Below, one piece after another: positions 1 to 64,000 of a stretch of 64,000 nucleotides of DNA. The translations under genes were made by a program, and so were the position numbers. How positions within the stretch are numbered: the stretch's first letter is position 1; each line of letters opens with the position of its first letter. This DNA comes from an uncultured bacterium. Its GTDB lineage: Bacteria > Oederibacteriota > Oederibacteriia > Oederibacteriales > Oederibacteriaceae. Below the pieces are notes generated by a model that was given only the letters and a program-made list of their open reading frames with translations, searched no databases and had not been told where the DNA came from. Location of the stretch: assembly GCA_965112635.1 (NCBI GenBank), contig OZ218778.1, positions 1,120,001 through 1,184,000 on the forward strand, written 5' to 3'.

Positions 1-1031
1 CGACCCAATTCCTTCCGCCGGTCTTTATGCTGGCAGGGTTGTTCCTAGGCAGAGGTTTTGAGGCTACCCTCGGCATTACATCCAGGCTGAAAAAATACAT
101 TTTTCAGGGTTTGTTCGTTATTCTTCTGGTCTATGTGCTCATCGACGGCATCCATCTTTATTTCGTGGCCAATGCTGAATTTGCAGACTACGCTCCCCGT
201 CACAGCATGGGCAGCCAATACCTGGGCGAAGCGGATGAATATGAGGCGGCCAGGAAAGAAATGGCGTTTGACAGGGAGGGCTATGCCATATCTGGCGGAG
301 TGAACAATAACTATTCTCTTCTCCTGCTTAATTGGGTAAGGCCCTATCATTATTCCGATTTTAACCCGTCCCTTGATCTGCCATACCGACATCATTTGGG
401 CCGGGATTGTCCGGGTGTTGCTTATCTGTTCTTCCCTGGTCCCATCAATGAGGACAAGAAAGAATTTCTGGAATATTTTTATCCCAAGGGAAAGTATGAG
501 GGCGGCGTGGACCCGAAAACAAAATACGAGATGTTCTGGTCTTATGCGGTCAGCCGTGATGAAGTATTAGCCAACCAGGGGCTGACCGGAAAATATTACG
601 GCAACCCGGGTTTTGAGGGGAAGCCCGTCACGCAAACCGCCGGGGCTGGGTTGATCTATGATTGGGAGCTAAACTCTCCGGTCAAGGCGCCCTTCAGTGC
701 TTCTTTTTCTGGAGGATTCATTTTTTCCAATGATCAGATGGTCACTTTCACTTTGAAATCCAGGGATCAAGCCAAATGTTATATTGATGGCAAACTTGTT
801 CTGTCCATCCAATCCTCGCCACGTATGAAGGGCACGGCAAAGATGGTTTCCCTGAAAACCGGACCTCACCGTATAAAGGTTGAGACCGTGGAAACCTCCG
901 GCCGGGGAGGACTGGGATTGTTCTGGAACGCGGCCGGAGCAACCCAAAACGGAATTATCCCGAGCGAACTCTTGCTGTCTGACGCGGCCATCGATCGGTT
1001 GATCGCCTTTAAGCATCCGCAGGCTCATTAA
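1..1031 (+). CDS. 5'-truncated membrane glycosyltransferase (GT-C/ArnT-like) C-terminal part with PA14 domain
   Basis: Frame is open from the window edge (TQFLPPVFMLAG...). Last TM helices are followed by 'EYFYPKGKY', 'GLTGKYYGNPGFEG', 'PFSASFSG' and 'GLGLFW', a PA14 pattern shared with the paralogs at 21105 and 24375. Confidence 0.75.
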   Translation, partial: TQFLPPVFMLAGLFLGRGFEATLGITSRLKKYIFQGLFVILLVYVLIDGIHLYFVANAEFADYAPRHSMGSQYLGEADEYEAARKEMAFDREGYAISGGVNNNYSLLLLNWVRPYHYSDFNPSLDLPYRHHLGRDCPGVAYLFFPGPINEDKKEFLEYFYPKGKYEGGVDPKTKYEMFWSYAVSRDEVLANQGLTGKYYGNPGFEGKPVTQTAGAGLIYDWELNSPVKAPFSASFSGGFIFSNDQMVTFTLKSRDQAKCYIDGKLVLSIQSSPRMKGTAKMVSLKTGPHRIKVETVETSGRGGLGLFWNAAGATQNGIIPSELLLSDAAIDRLIAFKHPQAH

Positions 1032-1063
1032 TATTATTCGGTAGATTTCAGGAGGTAGATCGT

Positions 1064-1942
1064 TTGGAGTTTAAGTGGCCCATCCCGCCGGGCGCACCCC
1101 AGGCCCCCTTGTGGACCGGTTCAGGTTTTGTGGTGGGAGGCGAGAAAACCCCTATTCTACAATTTGAAACGAACCCCGTGGCCTGGGACAATGAACTGAC
1201 CCTTTTTCACGAAAGCCACGCTGAGCACGACCATTTTATTGATGCCGCTTCCCGCAGGAACGCCCTTGGCGAATTGAAAGCGTTTGTCAAAATCCCCCAG
1301 CCGGTCATATTGGAGATCGGGTCATCTTCCGGCTTTTTACTACCCCTCATTAGGGAAAAGTTCCCCCAGGGACTGGTCATCGGATCGGATAATTTTGCCG
1401 AGGCCTTGGTGTCGCGGGCGAAGCAGGACCCCTCTTTTCCCCTGCTTGCCTTTGATGTTTTGAAATCACCCCTCGCCAGCGACTGCCTTGACGCCATCGT
1501 CCTGCTGGATGTGCTGGAACATATCAAAGAGGATGGCCAAGCCCTGGCCGAAGTGTTCAGGATGCTCAAGCCGGGCGGTATCGCGGTGATCGAAGTACCG
1601 GCCGGCCCCCATCTTTATGGCATCTATGACGAAATGCTCAAGCATTACCGCCGCTATGACCTCAAAACTTTGAGGACCCAGGCTGAGCGCTGCGGTTTTA
1701 AAGTCTTGCGCGCCTCCCATCTGGCTTTTTTGTTATACCCCTTCTTTGCCTTGGTCAAAAAACACGACAAGAAGCTGATGGAAAGGGGCAGCCGTTTCAA
1801 AGAGGATAAAGTCGCCCAGCGTATTGTTTTTACCCGCCGGAACCTGTTCATGGACGGGATCATGCGGATGGAGCATTGGATCGGCAGAAAAATATCCTAT
1901 CCTTTCGGTATCCGCTGCCTGCTTACCTTACAGAAACCTTAG
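1064..1942 (+). CDS. Class I SAM-dependent methyltransferase (type 11)
   Basis: ILEIGSSSG motif I, 'LDVLEHI', 'LKPGG', 'HYRRY'; TTG start after AGGAGG. Confidence 0.85.
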   Translation: MEFKWPIPPGAPQAPLWTGSGFVVGGEKTPILQFETNPVAWDNELTLFHESHAEHDHFIDAASRRNALGELKAFVKIPQPVILEIGSSSGFLLPLIREKFPQGLVIGSDNFAEALVSRAKQDPSFPLLAFDVLKSPLASDCLDAIVLLDVLEHIKEDGQALAEVFRMLKPGGIAVIEVPAGPHLYGIYDEMLKHYRRYDLKTLRTQAERCGFKVLRASHLAFLLYPFFALVKKHDKKLMERGSRFKEDKVAQRIVFTRRNLFMDGIMRMEHWIGRKISYPFGIRCLLTLQKP

Positions 1943-4725
1943 GGCCGTTCCTTGCTTTGAACCTGTGGGACCGGCTGGGAGGCGGGAACCCCGGACACGC
2001 CAGCCAGTTGCCTGGCGAAAGATACATGGCCGGAGCCGGGAGTAAGGTCGAGATAGGGGACAGCCTGCCAAGGTTCGTTGACCCTGTGCCAGATGAGATG
2101 GAAACCGCCCTCTGTGGTTACATTGAGAGTGTGTTTGCCGGCCTTAAGGACAAGGCGGGGCATGGCATTCCTGGCCGGGGTAAACTCCGCGGCCAGTTTC
2201 CCGTCCAGTTGTAATTTTTGATGGCCGGGAAAATCTTGGAAGGAAAATTCATATTCCCCGGGCTGTTCGACCCAAAGGGACCCTTGCGCCTTGAATGCAC
2301 CCGGAACCTCACCGCCCTGATAATAAAAAAGATAAGGGTCTCCTTCCGCGGGGGACAGGGGCTCGAGGAAAAAGCCGTGCTGACCCAGGGGGACATGGGT
2401 GAACTGGCTGGCGGTGAATTCCCGGGGAATATGATCTTTACCCTGGAAGAAAAGATGGATGTGATTTTTTTTGTCATGGCGCGTATAAGACAGTTCACAC
2501 TCATGCCATCCGGTCAAAAAAGAGGCCGGCTGGGTGCCCCCCCCATTCCAGATGACCTGGATCCCGTCTAATTTCAGGTTGCATTCCTGGCCGATCGTAC
2601 GGTTGTCCGTGTAAAAGGTGTAGGTGCCGGCGTCCAGGTAGCAATATCCTTTGTATCTTAAAAAACAGGTGTTTTCAGGGGTCTGCGGACCGGGGTTAAA
2701 AGGGTTCTCGATAGACAGGTTTTCGGGTTGGTGGTGTTTGGAGCCGCTTGCCCTAAATTTCACGCTCAGGCCCCAAGCACTTTCCATATCCTGTTTAGAG
2801 GTTTTGAAGGCGTAGCCCCACAGCGTCCCATCCCAGCCTTTGATCTCCTGGATAACCCCGTGAGGATATATAGACGGCAGAAAACCCTCCATTCCGGTGA
2901 GCAGCCGTAAATAAAAAAGAGAATCGCCGGAACAGGACTGGCGCAGGGGCCATTGGGTCATATCCAGCGTATCAATTTGCCCATAGTTGCGCAGAAAACC
3001 GAGGTAGTAGTAGAGCGTTTCCGGCTGGTAAAAGCCGCTCGGCATATCCGGCGGCAGAACCAGGCGGGCTTGGCCCGTATTCCTGAGAAAGTAGCGGCCG
3101 ATAGCGTTCATTTCATCAGACTTCCAGACAGGGTCTTTTTGGCGTTCTACGAAAAAGCATTGGGCGTGATACTGGAGATATATAGGGAAGATGATCAATA
3201 GGACCAGCCAGGCCGGCAGTTTGAGAGGCCTGACCAAAAATCTATCCAGCCCGACCCCCGCGAACAAAAAGATAAAAGGGAATAGGCCGGTGAGCCGTTC
3301 TATTTGCGGGTAAAAGAAGTCGGAAAGACAAGCCGGGACAAAGCCGGCGATGAACAACAAAAGCAGGAGCACGGACCTTTTGTCCCTTAAACGGCTGGCC
3401 GTATAAGAAAGGCCAAGGACCCACAGCACTCCGGTGATGATGTCCAAGGGAGGGTTTTTGTAGCTGGCAATGACAAAGTAGTTGTAGTAGTTCGCGTAAT
3501 AAAAATTGAAAAAAGTGATATTTTTGTAAGCGATGTCCGCATAGAGAGCCATTTTAGGCGCCAAGGCCAGCTGCTGCAGATGAGAAGCCTCGCGATGTAT
3601 GTTGCCCAGGGCGTTGGAAAAGGAGAACAGCGTGAAATGGCTGATGTAGGGAATGGCCATGGCCAAAAAACCGAGCCAGAACCAAACGCTCTGCTGAATA
3701 AGGGAGCGGTTGGCTTTACCCTCTGTCCAGATCAAAAATAGCCAGAACAACAGGAAAAAGAAGGGGAAAAGATGCATGGTGAAATATCCGTACATTCCCA
3801 GTCCCATTGTGATGCCTGCCAATAAAAGCAGAAGGCTTTTGCCGGTCCGCAGGCCCTGGAGCAAAAGGCACCCGAAGAGGGTCACGCAAAGCACGTTAGG
3901 CAGGAAAATGCTGCCAATGCGGGCAAAGGTGAGCAGGTCGGAAAAAGCCGCGATGAAAAAGGCCGCGCTCAAACCCACCCACGTACCGAAAAAGGCGCGG
4001 CCCAGGAGATAAACGCACAGGGGTATCAGGATGGCCAGGATGGAATTGTTTATTTTTCTGGCAAATACGGGGTCATGGGAAAATATGTTCTCGGAGACGG
4101 CCGCGCCGTATACCCATAAATGGGACAATCCGCTAAAGGACGCGTTGAAAAAAGGATAGCCGCTCATAACTTTTTGCATCGCGCTGCCTTTGGCATCCTG
4201 GCTTTGCATCAGGAGGTCATCCACATAACAATTGGCAGGCAGGTCATTGTAATGATAGAAAACAAGACCGCAGGATAACAGCAACAGACCCACTAAAGCG
4301 AAGGCTTCCCATTTTTTAAAGGGAACAGCCGGGCCATGGGTCATCCCCCGGTTTCGGCGGTCCTGCCACAAGGCCAGACAATATAAAGCGATAAGTTGTC
4401 CGAAACAGATGAGGGATACCAGTGTGTTCAAATTAAAATAAACAAAGAAAACCTGTAAAACATTGACCAGCACAAAGAGCACGGATAGGACTTTAATCGT
4501 TTTGGAAGAGTTGGGGCGTACTACGGTTAAGGTTGTTTTGGTATCAGGTTGGCTAAGGAAGCCAAAGATAAGGGCCAGCAGGGCGGCTAAAAACCATAGA
4601 TGAAGGCCCTGGGATAAATGAGCCTTATTGAGTTGAACCTGGCCCAGGACCCCGAAAAAAATACCCAAGAGAGCGAGCGCTGCCAGGAGAAAAGATTTTA
4701 TCCATCCTTTTCGAACTGCCACCAC
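1939..4725 (-). CDS. ArnT/PMT-like GT-C glycosyltransferase with C-terminal PA14-like domains
   Basis: Many TM helices; acidic 'YVDD' in the first external loop; 'GLGMYGY', 'PPLD', 'ERL..P'; beta-rich C-terminus (GTYTF, PGEYEFSF, GKH). Paralog of 13695-16475. Confidence 0.8.
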   Translation of the reverse strand: MVAVRKGWIKSFLLAALALLGIFFGVLGQVQLNKAHLSQGLHLWFLAALLALIFGFLSQPDTKTTLTVVRPNSSKTIKVLSVLFVLVNVLQVFFVYFNLNTLVSLICFGQLIALYCLALWQDRRNRGMTHGPAVPFKKWEAFALVGLLLLSCGLVFYHYNDLPANCYVDDLLMQSQDAKGSAMQKVMSGYPFFNASFSGLSHLWVYGAAVSENIFSHDPVFARKINNSILAILIPLCVYLLGRAFFGTWVGLSAAFFIAAFSDLLTFARIGSIFLPNVLCVTLFGCLLLQGLRTGKSLLLLLAGITMGLGMYGYFTMHLFPFFFLLFWLFLIWTEGKANRSLIQQSVWFWLGFLAMAIPYISHFTLFSFSNALGNIHREASHLQQLALAPKMALYADIAYKNITFFNFYYANYYNYFVIASYKNPPLDIITGVLWVLGLSYTASRLRDKRSVLLLLLFIAGFVPACLSDFFYPQIERLTGLFPFIFLFAGVGLDRFLVRPLKLPAWLVLLIIFPIYLQYHAQCFFVERQKDPVWKSDEMNAIGRYFLRNTGQARLVLPPDMPSGFYQPETLYYYLGFLRNYGQIDTLDMTQWPLRQSCSGDSLFYLRLLTGMEGFLPSIYPHGVIQEIKGWDGTLWGYAFKTSKQDMESAWGLSVKFRASGSKHHQPENLSIENPFNPGPQTPENTCFLRYKGYCYLDAGTYTFYTDNRTIGQECNLKLDGIQVIWNGGGTQPASFLTGWHECELSYTRHDKKNHIHLFFQGKDHIPREFTASQFTHVPLGQHGFFLEPLSPAEGDPYLFYYQGGEVPGAFKAQGSLWVEQPGEYEFSFQDFPGHQKLQLDGKLAAEFTPARNAMPRLVLKAGKHTLNVTTEGGFHLIWHRVNEPWQAVPYLDLTPGSGHVSFARQLAGVSGVPASQPVPQVQSKERP

Positions 4726-4741
4726 AAACCTTTCGTGCTAC

Positions 4742-4857
4742 GGAGTGCGTTCAAAAGACCACGAGCCAGTCGCTTCGCTCGCCTCGACGGCTAGGCGGGC
4801 CGACTAGGCGAGCTCCCCGCGGGACGAGGTGAACCACCCGAAGGGGAATAGTGCTCC
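4742..4857. repeat. GC-rich nested palindromic (REP-like) element in a divergent intergenic region
   Basis: GCTCGCCT/AGGCGGGC and AGTCG/CGACT stems, tandem CTAGGCGRGC, outer GGAGTGC/GTGCTCC pairing. Confidence 0.45.
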
Positions 4858-5109
4858 AATTATAAGTCTTTTTCATATTATCAGATTTCCAGAAACTTTT
4901 TAACCAATGGCCGGGAGTGAACAAGCCAACCGTTGTGGATCAAAAACCCGCTGTTTCCTCAAAAAATAATCCAAAACGCCCCAGATTGCCGTAAAACTAG
5001 GAACAAAGAATTACTTATGCTACTATCTTTTTAGCAACACTCTCGTCTGAAATTTGATGGAAGATGGGCCGATCCAAGGCCGTTACCATCAGGAGAATGA
5101 TCAAATACC

Positions 5110-6516
5110 ATGAATATTCTGTTTGTGAATCCCAATTATTTTGAGTTCATTTATGGTAGTTACGCGGTTAAATTTGCCCCTGAAAGAAGCACTCCCATGC
5201 CGCTGGGGATGGGACTGCTCTCAGCTATTCTCCAAAAAGAGGGGCATACTGTCCAGATATTGGATATGAATATTCTGAATATTGGCATTGAAGCTCTGCA
5301 AAAAAAGATCACTGAGTTTGAACCGGAAATGATCTGTTTTACCATGACCACAGCTTTGTTTTCATTGATAAAAGAATATGTTGAAAAAATCAGAAGATTT
5401 GGATTTAAAGGCAAGATTGCGGTGGGCGGACCGCATCCGACCGCACTGCCCCGGCAAGTTCTGGAAACAACAGACATTGATTACGCAGTTGTTTCTACCG
5501 GTGATGTGCTGATAAAAAAGCTGGCTGCGGGGACGCTGAATTACAAAAATATCTGGCGAAAAGTTGAAGGCAAAGCCGTGGAGGGAGAACAGGAAGCGGG
5601 CGACAAGGTCGTTATGGATGACCTGCCTTATGCCTTGTATAACAAGGAGGATATCCCGAAATATACTTTGACCCCTTTGTATGCCAGAAACAATCCGGTC
5701 GCTTATATGGAGACCAGCCGGGGTTGTTTCAGCAAGTGCATCTACTGCAACAAGAACATATACGGATATAAATTTGTTGTAAAGTCCCCTGTAAGGGTCG
5801 TGAATGAAATGGAATATTTGCTCGGCTTGGGCTATCGGGAAATCCATATTATAGATGATGGTTTTACCACTAACACTCATAGGGTTTGCCAGATATGCGA
5901 AGAGATATTGAAAAGAGGATTGAAATTCACCTGGTATCCCAGGGGCGGGATACGCGTGGACAGGGTAGAGCAGAAAATGTTCGACCTCATGAAGGCCGCA
6001 GGGTGTTTCCGGGTGCCGTTTGGGGTGGAATCCGGGTCCCAAAGGGTGCTGGATATTTCCTGCAAGGGGATAAAAGTTGAACAAGCGGAAAAAGCAGTAA
6101 GCCTGGCCAAAAAAGCCGGGCTGGAGGTGGAATGCTATTTTATGATAGGACTTCCCACGGAAACCGAGAAGGATGTCAAAGCATCGTATGAACTGGCCAA
6201 AAAAATGGACCCTGATTATATGAAGTTCGCCATCACCATTCCATTGCCCGGCACAAAACTTTTTGATGACTGGAAAAAAGAGGGCAGAATCCTGACCGAG
6301 GACTGGGATAAGTATATCTTTACCATGAATCCGTCAGTATTGTATAAGCACGACCAGATGTCCGCGGACAAAATATATGAGCTCTATAACAAATATAACC
6401 GGAATTACTTTTTAAGGCCGTCTTATATTCTGGAAAGGATCCGCAAGGGCATTAAAAATCATAATTTGTTTTTCTATATACGGAACGGGGTCAAGCTGCT
6501 GCTGAATTTCAGGTAG
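5110..6516 (+). CDS. Cobalamin-binding radical SAM protein (class B methyltransferase-like)
   Basis: N-terminal B12-binding domain (PLGMGLL, VGGPHPT), 'SRGCFSKCIYC' CxxxCxxC, 'FGVESGS', 'PLPGT'. Confidence 0.9.
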   Translation: MNILFVNPNYFEFIYGSYAVKFAPERSTPMPLGMGLLSAILQKEGHTVQILDMNILNIGIEALQKKITEFEPEMICFTMTTALFSLIKEYVEKIRRFGFKGKIAVGGPHPTALPRQVLETTDIDYAVVSTGDVLIKKLAAGTLNYKNIWRKVEGKAVEGEQEAGDKVVMDDLPYALYNKEDIPKYTLTPLYARNNPVAYMETSRGCFSKCIYCNKNIYGYKFVVKSPVRVVNEMEYLLGLGYREIHIIDDGFTTNTHRVCQICEEILKRGLKFTWYPRGGIRVDRVEQKMFDLMKAAGCFRVPFGVESGSQRVLDISCKGIKVEQAEKAVSLAKKAGLEVECYFMIGLPTETEKDVKASYELAKKMDPDYMKFAITIPLPGTKLFDDWKKEGRILTEDWDKYIFTMNPSVLYKHDQMSADKIYELYNKYNRNYFLRPSYILERIRKGIKNHNLFFYIRNGVKLLLNFR

Positions 6517-6539
6517 GCGTATCGTCCGGCCAAAGGAGG

Positions 6540-7520
6540 ATGATTGTGGAATTCAAAAAATATTTTCTGGTAGGCGGAGCCGGGTTCATTGGCTCCCATT
6601 TTACGGATGCCCTGTTGAAAAGGGACGATGTGGAAAAAGTCACCATTTACGATAACTTTTCTTCGGGAAGGGAGTGGCATTTTAAAAGTCATTTATCAGA
6701 CCCCCGTTTTAATGTTATCCGGGGGGATGTGCATGAGACCGTGCGGCTCAATCTGCTCATGAGCGGCCATGACACGGTCATGCATTTCGCCTCCAACCCG
6801 GATATTGCCAAAGCGGCGACCGACCCCAATGTTGATTTTGTCCAGGGCATTTACCTGACCCATTATGTCCTGGAGGCGATACGGCTCAATCAGGTCAAAA
6901 GGGTCATTTATATTTCAGGGAGCGGAGTTTATGGGGATTTGGGGGCTGTGGAAACACCGGAAAATTACAGCCCGCTCCTGCCTGTTTCCACCTATGGGGC
7001 CAGCAAGCTGGCCGGAGAGGTCTTTATCTCCAGCTATTGCCATATGTTCGGTTTGACCGCCTGTATTTTCAGGTTTGCCAATGTAGTCGGACCCCGTCAA
7101 ACCCATGGAGTAGGGTATGATTTTGCCAAACGCCTGCTCCAGGATCCCTCAAAGATAAGGATCCTTGGCGATGGCAGCCAGAGTAAATCGTATATTTATG
7201 TGGAAGATGTGGTTTCCGCTGTCATGACAGCCCATGAAAAGCAAACCACAGCCTATGAAATATATAATGTGGGAACCAAGGACTACATCACGGTGAAAGA
7301 GATCGCGGACATTGCTGTGGAATGCGCGGGTATCAAGGAAAAGGTGAGGTATGAGTTCACAGGAGGCGACAGGGGATGGAAAGGCGATATTCCCGTGATG
7401 CGGTTAAATACGGACAAGATCCGTTCCCTGGGCTGGGCCAACCGCCGCGATTCCAAAGAAGCAGTCAGGGATTCCATCCAGGCCATTCTCAAAGACCTTA
7501 AAGCTGGATTGATCCAGTGA
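6540..7520 (+). CDS. NAD-dependent nucleotide-sugar epimerase/dehydratase (extended SDR, GalE-like)
   Basis: GGAGFIG, YGASK, 'RFANVVGP', 'GDGSQSKSYIYVED'. Confidence 0.9.
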   Translation: MIVEFKKYFLVGGAGFIGSHFTDALLKRDDVEKVTIYDNFSSGREWHFKSHLSDPRFNVIRGDVHETVRLNLLMSGHDTVMHFASNPDIAKAATDPNVDFVQGIYLTHYVLEAIRLNQVKRVIYISGSGVYGDLGAVETPENYSPLLPVSTYGASKLAGEVFISSYCHMFGLTACIFRFANVVGPRQTHGVGYDFAKRLLQDPSKIRILGDGSQSKSYIYVEDVVSAVMTAHEKQTTAYEIYNVGTKDYITVKEIADIAVECAGIKEKVRYEFTGGDRGWKGDIPVMRLNTDKIRSLGWANRRDSKEAVRDSIQAILKDLKAGLIQ

Positions 7521-8740
7521 AAAAGGATGTGCCGGTGATCCGTCATCTATTTCCCAAAACAGGCAGGCTCTCCAAACCGGAACTGACTTTTGTGATCCCC
7601 GCCCTGAACGAAGAGGTCACCATCGGAGAGTTCGTGGAGTGGTGCAAACTGGGACTGGCCAGACTAAAGGTTAAAGGCCAGATACTCATCGTGGACAGCT
7701 CTGCGGACCGGACCGCGGATATCGCCTTAAAGCATGGGGCCGAGGTGCTGAAGGTCCCCCATCTGGGTCTGGGCAGGGCCTATATTGACGCTATCCCTTA
7801 TGTGAAAGGGCGGTATGTGATCCTGGGAGACGCGGACCTGACCTATGATACCCGCCAGATCCAGCCTTTCTGGAAAAAGTTCCAGGAGGGATATGAATTC
7901 ATCATGGGTTCCCGGATCAAAGGGACTATCGAGGCCGGGGCCATGCCGGCTCTGCATCTTTATTTTGGCAACCCTTTGACTACATGGATCCTCAACCGTA
8001 TTTATGGTTGCAAGTTTTCGGATATCCATTGCGGGATAAGGGGGGTGACACTGGAGGGACTGAAAAGGATGAGGTTAGTATCCCAAAGCTGGCAGTATGC
8101 TTCCGAAATGATCATTAAAGCCGTCCAGCTTGACCTCAAGATCACCGAAGTGCCGGTGGTCTTCCATAAGGACCGTATTGGGCGCTCCAGCCATTTGAAG
8201 CGGATGGGCTGGATGGCGCCGTGGTCGGCCGGCTGGAGCACTCTCAAGACCCTTTTCACTTTTGGGGCGGATTTTTTTATGTTCAAAACAGGGTTTTTGA
8301 TGGCATTTCTTGGATCTATCGGTTCCGTGGCCCTGTATGACGGACCCATTCATATCGGCGCTGTAGGTTTTTCTTTGCACTGGATGCTTTTATTTATGCT
8401 CATTTTTTTGGTAGGTCTGCAATTTTTCTTTATGGGCGTTTTGGCTAGGTCGTTCTACGACATTGAGGATAAAAGGTCGGATAAATGGAAAAAATTTTTT
8501 TCTCTGGATCATAATATCCCGTTTTCTATTCTTATTGTCGCGAGCGGTTTTCTGAGTATGGTCCCGGTCATCCAGGTGTATTTCCAGAATGGATTAAGTT
8601 TACCGCCTCATCTTGGCGCTGAATCCTATCAGGCCGTCGGCGGTATTGGCCTGATCCTTTCCGCGGCCATTTATTTCACTTCCTCCCTTCTTTATAATGC
8701 CATCATCATCAACCGTAAAACCATTCAGAGAGACCACTAA
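7517..8740 (+). CDS. GT2 polyprenol-phosphate glycosyltransferase (DPM synthase-like) with C-terminal TM helices
   Basis: IPALNEE, GDADLTY (DxD), GSR, SDIHCGIR; hydrophobic C-terminus. Confidence 0.88.
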   Translation: MKKDVPVIRHLFPKTGRLSKPELTFVIPALNEEVTIGEFVEWCKLGLARLKVKGQILIVDSSADRTADIALKHGAEVLKVPHLGLGRAYIDAIPYVKGRYVILGDADLTYDTRQIQPFWKKFQEGYEFIMGSRIKGTIEAGAMPALHLYFGNPLTTWILNRIYGCKFSDIHCGIRGVTLEGLKRMRLVSQSWQYASEMIIKAVQLDLKITEVPVVFHKDRIGRSSHLKRMGWMAPWSAGWSTLKTLFTFGADFFMFKTGFLMAFLGSIGSVALYDGPIHIGAVGFSLHWMLLFMLIFLVGLQFFFMGVLARSFYDIEDKRSDKWKKFFSLDHNIPFSILIVASGFLSMVPVIQVYFQNGLSLPPHLGAESYQAVGGIGLILSAAIYFTSSLLYNAIIINRKTIQRDH

Positions 8741-8750
8741 AGGAAGGCCT

Positions 8751-9887
8751 ATGAATAAAGCAGGCTATTTTAAATGGAGTTTCAGCCGAAGCCGGGTGGT
8801 TTGCCGGGTCAAGGGAAAGGAAGGGTTCGTTGACTCCCAAGACCATTGGCAAAACGCGGTGCTCAGGCTCCTGGATCTGGACCAGACCAAAGCCATGAAA
8901 TGGGTGGAAAAAGTACTGGCCTCAGGATGCAAGGAAGGGCGCGTTCCCTGGGTGCTCCTGCCTCCGGAACAGCGGGTCCGGGCCCTTATAAAAGGAACTG
9001 CCGAGTTTTATGGTCTTACCAAAGGCCGGAAAAGATTCAAGGGTTTCAGGTTTTCCCGCTATAAGATACTGGGGGAGAGCATTGACCAGGTCTGGGTCAG
9101 CAGAGGGGGAATGGATAAGACAATAGGTATTGTAGGCAACCGCTCCCTGGGGCATGGTATCGCTGTGCATAGCCGGGGGAGGGAGCCTTTATTGTTAACA
9201 CCCTGTGATTATGAAGAAAATTATTTCGAAAATAACATCCAGGGCCTGGGCTATGGGAGTTATTCCTCCCAGGAAAGCTGGAGGATGGAGAAAGCAAGGC
9301 GGCAGATACGCCAGATCAAAGGGTGGGTCCTGTCTTTAGGGCTAGCCAAGTCCAAAGTCAAACTATTAGATGTTGGTTCTGGTTACGGCTATTTCAGGAA
9401 AGCCGCGGAAGAAGCCGGGTGGCAGCATGAGGGCATAGATGTCAGCCGGCATGCCGGACAATTTTCCCAAAAGAGGTTCGGGTTTAAAACTTTTATCGGA
9501 GATCTCAAAAGTTTTGCCCGGCATTCCCAAGGGGGGTTTGACCTCATTGCCATGTTTGATTCCCTAGAGCATTCGCGGGAGCCTTTAGAGGAACTTCGGA
9601 CAGCCGCAAAGCTGCTGGCTCCAGGAGGAGCTTGTGTCCTGCGGACGCCGAACTTGCTTTCGCTGGAAAAGGATATTTTTGGCCCTTATTATCATTCAAT
9701 AAAGAACGAACATTTACATTATTTTTCGCCTAAAAGCCTGTGTTGGTTCTTGGAAAAAGCCGGACTTTCCCCTGTTTTTTTAACAACCGAATCCCATCTT
9801 TTACGGGGATTTCTGGGCGGTTCCTTGATGACCTATGCCAGGCTTTTGCAGGGGTCGGATATAATAGCCTTAGCGCAAAAAATCTAG
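8751..9887 (+). CDS. Class I SAM-dependent methyltransferase with an N-terminal extension
   Basis: LLDVGSGYGYF, 'FDSLEH', 'LAPGG', 'EHLHYFS'; ATG at 8751 after AAGGAAGG is preferred over 8697. Confidence 0.82.
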   Translation: MNKAGYFKWSFSRSRVVCRVKGKEGFVDSQDHWQNAVLRLLDLDQTKAMKWVEKVLASGCKEGRVPWVLLPPEQRVRALIKGTAEFYGLTKGRKRFKGFRFSRYKILGESIDQVWVSRGGMDKTIGIVGNRSLGHGIAVHSRGREPLLLTPCDYEENYFENNIQGLGYGSYSSQESWRMEKARRQIRQIKGWVLSLGLAKSKVKLLDVGSGYGYFRKAAEEAGWQHEGIDVSRHAGQFSQKRFGFKTFIGDLKSFARHSQGGFDLIAMFDSLEHSREPLEELRTAAKLLAPGGACVLRTPNLLSLEKDIFGPYYHSIKNEHLHYFSPKSLCWFLEKAGLSPVFLTTESHLLRGFLGGSLMTYARLLQGSDIIALAQKI

Positions 9888-9927
9888 TCAAAAAAACTAG
9901 CAAAAAAAAGAGCGGAAAGAGAAATAG

Positions 9928-10929
9928 ATGAATTTTGCTGTCTGCGGTTTTGGTTTGATCGGCAAAGAAAGGGTCAAAGCCCTGATGGAACTGAAACAGG
10001 AGGGTTGTCCGGTTGGCGCTATCTTTGTTTATGACCCCTATTATCCCGAAAAAAACAGAAAACCCCTCCGAGGCGTGACCTGGTTGGACAGCACCCAGGA
10101 TATCCTGGCCAGGCATCCGGATTGGGCCATCCTGGCTGTTCCCCATGACACTGCTCCCGCTTTGGTCAGGGAATTACTTCCCGCAAATCCCAGGATGCTC
10201 ATGGAAAAACCATTTTGCAGGAACTTAAGCGAGGCGAAAAAACTGGCCAAGAGCATCCCGGACCCCAAAAGATTTTGGGTTGGATTTAATTACCGGTTTT
10301 ATCCGGCTGTGGCGCGTTTGCTGCGGGACTTCCGGAACGGTTGGTTCGGCAAAATTATCAGCATCAATATGTGTCTCGGCCAAGGAGGGGCTCCGGGTAT
10401 GGAGAAGTCCTGGAAACTCGACCCGCAAAGGGGCGGCGAGGGATGCCTGCTTGATCCCGGCATCCACCTGCTGGACTTGGTCTTCCTGTTGAGCCAGGGT
10501 GATATCAAGCCAGTGAAAGGCCTGACTTGGAAAGGTTTCTGGAATACGGGGATAACTGAAGAGTGCTCCTATCTTATGAAGGGAAAAGGATTTACGATCC
10601 AGTTGGAAGCGTCCTTATTAAGGTGGCGCAATACTTTTAAGATCGAAGTCCATGGTCAGGATGGGTATGGTTTGGTGAACGGGAGGGGCGGTCATTATGG
10701 TCCTCAGACCTATATCAGGGGAAAAAGGTGGGGCTGGCAAAAGGCAGCCAGCCAGGCTGCGAGCGAGGAAGAACTGGTAAGAGTGGGCCGTCCCGAATCC
10801 TTTAAAGACGAACTGCGCGCGTTGATCCATGCTCGTAGCAAGAGCTATCCTGCTCCCTGTTCCCTCAAAGAAGCCATGGAAGTGATGACCCTATATGACC
10901 GTTGTCTTAAATTTGGCGAATGGGTCTGA
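9928..10929 (+). CDS. Gfo/Idh/MocA family oxidoreductase
   Basis: GFGLIG, 'MEKP', 'VGFNYRF', 'GGEGCLLDPGIHLLD'. Confidence 0.88.
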   Translation: MNFAVCGFGLIGKERVKALMELKQEGCPVGAIFVYDPYYPEKNRKPLRGVTWLDSTQDILARHPDWAILAVPHDTAPALVRELLPANPRMLMEKPFCRNLSEAKKLAKSIPDPKRFWVGFNYRFYPAVARLLRDFRNGWFGKIISINMCLGQGGAPGMEKSWKLDPQRGGEGCLLDPGIHLLDLVFLLSQGDIKPVKGLTWKGFWNTGITEECSYLMKGKGFTIQLEASLLRWRNTFKIEVHGQDGYGLVNGRGGHYGPQTYIRGKRWGWQKAASQAASEEELVRVGRPESFKDELRALIHARSKSYPAPCSLKEAMEVMTLYDRCLKFGEWV

Positions 10930-10937
10930 GCGATGAA

Positions 10938-12161
10938 ATGAAAAAGGATGTGTCTATGATCCGTCATCTATTTCCCAAAACAGGCAAGGTTTCTAAGCCG
11001 GAACTGACATTCCTTATTCCCGCCCTGAATGAAGAGGTCACCATCGGAGAATTCGTGGGCTGGTGCAAACAGGGGATGGCCAGCCTTAAGGTCAAAGGCC
11101 AGATCCTCATCGTGGACAGTTCTACGGACCGGACCGCGGAAATAGCTTTAAAGCACGGGGCGGAGGTGTTGAAGGTCCCGCGGCTGGGGTTGGGCAGGGC
11201 TTATATTGACGCTATCCCTTATGTGAGAGGGCGGTTTGTGATATTAGGAGACGCGGACCTGACCTATGACATGCGGCAAATCCAGCCATTTTGGAGGAAG
11301 TTCCAGGAAGGGTATGAGTTCATCATGGGTTCCCGGATGAAAGGGAAGATCGAAGACGGGGCTATGCCAGCCCTGCACAGGTATTTTGGGACCCCCTTGA
11401 CCACCTGGATATTGGACTGGATCTACGGGTGCAAATTTTCGGACATTCATTGTGGGATACGAGGGGCGACGCTGGAGGGGCTGAAAAGGATGCGGCTCAT
11501 ATCCCAGAGCTGGCAGTACGCTCCCGAGATGATCATTAAAGCGGTCCAACTTAATTTAAAAACGACTGAGGTTGAAGTTGTTTTTCATAAAGACAGGGAA
11601 GGCAGGACCAGCCATCATAAGCGTATTGGATGGTATGCTCCCTGGGTCGCGGGCTGGCTAACGCTAAAAACCATTTTCACTTTCAGTGCTGATTTTTTTA
11701 TGTACAAGCTAGGGATTGTCACGGCCATTTTGGGTTTTATCGGTACTGCAATATTGTTCCAGGGGCCAGTTCAGGTCGGGGAATTTGGTTTTTCCATACA
11801 CTGGATGATCCTGTTTGTCCTTTTTTTTCTGGGCGGTTTACAATATTTTTTTATGGGTGTTTTGGCAAAATCATTCTATGATCTTGAAGATGTGCGTTCT
11901 AAGAAATGGAAAAAACTTTTTGCCCTGGAATTGGCGGTCCCGGTATCATTTTTGCTTGTTCTGATGGGTTTGATATGTGCTATCCCTCTTATTGCAGCTT
12001 ATTTAAGTAATGGGTTGCGGCTATCTGCTATTGTAGGGGTAGCCTCTTATCATACTATTGCTGGCATGGGTCTTATTTTGTCTGCGGCTATATATTTCAC
12101 CTCCTCGCTTCTCTTCAACGCCATTATTATAGGTCGTAATGTGAGAGTACAGAAGCCATAA
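10938..12161 (+). CDS. GT2 polyprenol-phosphate glycosyltransferase, close paralog of 7517-8740
   Basis: Same motifs and near-identical N-terminus (MKKDV..IRHLFPKTG); start inferred by alignment with the paralog. Confidence 0.88.
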   Translation: MKKDVSMIRHLFPKTGKVSKPELTFLIPALNEEVTIGEFVGWCKQGMASLKVKGQILIVDSSTDRTAEIALKHGAEVLKVPRLGLGRAYIDAIPYVRGRFVILGDADLTYDMRQIQPFWRKFQEGYEFIMGSRMKGKIEDGAMPALHRYFGTPLTTWILDWIYGCKFSDIHCGIRGATLEGLKRMRLISQSWQYAPEMIIKAVQLNLKTTEVEVVFHKDREGRTSHHKRIGWYAPWVAGWLTLKTIFTFSADFFMYKLGIVTAILGFIGTAILFQGPVQVGEFGFSIHWMILFVLFFLGGLQYFFMGVLAKSFYDLEDVRSKKWKKLFALELAVPVSFLLVLMGLICAIPLIAAYLSNGLRLSAIVGVASYHTIAGMGLILSAAIYFTSSLLFNAIIIGRNVRVQKP

Positions 12162-12202
12162 TTTATTTTCCAATATTTTAGTTTTATGATGAGAAAGGAA
12201 TT

Positions 12203-12934
12203 GTGATGTTTCAGCACCTTTTCAAAGGTGGTTTTTATAATTCCCTTTTTAAAAATATAATCCATTGGTTACGCCTTCCAGATGCCCGTCTCTATACTTT
12301 CTATTTGGCGCGGCCAACCTATCGGCCTTGGCTTTCTAAAGCATTTAAAGAAATTTACAATGAGATATCCCCTTATACCCTAGTTAGTCAAGATAGATGT
12401 TATATTCTCTACTCTTTAGCAAAACAATGTCTTTGGATAGAAGGGGATTTTGCTGAGTGTGGGGTTTATAAAGGTGGTACAGCTATGCTTCTTAACAGGG
12501 TTTTAAATCAAGGACAAAAGAAAATAAAAAAACTTCATTTATTTGATTCCTTTGAGGGTATGCCAGAGGGTGGACATAAATTGGATTCCTATGAACAAGG
12601 CGAGTTCCGCGATGTGAATTACCAAGATGTAAAAAAACGATTGAATACTCCTGGAAGGGTTTTTTTTTATAAAGGCAAAATTCCATCCACTTTTAGCAGA
12701 ATTAATAAATGCAATTTTGCTTTAGTCCATATAGATGTTGATATTTATCAGTCTATAGCAGATTGTTGTCGTTTTTTATATCCCCGTCTCCGAAAAGGAG
12801 GGGCTATGATATTTGATGATTACGGGTTTCCCAGCTGTGCCGGTGGACGAAAAGCTGTAGACGAATATTTTTATAATAAACCTGAAGTACCGATTGTGCT
12901 GCCAACTGCCCAAGCCATAGTTATTAAGCTTTAA
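12203..12934 (+). CDS. TylF/MycF/NovP-family sugar O-methyltransferase
   Basis: 'EGDFAECGVYKGG', 'LFDSFEGMP', 'VHIDVDIY', 'IFDDYG'; AT-rich. Confidence 0.9.
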   Translation: MMFQHLFKGGFYNSLFKNIIHWLRLPDARLYTFYLARPTYRPWLSKAFKEIYNEISPYTLVSQDRCYILYSLAKQCLWIEGDFAECGVYKGGTAMLLNRVLNQGQKKIKKLHLFDSFEGMPEGGHKLDSYEQGEFRDVNYQDVKKRLNTPGRVFFYKGKIPSTFSRINKCNFALVHIDVDIYQSIADCCRFLYPRLRKGGAMIFDDYGFPSCAGGRKAVDEYFYNKPEVPIVLPTAQAIVIKL

Positions 12935-12972
12935 AGAAATCAATAACGATAGATGCAAGGGAGCTTTCAGGG

Positions 12973-13698
12973 ATGAAGCAAGGAAAATGGCCTAAAAAAA
13001 CCCCGGAATTAAACATCCAAGAGACTGATATCGCTAGCGATTGGATGCAATATTGGTTTGAAATCAATAAAGACAAGTATTCTTCGATTATAGATTTCGG
13101 ACACCGATACGTAGTGAGTCGTTCTTTCCCGGGATTCCTCCGGACCATGGATATTGGAGCAGGTCTTGGTGACCATTTAAAGTATGAGAAGCTGTCCGAT
13201 AAACAACTAGAAAACTATGTTGTAGTCGAACAAAGAGAGAATATGTTAGCCAAATTAAAAGAAATGTGGCCAGAAATTAAGGTGTTTGCGGGTGATTGTC
13301 AAATGCACATGCCTTTTTCTGAAAACTATTTTGACCGGATAATCGCCGTCCATCTATTAGAACATTTGCCCAATCTCCCTGCTTTCCTCAAACAGGCAAG
13401 AAAGTTATTAAACAAAGAAAAGGGTCAATTCCTAGTTGTCATTCCATGTGAAGGGGGGCTAGGTTATTCTTTGGGGAGGCGGTTTACTTCGCAGCGCCTT
13501 TTTGAAAAAAGATATCGCTGTTCCTATAACAAGTTTATCGAGTCCGAGCATGTTAATACGGCTGCCGAGATTCTGACCGAGCTAAAAAAACAGTTCAAAA
13601 TTATAGATCGATATTACTATCCCCTGCGTTTTCCTTCGGTCCATATCAACCTGTGCCTCGGGTTAACTCTGCGGCCATTGGAGGGGAACCCCCTTTGA
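12973..13698 (+). CDS. Class I SAM-dependent methyltransferase
   Basis: MDIGAGLG, 'FDRIIAVHLLEH', 'VIPCEGG'. Confidence 0.82.
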   Translation: MKQGKWPKKTPELNIQETDIASDWMQYWFEINKDKYSSIIDFGHRYVVSRSFPGFLRTMDIGAGLGDHLKYEKLSDKQLENYVVVEQRENMLAKLKEMWPEIKVFAGDCQMHMPFSENYFDRIIAVHLLEHLPNLPAFLKQARKLLNKEKGQFLVVIPCEGGLGYSLGRRFTSQRLFEKRYRCSYNKFIESEHVNTAAEILTELKKQFKIIDRYYYPLRFPSVHINLCLGLTLRPLEGNPL

Positions 13699-16475
13699 AG
13701 AGCAAAAGCAGGTCAGGGATACGGATCTTCCAGGCCGAGGTCGCTTTTTTGGCTGTTCTTTTTGGAGTGTGGGGCCAGATCTATTTTAACCGCGAAATGT
13801 TTTCACCGGGGGTCCATTGCTGGGGGGTTGCCTTTGCGCTGGCCATGGCCCTTGGTTTCCTCAGCGACCCCGGCGAGGAGGTCGTGTTTCCAGCGGCAGA
13901 ACCGGGCCCTTTCCTGAATTTCATGATATTAGTCGGAACCTATGTTATCGCTTTTTTTATCCAAGCAATATTAATTTATAAAGATCAGGGCCGCTTTGTT
14001 TCTGTTTTCTGCGTTGTTCAAGTGCTGTCGCTCTATGTATGGGCCAGGATATCAGACAGCAATTTCTCCCCAGGTTTCCCTGAACAGCGCACAGCTTTTG
14101 CCAAATGGGAGGTTTATGCTTTGGCCGGCCTGATCCTTCTTTCCTGTCTGCTGATCTTCTATCGTTATAGTGAGCTGCCGGTTACAGCTTATATGGACGA
14201 TGAATCAACCACTGCGGACAGTTTGGACCCCATAGGTAAATCCAACCAGGGTTCGCCGTTCTATGAAGGGACCTATAATGGTTTACCTATCCTAATGATG
14301 TACAGCAAGGCTTTTTTTGACAAGTTCTTTCACGACGACCCGCTCCTGGCCCGGAAATTCGATAATTCCCTCCAGGGGGTTATCCTGCCGATTTGCGTTT
14401 TTTTTCTGGTGAGGTGCGCTTTTGGCCCGGTCCTGGGAATAGGGGCAGGAGTTTTCACGGCCGGTTGTTCGAGCTTGATCGTGTTCGAACGCATCGGCAG
14501 TATATTTTTACCCAATGCCCTGTTCGCGGTCCTGCTGGCGGGGCTGTTGATCCAGGGACTCAAGACAGGGAAAAACCATTATTTAATGCTGGCGGGTTTA
14601 TCCATGGGTTTCGGTTTGCATGGATATTTTACGATGCATCTAGCCCCCCTTTATTTAGCGCTATTCTGGGCCGTCATGATCTTCTTTGACAAAGCTCACT
14701 GGTCCTTTAGGATCCGACAAGGGGTCTGGTTTTGGCTGAGTTTCCTGGCCATGGGACTGCCTTATCTTATCTGGACGGCTTTGCATTTCCATTTCATGGC
14801 CCAGGGGACCATCCGCGTGGAAACTTTTGGCCTCAGCGCCCAATCAGTATGGGCCCACAAGATCGCTCTATATCAGGATATTGTTGCCAAATATTTTACT
14901 TTTTTTAATTATAACCACAATAATCCCTTGCTCTATCCCTTTATGGCAAGCTTTACCAAACCCCCATTGGAAACTATCGTTGCTGTGCTGTGGGTGCTGG
15001 GGTTGGCCTATACCATAGCCCGGTTGCGCAGCAAGGTCTACCTCATTCTGTTGCTGGTGTTCCTGGCCACCATTTCTCCGGCATTTTTGTCGGACCAGCA
15101 ATACCCCAAGATAGACCGTTTGATAGCGACTTTTCCTTTTGTGCTCATTTTCGCGGCTATTGGGGCGGATAAATTTATAGCCAGACCTTTCAGGCTGTCC
15201 CTTCTAGTCGTTCTGCTGGTTATTTTCCCGTTTTACCTGCACTATCATGTCACGACCTATTTTGTGGAGCGCGTAAAGCATCCGTGGTGGAAATCTGAGG
15301 AGGTCTTCACCGTGGGAGACTACTATCTTAAACACACCGGAAATGGACATGTTTATTTACCTGCGGACAAAACCAAATGGCTGTTCTGGCCCTATCCCAA
15401 CTATATCAACAATTACCTTCATGCTTTACGGGAAAAGGGCCAGGTGACCAACAGGGATATCGCGGACTGGCCGTTCCATGAAATGATGCCGAGGGAACCG
15501 CTAGTTTTTATGCCGCTGAATTCAGAGATCAAAGATTATGTTGAAACGCTTTATCCCAGTGCTACTTCCGAAGAGGTCCGGGGTTTTGACGGGATACTCT
15601 GGGGGTATAACCTAAAGATCCCCTGGGGAGAATATAATGCCGGATTAGGATTAAAGGTCGATTATTGGAGAGGAGAGGAGAGGCGCTCCCGGCCTGATGG
15701 GACAGCGGTGGAAAACCCTGTGCATCCCGGACCATTTACGCCGGACGGCCCCTGCACCTTAGATTATAGCGGTTATTGTTACCTGGACGGAGACACCTAT
15801 TCTTTTTTTCAACAGCAGCAGGGAGCCCAGCAGCAGTGCGACCTCAGGATAGACCAGGTGCCGGTGATCCAAAACGGGATGGGAGGGGAGCCGGTCTCCA
15901 TTTTACCGGGATGGCATGAATGCGAAATAAGCTGCAGGCGGCCCAATAAAAATGACGGGGTCCATATCCTTTGCCAAGGAAAAAACTCTCCGCCCCGCGA
16001 GTTTACCTTCACCCAGTTCACCCATCTTCCGCTGGGGCTGCATGGTTTTTTCCTCAGGCCGCAGGCCCCGGGAAAAGAGGCTAAGACCAGCTTGATGTAT
16101 TACGGCGGAATGGATATTCCTGGGAAATTTATTGCGGAAGGGGAGTTGGAGGTCGAACAGCCGGGGGAATATGAATTTACTTTCCGGGATTTTCTTGCCT
16201 ATGAACAGTTTTATTTGGACGGGAAACTGGCCGGCCAGATGGTCCAGGGTAAACCCCTCATCGAGAAGCTTACCCTTAAGGTCGGCCGGCATCATTATAA
16301 GCTGACCCTGGTGGAAGGGGTGGTCCTGATGTGGCATCGGACCAATGAACCCTGGGAGCCTGTGCCCTACAAAAACCTGTTCCCAGGCGGGTTCCATGAG
16401 GCTTTTGCCCGCCAACTGGCGGCCCTGTCCGCCCAGCCGGCCTCTCGGCCAAAACCTGCGGCAGCCAAAAAGTGA
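13695..16475 (+). CDS. ArnT/PMT-like GT-C glycosyltransferase with C-terminal PA14-like domains
   Basis: 'YMDDE' loop, 'RIGSIFLPN', 'GYFTMHL', PA14-like C-terminus; TTG start overlapping the upstream TGA, after GGAGG. Confidence 0.8.
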   Translation: MKSKSRSGIRIFQAEVAFLAVLFGVWGQIYFNREMFSPGVHCWGVAFALAMALGFLSDPGEEVVFPAAEPGPFLNFMILVGTYVIAFFIQAILIYKDQGRFVSVFCVVQVLSLYVWARISDSNFSPGFPEQRTAFAKWEVYALAGLILLSCLLIFYRYSELPVTAYMDDESTTADSLDPIGKSNQGSPFYEGTYNGLPILMMYSKAFFDKFFHDDPLLARKFDNSLQGVILPICVFFLVRCAFGPVLGIGAGVFTAGCSSLIVFERIGSIFLPNALFAVLLAGLLIQGLKTGKNHYLMLAGLSMGFGLHGYFTMHLAPLYLALFWAVMIFFDKAHWSFRIRQGVWFWLSFLAMGLPYLIWTALHFHFMAQGTIRVETFGLSAQSVWAHKIALYQDIVAKYFTFFNYNHNNPLLYPFMASFTKPPLETIVAVLWVLGLAYTIARLRSKVYLILLLVFLATISPAFLSDQQYPKIDRLIATFPFVLIFAAIGADKFIARPFRLSLLVVLLVIFPFYLHYHVTTYFVERVKHPWWKSEEVFTVGDYYLKHTGNGHVYLPADKTKWLFWPYPNYINNYLHALREKGQVTNRDIADWPFHEMMPREPLVFMPLNSEIKDYVETLYPSATSEEVRGFDGILWGYNLKIPWGEYNAGLGLKVDYWRGEERRSRPDGTAVENPVHPGPFTPDGPCTLDYSGYCYLDGDTYSFFQQQQGAQQQCDLRIDQVPVIQNGMGGEPVSILPGWHECEISCRRPNKNDGVHILCQGKNSPPREFTFTQFTHLPLGLHGFFLRPQAPGKEAKTSLMYYGGMDIPGKFIAEGELEVEQPGEYEFTFRDFLAYEQFYLDGKLAGQMVQGKPLIEKLTLKVGRHHYKLTLVEGVVLMWHRTNEPWEPVPYKNLFPGGFHEAFARQLAALSAQPASRPKPAAAKK

Positions 16476-16535
16476 TTTTTTGATCTTCCGCTTTCCGGCA
16501 AAATTCTCCCCGCAATGCGGGAAAACACAGGAAAC

Positions 16536-17372
16536 TTACAGGGAACGATGCTTTTTGGTTTTGAAATATTTGGGGAATACAGAACGGACTTCCCGCATCC
16601 TGGTCAACTGGGGCTTTTTCAGGATGAGGATGTCGAACAGAGACGGCCAGAAATGGCGGATGTAGATGGCCAGGGCCATCAACCACCCCGTGACCACAGT
16701 GCGGTAGCGGTCTTTTTCCACGGCCCGGATGATAGCTCTGGATACTTTTTCGACCGGGACATTGAACTTGGTATAAGAACGGTAGGGCCTGCGGTGAAAA
16801 GTGGGATGTTTGAAAAAATCGGTCTGAACCCGGCCCGGAAGGACCAGGTGCATATGGATATTATAGGCTTCCAGCTCCCAGCGCAGGGCTTCGGTCAAGC
16901 CCACCATCCCGTACTTGGACGAGGTGTAGGCGGACGGGGGTAGCAGAGGCAAAAATCCGGCGATGGAAGCCACATTGACGATATGTCCGGCGCGTTTATT
17001 TATCATGGCGGGTAAAAAAGCATAGATACAGCGCAGGGTCCCCAGCAGGTTGACCTGGAGCATGCGCTCATTCTCCTCATAGGGGAGCTCCTCAAAGGGA
17101 AGATAGACGGCATAGCCCGCGTTGTTCACCAGGATATCCGGGCAGCCGCAGGAAGCCAGGACCTGACGGGCCATGCGGCTGACCTGGCGGAAGTCGGAGA
17201 CATCGCAGCAAAAGGCTTTGACCTGGGAAGAGGTTTTGGAAAGGTCTTTGCGGGCGGCCTCCAGCTTGGCGCGCTTATCAGCTACAATGGCCACCTCATG
17301 GCCGAGCTTCAGGTAGGAAAGGGCTAGGTGTTTTCCTATGCCGCTAGACCCGCCGATGATCAAAACGAACAT
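16536..17372 (-). CDS. Short-chain dehydrogenase/reductase (classical SDR)
   Basis: GGSSGIG, 'LVNNAG', 'YTSSK'; ATG at 17372 after AGAAAGG. Confidence 0.9.
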   Translation of the reverse strand: MFVLIIGGSSGIGKHLALSYLKLGHEVAIVADKRAKLEAARKDLSKTSSQVKAFCCDVSDFRQVSRMARQVLASCGCPDILVNNAGYAVYLPFEELPYEENERMLQVNLLGTLRCIYAFLPAMINKRAGHIVNVASIAGFLPLLPPSAYTSSKYGMVGLTEALRWELEAYNIHMHLVLPGRVQTDFFKHPTFHRRPYRSYTKFNVPVEKVSRAIIRAVEKDRYRTVVTGWLMALAIYIRHFWPSLFDILILKKPQLTRMREVRSVFPKYFKTKKHRSL

Positions 17373-17412
17373 TAATTTTTCCTTTCTTAAACAAAGCTCA
17401 GAAAGCATGATG

Positions 17413-17574
17413 CTTAGTTGTCCGCTGAAAAAGTCCCCATTCGAGGACTATAAAGAGTCCATTTAGAGACTTTTTCAGCTCACTAAGACGGATGAAACTC
17501 CTCGATCGCCGGAGGCATCTCGGAGTAACAGTCTGCTGAAAGATTGAGAAAAACCATTTTTCAGCTGACTGTTA
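17413..17574. repeat. Cluster of three inverted repeats resembling IS-end-derived miniature elements
   Basis: GCTGAAAAAGTC (17424-35)/GACTTTTTCAGC (17468-79); ACTCC..GGAGT hairpin; TAACAGTCTGCTGAAA (17526-41)/TTTCAGCTGACTGTTA (17559-74). Confidence 0.55.
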
Positions 17575-17707
17575 ATATACCATATTCCTACCTGTGCCTT
17601 GTGCGCCAGAAATCGTTTTGTTAAACTCCATGATGTCAACATCCACGGTTTAACTCATTTTAGCCCTCGTATGAGGACAGCCGTGGTTCTTGAGCGGAGG
17701 AGCAGCG

Positions 17708-19405
17708 ATGGAATTCGTGAAAAAGTATTATTTTTTGTTCTTTTTGCTGGCTAATTTTATTTTTTTGCTCTCGGGTCACATGGTCATTGCATTTGTTTTT
17801 TTTGTGCTTTTCCTGGTCCCTTTCCTTAAATTTTTACAAAATTTTCTTTTGAATCCAGGACAAAGACCAAGCCGGGGCAAAACGACCCGGAGCGTGCGGG
17901 CCAAAAAGACAAAGGGAATGCTGGAGATAAAAGGCAGGCCTTTGCCTGTGCCAGGAGTTTCTTTGGAGATCCTGGCTTTATTACGCGTAGGAGCCATGCT
18001 TATCGTGTTATTGGCCTATGCTTTTTGGGGGACCTATGGGACTTTTAACTTCACGGGGAATTTTTTTACCGGCAACAGCCATTACGCCGACCTGGCCGAG
18101 GGTTTTTTGTCAGGTCAATTGAGCACTTTGATACAGCCTGACCCCAGAATATTGCAGTTGAAAGACCCTTATGACCATGCCCAAAATTATCCCTATCTCA
18201 CGATGGCCTCTTACGATGCCTCGTTATATAAAGGTAAAATGTATCTTTACTATGGCTGTGTCCCTTGCCTGGCCTACTATGTTCCCTATAAACTCATATT
18301 CAGGTCTCCGGCCGCCGATTCTTCAGGGCTGATATTTTTCTTGTTCCTGGGTTTTATTTTCCAGTTCTTTATTTTGATGAAAATAAAGGACCGCTTTTTC
18401 AACGGGGTTTCGGAGTTCCAGCTAAATCTGGCGGGTTTGGCGCTGGGATTGGCCAATGCCTCGCCCTTTTTGTTAGCCAGGCCGGCTGTTTATGAGGTAG
18501 CGATCGCTAGCGCTTTTTGTTGCATGAGCATAGCGCTTTTTTTCCTTTATCAATATCTTATGGAAAGCAGGCGAGCCGGACAAATTGTTTTATTGAGCCT
18601 TTTTCTGGGATTGTCCGTGGGTTGCCGGCCAAATTTCGTGGTAGCCGTTGTATTTTTCCTTGTTGCTTTTTTCCTCTATCTGTATTTCCGTGCTCCAAAA
18701 AATAAACTGGTTTTTATGGCCCTATGTCTGGTCGTGCCAGCGGGTGTCGTCGGATTGGGTTTAGGTTTATATAATTATCTGAGGTTTGATTCTTTTTTTG
18801 AATTTGGCCAAAAATACGCTTTGGCAGGAGCATCATCCAGTCTTTTTCATTTTAACTTGTCCAATTTGGGAACTGGATTTTATATGTATTTTTTCAGGCC
18901 GTTCACGCTTTTAAGTCAGTTTCCCCATATTTTTTTGTCGGATAAAGCAGCCGCGTTCTTTGCAATCCCGGCAGGATATCAGATGGAAAAAGTCGCCGGA
19001 TTTTTTTGCATAACACCGCTGGCCCTTTTTATTTTAGTTTTCCCTATCCTTGGGATAGTTCATTTTTTCCGGCCAGAAGGACAATCCCGTGATTTGGTCC
19101 TGTATTTACTGTCCATAGTTTGTATGGCGCTCTTGATCGCGGCTCCTATTTTGATGATCTCCGCAGCAACTGAGAGATATTTAATAGATTTCTCCCCCTA
19201 TTTTCTTTTTGTGGCCATCGTGAGCGCGTGGTTGTGGGAGACCAATATGAGGCGATTTTACTCGGCGAGAGCCCTGAAAATATTATTTATTTGCCTGGCT
19301 ATTTTGAGCATTTTGATCGGGGCTGGCCTGGGTTTTACCGGATATTATGATATTTTTAAAGCGGTAAACCCGAAATTTTTTGGTTTTTTTAGCGCCTTTC
19401 TTTGA
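17708..19405 (+). CDS. Polytopic membrane protein, probable GT-C-fold glycosyltransferase
   Basis: 'DPYD..QN', 'DASLYKGKMYLYYG..P', 'ARP..YE', 'YNYLRFDSFFEFGQKYAL', 'RY..DF'; many TM helices. Confidence 0.6.
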   Translation: MEFVKKYYFLFFLLANFIFLLSGHMVIAFVFFVLFLVPFLKFLQNFLLNPGQRPSRGKTTRSVRAKKTKGMLEIKGRPLPVPGVSLEILALLRVGAMLIVLLAYAFWGTYGTFNFTGNFFTGNSHYADLAEGFLSGQLSTLIQPDPRILQLKDPYDHAQNYPYLTMASYDASLYKGKMYLYYGCVPCLAYYVPYKLIFRSPAADSSGLIFFLFLGFIFQFFILMKIKDRFFNGVSEFQLNLAGLALGLANASPFLLARPAVYEVAIASAFCCMSIALFFLYQYLMESRRAGQIVLLSLFLGLSVGCRPNFVVAVVFFLVAFFLYLYFRAPKNKLVFMALCLVVPAGVVGLGLGLYNYLRFDSFFEFGQKYALAGASSSLFHFNLSNLGTGFYMYFFRPFTLLSQFPHIFLSDKAAAFFAIPAGYQMEKVAGFFCITPLALFILVFPILGIVHFFRPEGQSRDLVLYLLSIVCMALLIAAPILMISAATERYLIDFSPYFLFVAIVSAWLWETNMRRFYSARALKILFICLAILSILIGAGLGFTGYYDIFKAVNPKFFGFFSAFL

Positions 19406-19503
19406 ACCTGTACGCAAAACAACCCTTTTCATTAATGCGTTTTCCTAAAGATATTAATTATAAGTTGTCATGTTGATGTGTCGGGAAGCGGGAAGGGGTA
19501 TGC

Positions 19504-19532
19504 TTGACCTTATCTGGTCTATCCACTATGAT
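19504..19532 (+). promoter_or_regulatory. Sigma70-type promoter
   Basis: TTGACC-17 nt-TATGAT upstream of the 19591 gene. Confidence 0.6.
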
Positions 19533-19590
19533 TTGTAAATTGTATCCTGTTAAGCAGGCTGATTGAAAACACTCAAAAAACAAAAGGAAT

Positions 19591-21069
19591 ATGATGTCAA
19601 AAAAGATCATTCTTCCCTTATTAACACTTGTGGTTATTATCCGTTTCTATTTTTATTTCGGCACTTTCGGGACTTTCCAGTTCTATGACCAGGTTAACTA
19701 CTATAAATTCCTGATGCAGAGTTTTGTGGCCGGACATCTTTATATGCCCCAGGTTCCCAGCCCGGACCTGCTCAAATTGGCCGACCCCTATGACCCTAAA
19801 CAGAACGCCCAATATGTGCTGCCGGATGCTTCGTTATATAAAGGGAGATATTATCTATATTTTGGTCCTTTACCCGTTATTTTCTTTTATCTTCCTTACA
19901 AATATATCTTGAGGCTGGACCCCAGCCAGCCCATGTGCATCATCTTTTTCCTTTCCATCGGGCTGATCGTGCAGATGCTCATCCTGGCCCGAATTAAATC
20001 CAAATATTTCCCGGATATTTCAGATTATCAGCTGGCTTTCGCAGGTTTGTTGGCTGGGCTGGCCAATTTCAGCCTGTTCCTGCTGGCCAGGCCCAATTTT
20101 TATGAGGAGGCTATCAGTTCGGCTTATTGTTTTTTAAGCCTGGCCCTATTTTTCCTGTATAACTTTTTGAACCATGGCCTTAAAAAAAAGTACATTGCCC
20201 TGTTCAGTTTATGCCTGGCTTTGACCGTGGCCGGCCGGCCTCATTTCAGTGCTGTTTGCGTGGTCATGGCTCTGGGTATTGCGCTTTATTTATTAAAGCG
20301 CGTTCCCAGGGAACAGTTCATTGGATTGCTGACTTGGCTGCTCGTTCCGATGCTGGGAATAGGTTTCCTGATAGGACTTTATAATTATTTGAGATTTGAT
20401 TCTTTCTTTGAATTCGGCCAAAAGTATGCTCTGGGAGGATATGTGAACATCCATTCTTCAGGTTTTATTTCGGCCGCGAAAATCCTGACCGTTAATTTAC
20501 CTACAAACCTATTCCTGAATTTTTGCCAGCCTTATACAGCCTCTCATGCTTTCCCATTCTTTACAGCAACCTGGACGAACGCTTCTATTCCTCTTCCTGC
20601 GGGTTACTGGTTCATGGAAAGTTTAACCGGTCTATTGTATGCTTCACCCTTTGTAGGTCTTGTGGTGATGCTCCCGGTATTGCTCTGGTTTTATTACCAC
20701 AAACAAACAGGGGAGCAAAAAAAACAAACCAGCCCCTTATTGTGGTTCGTGTTTTTTGTTTGCCTGGCCGCTGTGGCCATCGCTCTTCTTGTCTGCAGTC
20801 TGCCCACCTCCACGATGCGCTATGTTTTTGATTTCAGCTCCTTGTTCGTCATGCTGGCGGTCCTCAGCCTGTGGTTTTTACTGACCAGCGGGGTCAACCC
20901 GGCTTTTATACGCATAGTAAATTGCGTGTTCATTGTGCTGGGTATTTTTAGCATCGTGGTGGGATTATTTTTGGGTTTTATAGGGTATAGATATCTTTTC
21001 CAGACCTATAACCCGGCTGAATTTCAGCATTTGTCTGTTTTTTTCAATTATTTTAGTTCTATTTTCTAA
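19591..21069 (+). CDS. Polytopic membrane protein, probable GT-C-fold glycosyltransferase (paralog of 17708)
   Basis: Shares DASLYKG.YYLYFG, ARP.FYE, GRP and an identical YNYLRFDSFFEFGQKYAL block. Confidence 0.6.
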   Translation: MMSKKIILPLLTLVVIIRFYFYFGTFGTFQFYDQVNYYKFLMQSFVAGHLYMPQVPSPDLLKLADPYDPKQNAQYVLPDASLYKGRYYLYFGPLPVIFFYLPYKYILRLDPSQPMCIIFFLSIGLIVQMLILARIKSKYFPDISDYQLAFAGLLAGLANFSLFLLARPNFYEEAISSAYCFLSLALFFLYNFLNHGLKKKYIALFSLCLALTVAGRPHFSAVCVVMALGIALYLLKRVPREQFIGLLTWLLVPMLGIGFLIGLYNYLRFDSFFEFGQKYALGGYVNIHSSGFISAAKILTVNLPTNLFLNFCQPYTASHAFPFFTATWTNASIPLPAGYWFMESLTGLLYASPFVGLVVMLPVLLWFYYHKQTGEQKKQTSPLLWFVFFVCLAAVAIALLVCSLPTSTMRYVFDFSSLFVMLAVLSLWFLLTSGVNPAFIRIVNCVFIVLGIFSIVVGLFLGFIGYRYLFQTYNPAEFQHLSVFFNYFSSIF

Positions 21070-21104
21070 GGCCAGAGTGAAAAAAGGAAAAAGGTGGAGT
21101 TAAA

Positions 21105-24100
21105 ATGACAGCCCTGCAAGTTTGGATCGCAGCTATTATATTATTGGTGCTCAATGGGTTTTTGCTTTTTTCCGGTTATATCGTTGGTCTGGCCGGCATT
21201 TTGATCGCCGTCGGGATGGTGGGATGGTTTTATATCCTGCGTTTCAGCCAACAGCAGATGAAGGCCGCGGCAAAACAGGCCGGCGCCAGAGAACCTAGGC
21301 TTAGGCCCAGCCCAACAGGTAAAAAAGGCGGGGTCAAAGATCTTAAGCCTGGTCTCAGGCAGGCGGGAAAAACCGAGGCTAAGCTGTCTGGGGTTAAGGA
21401 TAAAAGGCCGCCCATCAACCTGCTTAGTGTTTATTTGAACTTGCTGCCCATCGCGTTTCTAAAGAAAACTTACCCCTTTTTACTGCTGGCTGGCTTAGGG
21501 ATTTTGTTTGCCGGTCAATTATGGATCCATTCCGGCTTCTTTGTCCTCGGCATAATAGGATACATTTTTGCCTTTATTATCATTGGTTTGAGCGCCTTGT
21601 CGCTGGTGGAATCTCCCTGGGAGAGGGAGACGGCTGGTTCTGAAAGGGCCCTTAAGACCGCTCCATCTAAAGACCATCAAACTGACAGTATGTTTTATCT
21701 TGGTATTTTCCTTTCCTATTATTTTGTAACCCTTCTGATACTGATAAAGCAGCCGGACAATTTTCTGGGGTTGCTCTTCAGCCTGCTCAGCGTTTTTTTC
21801 TTTGCCTCCTGGATCTATTTTTCGCAGCCCTTCACGGGCTCCTGGGGAAGTAAAAAATCAAGCGCTAGGAAAAAGCTGCTGGGTCACGAAGGTATCGCCT
21901 TTTTAGCCATCATGGTTTTTGCCTTTTTGTTGAGGGCCTATCGCCTCTGTACGGTCCCCGCAGCTTTTTACTACAACAACGATATTCCATCCCTTAATAT
22001 CGCTGCCAATATCATGGCCCAGATCCAGTCTCCCTTCGGCCTGGTGCTGGGAACGATCAATACCTGTTTTTATACGCTCCTCCTTCCGCTGTCCAAGATC
22101 TTTGTGGCTGACCCGCTGGTGGTCACCAGGTTCGCGATGCTGGTTTGCGGCATGGGCTCCATCCTAGCCCTGTATCTGCTGGTCCGAGAACTCTTTGACG
22201 CTAAAACAGCTTTTTGGGGGAGTTTTTTGATCAGCATTTCCCTGCTGCACCTCCATCTCAGCCGCATTTGGCAGCCCCTGATGCCGGCCATGTTTTTTTC
22301 CCTGGTCACCCTTTATTTCTTTTACAGGACTTACAGGGCCACGGGTATTTTGCCGGTCATCCTGGGAGGCCTGGCCCTGGGATTTTTGGTTTTGAGCTTC
22401 CCCCCGGCGGCCACTTGCCTCGTATTGGCCGTGCTGATGATGCTGTATGTTTACTTTTTTGACCCTTTCTCCTTCAGGGACAAGGTCAACCGGATGGCGC
22501 TTCTCTGCATGCTGGGTGTCGTCATGGCCACTCCTGTGCTGGCCTACATGCTCAACCACTGGGTCGAGTTTTCCGGTGCTTTTAAACAGTCAACCATCGT
22601 TGGTCTGCCTTTCAAGGAGTGGGTCCCGGCCTATTTCAGGAATATAGGTTTTTACGTCAGTATTTTTACTTTCAAGGCCCTGGCGCCAGCGGTAAATTTC
22701 TACCTGCCTAATCCCGGGGCGCCCCTTTTGGACACCCTGTCTTTTGGGTTTTGCCTCCTAGGATTGTTTTACGGTTTATTCAGGATATATCAGATGCGCT
22801 ATATAGTCCTCCTAGGGGGCGGATTCGTCACCTTTTTGACCCTCTGCCTGTTGAACAACAGCGACCCTTCTTACGGTATCCTTTTGGTCCCCATGTTCTG
22901 CGCCCTGGGCGGAGTAGGGGTTAGCAAGATCGAGGAATGTCTGGCCAGGTTCTTTCCGCAAGGGAAAAAAGCCGTCTTTGCCCTGCTGGTTTTATGCTTG
23001 ATCTTGGCCGCTGGTTTTAACGCGAAAAAATATTTTGTGGATTACGGGAAAACCTCGTTCAATCAATTCAATACCTGGCCTGATGTGGTCGCGGCCCGCC
23101 AGATCGAGAGATCTCTGGATTTAAAAGAGCGGGTCATTTCCGACTGGGTAGGCTCGCCTATCGTCAACAGCGCCCTGTACCCCCGTACCATGGAGGCTTT
23201 TCAGCCCAGCCTGCACCTGCCCATACAAACCCCGGTCCTGAGCAATGTTTCCTTTTATTTCCGGCCACCCACAGCTATGGTTTTCAGCAGCGAAAATTTC
23301 CTGCCCTTTTTAAGATACTTTTATCCCGGAGGTAAAGAGGAAAAATTCGCTGAAAAGGGTGTGGCGCTGTATTCTTCCTATAAGGTCCCTAAAGACCAGG
23401 TCATGGCCATCCAGGGCCTAACGGCTTCTTATTTTAAAAAGGGGGATGAAAAGCCGTATTGGGTCAAGAAAGAGATGGGTGTGTCTCTGACCAATACTGC
23501 CAGTCTTATCCAGGGGAGTATCGGGCTGGTCCGGTGGTCGGGCTCGTTCTTTTCCCAACAAGGCGGGACTTATTTGTTCAGTCTGGTGATGAAGGGGCAG
23601 GGCCGGGTCCTCGTGGATGGACAGAAGGTGGCCGGCGGCAGCAACAGTGCCGTCAAAAGCCTGGATGGGAAGATCGATATCACCACCGGGGCCCACCATC
23701 TAGAGGTCGTCTATGCGCCCGTGGCAGGAGGAGAGGTCAGTGTTTACTGGACCGAACCCGGTGGGGGGAAAGCCCTTATCCCTGGCGAGAGATTGTGCAC
23801 GATGGCGGCTCCCCCCTTTGGAGCCACGGGGTTTTACTACCCCAATACAGATTTTAGGGGTTCACCGGCTTTTGAAAAAGCTGATCTGATGCTGACCACG
23901 CCTTGGGCCGGGATACTGCCTTTTAAAAAACCATTCAGCGTGGCCTGGAAGGGACTTTTGCAGATAAAGCAAGCGGGGAATTATAAATTTTATCTCAAAA
24001 GCGTTCATCCGGCTTCTCTCACCATCAATAACATTAAAATCATTACTAAGACCTCCAAGGGACCAGGCGAGGCGGCTGCCGCCGTGGCCTTGAAAAACGG

Positions 24101-24224
24101 CCAGTATCCGTTCTTGTTGAGGTATCAACAGCTGGATACCGATGCGAATAAAGGTCTGGAGTTGTCCTGGGAAACCCCGGAGGGGATACGGGATTATATT
24201 CCCGTTGACCAGATCACGCATTGA
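21105..24224 (+). CDS. ArnT/PMT-like GT-C glycosyltransferase with two PA14 domains
   Basis: 'LLRAYRL..VP', TM core, 'PLLD'; two PA14 units (GLTASYF..VRWSG..YWTEPG; GATGFYYPN..FSVAWKG..LSWETPEG). Confidence 0.85.
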   Translation: MTALQVWIAAIILLVLNGFLLFSGYIVGLAGILIAVGMVGWFYILRFSQQQMKAAAKQAGAREPRLRPSPTGKKGGVKDLKPGLRQAGKTEAKLSGVKDKRPPINLLSVYLNLLPIAFLKKTYPFLLLAGLGILFAGQLWIHSGFFVLGIIGYIFAFIIIGLSALSLVESPWERETAGSERALKTAPSKDHQTDSMFYLGIFLSYYFVTLLILIKQPDNFLGLLFSLLSVFFFASWIYFSQPFTGSWGSKKSSARKKLLGHEGIAFLAIMVFAFLLRAYRLCTVPAAFYYNNDIPSLNIAANIMAQIQSPFGLVLGTINTCFYTLLLPLSKIFVADPLVVTRFAMLVCGMGSILALYLLVRELFDAKTAFWGSFLISISLLHLHLSRIWQPLMPAMFFSLVTLYFFYRTYRATGILPVILGGLALGFLVLSFPPAATCLVLAVLMMLYVYFFDPFSFRDKVNRMALLCMLGVVMATPVLAYMLNHWVEFSGAFKQSTIVGLPFKEWVPAYFRNIGFYVSIFTFKALAPAVNFYLPNPGAPLLDTLSFGFCLLGLFYGLFRIYQMRYIVLLGGGFVTFLTLCLLNNSDPSYGILLVPMFCALGGVGVSKIEECLARFFPQGKKAVFALLVLCLILAAGFNAKKYFVDYGKTSFNQFNTWPDVVAARQIERSLDLKERVISDWVGSPIVNSALYPRTMEAFQPSLHLPIQTPVLSNVSFYFRPPTAMVFSSENFLPFLRYFYPGGKEEKFAEKGVALYSSYKVPKDQVMAIQGLTASYFKKGDEKPYWVKKEMGVSLTNTASLIQGSIGLVRWSGSFFSQQGGTYLFSLVMKGQGRVLVDGQKVAGGSNSAVKSLDGKIDITTGAHHLEVVYAPVAGGEVSVYWTEPGGGKALIPGERLCTMAAPPFGATGFYYPNTDFRGSPAFEKADLMLTTPWAGILPFKKPFSVAWKGLLQIKQAGNYKFYLKSVHPASLTINNIKIITKTSKGPGEAAAAVALKNGQYPFLLRYQQLDTDANKGLELSWETPEGIRDYIPVDQITH

Positions 24225-24374
24225 GTTAGCAGACTGTTAAGCTGGGCTTGCCGCCTTTAAGCGGCCAACCCTGAACTTTAAGGCCCGGAGTTTTTACCCG
24301 GCCAATCATTATTAGGCGCTGTGCTTTTACGGGCAGGCAGCCCATGGCGACAGGATCGCCTGAGAGGAGACAAC

Positions 24375-27254
24375 TTGGCAAAAGAACATAAATCAACCAT
24401 CCCTACAGGGCTGCCGCAAAACCAGCCCGCGGAAAAGATAGTGGTGCCGGGCATCCTCAGCAAAAATCTAAATTTGAATTTTTATCTTTTTATAGGGATG
24501 CTTGTCTTGGCCCTCATTGGACAGGTTTTCTTTTTATTCAGGAAGATAAACACCGCCTTATTTTTTTACGAGATCAGCATCATCCTGGTTTTTGTTCAAA
24601 GCTATCTCCAGAGCAAACTTCGCCCCGAAGGTGTTTATTCGGTGATCCCGGCCCCTGGTCCAACCACCCGCCTATCGGGTTCTTTCCGCTGGAGCCTGCT
24701 TCTTGCCGTTATTTTGAGTTTAAATTCGCTGACTTATTTTTCAAAATCTTTTGATAAGGCCGGCTTCGTTATGTATCTCTGCAGTATTTTATTGTGCGCC
24801 GGCACGATTTTTTGGGCGGATAGGAAGAGTGGCCCTCAACCGGAAAGCCATCCGATTTTCTGGAAAAGTCCCTATGTCTGGCTGTTATTGCTCATCTGTC
24901 TAATGGGCTGGGTCATGCGGGGATGCAATTTGAACAATATCCCGGTGGGGGGATATGAAGACGAACTGGTCTGGGTCTGGCAGGGACTGGAAGTGTTTCT
25001 CGGGCATGTGGCCACTCCTTTTAATCTAGAAGGAGCCGGTGTTTCCAGCCTGATGGTGCATTTTTTTATGGCTCTGTTCCTCAAAGTTTTCCCCTCCGCG
25101 GACAATCTGATCGCCTGCAAAATGGTATCTGTATTTTTTGGGACCCTGGCGGTGCTGGCCATTTATTTTATGCTCGCAAATTTATTCAGCCGAAGAGTAG
25201 GGTTAATCGGTTCGTTCTTGCTGGCCTTTTCTTACTGGCATGCGTGCGCCAGCCGGCTTGTTTATGACCATATAGAATCCCCGTTCTTTGGGATCATTGC
25301 AGTTTATTTCCTTTTTAAAGCTTTCAAAACCGGGAGGTTAATCCACTTCTTTCTTGGCGGAGCGGCGCTGGGGTTTGGGATGTACTTTTATGTGACCGGC
25401 AGAATCCTGCCGTTCGTGTTTGTCCTTTTTCTTATTTACCTCTTCATTTTTCAAAGGGGAATGCTCCGGGCGCATGGGAAAGGTCTTCTGGTCTTTTTTA
25501 TCGCCGTTTTTTTAATTGTTTCTCCGTTCCTCAAAAGCATCAATCCCTGGGGCCCAAGCTATAGTAGCCGTATCAGCCAAACCTCTCTCTATAATGAGAT
25601 CGGGGGCAAGCATTATGCGGCAGCTTTGGCCAAAAATTTTGTCAACTACCTTTTGATGTGCAATGGGATAGGGAACCATAAGGTGCGCTATATACCTGAA
25701 GCTTTCTGGCCCCAGTTAGATTTCTTTTCGTCCATCTTTTTTGCTTTGGGGCTCATGTTTGCCTTATTTCGCTTTAGAGACCCCCGTTATTTGTTCCTGC
25801 TGATCTGGTATTTTTTAATGATCGTCCCAGGAGTTGTTTCTATTGCCGGGGACGCTCCCGCTTCCTGGCGTGTATCGGGCAGCATCCCGCCCATTATTGC
25901 TTTTGCCGCCATCTTTTTTGACCGTGTCGTTGGTTTTGTGGAGGAGCAAAAACTGAAGATAAGGAAAATCGGAAGGGTGGTCCTGGGGGTTGTCCTGCTT
26001 TATATTGCCGTCTTTGGGCTGTGGGCTATTTTCAAGGTCTATGCAACCTCCAAAGCAAATTTTTATGAGGCTCTTCCCATTGAAACGATTATGAGCAGGG
26101 CCATCATCAGCAAGATGCCCCAGTATGATGTCTATGCGACGACAGGCGGAGGACTGGTCCAGATGGCTTTTAATATTCTTACGACCCGGCACGGAGAATT
26201 TAAAAGCTTTGACCCTTACAGAGATATACCGGCCAGCCTGTGCCCGAATAAAAAGGGAGCTTATTATTTTGTAGGCGGCCCCCAGACGTCTTTGGCCGAA
26301 CCACTTTTAAGAGTTTATTACCCTCATGCCAAGTGGACCAATTGTAAAGATGTGAATAAAATTTATGACGGGGAGTACCTTTATAGAAGCGTGGAGATCA
26401 GTTCCCAAGAAGTATCTTCTTATTACGGGGTTGATGCCGCTTATTATAAAGGTGGAGACATTTCAGGGAAGCCAACCCTGCAGCAGGTAGAGCCTCAGAT
26501 CCGTTTTGCCTGGCCGGGCATCAAGCCACCGCTTCCTTTTCCATTCTCGGCAGTATGGCAGGGTGAACTGAACATCCCCGAATTCGGGAAATACAAACTT
26601 GGAATTAAAGCAAAAGGCAAAATGAATATGTTCCTTGATGAAAAACCGATTCTGTCGCATTTACCCAGTAAGGTGCCGGGAGGCAAATGGACCGATGTTG
26701 AACTTATTAAAGGCAGGCACGCGTTTAAAATCGTATATACCTCGCCGAGTTCGGGAGGAGATGTTGTCGAATTATTTTACGGGCAGTATAAAAGCACGGG
26801 TGTCACTGTTCAGGTCGTTCCGGCCTCCAGTATCATCCGTCCGTCTTCATTCAGGATCCATAACGGTTTGATAACAAATTATTACAAAACTTTGGACTGG
26901 AAGGGAGCACCGGTGGCCACACAGCTGGTGCCTGTTTTAATTTCAAGCTGGGGTGACAGTGATCCCTTCCCAGGACCTTTCAGCGTCGAGTTCAATGGGA
27001 AGATCAGAATTGACCAGGAAGGTTTTTATATGTTCCACTTGGGAAGTTATGGGGATGCCTATTTGTATATTGATGGCAAAATCGTTGATGTCAACAGAAG
27101 CAGTTTTACCGATTGCAAGGTATATTTAACTAAAAAGGACCATGCTCTCCGCATGCGGTATACCTTTCGGGGCGGGGCAAAATCAATCCAGTTATGGTGG
27201 ACGCCTCCTAGCGGAGTCCGGGAATTGGTGCCGTTTGAAGTATTGACCCCTTAA
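24375..27254 (+). CDS. ArnT/PMT-like GT-C glycosyltransferase with two PA14 domains
   Basis: 'IPVGGYEDE' (DE motif), 'YWH...SR', 'GFGMYFY'; two PA14 units (FSAVWQG, FSVEFNG, QLWWTPP); TTG start after AGGAG. Confidence 0.85.
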   Translation: MAKEHKSTIPTGLPQNQPAEKIVVPGILSKNLNLNFYLFIGMLVLALIGQVFFLFRKINTALFFYEISIILVFVQSYLQSKLRPEGVYSVIPAPGPTTRLSGSFRWSLLLAVILSLNSLTYFSKSFDKAGFVMYLCSILLCAGTIFWADRKSGPQPESHPIFWKSPYVWLLLLICLMGWVMRGCNLNNIPVGGYEDELVWVWQGLEVFLGHVATPFNLEGAGVSSLMVHFFMALFLKVFPSADNLIACKMVSVFFGTLAVLAIYFMLANLFSRRVGLIGSFLLAFSYWHACASRLVYDHIESPFFGIIAVYFLFKAFKTGRLIHFFLGGAALGFGMYFYVTGRILPFVFVLFLIYLFIFQRGMLRAHGKGLLVFFIAVFLIVSPFLKSINPWGPSYSSRISQTSLYNEIGGKHYAAALAKNFVNYLLMCNGIGNHKVRYIPEAFWPQLDFFSSIFFALGLMFALFRFRDPRYLFLLIWYFLMIVPGVVSIAGDAPASWRVSGSIPPIIAFAAIFFDRVVGFVEEQKLKIRKIGRVVLGVVLLYIAVFGLWAIFKVYATSKANFYEALPIETIMSRAIISKMPQYDVYATTGGGLVQMAFNILTTRHGEFKSFDPYRDIPASLCPNKKGAYYFVGGPQTSLAEPLLRVYYPHAKWTNCKDVNKIYDGEYLYRSVEISSQEVSSYYGVDAAYYKGGDISGKPTLQQVEPQIRFAWPGIKPPLPFPFSAVWQGELNIPEFGKYKLGIKAKGKMNMFLDEKPILSHLPSKVPGGKWTDVELIKGRHAFKIVYTSPSSGGDVVELFYGQYKSTGVTVQVVPASSIIRPSSFRIHNGLITNYYKTLDWKGAPVATQLVPVLISSWGDSDPFPGPFSVEFNGKIRIDQEGFYMFHLGSYGDAYLYIDGKIVDVNRSSFTDCKVYLTKKDHALRMRYTFRGGAKSIQLWWTPPSGVRELVPFEVLTP

Positions 27255-27292
27255 TATCGTTCAAAAGTCCGATGTGCCCAGGGCAGTGCAAA

Positions 27293-28195
27293 ATGGAATT
27301 TATTCCCTGTAATCTTTGCGGGGCCGATGATTATAAAGTTGTTTATGAGGCCAGTCCTGGGGAGCCGCCGTGCCCGGAATCGCAATACTGCTGCACCAGC
27401 CCAGGCCTAGCCTTTCACGACCGCATTGTCCGTTGCAAGCAATGTGGCTTGATGTATTCCAACCCCCGGGTTCTCTCCCAAGAGATCGAAAAAAATTACA
27501 GGCTTATCCAGGACGATACCTATCTCCAAGAAAAAGAAGGGCGCGTTTTGACCTTTATCAGGAGCCTTGAGGAGTTGGAGAAGGTTAAAAAAGGAGGGAA
27601 ACTCCTTGAAATAGGCTGCTACACGGGTTTTTTTTTGGATCTTGCCAGGCAAAGGGGATGGGATACGCAGGGAGTGGAGTTGTCTGCATGGGCTGCGCGG
27701 CACGCAACGGATACTTTAAAATTAAAGGTCTTCCAAGGCACATTAAGTGAGGCTCGGATGCCTGGAGAACAATTCGATGTTGTGGTTTTATGGGACGTCA
27801 TTGAGCATATGACCGACCCTCTCCATGAGCTTAGGGAGATAAATCGAGTTTTAAAAAAGGACGGCGTGGTTGTACTGACAACGATTTTTATGGATACTTT
27901 GCCCGCTTTGCTGACAAGAGAGAAATATCCATTTTTGATGACAATGCATCTCTATTATTTTACGCGAAAAACAATGGGCAAAATGATGGAAAAAGCAGGG
28001 TTGCAAATTTTTAAAATTGGGAAACATGTGAGGGTTTTGAGGTTAGTTTATTTTTTAAGATATATTAAATTGTTCAGTGTATTATTATATGAACTGTCCA
28101 CTTGGGTCGTAAAAAAGTTAAAATGGGAAGCCAAGCCGGTGTCTGTCAGCTTTTCCGGATTAAAGACAATTTATTGCAGAAAGATAAATTCCTGA
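27293..28195 (+). CDS. Class I SAM methyltransferase with N-terminal CxxC..CxxC zinc ribbon
   Basis: CNLCG, CKQCG, LLEIGCYTG, 'WDVIEH'; alternative start 27272. Confidence 0.85.
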   Translation: MEFIPCNLCGADDYKVVYEASPGEPPCPESQYCCTSPGLAFHDRIVRCKQCGLMYSNPRVLSQEIEKNYRLIQDDTYLQEKEGRVLTFIRSLEELEKVKKGGKLLEIGCYTGFFLDLARQRGWDTQGVELSAWAARHATDTLKLKVFQGTLSEARMPGEQFDVVVLWDVIEHMTDPLHELREINRVLKKDGVVVLTTIFMDTLPALLTREKYPFLMTMHLYYFTRKTMGKMMEKAGLQIFKIGKHVRVLRLVYFLRYIKLFSVLLYELSTWVVKKLKWEAKPVSVSFSGLKTIYCRKINS

Positions 28196-28213
28196 GATAG
28201 AAAGAGGTTTGTT

Positions 28214-29089
28214 TTGCTGGAACGAGTGCGCGCCTGTTTTCTTTGCGGTTCCCAGGATTACTGGCCGCTTTTTACGGTCAAAAAGACCGTTTCTGTGGTC
28301 AAATGCCCTGGTTGCGGCCTCCTTTATGTGAATCCCCGGCCCACGGACGAAGAATTCCGCAACATTTACCAGAACGAATCCTATTTTAAAAATAAGAATG
28401 TTTTACTTTATGGGTATGACGATTACATGAAAGAGGAACCATTATATCGAGACCTGTTTAAAAGGTGCCTTGAAGACCTAGAACAATATAAGCCAAAAGG
28501 GACCATGCTGGACGTGGGGTGCGCCACCGGTTTTTTCTTAGACGTAGCCCAGTCCCGGGGTTGGGAAACCTATGGAGTGGAAATTTCAAAGTTTGCTTCC
28601 GGTTATGCCAGAGAACATTTCAAACTGAACATTTTTACCGGCACCCTTGCCGAAGCGAAATTACAGAGCGGAATGTTCGATGCGGTCGTGATGTACGATC
28701 AGATCGAGCATGTCCGGGAACCCCTGGAGCAACTCCAGGAAGCTTATCGGCTCCTCAAACCAGGAGGCATCTTGACCATCAATACCCCCAACGCAGGAGG
28801 ACTTTTGAGCAAGATCATGCGCCGCCGCTGGTTCCATTTCAAAGAAGATCACCTGTTTTTCTTTTCCAATACCACGATCAGCAAGGCTCTTGCCGCCGCA
28901 GGTTTTCAGGTCCTTAAGGTCAAGCCCAGCGGCAAAGTCGTCACTTTACGGTACCTCATTGGCAGGTTGAACCATTACAGCAGATTTTTAGCCAGGTTTT
29001 TGGACTATCTTTTAGGCGAATTCAGGTTCGTCAATAAGGCTTTCTATCTATATATCGGGGAGATGGTCGTTTATGCCAAAAAACCCTGA
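28214..29089 (+). CDS. Class I SAM methyltransferase with N-terminal zinc ribbon (paralog of 27293)
   Basis: CFLCG, CPGCG, LDVGCATG, 'LKPGG', 'DHLFFFS'. Confidence 0.85.
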   Translation: MLERVRACFLCGSQDYWPLFTVKKTVSVVKCPGCGLLYVNPRPTDEEFRNIYQNESYFKNKNVLLYGYDDYMKEEPLYRDLFKRCLEDLEQYKPKGTMLDVGCATGFFLDVAQSRGWETYGVEISKFASGYAREHFKLNIFTGTLAEAKLQSGMFDAVVMYDQIEHVREPLEQLQEAYRLLKPGGILTINTPNAGGLLSKIMRRRWFHFKEDHLFFFSNTTISKALAAAGFQVLKVKPSGKVVTLRYLIGRLNHYSRFLARFLDYLLGEFRFVNKAFYLYIGEMVVYAKKP

Positions 29090-29870
29090 AATGACCAGCA
29101 GGGAATTTCTCCATGGATATTTGCGAATAAGACCCGTATCCACCGCTTTATGGAGGACTGCGGAATTCATCGAGTTCAAGCGGCTTAAGATCAAGCCCCC
29201 TCTGCTGGATCTAGGCTGTGGAGACGGATTGTTTGCCATGCAACTATTTGGCAAGGGGATAGAAGCAGGAATTGACCTGAACCGCGAAGAGGTCGGCCTC
29301 GCCGTCAAGAAGGGAGTCTACAAGCGGGTCTATGTCCAGAACGCCAGGCGGCTTCCTTTCCCTACCAATCATTTCAATACGGTGTTCAGCAACTGCGTCA
29401 TGGAGCACGTGGGTCCCTTGGATGAAGTCCTCAGGGAGATCCGCCGTGTTTTGAAGCGGGGCGGGAAATTCGTCTTCACAGTGCCTGGAGATCACTTTAA
29501 CCGTTTACTTTTTTACCCCAGGATCTTCCGCGCTGGTGGACTCAAAGCCATGGGTGACTGGTATACAAGATCTCTCAATAAAAGCTTGGCGCATGTTCAG
29601 GTGGAGGGGCCTGTTTTCTGGGAGAAAAGATTAGAAAAAGCAGGTTTGAAATTAGTTTATTCCAATTATTTTATGCCGCATGGCGCCATGGCGTTCTTTG
29701 ATATTACTATTCTCTGGGGGGCCCCCTCCAAACTATGGCGTCGCTATTTTAACCGCTGGACGATCTTTCCCCGTTTCTGGTGGGTTTGGCTGTGGGAAGG
29801 CTTTTTTTACCGTCTTTTAATGAAAAAAGAAAAAGTCGGGGGCGGATTGATTTTGGTCGCACAAAAATAG
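29073..29870 (+). CDS. Class I SAM methyltransferase (type 11)
   Basis: LLDLGCGDG, 'FSNCVMEHV', 'RVLKRGG'; alternative start 29091. Confidence 0.85.
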   Translation: MPKNPEMTSREFLHGYLRIRPVSTALWRTAEFIEFKRLKIKPPLLDLGCGDGLFAMQLFGKGIEAGIDLNREEVGLAVKKGVYKRVYVQNARRLPFPTNHFNTVFSNCVMEHVGPLDEVLREIRRVLKRGGKFVFTVPGDHFNRLLFYPRIFRAGGLKAMGDWYTRSLNKSLAHVQVEGPVFWEKRLEKAGLKLVYSNYFMPHGAMAFFDITILWGAPSKLWRRYFNRWTIFPRFWWVWLWEGFFYRLLMKKEKVGGGLILVAQK

Positions 29871-29899
29871 TTTCTAGCATTAAGCCACAGGAGTTTCTT

Positions 29900-30613
29900 T
29901 TGAAACCAGTAGTGATGATTCCAACTTATAATGAAAAAGACAATATACTCCTGTTGATCGGCGCGTTATTGTCGCTGCCCGTTAAGCTGGATATCCTTGT
30001 GGTGGACGATAATTCCCCGGATGGAACGTGGAAACTTGTTGAAAAGCTTTCCAAAAAAAACAAGCATGTCCATCTGCTGAGAAGGTTGAACAAGCGGGGA
30101 CGAGGGCCAGCCGGTGTCGACGGGTTCCTCCAGGCGTTGAAAATGGGTGCAGACGTCATCGTTGAAATGGACGCGGATTTTTCCCATGACCCGAAATATA
30201 TTCCCCAGATGCTGAAAGAAATAAAGCATTGGGATGTCGTGATCGGGTCCAGGGCCGTGCCAGGCGGCAGGGATAACCGCAGGGGTTTCCTGAGGTCCTT
30301 GATCACCTGGTTGGCCAGACGATTCATACAATTTCATCTTAATCTTCCCATTCAGGACGTTTCCGGAGGGTATCGTTGTTTCAGAGGCAAGGTGCTCAAA
30401 GCTATCGATCTGGAAAATGTGGTTTCTCGCGGTCCTTCTATTCTGCAGGAAATATCCTATAAGGCTTTTTTAAAAGGGTTTAGGTTCAAGGAGATCCCTA
30501 TTATTTTTACTGACCGTGCCCGAGGGGCTACCAAGCTGAACTTAAAAACCCTTTTAGAATCCTTGATGATGGTATTAGTGATCAAAAAGCGTTATTCTAT
30601 GAAGAACATTTAA
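29900..30613 (+). CDS. Polyprenol monophosphomannose synthase-like GT2 (Ppm1/DPM1-like)
   Basis: IPTYNEKDN, VVDDNSPDGT, EMDADFSHDP, 'EIPIIFTDR..G.TKL'; TTG start after AGGAG. Confidence 0.9.
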   Translation: MKPVVMIPTYNEKDNILLLIGALLSLPVKLDILVVDDNSPDGTWKLVEKLSKKNKHVHLLRRLNKRGRGPAGVDGFLQALKMGADVIVEMDADFSHDPKYIPQMLKEIKHWDVVIGSRAVPGGRDNRRGFLRSLITWLARRFIQFHLNLPIQDVSGGYRCFRGKVLKAIDLENVVSRGPSILQEISYKAFLKGFRFKEIPIIFTDRARGATKLNLKTLLESLMMVLVIKKRYSMKNI

Positions 30614-30643
30614 GCATTATTTCATACAAATACGAGGAAAAAG

Positions 30644-32023
30644 ATGCTGGATAAGAAAATCGCAAAAGGTTTACGACAGATCGTCGGCGACGAGGACGTT
30701 TTCACGGCCCCCGAGGAAGTCTTTACTTACGAAACCGATGCCTATCCTTTTGGCAAAACAGCACCTTTGGCGGTTGTTTTACCGGAGAGCACCGACGAGG
30801 TCTCCCGCGTCGCTGCGCTCCTGTATGAGGCGGGTATTCCCATCACTCCGAGGGGTTCAGGGACCAGCTTGAGCGGGGGAAGCATCCCCATGCCAGGCAG
30901 TGTGCTGATCCCATTGACGAAGATGAACAAGGTTCTAGAAATCGACGTGTTCAATCGACGGGCCTTGGTCGAGAGCGGCGCCGTTAACATGGCCCTTAAC
31001 AAAAAGGTCCAGCCTTATGGCCTACAGTATGCCCCCGACCCTTCCAGCCAGTTGATCTGCACTTTTGGAGGGAATATCGCCCATAATTCCGGGGGCGCCC
31101 ATACTTTAAAATACGGGGTGACCTCCCATCATATCCTGGGCATGGAAATCGTGACCCCGCATGGTCAGGCCGTTTGGCTGGGGAATATGATAGAGGATCA
31201 GCCTGGGTATAATCTCGCTGGCGTCACTATCGGGTCGGAAGGCACCCTAGGGATTGTGACCAAGGTTTGGGTGCGCTTGATCCCGCTGCCCTTAGGAGTC
31301 CAAACCATCCTGGCCTCATTCCAACAAGCGGAGCAGGCGACCCAAACGGTTTCCGACATCATACGAGTAGGTATCATACCGGCCGCGTTGGAATTGATGG
31401 ACCGGGTTATCCTGCAGGCAGTGGAGCAGGCTTTCCATTATGGTTTTTCCAGCCAGGCCGAGGCGGTTTTGTTGATCGAGGTGGATGGCTTGCCGGCTGG
31501 TCTGGACCGGCAGAGCCAGCGGATCCAGGAGATTTGCCAGAAGAACAAAGCGCTGGAAGTTAAGGCCGCCAAAGACGAGGCGGAAAGGACCCTCCTATGG
31601 ACGAGCCGTAAAAAAGCGGCTGCGGCCATCGGCTACCTCAGCCCCAGTTATTGCATCCAGGACGGCGTAATACCTCGGAGCAAACTGCCTGAAGTCCTTC
31701 CTTTCATCTATGAAATTGGCAAGAAATATCGCCTCAGGATCGGCAATATTTTCCATGCAGGAGACGGCAATCTGCACCCCAATATCCTTTTTGATGATAA
31801 AAATGAAGATGAGGTCAAAAGGGCGATGGCGGCTGGAGAGGATATCATTAAGGTATGCCTGAAATTCGGAGGGGCTATTACGGGAGAGCACGGTGTCGGT
31901 ATCGAGAAAAAAAGTTCTATCCCGCTATTTTTTGACGAGCATGACCTGGGTCTCATGAAGAAAGTAAAGGATGTTTTCGATCCCAAGGGTCTGTGCAACG
32001 CCAATAAGATATTCCCTGGCTAA
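30644..32023 (+). CDS. glcD: FAD-linked 2-hydroxyacid oxidase, glycolate oxidase subunit GlcD-like
   Basis: PRGSGTSLSGG, YAPDPSSQ, GSEGTLG, FHAGDGNLHP, GEHGVG. Confidence 0.8.
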   Translation: MLDKKIAKGLRQIVGDEDVFTAPEEVFTYETDAYPFGKTAPLAVVLPESTDEVSRVAALLYEAGIPITPRGSGTSLSGGSIPMPGSVLIPLTKMNKVLEIDVFNRRALVESGAVNMALNKKVQPYGLQYAPDPSSQLICTFGGNIAHNSGGAHTLKYGVTSHHILGMEIVTPHGQAVWLGNMIEDQPGYNLAGVTIGSEGTLGIVTKVWVRLIPLPLGVQTILASFQQAEQATQTVSDIIRVGIIPAALELMDRVILQAVEQAFHYGFSSQAEAVLLIEVDGLPAGLDRQSQRIQEICQKNKALEVKAAKDEAERTLLWTSRKKAAAAIGYLSPSYCIQDGVIPRSKLPEVLPFIYEIGKKYRLRIGNIFHAGDGNLHPNILFDDKNEDEVKRAMAAGEDIIKVCLKFGGAITGEHGVGIEKKSSIPLFFDEHDLGLMKKVKDVFDPKGLCNANKIFPG

Positions 32024-32070
32024 TTATGGGTTATGTTTTTAGAATAATTTTTAGAAAGGGAGGCTGGAGC

Positions 32071-34494
32071 ATGGTAAGAAAGTTTTCGCTAGGTTTAATT
32101 GGAAAAGGCATTCTTTTTACGCTATTTCTAGGTATTGCTCTGGAGGGGAAGGTCTCCCGGATATACGCTCAAGATGCAGGCTCTTATCTGCTTAAAGTCT
32201 CGGCGATCGACCTTATAAAATCAGAAGAACCAAAAACCCAGCAGTGGTCTCCTGTCCAGTCGTTGGATGGGAAAAAGGTTGTGAAAGTGTTAGCTGGGAA
32301 TAGGGGCGTTTTTTTGCTGCCTGCCTGGTGGGGAGATTCTCCCAGACCCAATGAAGGCGAACTGTACACCATGGAGATCGATTACAGGGATGATGTTTCC
32401 AAGCTGGTGGTGGTTTCCTGTTTTGGCAATAACGCTGCAAACAACTATCTTAGGGAGGTTCATCGGATCGGCGGAGAGGGTACGGGACAGTGGAAAACGG
32501 CCTATATCCCATTGTCCTGGGATTATCTCTATGCTGGTCCCGGTATGGCGGTAAGCCAAGGCCAGCAACAGATCGGCCTAGAAGTAGCCGGGAAAGACAA
32601 AGACCTGCCTATTGCGGAAGTGCGCGTACGAAGAGCTGCTTTACCAGGCGATGCCGTGCGCTATGGTCAAGAGACCCGTACGTGGGTCCGTAAGTTGCAA
32701 TCCCGCCATCCGGCCACCAGGATCGTCACGGTTGTTCCGCAAACCGTAGATCTGCCCGATGAATATAAAAGCAAGCCTTTAGTTCCTTTTGCCCAGACTT
32801 ACTTGAAGCTGATCTTTAACACAGATGTTCCCGCTAAGCAATCGGTGGGAGTGCCTGTGCAAGTCCGCATGGCCTTGAATCAGCAATCAGCGGTACAGTT
32901 CGGAGTTTACGCCAATGGCATAAACTTGAATAATGTGACTTACTCCTTGGGGGCCTTGAAAGACAGTGACGGCAATCCTCTAAAGTCTAAAGCAAAGCTT
33001 TATGCTGCCGAATATGACCTAGTCCAGGCAGACAATAATATGCTGCAATGGTATCCCCACCGTCTTTGGCCGTCTTTTCCCCTCACTATCAAGTCAGGAC
33101 AATCCCAGTGTTTCTGGATGACTTTGGAAACAAGAGCGGATACGACCAAGGCGGGGAGTTATAAGGGTGAGATCACCATTGTGGCTGAACAAGCGACGGA
33201 TTTGCAGAAGATAACTGAGAAAATACCTATCGAGGTGGATGTCCTGCCTATCAAGCTGTTGACCATGGAAGAGGCCGGGTTGACCATGGGTGGTTGCGTA
33301 TATGGTTTAACCACGTTCGGCGATATATCTTACGCTGCCAAAAATAATAACAATAGTGTGGACTTGTGGTGCTTTTCTTCCAGGCCAGCCATGTCCATCA
33401 GCGACGGCAAATTGGCCATTGATTTCACTCTGTTGGACGAATGGATGAAAGAAGCGAAGCGCCGGGGATGGCAAAAAGTGATGTATTTTATGGGAGAAGA
33501 TCCCCTTGGGTTTCCCCTGTTCATGGGCCTGGAAAAAGCTCTTTATGTCGCCCTTAGAACCGGTGCAAGAAAAACGATCACACCGCAGGAACACGACTCT
33601 TATATTGACGAGTATTGCCGGCTGGCCGGCGCCAAAGATTCGCGGGGCAAAGTGATCGATGAGATCAGACCTTATTTTATCCAGTGGGTCAAACAGATGA
33701 CCGAACATGGAAAGGCCAACGATTGGCCTGACCTTATCCTTACCCCCTTTGATGAGCCTGCCAAATATGTATGGGCTGGGAAAAAAGATGAGGTCAAGAG
33801 CGATCCGCGGGTGATCGGCTCGGGGATGTGGACCAAGGACCACTTCGAAGATTCGTGCAACTTGATCCGCGAGAACATGGCTCCCGGCACCTTGATCAGC
33901 GGGGATATCCACCACGCCTTTGGCACTATTTTCCTGCCAGACCTGGATATCTTCTGCACCAATGCCTGTGATGAGGATGTTTCTCTGGGCGATTCGGTCA
34001 GGGACGCAGAAAAAATACTCTGGCAATATTCGGGCGCAGGAGGTTCTCCTTTCGTTATCAGGATGTATTATGGGTTCCATTTCGCCAATTTTGACTCCCG
34101 GGGTTCTTTAGCCTGGGCCTATAACTGGAGCAACGCCAATTGGTTCGACCTTTCAGAAGGGGATAACTCCACGGTCGAGTGGCCTACGCCCATCGGCACG
34201 ATCGTCGACCCCTCTTATGAAGCTATCCGTGAAGGGCTGGATGACCGGCGCTATATCGAGACCCTGCGCGCCCTGGCTAAAGCCAAAGGGGTCTCCCCGG
34301 ATGTGGAAGCTTTTTTGAAAACTGTTTTTGATGATGCGGTGCGGACCCATAATGCCACGCCCCAAGACCGCAATCCACAGGCAATCATAGCCGACCCGGT
34401 GAAGCCTGAAACCTGGCCGGACGACAAAGAAGCGGTGCTGGATAAATGGCGTGGACAGATCGCGGATAAAATTGTGGAATTAATGGCTCGATAA
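32071..34494 (+). CDS. Secreted GH123/DUF4091-like glycoside hydrolase-related protein
   Basis: Signal peptide; 'SQCFWMTL..AGSYKGEI' Ig-like segment; 'PFDEP'; C-terminal 'YEAIREGLDDRRYIETL'. Confidence 0.5.
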   Translation: MVRKFSLGLIGKGILFTLFLGIALEGKVSRIYAQDAGSYLLKVSAIDLIKSEEPKTQQWSPVQSLDGKKVVKVLAGNRGVFLLPAWWGDSPRPNEGELYTMEIDYRDDVSKLVVVSCFGNNAANNYLREVHRIGGEGTGQWKTAYIPLSWDYLYAGPGMAVSQGQQQIGLEVAGKDKDLPIAEVRVRRAALPGDAVRYGQETRTWVRKLQSRHPATRIVTVVPQTVDLPDEYKSKPLVPFAQTYLKLIFNTDVPAKQSVGVPVQVRMALNQQSAVQFGVYANGINLNNVTYSLGALKDSDGNPLKSKAKLYAAEYDLVQADNNMLQWYPHRLWPSFPLTIKSGQSQCFWMTLETRADTTKAGSYKGEITIVAEQATDLQKITEKIPIEVDVLPIKLLTMEEAGLTMGGCVYGLTTFGDISYAAKNNNNSVDLWCFSSRPAMSISDGKLAIDFTLLDEWMKEAKRRGWQKVMYFMGEDPLGFPLFMGLEKALYVALRTGARKTITPQEHDSYIDEYCRLAGAKDSRGKVIDEIRPYFIQWVKQMTEHGKANDWPDLILTPFDEPAKYVWAGKKDEVKSDPRVIGSGMWTKDHFEDSCNLIRENMAPGTLISGDIHHAFGTIFLPDLDIFCTNACDEDVSLGDSVRDAEKILWQYSGAGGSPFVIRMYYGFHFANFDSRGSLAWAYNWSNANWFDLSEGDNSTVEWPTPIGTIVDPSYEAIREGLDDRRYIETLRALAKAKGVSPDVEAFLKTVFDDAVRTHNATPQDRNPQAIIADPVKPETWPDDKEAVLDKWRGQIADKIVELMAR

Positions 34495-34509
34495 AAAACA
34501 AAATTTAAT

Positions 34510-34585
34510 CCTCGCAATTCCCTGGGGATTTGCGAGGTAACAGGCTACTAAAGGACTGTTATTAAGGTTTTTCAGTAGCCTGTTA
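34510..34585. repeat. Hairpin plus TAACAGG-type inverted repeat, same family as 17526-17574
   Basis: CCTCGCAA/TTGCGAGG directly followed by TAACAGGCTACT (34538-49)/AGTAGCCTGTTA (34574-85). Confidence 0.55.
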
Positions 34586-34631
34586 AAAAATAAAACCCTT
34601 CTGGGGTCATTCCGGAAGGGTTTTTATTTTT
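34585..34631. terminator. Bidirectional intrinsic terminator between convergent genes
   Basis: AAAAAATAAAACCCTTC..GAAGGGTTTTTATTTTT. Confidence 0.8.
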
Positions 34632-34661
34632 AAACCACCCTTTAAAACCTTTGGGTGGCAA

Positions 34662-37600
34662 TCATTGTTTAGCAGCAGCCTCTTCGTGGTCCACTTCCCT
34701 CAAGGCCGGCCTGCCTAGCACTTTGCGCGTCCAGACGCGGAACCGGTCGACCCAGCTGAACATGGAGGGGATGACGATCAAGGTCAGGAGCGTGGAACTG
34801 ACCAGGCCCCCGATGACCGCAATACCCATGGACTGACGGAAGCGGCTGACCTCGGACAGGGCCATGGCCAGCGGGGTCATGCCGGCGATCAGGGCAAAAG
34901 TGGTCATAAGGATGGGGCGCAGACGGATCTTGCCGGCTTCAATGATGGCGTCATCCCTGGACCTTCCCCGGCGCATGAGCTGGTAGGTATAATCCACGAG
35001 CAGGATGGAGTTTTTCGCCACCAGGCCCATGAGCATAATCAGGGCGATCATGGACATGATGCTTAGAACCTGGCCGGTGAAAAGCAGGGCGCCGAAAGCA
35101 CCCAGCCCGGCCAGCGGTAGGGCGGTCATGATCAAGAGCGGCATGATGATAGATTCATACAGCGTGGCGAGGATTAAATACATAAAGATGAGGCCCAACA
35201 CCATGGCGATGACCATGTTGACGACCAGTTCCTGGAAGTCCTCGGCTTGCCCGATGAAGTCATACGTGATCCCGGCAGGGATCTTGCCTTCCTTTTCAAG
35301 CCCCTTCATGATCTTCCTGGCATCGTCCTCGATATTCCCCAGGGCCCCCAAACCGCCAAGCTGTCCGCCAACCTGGATGTAGCGGATCCGGTCGCGACGG
35401 TCGATCCGGGTGGGGCCCAGCGTGTTCTTGGGCGTGGCGACATTGGCCAGGCGCACCAGCTGATTGTTCATATTAGGGATGTAGTACGAACCGTAGGCCT
35501 GGGAGAGGTCGCGCTGGTCCTCCTGCAGGCGGACGCGGATATCATATTCCAGGCCGTTCTCCCTGAATTTGGCTGGCACGATGCCGTCCACCATGCCGCG
35601 GAGCTCAGAGCCAGCCATGACCGTGGAAACGCCCAAGCTTTTGATCCTGTCCGGCTCCATGATGATCTGGAATTCCGGCTTACCGGTCTTGTAACTGATG
35701 TCCAGGTCCTTCAGATCCCTGATGCTCTTAAAAGATTCTCCGGCCATTTTGGCGACCTGGTCCATTTTTTCCAGGTCATCCCCCATCACGATCATGGTAA
35801 AAGGAGGTCTGTTGTCACCGCCCATCTGCACATTGCCCACCTGGGGGCTGAAATTTGCGAAGACCTTGAACTCATCCCTGAGAACTTCCTGCATATGGGT
35901 CGTAGTCATTTTAGGACGGAGCCTGTAATTGGTCATCTCCACGAAAATGCTGGCCACATTGGTTTCTCCCTCATCGTTGCCCACCTGCAAGGCCACATTG
36001 AGGTTCTCCGGATGGGACCGGATGACTGATTCGACCTTCTTGGAAGTGGCCAGCATAGCTTCCAGGGAGGTGCCCGGAGGGCCCTCCAGGCTGATCAAAT
36101 AAAAACCCACGTCCGGTTGGGTCATAAAAGTGCGCGGGAGCAAAATGAAAAAGATGACACCAATTACAAGGAACACAACGGTGCTGAGGAGGACCACCCA
36201 GCGGTGACGCAGGCAAAAACGCATGACCCGTTCATAAAAATCAACGAGCCAGGTTTGAAAGTGGCCGAAATAATAGGCCAGGGTGTGCAATGGCCAGAAA
36301 ATATAATAGAAGGTCTTCTTGATGGCGTTCCAGACCACCCGCCCAAAGCCAGGGGTTGTATTGTCCTGCCCGGACAGTTTATCTTTTTCGGCGGAGCTGC
36401 TCCTGGCCAGGTAGGCGGACAACATGGGAGCCACGGTCATGGCGTCAAAGAGGGAGATGGCCATGGTGAATACCACGGTGAATCCCATCTGCTTGAAAAA
36501 CTGGCCGATGGTGCCGTGCAAAAAACCGATGGGCATAAAAACAGAGATGACGGTGAGCGTGGTGGCCACCACGGCCATAGTGACCTCGTTGGTCCCGTGG
36601 ATGGCCGCGTCCTTGGGTGATTCGCCGTGCTCCAGGTGCCTCCAGATATTTTCACGGACCACGATAGCGTCGTCAATGAGCAAACCCACGGCCAGGGACA
36701 GGGACATCAGGGTGATCATGTTGATGGTAAAGCCCATCATATACATCAGGATGAAGGAGCCGATCAGGCTGTCGGGCAGGGCCATGCCCGTGATGAAGGT
36801 GGAGCGGAAGTTGCCCAAAAAGAGGTAGACGACAAAGACCGTGAGCAAGATGCCCAGGAGAATGGTGTTGCGCATATCCTCGATATCTATCTTGATGAAC
36901 TTGGCGTTATCCAGGGTCGTATTGAGCTGGGGCTTGCCTTTGGCTGACGAGAATTTATTGTTTATCTCCCTTATTTTGTTCTGCACAGCGTCGGCCACCT
37001 GTACCGTGTTGCTTCCCGACTGGCGGTAGATGTCCATGAAAAGGGATTTCTCGCCGTTATAAAAAGCCAGGTTCTTGGTGTCCTCGACCGTATCTTCCAC
37101 CGAGCCCACGTCCTGGAGGGTGACCGGGATATCGGAGCCGTAAAAGTTCACGACGGTCTTCCTGATCTTGTCCAGAGCATCGTATTCCCCGAGGGTCCGG
37201 AACGCCGTGCGCTTGTCCTTCCTGGATATCTCGCCTACCGGGATGTTCTGGCTGTTGGCCGCCAGGCGGTCGCTCACCATGCTCACGGACAGCTCGTGGG
37301 ATTTGAGGCGGTCCTTGTCCAGGGACACCTTGATCTCACGGCGCGTACCGCCCAGTATCTGCACCAGCGCCACATTCGGAACCTGTTCCAGCAGGGGTTT
37401 GATGGTTTCGTGGGCCAGGTCGTAGATCTGGGCCGGGGTCAGGTCCGCGGACAGGGAGACGCGGACGATGGGCTGGTCCGCGGGGTCGAAACGGCGGATG
37501 ACGGGCTCGTCTATTTCATTGGGCATGTTGGGCCGGGCCAGGGTGACCTTCTCGCGGACCTGCTGCTCGGCGTCCTTGACGTCGGTGCCGAGATAAAATT

Positions 37601-37880
37601 CGGCGAGCACCATGGAATAGCCGTCATGGTTCTCGGAGGTCAGGTGCTTGAGACCCGAAATAGCGCTGATCTGCTCTTCCAGAGGCTTGGAGACCAGGGT
37701 CTCTATTTCATGGGGTCCGGCGCCGCGGTAGGTGGTGACTACCGAGATCATGGGAAAGGATACATCGGGGAATTGGTCCACGCCGATGCGGAAATAGCAC
37801 AGGCTTCCCACCACCAGGATCAAAGCCACAAAGCTCATAATCAGGGTGGGTCTTCTGACCGAAAGTGCTGCTAGGTTCAT
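34662..37880 (-). CDS. RND efflux permease (AcrB/AcrD/AcrF family)
   Basis: 1072 aa; 'GLLIDDAIVVRENI', 'KNSILLVD', 'RLRPILMTT'. Confidence 0.95.
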   Translation of the reverse strand: MNLAALSVRRPTLIMSFVALILVVGSLCYFRIGVDQFPDVSFPMISVVTTYRGAGPHEIETLVSKPLEEQISAISGLKHLTSENHDGYSMVLAEFYLGTDVKDAEQQVREKVTLARPNMPNEIDEPVIRRFDPADQPIVRVSLSADLTPAQIYDLAHETIKPLLEQVPNVALVQILGGTRREIKVSLDKDRLKSHELSVSMVSDRLAANSQNIPVGEISRKDKRTAFRTLGEYDALDKIRKTVVNFYGSDIPVTLQDVGSVEDTVEDTKNLAFYNGEKSLFMDIYRQSGSNTVQVADAVQNKIREINNKFSSAKGKPQLNTTLDNAKFIKIDIEDMRNTILLGILLTVFVVYLFLGNFRSTFITGMALPDSLIGSFILMYMMGFTINMITLMSLSLAVGLLIDDAIVVRENIWRHLEHGESPKDAAIHGTNEVTMAVVATTLTVISVFMPIGFLHGTIGQFFKQMGFTVVFTMAISLFDAMTVAPMLSAYLARSSSAEKDKLSGQDNTTPGFGRVVWNAIKKTFYYIFWPLHTLAYYFGHFQTWLVDFYERVMRFCLRHRWVVLLSTVVFLVIGVIFFILLPRTFMTQPDVGFYLISLEGPPGTSLEAMLATSKKVESVIRSHPENLNVALQVGNDEGETNVASIFVEMTNYRLRPKMTTTHMQEVLRDEFKVFANFSPQVGNVQMGGDNRPPFTMIVMGDDLEKMDQVAKMAGESFKSIRDLKDLDISYKTGKPEFQIIMEPDRIKSLGVSTVMAGSELRGMVDGIVPAKFRENGLEYDIRVRLQEDQRDLSQAYGSYYIPNMNNQLVRLANVATPKNTLGPTRIDRRDRIRYIQVGGQLGGLGALGNIEDDARKIMKGLEKEGKIPAGITYDFIGQAEDFQELVVNMVIAMVLGLIFMYLILATLYESIIMPLLIMTALPLAGLGAFGALLFTGQVLSIMSMIALIMLMGLVAKNSILLVDYTYQLMRRGRSRDDAIIEAGKIRLRPILMTTFALIAGMTPLAMALSEVSRFRQSMGIAVIGGLVSSTLLTLIVIPSMFSWVDRFRVWTRKVLGRPALREVDHEEAAAKQ

Positions 37881-37892
37881 TATTAACCTTTC

Positions 37893-39977
37893 CTAATTTG
37901 CGTTGTAAAGCTTGGCCTGGGCCAGGATGGACAGTTTTTCCACCCCCAGCCTCAGGGTGTTCAATTGGGCTTGGTCAAAGTCGTCCTCGAAAGATAACAA
38001 CTGGAATGTCGTGGTCCGGCCGTTGTTAAAGCGTTCCGTCTCGTTCTTCAGTTTTTCCTCCTGGAGGTCCTGGATCTCCTTAGCCAGGGACAGGCGGGTG
38101 TTCACGTCCTCCCAGCTTTTCAAAAGGTTCCGCCAGTCCTGGGATTCGTTGAGTTTGGCGCTGTCCAGGTTGCGCTGGGCGGCCGCGTAGTCCGAATCAT
38201 AGCCCTGCTGGATCTGGTTCAGGGTGAAAAAATCCAGGGGCGCAATAAAGGTCAGGCCCACCGTGTAGGTAGGCTGGCCACCGCTCAACGAGGTGTCGTA
38301 GGCGGCCAGGGCGCCGTAGTCGTGGCCGTTGTAAACCACGGTGCCGAAGGCGTTGAGGTCGGGCAGGGATTTGTAGAACGTCTCTGTGACCTCGTACCGG
38401 GCGCTTTGCATCATCAGGCCGGAGGCCTGGACGTCCAACCGGTCATTCTGTTTTTTGATCTCGGCGTTCTGGAAAGAGGGGTCGCTCAAACGGTGGTTCA
38501 GGTCCTCCAGGTTTTCCGGCACCTCGTCGCCGCTCCGGCCCCGGAAGGTGTTGAAATTGCGCTGCTGGGTGAGCAGGTCCTGCTGGGCCATTTTAAGGTT
38601 CAGCTCCTTGAGCTTGTAGGCCGCCTGCGTCTGATAAAGGTCGGAGCGGTCCGCCAGGTTGAGGTTGACGCGCCTTTGGCTCCATTCCAAAAGTTTGGCC
38701 GTGCGGGAAAGGGATTCCTGGTCGTAGGCCACCACGGCGCGGGCCAGGGAAAGCTGCCAGTAGGCCATTTCAGCCTGGGATTTCAAAGTTTCCGCCCGCA
38801 GGTGTTCGGCCTTTTCCGCTGCGTTGGCCTGGGCTTTGGTCTTGCTGACGGTGGACCCGGTCAGGCCGCACATGAAATCGCGGAGCAGGGACTGGGACAC
38901 CGTCAAACTGGGTGCCACGTCGTAGTACGGTATGGAGGGGACCAGGCTGTCCAAAAGGCTGGGTGGAAACCCCGGTATGCCGGTCAAGGAAGGGAACATG
39001 AGGTTCGTGTAGTTCAGCCCGTAGTTCAGAGAGATCGTGGTCCCGGTGAACCATTTTTTGGAAAGCCCCAAGTTCCAAGAATAGGCCTGTGTCTCGCTGG
39101 GGCTTAACAGGGAGGTGGGCTGCTTTTTGTCGTCCACCGCCGTATAGTTTGCGTTAAACAGAGGAGAAAATTCCATATCCACTTCCTTGGCTTTGAGGGT
39201 GTAGCCTTTTTGGGTCTGGCTGGAGGCCTGGAGGGCTGGATTGTTGTCCTGCACCTGGGATAAATAATCATCCACGTTAAGCACTGCCTGGGCGCCGGTC
39301 CACACGGGAGCGAACAAGAAGGAAAGACCCAAGAACAAAAGCGGCATGGCTTTTTTACCAGTCTTATAAAGTTTTTTCATGCCTTCCGCAAAGATGGTTG
39401 CGAGCGAATGGACATACTCTTTGTCCGAAAATTCTAGGGAGGGTCCTGTTTTCCACATTTTCTTTTCCGTGGCGTAGCGGATGAGCGAACCTATGAACTG
39501 GTGCAGGAACATGAACTGGGATTTTTTGCCAACTTTATTGTGCAGTAAACGGCCATGACAATGGTTGAAATCCATGTCGTGGGTCTGTTCTTTTGAAATG
39601 GTTAGAAAGATTTTACGCATGAAGGGGTCGGTATAGGCGTTCCTTAACATTAATTGCATAAATTCCTGGCTTTCCTTTTTCTCCATGTCGTTCAAAAAAC
39701 TCATGCCTATCTGGTTAAGCATCTCAAAGGGGCCTTTGGCGATGGGGAAAGCGTTGATCTGTGAATGGATGACCTTGATCCTCCAGCGGACCAGCTCGTG
39801 CAGGACCTGTTCTTTGCTTTTGAAATAGTGGTAGAGGCTGGCCTTTTGCATTTTACAGGCCTGCGCGATAGCGCTCATGCTGGTCTCGCCGTAGCCTTTG
39901 ACCGCGAAAAGGTGCATGGCGATCTTGAAGATACGCTCCCTTTGTTTGTTGTGTATCACTGGGTTAAGGGTTTTCAT
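37893..39977 (-). CDS. In-frame fusion of a TetR-family regulator (aa 1-199), an internal signal peptide (aa 200-231) and a TolC-family outer membrane factor
   Basis: HTH 'FAVKGYGETSMSAIAQACKMQKASLYHYFKSKEQ'; internal 'MKKLYKTGKKAMPLLFLGLSFLFAPVWTGAQA'; OEP-like repeats ('NNPAL', 'AYWQL', 'ERFNNGRTTTFQLL'). Confidence 0.85.
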   Translation of the reverse strand: MKTLNPVIHNKQRERIFKIAMHLFAVKGYGETSMSAIAQACKMQKASLYHYFKSKEQVLHELVRWRIKVIHSQINAFPIAKGPFEMLNQIGMSFLNDMEKKESQEFMQLMLRNAYTDPFMRKIFLTISKEQTHDMDFNHCHGRLLHNKVGKKSQFMFLHQFIGSLIRYATEKKMWKTGPSLEFSDKEYVHSLATIFAEGMKKLYKTGKKAMPLLFLGLSFLFAPVWTGAQAVLNVDDYLSQVQDNNPALQASSQTQKGYTLKAKEVDMEFSPLFNANYTAVDDKKQPTSLLSPSETQAYSWNLGLSKKWFTGTTISLNYGLNYTNLMFPSLTGIPGFPPSLLDSLVPSIPYYDVAPSLTVSQSLLRDFMCGLTGSTVSKTKAQANAAEKAEHLRAETLKSQAEMAYWQLSLARAVVAYDQESLSRTAKLLEWSQRRVNLNLADRSDLYQTQAAYKLKELNLKMAQQDLLTQQRNFNTFRGRSGDEVPENLEDLNHRLSDPSFQNAEIKKQNDRLDVQASGLMMQSARYEVTETFYKSLPDLNAFGTVVYNGHDYGALAAYDTSLSGGQPTYTVGLTFIAPLDFFTLNQIQQGYDSDYAAAQRNLDSAKLNESQDWRNLLKSWEDVNTRLSLAKEIQDLQEEKLKNETERFNNGRTTTFQLLSFEDDFDQAQLNTLRLGVEKLSILAQAKLYNAN

Positions 39978-39982
39978 GGTCT

Positions 39983-40015
39983 AATTAACCTACCGCTTGG
40001 TAGGTTAATTGTCAA
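39983..40015 (-). promoter_or_regulatory. Sigma70 promoter overlapped by a 12-bp palindromic operator (probable TetR site)
   Basis: Minus strand TTGACA-17 nt-TAGGTT; AATTAACCTACC-gctt-GGTAGGTTAATT perfect inverted repeat at 39983-40010. Confidence 0.8.
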
Positions 40016-40063
40016 GGTTAGTGTTTCATTAAACTACCGGGGGGTAGGGCAATGGCAAAGCGG

Positions 40064-41311
40064 TCATTTTAACCTATGGAGTATCTCTCCGGCGTGGTCC
40101 ACGACTAATTTATCCTTATCCTCACCATTTCTCCATTCAGAAAGAATAATATGGGCGGGATTTTTATAGCCGAGGTTGATCTTGTGGCAGCGTTCTGGCG
40201 GGATAGCGGTGGCCAGGGTCACTTTGATACGGGGTTTTTCTATCCCGTTATCAAAAGTGCCGACCCCGCGGACATGGGTGGAATGGGCCATGACCGAGCG
40301 GGAGACGCCTTTAAATCTGTTCTTTTGCATGAGGAAATAGTCCCGCACATGGTAACCGATCTTATCCAAAGTTTTACCATGGGTATAGGAGACCTCGGTG
40401 ATGTGCGGGGCATAGATGATGAGCTCGCCGCCGTCCGCGACGATAGGCTCAAGCTTATACATGACCTTGCCGGCTGTCCAAATATCATCGTACATCTTGG
40501 GGGCGATCCCCAAGACCTGGCGGTACTGGCGCCGCAAATAGACCATGTGCAGTTTGGAGGAGAGGTTGGCGGCTTTGGGCCAAGCTTCCCCATGCGAACC
40601 CGTGAAAAGGCCTTTGACCTGACCGTCTTTGATAACACTGCAGAGGAATAAGCAGGGTTTTTTGATGAAAGAAGCGGATTTGTTGATGACCCGGCGGACC
40701 GGCGTGTTTTTCCTGCCAATGATACCCATGTTGGTGATAACCGCGCCCAGCCAATGGAAAAAGTTCAGCACTTCCGGCCCTGCTACGCCCGGGAAAAAAT
40801 ACTTATTACCTCCTGAAAAACCTGCTACCTCGTGCGGGAAAACCGGGCCGTAAACAATAAGGTGATCGTATTCCAGCACTCTTTTGTTGATGGAAACTTT
40901 TACTTTTTCTTTGAAAAGACCGTTGGATAGTTTGTATATCTCATTGGCTGAAATAGTGCCGATAGTCTTGAGGTTCCTGGGGTTGTTCCAGCAGTGATTG
41001 AATATCCGACTTTTAGGGAATTCTTTCCGGCGCTGGGCAATGGACATCTGGAGATGCTCGGATATTTTGGATTCAGGCATGGGAGGGTGAGTGCCCAGGG
41101 CCAGCATGAAGTCCACTTGTTTGGCTTTTTTGGTCAGCAGTTCTGCCAGAGTTTTGTAAAAAAAGTGTGTCGGTCCGGAGCGAGAGTGATCTGGCAGGAT
41201 GACCAGGACGCGTTTGCCGGCCAAAGGCACGTGGTCTATGGCCTGGCAGCAAACTTTCCGGATTTCATTCTTTGAAAGGAATCTCTTCCCGGCTTTCTTG
41301 CCAAAGTACAT
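40064..41311 (-). CDS. Lactate racemase (LarA) superfamily hydroxy-acid racemase/epimerase
   Basis: 'PDHSRS', 'ALGTH', 'FPHEVAGFSGGNKYFFPG', 'WTAGK'; ATG 41311 just downstream of the pfk-like gene. Confidence 0.8.
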   Translation of the reverse strand: MYFGKKAGKRFLSKNEIRKVCCQAIDHVPLAGKRVLVILPDHSRSGPTHFFYKTLAELLTKKAKQVDFMLALGTHPPMPESKISEHLQMSIAQRRKEFPKSRIFNHCWNNPRNLKTIGTISANEIYKLSNGLFKEKVKVSINKRVLEYDHLIVYGPVFPHEVAGFSGGNKYFFPGVAGPEVLNFFHWLGAVITNMGIIGRKNTPVRRVINKSASFIKKPCLFLCSVIKDGQVKGLFTGSHGEAWPKAANLSSKLHMVYLRRQYRQVLGIAPKMYDDIWTAGKVMYKLEPIVADGGELIIYAPHITEVSYTHGKTLDKIGYHVRDYFLMQKNRFKGVSRSVMAHSTHVRGVGTFDNGIEKPRIKVTLATAIPPERCHKINLGYKNPAHIILSEWRNGEDKDKLVVDHAGEILHRLK

Positions 41312-41318
41312 AATGACT

Positions 41319-42608
41319 CTACTTCCTATGTGCCTGTGGAACATAAGGTTTGCATTTTTTATCGGCAAAAATTGGTTTAAACCGGGTGAATCTCTGCAAA
41401 CCGTTCTCAAGAGGTATCTGCGCCCAGTCGTTGCCGATAAGCGGACGGGCGTACTGGATAAAGTCGTCGGTCACATCGAACTTGTTCTTGGTCAGCCATT
41501 TTTCCGGGAATTTCCGTTCAGAATTGGCGACTTTTTCAAGAGAGACTTTGTCATAGGTCACCGCGTATTGGTTGCCGGGCTTGCGCAGGATGGTGGACAT
41601 GTAGCCATTGCCGTCCTTGACGGCGATTTCCGCGGCTTTTTTACCCAGTTCGTAAGCCTCATCCAGGTCCACATTGGAAGCATAGAGGATAGCATTGCGT
41701 TGGTCTGTGCCAGAAACATTGCCCCGGGCAGCGCCGCGGGCTTTTAGGCCCACCTTGTTCAAATGGTTGACCACCACCTGGCCGACGGTGATCTGGCTAG
41801 CGCTGAATTTCACATGGCCAAAGCTGTCCTTGACCTCGCCTATATCGCCTACGGGAAATCCTTCGCTCACCACCACGATCACCCGGCCTCTTTTGACCAG
41901 TTCGGCGTTAACATTGTCGGTGAGCTGGTCGAGGTTCAAGCCGGACTCCACGAGATAAATCTGCAGGGGCATTTCATGGTTGGGGTCAGCGAGACGCGCC
42001 GCAGCCGGGATATAGCCGATCTTCCTGCCCATGGCCTGCACCACCAGGACAGGGTCGTCCGGGCAGGAACCGTTGTTCTCTTCATTGGCGTTCTGGATAT
42101 AGCAGGCCCAATATCTGGCCACGCTGCCGTAACCCGGGGTATGGTCGATGAGTTTGAATTCTGAATCTCCGACATCATTATCAATAGTTTTAGGGCCGCC
42201 GACCGCCACCAAGTCCAGGCCTTTTTGGCGGGCCAGGAGGCTGATCTTGTGGGCTGTGTCCATGGAGTCGTTGCCGCCTATATAAAAGAGGTAGCCGATA
42301 TCGTGCGCTTTAAAAACTTCGATGACGCGGTCAAAATCTTCGGTCTGTTTTTCTTTCAATTTATAGCGGCAGGTGCCGATGGAACCGGCTGCCGGAGTGG
42401 TCCTTAGAAGTTTGATCTCTTTTTCGTCCTGGCTGGAAATGTCTAATAGTTCTTCCCTTAAAATCCCTTCAACGCCGTGAAATCCAGCGTAGATCTTGCC
42501 GAATTTGTCAGGAGATTGCTTGCAGGCGTCGATAATGCCCCGCAGGGTATTGTTGATGACCGCGGAAGGGCCTCCGGATTGGGCGACGATAACATTCTTT
42601 GAAGACAT
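41319..42608 (-). CDS. PfkA-family kinase with PPi-type signature
   Basis: 'AQSGGPSAVIN', GGNDS, PKTIDND, MGR, VSEG; ATG 42608 after GGAGG. Confidence 0.85.
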   Translation of the reverse strand: MSSKNVIVAQSGGPSAVINNTLRGIIDACKQSPDKFGKIYAGFHGVEGILREELLDISSQDEKEIKLLRTTPAAGSIGTCRYKLKEKQTEDFDRVIEVFKAHDIGYLFYIGGNDSMDTAHKISLLARQKGLDLVAVGGPKTIDNDVGDSEFKLIDHTPGYGSVARYWACYIQNANEENNGSCPDDPVLVVQAMGRKIGYIPAAARLADPNHEMPLQIYLVESGLNLDQLTDNVNAELVKRGRVIVVVSEGFPVGDIGEVKDSFGHVKFSASQITVGQVVVNHLNKVGLKARGAARGNVSGTDQRNAILYASNVDLDEAYELGKKAAEIAVKDGNGYMSTILRKPGNQYAVTYDKVSLEKVANSERKFPEKWLTKNKFDVTDDFIQYARPLIGNDWAQIPLENGLQRFTRFKPIFADKKCKPYVPQAHRK

Positions 42609-42699
42609 GAAGACCTCCATTATAAATTTCTTCCGGGGAGAATTCTTTTTAGGATTTAAGGAATTCTCCCGTCAAATGACCGTTCAGGTCATTTGACCC

Positions 42700-43587
42700 C
42701 TATTTCCAGGACGGAGTCGAGGGTAAAATAGACTCGAACTCATGGATCATTTTTTTCTCACAGTCCCCGGCATACTGGCCGTTCAGAAATTTCGCCAAGC
42801 CTTCATTATAAAAAAGCTCCCAGGATTTTTCTTCCTGGCCGGGATTGATGGGGAAATATAAAGCGTTATTAGCCTTGGCGGCCTTGTGGTCACCAGGGGC
42901 GTCACCGATCATCAAGATATGGTCTTTTTCATATTTACCTTCAGTAGCCAGCTTCAGGTGTTCCTTTTTAGTGCCCATTTCCTGGCCCGCGATCAGGGTC
43001 ACGTATTGTGCCAGACCGTGTTCTTCCCATTCTCTTTCCAGGGCCGGGGTGGGAGTGGCAGAAACCACCATGATGTCAGCGGATTTGGCAGCAGTTTCAA
43101 TGCTCTCTTTGACGAAAGGGAAAGGATAGGCGCCGTGCACCATGGCATCTACGTCGGCATTGACCGCCTTGCTCCAGGCCAGGGTCTTGGCCAGCAAGGG
43201 GTCCTTGGTTTCGTTGACCACTTTTTCCAGGCCGGGATTGCCCAAAGCAACACCTGATTCAATGAATTTTTTTAAAGGAGTGAGATCAGGAATCTTAACC
43301 TTAGATTTTTTGATCTCAGGCCTTTCGCGGAGCATTTCTAAAGTCATAAGCAAGGCGGGGAAGCGGTTGATACCTCGATGCACGGAATAAAGGTTGACCC
43401 ACTCGGCAACTTCGCGGCCGTATTTGGAGACCGCCTGTAAATCCCAATATTTGATGATGTTGGGGATAAAGCACTCTTTATGTTTGAGCTCCATAGTGGG
43501 GAAAGCGCAGCCGTCGGAATCGATACCGATAAAGAATTTTTTAGTTGGTTGGAGGGCTTTTAATCTTTCCTGCGAATATTTATCCAT
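42700..43587 (-). CDS. HAD-superfamily hydrolase/phosphatase
   Basis: DSDG motif I, 'VVSAT', 'MIGDAPGD'. Confidence 0.85.
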   Translation of the reverse strand: MDKYSQERLKALQPTKKFFIGIDSDGCAFPTMELKHKECFIPNIIKYWDLQAVSKYGREVAEWVNLYSVHRGINRFPALLMTLEMLRERPEIKKSKVKIPDLTPLKKFIESGVALGNPGLEKVVNETKDPLLAKTLAWSKAVNADVDAMVHGAYPFPFVKESIETAAKSADIMVVSATPTPALEREWEEHGLAQYVTLIAGQEMGTKKEHLKLATEGKYEKDHILMIGDAPGDHKAAKANNALYFPINPGQEEKSWELFYNEGLAKFLNGQYAGDCEKKMIHEFESILPSTPSWK

Positions 43588-43623
43588 TTGTTCTCCTAAT
43601 TTCTTATTAAAACTCCGTAAGGG

Positions 43624-45039
43624 TCACTCTGCTAGCCATTCAGTATGGAACGAACCTTTTTTGTCCACTCGCTCATAGGTATGGGCGCCGAAATAGTCGC
43701 GCTGGGCCTGCAAGAGATTGGCCGGGAGCTGCTTGCTGCGGTAGCTGTCATAGTAGGTGATGGCCGAGCTAAAAGCCGTGGAAGGGATGCCCAGGTCCAC
43801 GGCGGTTTTGACCACGGTCCTCCAATCCTCCTGGCCTTTGGTGATGACGGCCTTGAAAAAGGGGTCCAGCAGGAGGTTGGCCAGTTTGGGATTGCGGCCA
43901 TAGGCCTTGCGGATGCTTTCCAAAAATCTGGCCCGGATGATGCACCCGGCCCTCCAGAGCATGGCTATCTCGCCTAATTTCAGGTTCCATTGATATTCCT
44001 TGGAGGCGGCGTCCATGATGGCAAAACCCTGGGCATAAGAGCAGATCTTGGAGGCATACAATGCGTGGTAAATGGCTTTGATGAACTTTTTCTTGTCGCC
44101 TTTGAATTTTTTCCTGGTGCCCGGCAAGATTTTGGCGGCATTGACGCGTTCTTTTTTCAGGGCAGAAATACAACGGGCGAACACGGCCTCAGCCATGGTC
44201 GGAGCCGGGACGCCCAGGTCCAAGGCTACCTGGGAGGTCCATTTGCCCGTGCCTTTTTGCTCAGCGCGGTCGAGGATGACTTCGACCATAGGTTTGCCCG
44301 TTATCTTATCTTTTTTAGCCAGAATATCGGTGGTAATGGCGATGAGGTAGGAATCCAACTCGCTTTTGTTCCACTCGGCGAAGATCTCATGCATCTCCTG
44401 GTAGGAGAGACCGAGGGCCTGTTTCATCAGATGGAAAGCCTCGGTAATGAGCTGCATGTCACCGTACTCAATGCCGTTGTGCACCATTTTGACCAAATGG
44501 CCGGCACCGTCCGGGCCGATCCAGGCGCAGCAAGGAGTGCCGTCCGGAGCTTTGGCCGCGATTTTGGTGAAAATATCCTTGACCAGGGGCCAGGCCTTTT
44601 TAGAGCCGCCGGGCATGATGGCCGGGCCTTTGAGGGCGCCTTCCTCTCCTCCGGAAACGCCGGTACCGATAAAGAGAAGGCCATTGCTTTCCACATAAGC
44701 GGTGCGGCGGATGGAGTCGCGGAAATGGGAATTCCCCGCGTCAATAATAAGGTCGCCTTTGGCTAAAAAGGGGATAAGGTCATCAATGTTCTGGTCCACG
44801 GCCTTGCCTGCCGGCACCATCAGGATGATCTTGCGGGGTTTCTCCAGCTGACGGCATAGTTCTTGGAGAGAGTGCGCGATGGTGATGTTCTTGAAGGGCG
44901 CTTTTTCCTTTTTAAAAGCCTCTGCTTTGGCGATATCGCGGCGGTAACCTACGACCGAAAAGCCCCGGCTTTCTATATTAAGAGCCAGGTTCTCGCCCAT
45001 GACCCCCAGACCTATCATTCCGACATCAGATTTGGCCAT
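43624..45039 (-). CDS. gnd: 6-phosphogluconate dehydrogenase, decarboxylating (NADP+)
   Basis: GLGVMGENL, VSGGEEGA, VKMVHNGIEYGDMQLI, QKGTG, QRDYFGAH. Confidence 0.97.
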   Translation of the reverse strand: MAKSDVGMIGLGVMGENLALNIESRGFSVVGYRRDIAKAEAFKKEKAPFKNITIAHSLQELCRQLEKPRKIILMVPAGKAVDQNIDDLIPFLAKGDLIIDAGNSHFRDSIRRTAYVESNGLLFIGTGVSGGEEGALKGPAIMPGGSKKAWPLVKDIFTKIAAKAPDGTPCCAWIGPDGAGHLVKMVHNGIEYGDMQLITEAFHLMKQALGLSYQEMHEIFAEWNKSELDSYLIAITTDILAKKDKITGKPMVEVILDRAEQKGTGKWTSQVALDLGVPAPTMAEAVFARCISALKKERVNAAKILPGTRKKFKGDKKKFIKAIYHALYASKICSYAQGFAIMDAASKEYQWNLKLGEIAMLWRAGCIIRARFLESIRKAYGRNPKLANLLLDPFFKAVITKGQEDWRTVVKTAVDLGIPSTAFSSAITYYDSYRSKQLPANLLQAQRDYFGAHTYERVDKKGSFHTEWLAE

Positions 45040-45223
45040 TAAAATCCCCCTTTTGACTTTTTTTCGTTAGGAGAGTTTCTTGCTCAGGTGAAAACAAAAA
45101 AATTATACATCATTCACAAAGTAAAATCATGCCCTGATTTAGGAAGTTGGTTGTAGTTTAAAAAGAAAGCGAGAGAGGTTAAAATAAGGCTTTGTTCAGA
45201 AGCTCGTTTGTAAGGGAGGTAAT

Positions 45224-45814
45224 ATGTCAATCCAGGAATCTCTGATAGACAAGTCAAAGACAGCTCTGGTGGTCATCGACCTCCAAAAAGGGATAGCGGG
45301 CAGGCAGACAGCACCTTATCCGGCAGAGGTGGTTATCAAGAATGCGTCGCTTATCGCTGACGCCTTTAGAAAAAACAGCATGCCGGTCTTTCTCGTGCGG
45401 GTGACCCCGTCCCCGGACGGCAAAGATTCTTTGCGCCCCATAGCTGACGTGGCCATACCTTTCCCAACTCCTCAGCCGGGCTGGGCGGAGATCGTTCCGG
45501 CCATGGGGCCGAAACCAGGGGACTTTATCATCACCAAGCACCAATGGGGCGCTTTTTACGGCACAGAGCTGGACCTGGAGTTCAGGAGGCGGGGTATCAC
45601 GACCATGGTGCTGTGCGGCATTTCCACCAACATCGGCGTGGAGAGCACGGCCAGATTCGCCTACGAATACGGCTACCAGCAAATTTTCGCGGAGGACGCC
45701 ATGACCTCCATGTCCGCCGAGGAGCACCAGCACACCGTGACCAAAATTTTTCCCCGCATGGGCAGGGTGAGAAAAACAAAAGATATCTTGGACGGCCTTA
45801 GCCGTCCTGCTTGA
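45224..45814 (+). CDS. Isochorismatase/cysteine hydrolase family protein (YecD-like)
   Basis: 'TALVVIDLQKG', 'KHQWGAFYGTELD', 'GISTNIGVESTAR'. Confidence 0.88.
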   Translation: MSIQESLIDKSKTALVVIDLQKGIAGRQTAPYPAEVVIKNASLIADAFRKNSMPVFLVRVTPSPDGKDSLRPIADVAIPFPTPQPGWAEIVPAMGPKPGDFIITKHQWGAFYGTELDLEFRRRGITTMVLCGISTNIGVESTARFAYEYGYQQIFAEDAMTSMSAEEHQHTVTKIFPRMGRVRKTKDILDGLSRPA

Positions 45815-45824
45815 GGGAGAGTTA

Positions 45825-46349
45825 GTGGACCAGGAAAAACTGCACAGGGATTTTCACTATGCGATGAAGCACACTAAGATCGTGGTGCCGGTCAAGCAGA
45901 CCCTTTTTACCTTTGCGCCAACAGACATCCGTTATTTTCTTGTTACAGGACTCGTATCCAAGGCCAGTGTGGAGATGCGCAAGGGCAAGTTGACCGTGGA
46001 GCGACCGGGTATTATCACGCCTTCCGTTATTTTTGAACGCTTTTTCGAGGGGTTTGACCAGGACCAGAGGGAATATCTTGAAGGCATGCTCCAGGAGAGC
46101 GGATTCAGGGGACTCCAGTATAAATACAAGAATGAGACCGAGACCGTGGAGGTACTGAGTAATGACCTGGAAAGCCTGCTCAAAAACCTTAAACAGGAAG
46201 CCTTGTCCAAGCCCTTGTCCCGGACAACCGTCATACAGGGCGTGCCAGACATGTGGAGCCTCTCTCTGATGAAATGCGTGATGGAGTTGACCTCTGGGTC
46301 GTTCCCAGGCAACATCAAAGACCTGGAAGAACACGGGTGGTATCAGTAA
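45825..46349 (+). CDS. Hypothetical protein
   Basis: 174-aa ORF, GTG start after GAGGGAG, operon-like spacing, globular composition. Confidence 0.7.
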   Translation: MDQEKLHRDFHYAMKHTKIVVPVKQTLFTFAPTDIRYFLVTGLVSKASVEMRKGKLTVERPGIITPSVIFERFFEGFDQDQREYLEGMLQESGFRGLQYKYKNETETVEVLSNDLESLLKNLKQEALSKPLSRTTVIQGVPDMWSLSLMKCVMELTSGSFPGNIKDLEEHGWYQ

Positions 46350-46481
46350 TTTATTTTAAAAAAGTCCTGAAAATATGGCAGACTGCTGTTTTGTTTGTTA
46401 AAATCCTCTCGAAGTTCAAAAACGATCGCCTAGTCTAATCCAATATTTTCTAGAATATCAAAATACAAGGGATGTGGTCTC

Positions 46482-49052
46482 ATGCCTAACGGCGGAAATA
46501 ATCAACAGCCCAAAACACCTACGCTGAACCTGGACGATGTTGCCTGCCCCCTGCCGGAACTTTTCGCCAAACTAAAGACAACCGAGAACGGCTTGTCCGA
46601 TAAGGCGGCCCGCCAAAAGCTTTTGGAGGACGGACCGAATGAAGCGGTGGTGGAAAAAAAGCACGGAGTCCTTTTCCAATTCTTTTCCAAATTTCTCCAT
46701 CCCCTGGTGATCCTTTTACTGGTCATCGGGACCTTTTCTTTCATTTTTGACGAAAAAATCAGCGCCTCTATCGTCCTTCTTTTGGCGGTCATCAGCGTAT
46801 TCCTGACTTTTATCCAGGAGTACCGCTCCGGCAAGGAAGCGGAGAAGTTAAAACGTATGGTGCGGACCACGGCGACCGTATACCGGAACAACAAACAGCG
46901 GGAGATCCAGATACGGGATATAGTCCGGGGAGACGTGATCTATCTTTCCGCGGGCGATATGGTGCCGGCCGACCTGAGGATCATTTCATGCAAGGACCTG
47001 TTCATCAACCACTCGGCCCTGACCGGTGAATCGTTCCAGGTGGAAAAGACGGCAACGCCGCCGGCTGACCCCAAAAAACTTTCCCTGTCCGAATTAAATA
47101 ATATGGTGTTCATGGGCTCGAGCGTGGTGAGCGGGACCGCCAATGCCGTGGTGGTCAGCGCAGGGGCGTCCACGCAGTTCGGGGAGGTTTCCAGGCGCGT
47201 CTCGGCCACCGCTGTCCAGACCAGTTTTGACAAAGGGGTCAGGAAGTTCACCTGGGTCATGATACGCATCATGTCGGTCCTGGTCGTATTCATCTTTGGC
47301 GCCAATATGTTCCTCAAGGGAAACTTCAAGGATTCCCTCCTGTTCGCGCTTTGCGTGGCCGTAGGGCTGACGCCGGAGATGCTGCCCATGCTGGTCGCGC
47401 TGTGCCTGTCCAAAGGCGCCATCGCCATGTCGCGAAAAAGCGTGATCGTCAAGCGGCTGAACTCCATCCAGAATTTCGGGGCCATGGACGTGCTGTGCAC
47501 CGATAAAACAGGGACCCTGACGGAAGACAAGATCATCCTGGAAAAACACTGCGACGTGGTGCGGGAACAAAGCGACAATGTCCTGACCTACGCTTACCTC
47601 AACAGCTATTACCAGACGGGCTTGAAGAACATTTTGGACCGGGCCATCCTAAAATACGCCAAGCTGGCCCTGGAACAATACAAAAAGGTCGATGAAATTC
47701 CTTTTGATTTCGCCCGCCGGATCATGTCCGTGGTCGTGGAAAAGGACGGGCAGCACATTTTGATCGCCAAGGGGGCGCCTGAGGAGATCATCAAGAGATG
47801 CACTCATTATGAATTGGATAAAGAGGTCTTTGAAAAAGAGGAGCTGGTGCTGGCCGACCTTATCAAGGAGTGCGACTCCTTAAGCGCGGATGGGTTCAGG
47901 GTTTTGGCGATAGCCTATAAAAATTTCAAAGAAAAGAAAGAGGCATACTCCCGCAACGATGAAAGCGAAATGGTCCTGTTCGGCTACGTGGCTTTCCTGG
48001 ACCCTCCCAAGCTTAGCACCAAAAAGGCCATCCTGGGCCTGCAAAAGCTGGGCGTCCAGGTCAAGGTCCTGACCGGCGACAATGACCTGGTGACCCGTAA
48101 GATATGCGGCGAGGTAGGCCTCGATGTCCAGGGACTTCTCACGGGCCAGCAGATCGAGGGGATGACCGACCAGGAACTGCAGGAAAAGGTCAAAACGACC
48201 ACGGTTTTTGCCCGGTTGTCGCCTTTTCAAAAGGAAAAGGTCATCCACGCGCTTCATGCCAACAACCACATCGTGGGTTTTTTGGGGGACGGGATCAATG
48301 ACGCTCCGGCTTTAAAGACCGCGGACGTGGGCATCTCGGTCAATAACGCCGTAGATATCGCCAAGGAATCGGCGGATTTCATCCTCCTTAAAAAGAGCCT
48401 TATGGTCCTGCAGGACGGCGTCATCGAAGGCCGGAGGACATTCGGGAATATCGTCAAATACGTTCGTATGGGTGCCAGCTCCAATTTTGGGAATATGTTC
48501 AGTATGACCGGTTCCACTATGGTCCTGCCTTTCCTGCCCATGCTGCCCATCCAAATATTGTTGAATAATTTCTTGTACGACCTTTCACAGGCCCCTATCC
48601 CGACGGACCATGTGGATGATGTCTATGTCACTAAACCAAGACCATGGAACATAAAATCAATAAGAAATTTCATGTTCTGGTTCGGGCCGCTAAGCTCGAT
48701 TTTCGACTACGTGACCTTTGGTTTTCTGATGCTTATTGTCCATGCGCCGCAAGACCTGTTCCACACCACCTGGTTCCTGGAATCGTTATGCACCCAAACC
48801 ATGGTCATCTTCGTGATACGCACCACCGAGACGCCTTTTGTAAAAAGCTGGCCCAGCCTTCCTCTTTTAATTTCTTCGCTTGCGATCGTTTCTTTTGGGT
48901 TCTGGTTGCCTTTTTCGCCCTTTGCCAATGTTTTTGGGTTTGTCCAGCCGCCTTTGTTTTATATTGGAGCCATCCTTTTGATCACTCTCATTTACCTTGT
49001 ATTGGCGGAAATTTTGAAAAGGATATTTGCTAAGAAATACGGAGTAAATTGA
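46482..49052 (+). CDS. mgtA: Magnesium-translocating P-type ATPase
   Basis: TGES, 'VGLTPEMLPM', DKTGT, 'DEIPFDF.R', GDGINDAP, 'ASSNFGNMFS', 'NNFLYD'. Confidence 0.92.
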   Translation: MPNGGNNQQPKTPTLNLDDVACPLPELFAKLKTTENGLSDKAARQKLLEDGPNEAVVEKKHGVLFQFFSKFLHPLVILLLVIGTFSFIFDEKISASIVLLLAVISVFLTFIQEYRSGKEAEKLKRMVRTTATVYRNNKQREIQIRDIVRGDVIYLSAGDMVPADLRIISCKDLFINHSALTGESFQVEKTATPPADPKKLSLSELNNMVFMGSSVVSGTANAVVVSAGASTQFGEVSRRVSATAVQTSFDKGVRKFTWVMIRIMSVLVVFIFGANMFLKGNFKDSLLFALCVAVGLTPEMLPMLVALCLSKGAIAMSRKSVIVKRLNSIQNFGAMDVLCTDKTGTLTEDKIILEKHCDVVREQSDNVLTYAYLNSYYQTGLKNILDRAILKYAKLALEQYKKVDEIPFDFARRIMSVVVEKDGQHILIAKGAPEEIIKRCTHYELDKEVFEKEELVLADLIKECDSLSADGFRVLAIAYKNFKEKKEAYSRNDESEMVLFGYVAFLDPPKLSTKKAILGLQKLGVQVKVLTGDNDLVTRKICGEVGLDVQGLLTGQQIEGMTDQELQEKVKTTTVFARLSPFQKEKVIHALHANNHIVGFLGDGINDAPALKTADVGISVNNAVDIAKESADFILLKKSLMVLQDGVIEGRRTFGNIVKYVRMGASSNFGNMFSMTGSTMVLPFLPMLPIQILLNNFLYDLSQAPIPTDHVDDVYVTKPRPWNIKSIRNFMFWFGPLSSIFDYVTFGFLMLIVHAPQDLFHTTWFLESLCTQTMVIFVIRTTETPFVKSWPSLPLLISSLAIVSFGFWLPFSPFANVFGFVQPPLFYIGAILLITLIYLVLAEILKRIFAKKYGVN

Positions 49053-49085
49053 TACAACAAAAAAACAGAGGGAGGGGTCTTTAAA

Positions 49086-50162
49086 ATGAAACAGGTTTAT
49101 TTCTTGCCGCTGCTTGTTTTCGGATTGGTGGGTACTGGGTTTGGGCAGGGAACCGAAAGCCCCAAAGAACTTCCTGCAGCCACCAGCGCAAAACTTCCCC
49201 GCTGGAGAGGTTTTAATCTTTTAAATAAATTCACCTTGCGTGATAACAAACCTTTTGAAGAGTCTGATTTCCAGATTGTTTCCGAGCTGGGATTTAACTT
49301 TGTCAGGCTGCCCATGGATTACCGCTGCTGGATAGTCAAGGGGGACTGGGACCAGTTCAACGAGCAAGCCTTTAAGGAGATCGACCAGACCGTTACCTGG
49401 GGAAAGAAGTATCATGTCCATGTCAGCCTCAATTTCCACCGGGGGCCGGGTTACTGCGTCAACTCGCCCAAAGAGCCAACGGATCTATGGACCGATCCTG
49501 AATCCCAAGAAATATTCGCCAAGCACTGGGCTTTTTTTGCCAAAAGGTACCGCGGGATTCCCAATAGCCAATTGAGTTTTGACCTGCTCAATGAGCCGGG
49601 GGATATTGATGAAAAGTCCTATGTCCAGGCCATGACCAAGGCGGTCGAGGCCATCCGGCGTGAAGATCCGAGCCGGCTGATCATTGTGGAAGGAATAAAG
49701 TGGGGCAACCAGCCTGTGCCTGAATTGGCAGGGTTGGGTGTGGCCCAAAGCACGCGGGGTTACAATCCCATGAGCGTCAGCCACTACCGCGCTTCTTGGA
49801 TCAAAGGGTCGGACACCTGGACCGTGCCTAGCTGGCCGGTCCAGCCGGTCCATCCCGGCCCAACCTTTGACCGGAAAGCCCTGTGGAAACAGCAGATAGA
49901 GCCTTGGAAAAAGCTCGAAGCTCTAGGAGTTGGGGTCCATGTGGGGGAGTGGGGAGCTTTTAATAAAACACCGCACGAGGTTGTGCTGGCCTGGATGCGC
50001 GACTGTTTAGATAACTGGAAAAAGGCCGGATGGGGCTGGGCTCTATGGAACCTGCGGGGCAGTTTCGGCATCCTGGACAGCGAGCGGGCTGATGTGCAAT
50101 ACGAAGATTTTCATGGACATAAGCTGGACAGGAAGATGCTGGAACTGTTGCAGGCTTATTGA
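49086..50162 (+). CDS. Secreted glycoside hydrolase family 5
   Basis: Signal peptide; 'GFNFVRLP', NEP acid/base, 'VGEWG' nucleophile. Confidence 0.88.
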   Translation: MKQVYFLPLLVFGLVGTGFGQGTESPKELPAATSAKLPRWRGFNLLNKFTLRDNKPFEESDFQIVSELGFNFVRLPMDYRCWIVKGDWDQFNEQAFKEIDQTVTWGKKYHVHVSLNFHRGPGYCVNSPKEPTDLWTDPESQEIFAKHWAFFAKRYRGIPNSQLSFDLLNEPGDIDEKSYVQAMTKAVEAIRREDPSRLIIVEGIKWGNQPVPELAGLGVAQSTRGYNPMSVSHYRASWIKGSDTWTVPSWPVQPVHPGPTFDRKALWKQQIEPWKKLEALGVGVHVGEWGAFNKTPHEVVLAWMRDCLDNWKKAGWGWALWNLRGSFGILDSERADVQYEDFHGHKLDRKMLELLQAY

Positions 50163-50192
50163 CCGCTCTATTTGATCCGGTTCCGTATTAAT

Positions 50193-51326
50193 TCAAAAGG
50201 TAAAGCCTAGATCAAGAAGTCTTTGTTTCTGGTTGTCCACCAAGCCTTGGGTCCTCAGCCGTGTGTTAAAGAATTCCCTGCGCCGGTAATTTTTTCGCAG
50301 GCCGTCGAAATATTTGGCTCTTTCTTCTTGAGGCAGGCTGGCCTGCTTGCGCAAGTTGGAGTCGTCATTTTCTATGTTATATAGTTTTTGGACAACCTCC
50401 CCGACCTTTTCCAAAAAATTTTCCTTATTTAAAGAGATATCCAAAGAGGGGATGTCGACGGGGGGGAGTTGTGGTTGCCAGGATGGCGAAGTTCCCAAAA
50501 ACTTGCACAGGGCCTGATAGATCAATGAGGTGCCATTAGTTTTACCTTCCAAAGAAAGGCCCGCGATGTGAGCGGTCCCTAGTTCAACCAGCGATAAAAG
50601 TTCCAAGTCGATCAGGGGTTCAGTAAACCATACGTCGAGCATGGCCGCGGAAAGCTGGCCGGATCTAAGCGCCTGCTTGAGGGACGGCTCTTCCACGACC
50701 TGGCCGCGGCAAGAGTTGATGAGGATACTCCCTCGTTTCATTTTGGCGAGCCGCTGGCTGTCAAAGAAAAGCCGGGTGGCGTCCGGTCCGTCCGTGTTTA
50801 AGGGGACATGCAAAGTGATGATATCGCAGTTCATCAGGTCATCCAAAGGCAGGAATTCCGGGTCATGAGTTTGGCGGGCCAGCGGGGGGTCGTTGCAAAG
50901 GACTTTGATACCCAGGGCCCGCGCTTTTTTTACGACCTTGTTCCCCACATTGCCAACTCCGACCACACCCAAAGTTATTTGGGGGATGTTTGTCCTGCCC
51001 CTGCGGTGCAACGCCAACAGGCCGGCTACAATATATTCAGCGACCGAGTTGGAGTTGCCTCCGGCCGCGTGGGCAAAACCGATATTTTTTGATCGTAAAT
51101 AAGTCATATCCACATGTTCGAAACCGGCTGTCGCCGTGCCGACGAACTTGACCTTGCTGTTATCCAGCAAACCTTTGTTGACCTTGGTCACGTGGCGGCA
51201 TATCAAGATGTCGGTATCCCGGACGGTTTCCGGGGTAATCTCCCGCCCCGGAAGGATGCGGATATCGCCAAACGAACGAAATGCTTCTTTGGCCAAAGGA
51301 ATGTTTTCGTCGATGAGCAGCTTTAT
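50193..51326 (-). CDS. pdxB: Erythronate-4-phosphate dehydrogenase
   Basis: N-terminus (I)KLLIDENIP read from ATA at 51326; 'FVGTATAGFEHVD', GVGNVG, 'TLHVPL', 'HIAGLSLEGK', C-terminal 'FDGLRKNYRRREF'. Confidence 0.88.
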   Translation of the reverse strand: MKLLIDENIPLAKEAFRSFGDIRILPGREITPETVRDTDILICRHVTKVNKGLLDNSKVKFVGTATAGFEHVDMTYLRSKNIGFAHAAGGNSNSVAEYIVAGLLALHRRGRTNIPQITLGVVGVGNVGNKVVKKARALGIKVLCNDPPLARQTHDPEFLPLDDLMNCDIITLHVPLNTDGPDATRLFFDSQRLAKMKRGSILINSCRGQVVEEPSLKQALRSGQLSAAMLDVWFTEPLIDLELLSLVELGTAHIAGLSLEGKTNGTSLIYQALCKFLGTSPSWQPQLPPVDIPSLDISLNKENFLEKVGEVVQKLYNIENDDSNLRKQASLPQEERAKYFDGLRKNYRRREFFNTRLRTQGLVDNQKQRLLDLGFTF

Positions 51327-51653
51327 GTTATTTACCTCTCTTGTCTTAAAATAAACTCAGGATAAGTAAAACCCCAAAGACCTCTAAGCGGATTATATAG
51401 TATTTCTTATTACCTATCTCTTGCGCAGGGGAAAAAATATGATACACTCTTTGAAAATTACGGCAGGAAATTTTCTGCCAAGAAGAAAGGGAACACGCCA
51501 CTATAATCGTTTGGGGAGCCAAGGAACACTTAAGTTTCATTGTTAAAATTAAAAGGTTTTCTCGAAAAAGCCAACGCAGGGGGGTTTTTGTTTCCGAAAG
51601 GGAACAAAATGCTGCGCTGGCTTTTTTAATTTATACAGATTGAGGAGGTCGAA

Positions 51654-53420
51654 ATGGCCACACCTGTAGAAAAATGGGTCGAAGAGCAAGCGGCCTTAGC
51701 CAAGCCGAAGAAGATTCATTGGTGCGACGGCTCCGAGGAAGAAGCCCGCAAGCTGATCGAAATCGGGATGAACGAAGAGAAGATCAATGGGGTTCCGATT
51801 TTCCAGAAGCTCAACCAGGAGAAATGGCCCAATGCTTATTATCACCAGAGCCATCCGACGGATGTTGCCCGGACTGAACATTTAACTTTTATCTGCCATC
51901 CTGATAAAGAATCCGCGGGCCCTAACAACAACTGGATGGAACCGGGAGAAGCCAAAAAGGTACTGACCGGATTGACGGATGGATGCATGAAAGACAGGAC
52001 CATGTATGTCCTTCCTTATATGATGGGAAATCCGGATTCTCCGTATGCTAAACCTACGGTCCAGCTGACCGATGTCAGTTATGTTGCTGTCAGCATGAGG
52101 ATCATGACCCGCAAAGGCAAAGCGGTCACGGAAAAGATCGGGCACAGTGACTATTTTTATAAAGGGATCCATTCGGTCGGCGATCTAGACCCTAATAGGC
52201 GCTATATCATGCATTTCCCCCAGGAAAATTTGGTATGGAGCATTGGTTCGGGCTACGGAGGAAATGCTTTGCTGGGCAAAAAATGTTTTTCCCTGCGCAT
52301 CGCTTCATGGGAAGGGTCCCAGCAGGGATGGCTGGCCGAACATATGGTGATCTTGGGAATCGAGGACCCTCAAGGCAAGGTCACCTATGTCACCGCGGCG
52401 CTGCCCTCGGCTTGCGGCAAAACCAATCTCGCCATGATGCAATCGGCTCTGCCGGGTTACAAGATCTGGACCCTGGGCGATGATATAGCCTGGCTGAATG
52501 TGGGGCCAGACGGCAGATTATACGCCATTAATCCAGAGCTTGGATTTTTTGGCGTAGCCCCAGGCACTTCGATGAAGACCAACCCTAATATGATGCGGAC
52601 TTTAAAAGCCACTAAATTTTATCCCACGCTTTACACCAATACGGCCATCAATCTCGATACCAATGAGCCGTGGTGGGAGGGTCTTGACGGGGATATCCCC
52701 AAAAATTTGAAAGACTGGCAAGGCAAACCTTGGAATGCCTCAGGGGGCACCAAGGCCGCTCATCCTAATTCACGATTCACGGTCTCCATCTATAACGCGC
52801 CCACGCTTTCGCCGGAGTTCGACAACCCCAGGGGTGTGCCCATATCCGCCATGCTGTTCGGATGCAAACGCACCCAGCTTATTCCCCTGGTCATGGAGGC
52901 TTTTAACTGGCAGAACGGGGTTTTTGCCGGGGCTCGTGTGGGGTCGGAAACAACCGCGGCGGCAGCTGGACAAGTTGGCGTTTTACGGAAGGACCCCATG
53001 TCCATGATTCCGTTCTGCGGTTACAACATGGGGGATTACTTCGGGCATTGGTTAGCCATGGGCGCTAAAATGAAGCACCCACCCAAGATCTATTCTGTCA
53101 ACTGGTTCAGGACCGACGAGCAAGGCCAGTATATTTGGCCGGGTTTTGGCGAGAACATCCGCGTGTTGAAATGGATCGTGGACAGGGTCAACGGCAAGGT
53201 GGGCGCGAGGGAAACTGCTTTGGGTTTGGTCCCCGAATTGAAGGACCTTGATCTGGGAGGCCTTAAGATCACGGCTGATAAAATGACAAAATTGCTTGAG
53301 GTCAACCCTGCTGACTGGCGCCAGGAATTAGATGATACCGAGAAATTTTTCAGCCAGTTTGGAGGCCATTTGCCTCCAGAGATGCAGCAAGAGCTGAGAA
53401 AAGCTAAAGGGATAAAGTAA
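51654..53420 (+). CDS. pckG: Phosphoenolpyruvate carboxykinase (GTP)
   Basis: 'GSGYGGNALLGKKC', 'PSACGKTNLAM', 'GDDIAW', 'AHPNSRF', 'VNWFR'. Confidence 0.96.
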   Translation: MATPVEKWVEEQAALAKPKKIHWCDGSEEEARKLIEIGMNEEKINGVPIFQKLNQEKWPNAYYHQSHPTDVARTEHLTFICHPDKESAGPNNNWMEPGEAKKVLTGLTDGCMKDRTMYVLPYMMGNPDSPYAKPTVQLTDVSYVAVSMRIMTRKGKAVTEKIGHSDYFYKGIHSVGDLDPNRRYIMHFPQENLVWSIGSGYGGNALLGKKCFSLRIASWEGSQQGWLAEHMVILGIEDPQGKVTYVTAALPSACGKTNLAMMQSALPGYKIWTLGDDIAWLNVGPDGRLYAINPELGFFGVAPGTSMKTNPNMMRTLKATKFYPTLYTNTAINLDTNEPWWEGLDGDIPKNLKDWQGKPWNASGGTKAAHPNSRFTVSIYNAPTLSPEFDNPRGVPISAMLFGCKRTQLIPLVMEAFNWQNGVFAGARVGSETTAAAAGQVGVLRKDPMSMIPFCGYNMGDYFGHWLAMGAKMKHPPKIYSVNWFRTDEQGQYIWPGFGENIRVLKWIVDRVNGKVGARETALGLVPELKDLDLGGLKITADKMTKLLEVNPADWRQELDDTEKFFSQFGGHLPPEMQQELRKAKGIK

Positions 53421-53439
53421 CCAAACAGTCTTTATCTTG

Positions 53440-53476
53440 AAAAAGGCAGCTATCACTTATGAGGGCTGCCTTTTTT
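53440..53476 (+). terminator. Intrinsic terminator after pckG
   Basis: AAAAAGGCAGC..GCTGCCTTTTTT. Confidence 0.85.
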
Positions 53477-53582
53477 GTTTTGTAAACTATTTAGAGCTTT
53501 AAAAAAACAGGAAAAAGGCATATTATTGGCTCGTTTGCGTAGATTTTCACCATATTTACATAAGGGGTAGTTCTGTTCTGGG

Positions 53583-53659
53583 GCGCCCATAGCTCAGTTG
53601 GATAGAGCGAATGACTACGAATCATTAGGCCAGAGGTTCGAATCCTCTTGGGCGCACCA
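53583..53659 (+). tRNA. tRNA-Arg (ACG)
   Basis: GCGCCCA/TGGGCGC acceptor stem, anticodon loop CTACGAA, GTTCGAATC, encoded CCA. Confidence 0.97.
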
Positions 53660-53730
53660 TAAAGGTCTTTATAAGAAATATAATTTTATGTTATACTTGT
53701 TTTACTATTATTATATCTGAGGAGGAAAGC

Positions 53731-53898
53731 ATGCCAGTCGTTGAAGAGTCGGAATACAAAGGCAGCCCTGTTTTAATTTTGAAAGTCAGTGAGGAAGACA
53801 GGTTCCCTTTTAATTTTGGCTTAAGGAAAGCCAAGCTTATTCTGGACCACATCGAAGATATCAAGCGTTTTGTCCAAAAGCATAACAAAACCAAGTAA
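53731..53898 (+). CDS. Small hypothetical protein (55 aa), below the ORF-track cutoff
   Basis: GAGGAGG SD; MPVVEESEYKGSPVLILKVSEEDRFPFNFGLRKAKLILDHIEDIKRFVQKHNKTK. Confidence 0.8.
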   Translation: MPVVEESEYKGSPVLILKVSEEDRFPFNFGLRKAKLILDHIEDIKRFVQKHNKTK

Positions 53899-54093
53899 TA
53901 ACCGGTCTCCTCAAATTAAAGCTCCGGGTCTTCTTAGGCCTTAATACAAAGCTATGGCCGTTCCTTTATTGTTGTCATGCCCAAGCCTTGAATTTGCTGC
54001 CTCTTATTGCCCCTTTTTATCTGATTGCTATTCGGCTTGATTTTTTCCCAACACTCCATTATTTTTACAACATCCTTGGATAGGAGGTTTGTC

Positions 54094-54414
54094 ATGGAGG
54101 AAGCATCCAGTCTGATCCCTTTGGGGAACAGCCTTTATTTTGATTCTCACCGCAAATTGATCGTAGAAAAAAAAGGTGAGGTAATGAAGGTCGTCGAGAC
54201 GGATCGCAGGCGCCAAAACAGGCCTGTTACCGTTGAAAAAAGGGTTTTACCTTCCGAAGATAACTCGCAATGGGTATCCCTGGGCCAGGGGCTGTATTTT
54301 GACAAGCAGCAAAAAGTGCTCATGAAAAAGATGGGTTCCAGGATGGTGCTTTATAGCCGGGACAGAAGGAAAGAACGCCGTCCCATCTCTCAGGAGAGAA
54401 GAAAGCAGTCTTAA
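54094..54414 (+). CDS. Hypothetical protein made of two ~50-aa repeats with Arg-rich DRR motifs
   Basis: AGGAGG SD before ATG 54094; repeated 'LG..LYFD...K' and 'DRR...RP...E.R'. Confidence 0.75.
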   Translation: MEEASSLIPLGNSLYFDSHRKLIVEKKGEVMKVVETDRRRQNRPVTVEKRVLPSEDNSQWVSLGQGLYFDKQQKVLMKKMGSRMVLYSRDRRKERRPISQERRKQS

Positions 54415-54430
54415 TTTCAAGTTCGTTGAT

Positions 54431-54506
54431 GGGGCAGTAGCTCAGTTGGGAGAGCGCCGCGTTCGCAACGCGGAGGCCGGCGGTTCGATCCCGCTCTGCT
54501 CCACCA
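54431..54506 (+). tRNA. tRNA-Ala (CGC)
   Basis: GGGGCAG/CTGCTCC with G3:U70, anticodon loop TTCGCAA, CCA end. Confidence 0.97.
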
Positions 54507-54577
54507 TTTTTCTGTTTTTAGCCGCGGGATCTTTTGGTCCGGGCTTGATCTGTTGCAATGGAATCTTGGTTCATTGG

Positions 54578-54667
<90 letters not shown>

Positions 54668-54775
54668 CTTTTTGCCTTGCAAAAAGTGGCGAGACCTCGT
54701 TATTTTAAAAAAATGACGGGTCCGCCATTTTCTCGTAACGCATTCATGCTGGGATGTTGGGCTCAAAGTTGGGAT

Positions 54776-54865
54776 GGAGAGATGGCCGAGTGGTCGAAGG
54801 CGGCAGACTCGAAATCTGTTATACCCGCAAGGGTATCGGGGGTTCAAATCCCTCTCTCTCCGCCA
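54776..54865 (+). tRNA. tRNA-Ser (CGA)
   Basis: GGAGAGA/TCTCTCC, loop CTCGAAA, long variable arm, GCCA end. Confidence 0.96.
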
Positions 54866-55012
54866 CTTTATGCAAAACAAAAAGTTGCGGGATCTCGTCA
54901 TGTTAAAAAGTGAAATGGCAGACCCGCCATTTTTCATTGCTTATTAATCTATGGGGATTTCAAAAAATATTTACGGAATTTATGGAGCCTAACGAGGGAT
55001 GGGAGAATAGTC

Positions 55013-56011
55013 GTGCCGGTTGGAAGCGACAGTAATGCCAATCCCGCTAGTTTTCATGAAGCGGGCGGAGATGCCGAAAAAGTATTATTAGAGCAGCTCA
55101 AGCAAGTCGCTGGGGTGAAAACGCAGGAGCGGCGCCTGACCTCGGTTCTTCACAACCTGGCCGAATTCTACCGGATAGGTAGCCGGTTTGCAGAGGCTGA
55201 GCCATTGTATGCCAGGGCATTGGAGATCAGGGTTAGGATCCTGGGGCCCAAACATCCTGATGTTGCTTCCATTTGGCACAATCTAGCCCTTCTGTATCAA
55301 TCCCAAGGAAAATATAACGAAGCGGAAAAGATGTTCAATAAGGCCCTTGTCATCAGGGAAAAAGCCTTGGGGTCAAAGCATGAGGAAGTCGCTTCTGTAT
55401 TGAACAACATGGCCTTGCTTTATAAAGCCCAGGGCAAATACTCCGTAGCTGAAAAATTGTTCAAAAGGGCCCTGGATATTTACGAGCGGGCCTTGGGGGC
55501 GGAGCATCCCAAAGCTATTACAACCTTGAATAATCTGGTAGCTTTATATCATGCTGATGGAAAATATGCGCAGGCAGAGCCGCTTTACAGGCAGCTTTTA
55601 GAGGTCCGGCAAAAGACCCTGGGCAGGGATCATCCCGAGGTCGCCACGGTTTTAAATAACCTGGCAGGTTTGTACCGTACCAAGCGAAAGTTCCTGGAAG
55701 CCGAACCTTTATACAGGCGGGCACTCAGTATCTATGAGCGGTTATTAGGCCGGGAACATCCGGACACAGCCACTATTCTCAATAATCTTGCAGGGCTTTA
55801 TAATGATCAAGGCAAGCATGCGGAGGCCGAACCTCTTTATCGACGAGCTTTGACCATCCGGGAAAGGGTTCTAGGGAAAGACCACTTGGATGTGGCTATC
55901 ACCTTGGAGCAGTACGCATCCCTTTTAAAGGCAACGAACCGCGAGGATAAAGCGGAAATTTTGGAAAAGAAAGCTCAGGAAATCCAGTTAAGATACTCGC
56001 AGCTGAAGTAA
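55013..56011 (+). CDS. Tetratricopeptide repeat protein (42-aa kinesin-light-chain-type repeats)
   Basis: Repeated 'HP.VA..LNNLA.LY..QGKY.EAEPLY.RAL.IRE..LG'. Confidence 0.92.
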   Translation: MPVGSDSNANPASFHEAGGDAEKVLLEQLKQVAGVKTQERRLTSVLHNLAEFYRIGSRFAEAEPLYARALEIRVRILGPKHPDVASIWHNLALLYQSQGKYNEAEKMFNKALVIREKALGSKHEEVASVLNNMALLYKAQGKYSVAEKLFKRALDIYERALGAEHPKAITTLNNLVALYHADGKYAQAEPLYRQLLEVRQKTLGRDHPEVATVLNNLAGLYRTKRKFLEAEPLYRRALSIYERLLGREHPDTATILNNLAGLYNDQGKHAEAEPLYRRALTIRERVLGKDHLDVAITLEQYASLLKATNREDKAEILEKKAQEIQLRYSQLK

Positions 56012-56029
56012 CAGGTTTAAAGGTGGAAA

Positions 56030-57124
56030 ATGGGAGTTAAAGTCAAACCTATCGTCTTTCTATTGTCTTTAATTTTATTAGCAGCATCTTTTGCGGCTGT
56101 TGAGGCCGTGGTCGTTTCGGATGACGTGCCAGGTGGTGTGGAAATGACCACGACTGCTTCAACGGCAACTCCAACCCTTGTTCCAGTCCTTACCGCTGTT
56201 CCTTCGACCAAAAACGTTGTGGTTTCCACTCCTGTTGGACCGATATTAACCCCTGTGGTGCAATCCGTTGCGGTCACTCCTTTGCCGACTCCTTTGTCGC
56301 CAACCGCACCCAAGTTCCAAAAGATCTATTTTGTCTCCAATGTAGACGGCCAATGGTCGGTCTACAGCGTGAACCTGGATGGGACAGGCCAGATAAAGAT
56401 CACCAAGACCGACCTGTCCCTGAACCGCTGGAGCTATTATTCCCCGGTGGTTTCTCCCGACGGGAAAAATATGCTGTTGGTCATGACACGCAACGTCCGT
56501 TCTTATCTTTATCTTAGGGATATGGCTACTTCCAAAGGCAAACGCATTTCCGCGAGCACTGATTACGAGCTGGATCCGGCCTGGTCGGCGGACAACCAAG
56601 AGATGGCTTTTGTTTCCCTGAGGAACCGCAATATCCCGCAGGTCTTTGCGGCCCCTCGCCGAGGCTGGCCCGAAAAGCAGATCACCGAGGGGGACTGGCC
56701 TTGCACGCATCCTTGTTTTTCTCCTGACGGCAAAAGCATATGTTTTGTTTCCAAAAGGGACAACGTGGAATCCATCTATACGATGACTCTGGACGGCAAG
56801 GGCCTCAAGCGTTTGACCAATGCCGACTCCGCCGATTTTTATCCCTGCTGGTCCCCTGACGGCAAAGATGTCTTGTTCGTTTCTACGAGGGACAAAAAGT
56901 ACCAGATCTATACGACCGATGCGGCGACCGGAGTCCAAGCCACCAAGCTTTCTGATGGCCAAAGCAATGATAAGGACCCCTGCTATTCTCCCGATGGCCA
57001 GAGCATTGTTTTTGTTTCCGACAGGGACGGCAACGACGAGATCTACATGATGGATAAAGATGGAAAGAACCGGCGCCGTGTTACTTTTAATCATGCCAGT
57101 TCGAGGCAGCCCTGCTGGAGATGA
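56030..57124 (+). CDS. Secreted TolB-like PD40 beta-propeller protein with Thr/Pro-rich linker
   Basis: Signal peptide, TP-rich segment, repeated 'P.WSPDG..I.FVS.RDG'. Confidence 0.88.
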   Translation: MGVKVKPIVFLLSLILLAASFAAVEAVVVSDDVPGGVEMTTTASTATPTLVPVLTAVPSTKNVVVSTPVGPILTPVVQSVAVTPLPTPLSPTAPKFQKIYFVSNVDGQWSVYSVNLDGTGQIKITKTDLSLNRWSYYSPVVSPDGKNMLLVMTRNVRSYLYLRDMATSKGKRISASTDYELDPAWSADNQEMAFVSLRNRNIPQVFAAPRRGWPEKQITEGDWPCTHPCFSPDGKSICFVSKRDNVESIYTMTLDGKGLKRLTNADSADFYPCWSPDGKDVLFVSTRDKKYQIYTTDAATGVQATKLSDGQSNDKDPCYSPDGQSIVFVSDRDGNDEIYMMDKDGKNRRRVTFNHASSRQPCWR

Positions 57125-57639
57125 GCAAGCACGTCCTTTTGATCCTGCTGTTATTCAACTCTTTGGTCCTGTGGAGCGCAGACCAGGAGCTGGCCTCCTA
57201 TCGTTGCAGCCGGCAGACGGCGCCGCAGGGGGAGGGGTTTTACAACGCGCGGCTGGCCTGCCGGCTGCTGCATCTGGCAGTCATCAAAAAGGGCGAAGTT
57301 TTTTCCTTTAACGACACGGTCAGCAGGGTCCGGCGTTATTATAAGCCAGGGCCTTCCGTGGAAGGGCAGCAAACGGTGTTGAGCCTGGGCGGGGGGATCT
57401 GCCAGGTTTCGACAGCCTTGTACCAGGCAGCTTTAAAAGCCGGGCTGGAGATCGTCGAAAGCCATCATCATTCCAATTTTTTGCCCACTATTGATTACTG
57501 CAAGCCTGGTGAAGACGCCGCCATCAGCAGGCCTTATAAAGACTTGAGGATCAGGAATAACAAGGATTTTCCTATACAACTACAGGCGTTCACCGAGGAA
57601 AATAAGACCGTCATCATCAAGATCATGAGAAAAGAATAG
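57121..57639 (+). CDS. VanW-family protein
   Basis: 'GEVFSFND.V', 'GGGICQVSTALYQAAL.AGL', 'DLRIRN'; ATGA overlap with the upstream gene. Confidence 0.88.
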   Translation: MSKHVLLILLLFNSLVLWSADQELASYRCSRQTAPQGEGFYNARLACRLLHLAVIKKGEVFSFNDTVSRVRRYYKPGPSVEGQQTVLSLGGGICQVSTALYQAALKAGLEIVESHHHSNFLPTIDYCKPGEDAAISRPYKDLRIRNNKDFPIQLQAFTEENKTVIIKIMRKE

Positions 57640-57675
57640 ATTATCAGCGGGCCGGTGCGACCGCGGCTTCCTTGC

Positions 57676-57705
57676 TTGACAGGCTGATGATTTTTATATT
57701 ATATT
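57676..57705 (+). promoter_or_regulatory. Sigma70 promoter of the rplM operon
   Basis: TTGACA at 57676 with TATATT at 57700 (18-nt spacer). Confidence 0.6.
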
Positions 57706-57786
57706 ACAGCCCTTAACCTAACTGTCCTGTTCGCTTCTATCCCGAGCGCAGGCCTGTTAAACCTTATTTATAGATAGGAAAGGAAA

Positions 57787-58230
57787 ATGTTAAAAAGTAA
57801 GTCGACCTTAGCCAAGAATTCTGAAGTCATAAGGAAATGGTGGCTTGTGGATGGGACCGACCAGGTCCTGGGCAGGCTGAGCAGCAGAGTGGCCAGTTTG
57901 TTGCGCGGGAAACATAAACCGACCTATACTCCTTCCGTGGACACCGGCGACCACGTGGTCATCATCAACGCAAGCAAGATCCGTTTGACCGGAAAGAAAG
58001 CAGAACAAAAACTGGATTACAGGCATTCCGGTTACCCCGGTGGACAGCATTTTACCTTATACAAAGATTTACTGGCCAAAGATCCCGAGAAGATGGTGCT
58101 CTTGGCGGTCAAAGGGATGCTGCCCAAGAATTCCCTGGGCAGGAAAATGATCACCAAGCTCAGGGTGTATCGCGATGCCACCAATCCCCACGGCGCGCAA
58201 AAGCTGGAGCCTTATTCCTTAGTTAAATAA
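57787..58230 (+). CDS. rplM: 50S ribosomal protein L13
   Basis: '[22 protein letters not shown]', 'HSGYPGG', '[11 protein letters not shown]'. Confidence 0.98.
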
Positions 58231-58246
58231 CAGGCCTTAGGGGGCA

Positions 58247-58636
58247 GTGATGGGACAGGGATGGGGCGGCCAGGAAAGAAGAGAGTCTCCCCGGGTCAAG
58301 GAAGCGGTCGGTATCCATTACCGGGTGCTGGAAAAAGATGAAGGAGCGGTCTCAGAAAGGTTCCTGCAGGCAGAGACCATCAATATCAGCGCGAACGGCT
58401 TGCTCCTGGTGACCAAGACGAGGCTGAGCGAGAACCAGAGCCTTATCATGGAAATAATTTTCGAGAAGCCGGAACAGCTGATCCAATGCCACGGCAGGGT
58501 GGTCTGGGTGAAGAAGGCCGAGGATCCTTATTATCATGTCGGCGTCGAGTTCATCCGGATGGAAGCGAAGACCAGCGAGTTGTTCAAGAAATATGTGCAG
58601 GAGATATTAGAAAAGGATTCTCCGACCCAAAGCTAA
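58247..58636 (+). CDS. Stand-alone PilZ-domain protein
   Basis: ERRESPR (RxxxR), NISANG (D/NxSxxG), 'GRVVW', 'VGVEF'; start GTG 58247 or ATG 58250. Confidence 0.88.
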   Translation: MMGQGWGGQERRESPRVKEAVGIHYRVLEKDEGAVSERFLQAETINISANGLLLVTKTRLSENQSLIMEIIFEKPEQLIQCHGRVVWVKKAEDPYYHVGVEFIRMEAKTSELFKKYVQEILEKDSPTQS

Positions 58637-58666
58637 AGCCGGGCCGGACCAATCGGTAAAGGAGAC

Positions 58667-59065
58667 ATGATGGCAGAAAGTTCATTTTTAGGCACCGGTA
58701 GGCGTAAAACCTCGCTGGCCCGCGTCATCCTGAGCAAAGGCGAGGGGAATCTCGTGATCAACGGGAAACCATCCGAGGATTACTTCAAAGGGCATGATTC
58801 CCTGGCCAAGGTGGTGAAAGGTCCTCTGGTCCTCACGGAGACTGGCAACCAATATGATATTTTAGTGAGCGCGAGCGGCGGAGGGAAAAGCAGTCAGGCT
58901 GGAGCAGTATCCTTGGGCATCGCCCGGGCCCTCATCCAGGTCAATCCGGAATTACGTCCGGTCTTGAGCAAAGCCGGGCTTTTACGCAGAGACCCGCGCA
59001 TGGTGGAGCGGAAGAAATACGGACAGCCGGGAGCCAGGAAAAGATTCCAGTTCTCCAAACGCTAG
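58667..59065 (+). CDS. rpsI: 30S ribosomal protein S9
   Basis: 'GTGRRKTS.ARV', 'GGGKSSQAGA', 'RDPRMVERKKYG..GARKRFQFSKR'. Confidence 0.98.
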   Translation: MMAESSFLGTGRRKTSLARVILSKGEGNLVINGKPSEDYFKGHDSLAKVVKGPLVLTETGNQYDILVSASGGGKSSQAGAVSLGIARALIQVNPELRPVLSKAGLLRRDPRMVERKKYGQPGARKRFQFSKR

Positions 59066-59080
59066 TCCTGAGGAGCATGT

Positions 59081-60517
59081 ATGTTCAGGGCAGAAAAGCT
59101 GCAAAAAACAGTTTTTCTGCCCTTTTTATTTACACTCTTCCTTTGGCTGGGTCTTGGTCCGGCCGTTCTGGCCGAAGATGTGGTGGACGTCACCGCCCAG
59201 CAGGAAGGCGACCGCTACGCGATCTATGGTGAAAACCGCGATCCCTGGGCCCCCTACCATGTTGTGGTCACTTTGCCCAAACTGGAAAATTTAAAAACTT
59301 CGGCCTCCTTGCCTTTTCCAGCCGTCCTTTCACCGACCTCCAAGGCGGTTTTGTTCTATCTGGACCCGGTAGACCCGCAGCAGAGCACCAATTTTTCCAC
59401 CAGCTTCACTTACGGCGTGGGAGACCCCAACATCGTTCCCGACGGTTACAAATACCTCCTTCCTTACGCGCATGGGACCAAGCACAACGTGTGTCAGGGG
59501 TATTTCGGCAGGCAAACCCATCAAAACTGCTATTGCCTGGATTTTGAAATGGACGAGGGGACCAACATTTGCGCCGCCAGGGACGGGATGGTCATCCGGG
59601 TCAAAGACGATTCCGACCGGGGCGGGCCCTCGCCGAGCTTCGAGCAAGACGCTAATGTGATAGAGGTCCTCCAGACGGACGGCACCCTGGCCGAGTATGC
59701 CCATCTCAAATACAAAGGGGTCTTGGTCAAGGTCGGCGACCATGTCGCCGCCGGCCAGATCATCGGCCTGAGCGGCAACACGGGCTATAGCTCTGGTCCG
59801 CACCTCCATTTCGTGGTAGAAAAGCCGGATTGGGGAGATCCCAAATCCATGGCCACGCAGTTTTTATCCAAGGACAACCAGGGGATATCCCTGGAGGAGG
59901 GCCGCGCCTATTATTCCTACCACCCGGATGGCCAGCCTTTTGAGGAAGTCTTGGCCGAGAAAATAAAGGAAGTCGAGCTGGAAAAGATACGAAAACAAGT
60001 GCCTCTGGACAATGAGCTCAAGATCCGGGAAGAGACCGTGGACTACAGGGTCTATATTTACTGCAGCAATGGGACTGCCAGTGCCCGGAGATTGACCTTG
60101 TCCTTCCCGGAAATGCAAAACTGTGTCAGCTCCAAGCCCGTCCCCTGCACCCTGGAGGTTCCCAACGGCAAAGAGATCTATTTTTTATATATGACCAGAC
60201 AGGATTTTGAGGATCCCTTTAGTTATTCCTCGCAGGTAGAGGCCACGGATAAGGAACTGGATACCCCGGCGATGGATGCCCAATATGCCCTGACCAAGGG
60301 TGATGCGGCTTATTTGAGTGAAAAGTATTCCGTAGCTAGGGATTGGTATAGTCTGGCCTTGGACAAAGGCAGCGCCGAGGCCATGTACCATATGGGATTG
60401 ATGTATGAAAAAGGCCAGGGCGTGCAGGCCGATGTTGATCAGGCCAAGCAGTGGTACCAAAAAGCCGTGGACGCGGGTTTTGTCGGCGCGCAGATGGAAT
60501 TGGACCGTTTAAAGTAA
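59081..60517 (+). CDS. Secreted M23-family peptidase with C-terminal Sel1 repeat
   Basis: 'AARDG.V', 'YAHL', 'SGNTGYSSGPHLHF'; 'AMYHMGLMYEKGQGV..D..QA..WYQKA'. Confidence 0.88.
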   Translation: MFRAEKLQKTVFLPFLFTLFLWLGLGPAVLAEDVVDVTAQQEGDRYAIYGENRDPWAPYHVVVTLPKLENLKTSASLPFPAVLSPTSKAVLFYLDPVDPQQSTNFSTSFTYGVGDPNIVPDGYKYLLPYAHGTKHNVCQGYFGRQTHQNCYCLDFEMDEGTNICAARDGMVIRVKDDSDRGGPSPSFEQDANVIEVLQTDGTLAEYAHLKYKGVLVKVGDHVAAGQIIGLSGNTGYSSGPHLHFVVEKPDWGDPKSMATQFLSKDNQGISLEEGRAYYSYHPDGQPFEEVLAEKIKEVELEKIRKQVPLDNELKIREETVDYRVYIYCSNGTASARRLTLSFPEMQNCVSSKPVPCTLEVPNGKEIYFLYMTRQDFEDPFSYSSQVEATDKELDTPAMDAQYALTKGDAAYLSEKYSVARDWYSLALDKGSAEAMYHMGLMYEKGQGVQADVDQAKQWYQKAVDAGFVGAQMELDRLK

Positions 60518-60545
60518 TCATGAGTCCTATTGTTTTCCCTGTGCC

Positions 60546-60574
60546 TTGACAGTTTTTAAGGCAAGTGCTATATT
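60546..60574 (+). promoter_or_regulatory. Sigma70 promoter of the pyr operon
   Basis: TTGACA-17 nt-TATATT with extended -10 TG. Confidence 0.8.
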
Positions 60575-60596
60575 CACTCAGGTTCAGAAACAAATA

Positions 60597-60693
60597 CCCT
60601 TTAAACTAGTTCAGAGAAACTAGGAAGGGAATAAAAAATGAAAAATATAAACCATGTCAGCCTTCTTGCAAATCATGCGGGAAGGCTTTTTTT
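60597..60693 (+). promoter_or_regulatory. PyrR-binding RNA element and attenuator terminator
   Basis: CCCTTTAA..AGTTCAGAGAAACT..GAAGGG resembles the PyrR binding loop (CUUUAA..AGUCCAGAGAGGCU..GAAGG); followed by the AGCCTTCTTGCA/TGCGGGAAGGCT stem and a T7 tract. Confidence 0.85.
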
Positions 60694-60740
60694 ATGCCTG
60701 CAACCCTATTTTTTCACCAGAGAACCCCAAAGGAGTTACC

Positions 60741-61277
60741 ATGGAAACCACTAAGATTATGGACGAGAGCAGTTTACAGAGGACCATCACCCGCATGGCC
60801 CACGAGATGGTGGAGCGCAACAAGGGCGTCAAGGACATGGTTTTGGTGGGCATCCATACCCACGGTGTGTTCCTGGCCAGGAGATTGGCCGCTGAGATTG
60901 AAAAGATAGAAAAGACCAGCCTGCCTGTCGGGACTCTGGACATCAGTTTTTACCGCGACGACACTTCCAAGGTCATCAAGGCCGAAGTGCAAAAGACCGA
61001 CATCCCCTTTGACATCAACGACAAGCGGGTCATCCTGGTGGACGACGTGCTTTACACGGGCCGTTCCACCCGGGCCGGCCTGGACGCTTTGATCGACCTG
61101 GGACGGCCCAAGGTCATTCAGCTGGCGGTTCTCATTGACCGGGGGCACCGGGAACTGCCCATCCGCGCGGATTATGTGGGTAAGAACATCCCCACGGCCT
61201 ACCCGGAGGAGGTCAAAGTGCGGTTCAAGGACGCGGGCGAGGAAGAAGGAGTCTTTATCCAGAAAGGAAAGAGCTGA
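60741..61277 (+). CDS. pyrR: Bifunctional pyrimidine regulator PyrR / uracil phosphoribosyltransferase
   Basis: '[11 protein letters not shown]', 'LDISFYRDD', '[13 protein letters not shown]', '[17 protein letters not shown]'; ATG after AAGGAG. Confidence 0.96.
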
Positions 61278-62269
61278 TGGAGTGGACCAGGAAAAATCTC
61301 TTGACGCTTGAGGAACTTTCCAGCGAAGAGATACAGCTCATTTTGGACACGGCCGAATCTTTCAAAGAGGTCACCCAGAGGGAGATCAAAAAAGTCCCCA
61401 CCCTGCGGGGCAAGACCATGGTCAACCTTTTCTACGAACCCAGCACCCGCACCCGGACCTCCTTTGAGCTGGCGGGCAAGAGATTATCCGCCGACGTCAT
61501 CAACATCGCGGTGCAATCGAGCAGCGTGGTCAAAGGCGAGACGCTTCTGGACACCGCGAGGACCTTGCTGGCCATGAACGTGGATATGATTATCATGCGG
61601 CATTCCTGCGCCGGAGCCCCTTATTTTCTGTCACAAAACGTGAAAGCTTCCATTATCAATGCCGGCGACGGCCGGCATGAGCATCCCACGCAGGGACTGC
61701 TTGACCTTTTTACCCTGAGGGAAAAAAAGAAAACCATCAAAGGTTTGAAAGTCGCCATCGTGGGCGATATCGCCCACAGCCGAGTGGCGCGCTCCAACAT
61801 GTGGGGCCTGTTAAAGATGGGCGCGGAGGTCAGGATGGTCGGGCCGGCCACCCTGGTGCCGGAGTGGATGAAAGATTTCGGGGTCAAGATATTCCACGAC
61901 CTTAAAAAAGGTTTGGAAGGCGTGGACGCGGTCAATGTCCTGCGCCTGCAGCTGGAGCGCCAGCAAAAAGGCCTGTTCCCGACCGTGCGAGAGTACGCCA
62001 AGCTCTACGGCATCAACTCCCGGGTCATGCAGGTGTGCCATCCGGATTGCGTGGTCCTGCATCCAGGGCCCATGAACAGGGGAGTGGAGATCTCCTCCGG
62101 GGTCGCGGACGCCCCTTATTCGGTCATCACCGAGCAGGTCACCAACGGCGTGGCGGTCAGGATGGCGGCCCTTTACCTCATCGGCGGGGGCCGGATCAGC
62201 GAGGAACAGTCCAGCGCAGCTCCGGCCGGCCAGAGCATCACCCAGCCTGCGGCAAAGGGGGTGGCCTGA
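61277..62269 (+). CDS. pyrB: Aspartate carbamoyltransferase catalytic subunit
   Basis: [21 protein letters not shown]. Confidence 0.97.
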
Positions 62270-63561
62270 TGAAAATCCTCATCCAGCAAGCCAGGGTCAT
62301 TGACCCGTCCCAGAAGATCGACGGGGTGATGGACCTGCTCCTTGACCAGGGCAAGATCGTCAAGGTGGGAGGCCAGATCGCCGAGAATGGGGCCAAGATC
62401 CTCAAGGCCAAAGGACTGGTGGTTTGCCCCGGTTTGATCGATATGCACGTGCATTTACGCGAACCCGGTCAGGAGCACAAAGAGACCATTGCCAGCGGCA
62501 CCCGGGCGGCGGCCAACGGAGGGTTCACCTCGGTGGCCTGCATGCCCAACACCGACCCGGTCACGGACAACCAGTCCGTGGTGGAGTTCATCCTGTCCAA
62601 GGCTGAATTAGAGGGCGCGGTCCATGTATTCCCCATAGGTGCTATCACCAAAAAGTCCGAGGGAGAGGAGCTGGCCGAGATCGGCGAGCTCAAACAGGCC
62701 GGGGCCGTTGCCATTTCGGACGACGGCAAGCCGGTGATGAGCGCGGAGATCATGCGCCGGGCCATGCAATACGCCAAGATGTTCGACCTGGCCGTCATCG
62801 ACCACTGCGAGGACAAGACTCTGACCGTGGACGGGGTGATGAACGAGGGGGTTGTTTCCACCAAGCTGGGACTGCCGGGCATGCCCTCGGTGGCCGAGGA
62901 GATCATGGTCCGCAGGGACATCGCCCTGGCCCAGGCCACGGGCGCCAGGTTTCACGCGTGCCATGTGACCACCCGGGAGGCCGTAGAAGCCATCCGCCAG
63001 GCCAAAAAGCAGGGCATCAAGGTCACGGCAGAGACCGCCCCGCACTATTTCATCCTGGACCAGGAGGCTCTGCTGACCTATTCCACGTTCGCCAAGATGA
63101 ACCCGCCCTTGCGGACCAAGCAGGATGTCGAGGCTGTCCGGCAGGGTTTGGCGGACGGCACCATTGACAGCATCGCCACGGACCACGCGCCGCACAGCTC
63201 CCTGGACAAGGAGCTGGAGTTCCAGTACGCGGCCTTTGGCATCGTGGGTTTGGAGACCGCCTTGGCCTTATCGCTGACCTTTTTGGTCCAGCCGAAGATA
63301 TTGACCCTGAGCCAGCTCATAGAAAAATACACGACTGGCCCGGCGGGGATCCTCAACCTGGACCGAGGCACTCTGCGGCCTGGAGCGCCGGGGGATGTGA
63401 CGGTCTTTGACCCGGAGGCGGAGTGGGTCGTGGACAAGGAGAAATTTTTAAGCCGCAGCCGCAACACGCCCTTCCATGGCTGGAAGCTCAAAGGCAAGGT
63501 CATCCACACTATCGTGGACGGCGAGATGGTCATCGAGGACGGGGCGCTAAAGAAAGCTTAA
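62269..63561 (+). CDS. pyrC: Dihydroorotase (type I)
   Basis: DMHVHLREPG, MPNT, KMNPPLR, IATDHAPH, SRNTPF; ATG overlaps the pyrB TGA. Confidence 0.96.
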   Translation: MKILIQQARVIDPSQKIDGVMDLLLDQGKIVKVGGQIAENGAKILKAKGLVVCPGLIDMHVHLREPGQEHKETIASGTRAAANGGFTSVACMPNTDPVTDNQSVVEFILSKAELEGAVHVFPIGAITKKSEGEELAEIGELKQAGAVAISDDGKPVMSAEIMRRAMQYAKMFDLAVIDHCEDKTLTVDGVMNEGVVSTKLGLPGMPSVAEEIMVRRDIALAQATGARFHACHVTTREAVEAIRQAKKQGIKVTAETAPHYFILDQEALLTYSTFAKMNPPLRTKQDVEAVRQGLADGTIDSIATDHAPHSSLDKELEFQYAAFGIVGLETALALSLTFLVQPKILTLSQLIEKYTTGPAGILNLDRGTLRPGAPGDVTVFDPEAEWVVDKEKFLSRSRNTPFHGWKLKGKVIHTIVDGEMVIEDGALKKA

Positions 63562-63691
63562 GGTTCACGTCAAACATGCTGTATGACGCAATCGCCTTCG
63601 CCCTCAAGGTGCGCGTCCATGAGGACGTGAGCGGGAACGCATTATCACAAAGGCGATTGAAGTTTAAAATTTCAATAATCGGAGTGAGTGG

Positions 63692-64000
63692 TTGAAACAG
63701 AATAAAAAAGCAATACTGGTCCTGGAAGACGGCAGGCTGTTCGAGGGCCGTTCTTTCGGGGCAACAGGCGAAACCTACGGAGAAGTAGTTTTTAACACCA
63801 GCATCACGGGTTACCAGGAGATTTTGACCGACCCTTCCTATCATGGCCAGATCGTGACCATGACCTATACCCAGATAGGCAATTACGGCACCAATAGTCT
63901 GGACGAGGAGTCCACCAGGCCGTGGGTGGCCGGGTTCGTGGTCAAGGAATGTTCTTCCTGGACCAGCAATTACAGGGCCCAGGCCAGCCTGGACGATTAT
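63692..64000 (+). CDS. carA: Carbamoyl-phosphate synthase small subunit (3'-truncated by window end)
   Basis: TTG start; [54 protein letters not shown]. Confidence 0.95.

Follow-up and report, generated by a model that had tools for sequence, protein, structure and literature searches.

A TetR repressor and a TolC-family channel in one reading frame around a predicted internal signal peptide: a probable bacterial polyprotein

The window, by which we mean the whole stretch of 64,000 nucleotides that was analysed, belongs to a genome assembled as one contig of 2.88 Mb, whose available relatives are related merely at the level of the phylum. On the minus strand it carries a reading frame of 694 residues that runs without an internal stop from a TetR-family repressor through a signal sequence into a full TolC-family outer-membrane factor (Table 1), a composition which an earlier note on this DNA had proposed and which ORF analysis, Pfam, AlphaFold2 (AF2) and Foldseek bear out. 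The match of Pfam TetR_N (PF00440) to residues 17–62 scores 56.3 bits, above its cut-off of 24; in the TolC half, two OEP stretches reach 80.6 bits (cut-off 22). In the AF2 model of the fused chain (148-row alignment, monomer, mean pLDDT 92.3) the TetR half is complete and all-helical, with nine long helices and one short helix between residues 6 and 206, followed by a lone hydrophobic helix of low confidence at residues 210–221, which stands apart from TetR, and thereafter by the TolC fold. Foldseek matches the TolC half to CusC, OprM, VceC and TolC (E about 1e-15 to 1e-13, target TM 0.62–0.75), and the TetR half, more weakly, to MtrR/FadR-type proteins over about 195 columns (E about 1e-4). 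It had also been noted that the tetR part looks more AT-rich than the tolC part, and this holds (GC 0.467 vs 0.574); in four related loci the gap is just 1–7 points.

Table 1. Features of the fused locus and its surroundings (positions in the window; aa, residues of the fused protein)
Feature	Position	Strand	Basis
Fused ORF tetR–signal peptide–tolC, 694 aa (P0001)	37893..39977	-	ORF, Pfam, AF2
TetR-family repressor, aa 1-199	39381..39977	-	Pfam TetR_N, AF2 helices, Foldseek MtrR/FadR-type matches, TetR ends of split relatives
HTH of the TetR half, aa 17-62	39929-39792	-	Pfam TetR_N
Predicted internal Sec/SPase I-type signal peptide, aa 200-231	39285..39380	-	Charge, hydrophobicity, -3,-1 rule
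Mature TolC-family outer-membrane factor (predicted), aa 232-694	37896..39284	-	Pfam OEP x2, AF2, Foldseek
Perfect palindrome resembling an operator (12-bp arms around a 4-nt spacer; core CCTACC-N4-GGTAGG)	39983..40010	.	Shuffles, conservation
Probable promoter: TTGACA (40015-40010), 17 nt, weak TAGGTT (39992-39987), 9 nt before the ATG	39987..40015	-	By eye
AcrB-type RND permease, 1072 aa	34662..37880	-	Pfam ACR_tran 811 bits

The TolC half scores 56.5 bits against TIGR01844, below the curated cut-off of 225.15, and belongs to a divergent subfamily of outer-membrane factors. While the usual TolC barrel is built from four strands per protomer, giving a 12-strand trimer, the AF2 model has six β-strands per protomer, a count that comes from the monomer and could differ in the trimer. 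Six-strand TolC models are presented for Brachyspira in sections of a published study (10.1101/2025.01.03.631275).

Upstream of the fused frame the palindrome stops 5 nt before the tetR ATG and overlaps the TTGACA box. An arm of 12 bp was attained in none of 300 shuffles, and the same element is found upstream of the fused loci L124, L125 and L128 as well as of split loci. We read it as a predicted TetR operator on a near-leaderless promoter. Its conservation among the fused loci makes it probable that the TetR half still functions as a repressor. By eye, a TTG-A/C-x box resembling a −35 element occupies the corresponding position in almost every one of 22 related loci; a consensus promoter scan did not call the tetR promoter that we picked by eye. 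If that promoter is used, its distance from the ATG would probably make the message nearly leaderless. On the other side of the fused frame the RND gene begins 12 nt past its end with a strong start of its own (78th percentile of true starts). The operon contains no adaptor (MFP) gene, and the three TIGR01730 loci of the genome sit elsewhere. BamA, two SPase I genes and RseP are all encoded in the genome.

The seam between the two halves has a basic n-region (+4), a hydrophobic core at about residues 211–223 and an AQA site, and is thus internal, unlike the N-terminal signal peptide of an ordinary TolC. A cut between the AQA that ends at residue 231 and the following V is predicted from the −3,−1 rule for signal peptidase sites, as set out in section 2.4.1 of PMC9360617. 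Signal peptides were scored by a home-made heuristic, in place of SignalP. The best 12-residue Kyte–Doolittle mean of the core is 2.23, against a median of 2.33 in 146 stand-alone TolC relatives, and a mean of 2.0 is not attained by any of the 334 control windows taken elsewhere in the fused proteins. Within the TolC subfamily of the window, the signal peptide is comparable to those of the 146 stand-alone proteins in all seven TetR fusions and in both MarR fusions, and the −3,−1 site is kept in all nine.

These further fusions bear on two points of the earlier note, which had recommended a search for TetR_N+OEP proteins with a conserved internal signal peptide and had foreseen that all relatives might turn out to have separate genes. 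The search was productive: fused relatives do exist, in six further 90% clusters of the window's TolC subfamily (P0002–P0006 and P0159; 41–47% identical to the window protein) and in a clade of another phylum, described below, while at the partial locus L128, at a contig end, TetR is read into a signal-like stretch. The six clusters form one clade in the TolC tree (support 100/99; 29 of 44 rows, LG+G4). Within it the TetR parts are 47–73% and the TolC parts 65–85% identical, and judging from this divergence the fused state has been kept for long. A MarR–signal–TolC fusion also occurs, in two clusters (of 4 and 7 member sequences) that are sister to a split marR/tolC pair. Long frames upstream of tolC in G023, G003 and G032 were rejected, being off-frame overlaps of upstream genes or having no in-frame TetR/MarR match. 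At least one of the fusions is labelled merely 'outer membrane protein TolC' by its source.

The window copy itself does not belong to this clade. In a concatenated TetR+TolC tree (19 rows) the six-member clade and five split loci are grouped together at 98/99 to the exclusion of the window, and a single origin, with the window and the six-member clade as one group, is rejected (AU p=0.0012, on an LG+G4 tree in which long outgroup branches were flagged). Probably, then, the window copy was fused independently, or there may have been one old fusion that was reversed once or twice. Since the copy lies outside the clade, the evidence from these relatives is transferred to it by analogy and not by descent; it is the only stop-free TetR–TolC found in 99 genomes of its phylum. 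Start codons at the seam vary among the relatives. In L124 there is no ATG, GTG or TTG from about 19–20 codons before the core through to the mature part of TolC, and no start position is common to the three fused loci whose DNA was examined (the check for GTG and TTG left out P0003, P0004, P0006 and P0159). A conserved Met further upstream, in the last helices of TetR, was considered as a hidden start and rejected as a TetR residue; it is present in P0005, P0006 and L128 and also in the split L126, L129 and L130, and is missing from the other five fusions.

A larger sample comes from another phylum, where 201 genomes hold at least 13 TetR frames of over 400 residues (among the 150 listed of 240 matches). 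Ten of these 13 are TetR_N+OEP fusions, located in tetR–tolC–adaptor-like–RND operons, and the remaining three are not fusions. With a profile built from eight of the fusions, full-length TetR–TolC proteins were found in 39 of 401 genomes of that phylum; 35 of the rows are without a stop and four have one TAA (terminal in the three checked), and unfused relatives with a stop between the genes occur beside them. Thirty fusions were retrieved and confirmed, 33–91% identical, and these are kin rather than independent cases and of a different TolC subfamily from that of the window, for which no fusion was found among the 401 genomes. The hydrophobic core is kept in 30 of 30 and the −3,−1 site in 28 of 30. 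Start codons have fared differently: no ATG, GTG or TTG is found within −15 to +2 codons of the core in 13 of the 30, compared with one of 55 unfused tolC genes (controls from the window's subfamily, not that of the 30), and a start backed by a Shine–Dalgarno sequence (SD) lies near the core in two of 30, compared with 41 of the 55. Even the commonest start column is filled by a start codon in just 8 of 30. Re-initiation cannot explain the 13 fusions whose seam offers no start codon, and the production of TolC only from an internal ATG, which the earlier note had named as a refutation, is impossible in many fused relatives. A cleaved precursor predicts just this pattern, in which the start is lost and the signal is kept.

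The ESM Atlas groups TetR_N+OEP proteins into three clusters (170, 98 and 54 members), which are most frequent in Elusimicrobiota, Gemmatimonadota and Verrucomicrobiota; it has no MarR+OEP cluster with at least 50 members. The TetR_N+OEP architecture exists in databases as an automatic cluster name.

How could such a frame come about? In the split loci L126, L129, L130, L131, L132, L008 and L161 the tetR stop and the tolC start overlap by 4 nt (ATGA or GTGA), and since this overlap is found in close split relatives, we infer that the fusion arose from translational coupling, a small indel having placed the coupled tetR and tolC in one frame. The TetR proteins of the five nearest split loci end in G/R-[IL]-x-A-stop, and split relatives end in G-[ILM]-x-A-stop at the position of the seam; in the fused L124 and L128 this end motif directly abuts the hydrophobic core, and in the fused clade the last basic residues of TetR seem to double as the n-region. 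As the export machinery would part the two products anyway, the stop and then the TolC start codon would become dispensable, and for the same reason the fusion could have arisen repeatedly without the need of a new regulatory function. The 1:1 synthesis of repressor and channel to which the earlier note drew attention would accordingly be nothing new, for close split relatives already have the overlap. The series from coupled overlap, to fusion with the start kept, to fusion with the start lost offers a testable route to the merging of operon neighbours whose products do not co-localise.

Judging from the sequence, we consider it probable, with some reservation, that one precursor is cut by SPase I, which would send TolC on to the outer membrane, while RseP probably frees the TetR stub. 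The ribosome would begin at the tetR ATG and TetR would fold in the cytoplasm, after which the internal signal peptide would insert into the Sec translocon, acting there as an anchor of N-in, C-out orientation, and thread TolC into the periplasm. SPase I would cut after AQA, and mature TolC would reach the outer membrane via BAM, there serving the downstream RND pump. TetR would be left on the signal-peptide stub and most likely be clipped in the membrane by RseP, and the freed TetR would dimerise on the palindrome over its own promoter.

In E. coli, uncleaved signal peptides keep proteins at the inner membrane, according to passages of PMC9360617, and the remnants of signal peptides, once Lep has detached them, are cleaved by RseP, even when they carry an N-terminal HA-MBP tag, according to passages of PMC10470546. 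By analogy, the TetR stub would resemble a remnant signal peptide with an N-terminal passenger, and because the genome has RseP, and E. coli RseP clears signal-peptide remnants, release would be the default outcome. A lasting membrane tether of the repressor, as once envisaged for this protein, is unsupported, the core being no longer and no more hydrophobic than those of cleaved TolC signals and RseP being present. A further idea is that the repressor is freed only after the channel has been exported and cut off and RseP has acted, in which case repression of efflux would report on Sec export and signal-peptide clearance; we think this unlikely. If it is true, stress in export or in envelope proteolysis would keep the repressor at the membrane and the pump would be derepressed.

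Other explanations have to be weighed against the cleaved precursor. Most TolC of the window copy could be made from a nested start at M200 or M211, the long product being minor or merely the source of TetR, and this we regard as rather unlikely. Both in-frame ATGs (at 39380 and 39347) are kept in the window copy, with full start scores above about 87% of internal ATGs, and the sequence from M200 on (MKK...) looks like a textbook signal peptide, in a stretch that is rich in A and has little structure; about a quarter of the true starts in this genome are likewise without a strong SD (by a home-made measure). However, the genome makes strong use of SDs and neither ATG has a well-spaced one, just as had been noted before; compared with 737 constrained true starts, their upstream scores fall at the 1st and the 28th percentile. 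The ancestral start relied on the overlap with the stop, which is now out of frame, and residue 200 is aligned with a hydrophobic residue of the TetR end motif (I, L or V in most relatives). A nested start would also leave TetR to be made solely as the long form, which needs a cut, and it is impossible in the 13 start-less fusions of the other phylum. The possibility that a young indel joined two working genes in one lineage, leaving a tolerated or defective gene rather than a maintained design, appears to us quite improbable: operator, HTH, TolC and RND are all intact, seam codons 200–211 score as coding in frame (0.57, vs −0.98 and −1.55 in the other frames), and at least two further lineages with TetR and one with MarR have retained such a fusion stably, so that the arrangement is evidently workable. 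In favour of a young indel, the window copy stands alone, apart from the fused clade, with a seam of its own that is 8 residues longer than that of the clade, and all available relatives are just of the same phylum, none near enough for dating.

That the frame is an artefact of assembly, a one-base slip in an A6 run having joined two separate genes, is extremely improbable. Such a run is at hand, since the seam contains two of them and an alternative frame ends in a stop a few codons after M200; four public read runs (of 8 listed), examined over 37000–41000, give zero cover at 39144–39411 with error-free pieces on either side; and 15 of 1789 genes are frameshift candidates, among them another OMF gene, at a test sensitivity of 122/300 and with some candidates possibly being true pseudogenes or normal overlaps. 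Yet the estimated break rate of about one per 60–90 kb amounts to about 0.1–0.2% a priori for a 100-nt seam, and homopolymer runs of at least 6 occur twice per kb in intact genes. Besides the in-frame coding score, 7 of the 12 ingroup loci in the concatenated tree are fused (the loci having been partly picked as fused), and records of the exact fused protein, on 2 contigs, exist in NCBI, Logan and ENA and may go back to a single data set. A chain that stays uncut, in which a single membrane anchor would link a cytoplasmic TetR to a TolC in the periplasm or outer membrane, is also very improbable. Such a chain would resemble ToxR-like regulators, in which a stable, uncleaved membrane span lies between DNA-binding and sensor domains, and a DNA-binding domain, one span and an exported domain do fit membrane-tethered regulators in general. 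At the sequence level, though, the span at the seam has the length and hydrophobicity of a signal peptide and a −3,−1 site conserved in all nine fusions of its own subfamily and, within the other clade, in 28 of 30. The AF2 model leaves about 11 residues between the hydrophobic core and the first helix of TolC, too short for an outer-membrane channel by the distances in TolC/AcrB structures, and TolC is a trimer whereas TetR is a dimer, so the symmetries of the two would be mismatched. TetR dimers are also described in passages of PMC8277102. The polyprotein split by SPase I, as first put forward in the earlier note, is thus the best reading, given that relatives are not all separate genes and that internal starts fail in many of them; for the window copy, as a singleton outside the fused clade, a nested start and a recent origin stay as its competitors.

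The TetR–TolC fusion is real and recurrent, and apparently undescribed to date. To our knowledge, polyproteins matured by signal peptidase are regarded as rare in bacteria. At the level of titles and abstracts in the open-access literature we found no publication on TetR–TolC or other regulator–TolC fusions, which supplements or subscription papers might list, and no account of a bacterial polyprotein that gives a transcription factor and an outer-membrane protein. Term look-ups met no mention of a regulator–TolC fusion in the portions covered of PMC8277102 (the first 300,000 of 747,818 characters), PMC4446572 and PMC9360617. If the polyprotein reading is true, there is a recurrent class of regulator–channel polyproteins, consisting of TetR or MarR, a signal peptide and TolC; in these natural examples Sec would recognise a signal peptide that lies 200 residues into the chain and follows a cytoplasmic domain already folded, and the repressor would owe its maturation to SPase I and probably to RseP. 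Such TetR–TolC genes are easily misread in annotation.

The closest precedent for the processing is FbcH of Bradyrhizobium japonicum, a precursor of cytochrome b and c1 that is split at an internal signal peptide. As in FbcH, one bacterial reading frame would here give two proteins by way of an internal Sec signal peptide at which signal peptidase presumably cuts, and the window frame shows the same single ORF with a Sec-type signal peptide, and a predicted cut, between two complete proteins. In contrast to it, both products of FbcH are subunits of one membrane complex and its upstream part is already in the membrane, whereas the window frame places a soluble DNA-binding protein before the signal and would send the second product to the outer membrane. 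In regulation the locus is closer to acrAB with AcrR and mtrCDE with MtrR, described in passages of PMC8277102 as RND efflux operons under local TetR/AcrR-type repression. With the systems as described there it shares a TetR with an N-terminal HTH, a palindromic operator over the efflux promoter, a TolC-family channel and an AcrB-type pump, but it differs in that a single ORF, running in the same direction as the pump gene, encodes both regulator and channel, that the operon has no adaptor gene, and that the channel is divergent, below the TIGR01844 cut-off and with six predicted strands per protomer.

The proposed fate of the stub, finally, recalls anti-sigma factor cascades. In RsiP of Bacillus thuringiensis a cascade of signal peptidase and site-2 protease (SipP/RasP) uses release as a signal (abstract of PMC8844934), and the RseA/FecR cascades are treated, together with signal-peptide clearance by RseP, in passages of PMC10470546. 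As far as these sources describe them, such cascades and the proposed precursor have in common a cytoplasmic regulatory domain on one span, a signal peptidase cut outside and then an RseP-type cut. They differ in that the first cut of the cascades is controlled by a signal and their outer part is a sensor, whereas the cut in the window protein is probably constitutive, its outer part would be a working channel, and the part released would be a repressor.

None of the three RND genes in this genome has an MFP (adaptor) gene between it and the TolC-family gene that it directly follows, and the same arrangement, tolC then the RND gene with nothing between them, is seen in both fused and split relatives (loci L124, L125, L126, L127 and L129). 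The genome's three MFP loci lie away from the RND genes, where they adjoin other TolC-family genes and also apparent ABC- or MFS-type transporters. The RND pumps that lack an MFP gene alongside are possibly adaptor-less or adaptor-borrowing.

Coordinates of the features discussed (in G000, genome carrying the window, except L231, which is in G044)
Feature	Coordinates	Strand	Remark
TolC-family gene + RND gene, no MFP between	window 34662-39977		fused tetR-tolC locus
TolC-family gene + RND gene, no MFP between	G000:C1:1377152-1381494
TolC-family gene + RND gene, no MFP between	G000:C1:2477647-2482142
LarA-like (Lar_N) protein	window 40064-41410	minus	upstream neighbour of tetR
Convergent downstream gene	window 32026-34494	plus	GH123 matches weak, below cut-off
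Operator-like core TACC-N4-GGTA, second and shorter	window 40035-40046		about 25 nt upstream of main palindrome
258-codon gene	G000:C1:2827548-2828321	minus	about 30 nt downstream of G000:C1:2828354 site
MarR-signal peptide-TolC fusion, locus L231	G044:C269:1-2769
Beta-strands of TolC-part model	aa 273-283, 295-308, 313-327, 351-363, 540-553, 568-578		predicted structure of protomer

No minus-strand terminator was called between the LarA-like gene and tetR. At three loci with fusions in another phylum (L282, L284, L285), a separate, free tetR gene sits immediately upstream of the fused tetR-tolC. The perfect operator core CCTACC-N4-GGTAGG has a single further copy in the genome, and the 258-codon gene next to it is, judging by this site, a candidate second target of the window's TetR.

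Two reading frames elsewhere in the genome appear to be frameshifted, namely another TolC-family gene (C1:306840-308107) and a giant ORF near C1:63393, in which a stretch of 5588 codons is continued in a different frame by about 3140 others; either an assembly slip or a pseudogene would account for such breaks.

Within the window's TolC subfamily, the channel is also joined via a signal peptide to MarR (protein clusters P0017 and P0163; locus L231), a fusion of independent origin from those with TetR. L231 retains an ATG, lacking an SD, four codons ahead of the hydrophobic core of the signal peptide.

Since the predicted model of this subfamily (window 37896-39284) has six beta-strands per protomer, the assembled channel would form an 18-strand barrel. 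A published account presents similar models for two Brachyspira proteins (10.1101/2025.01.03.631275).
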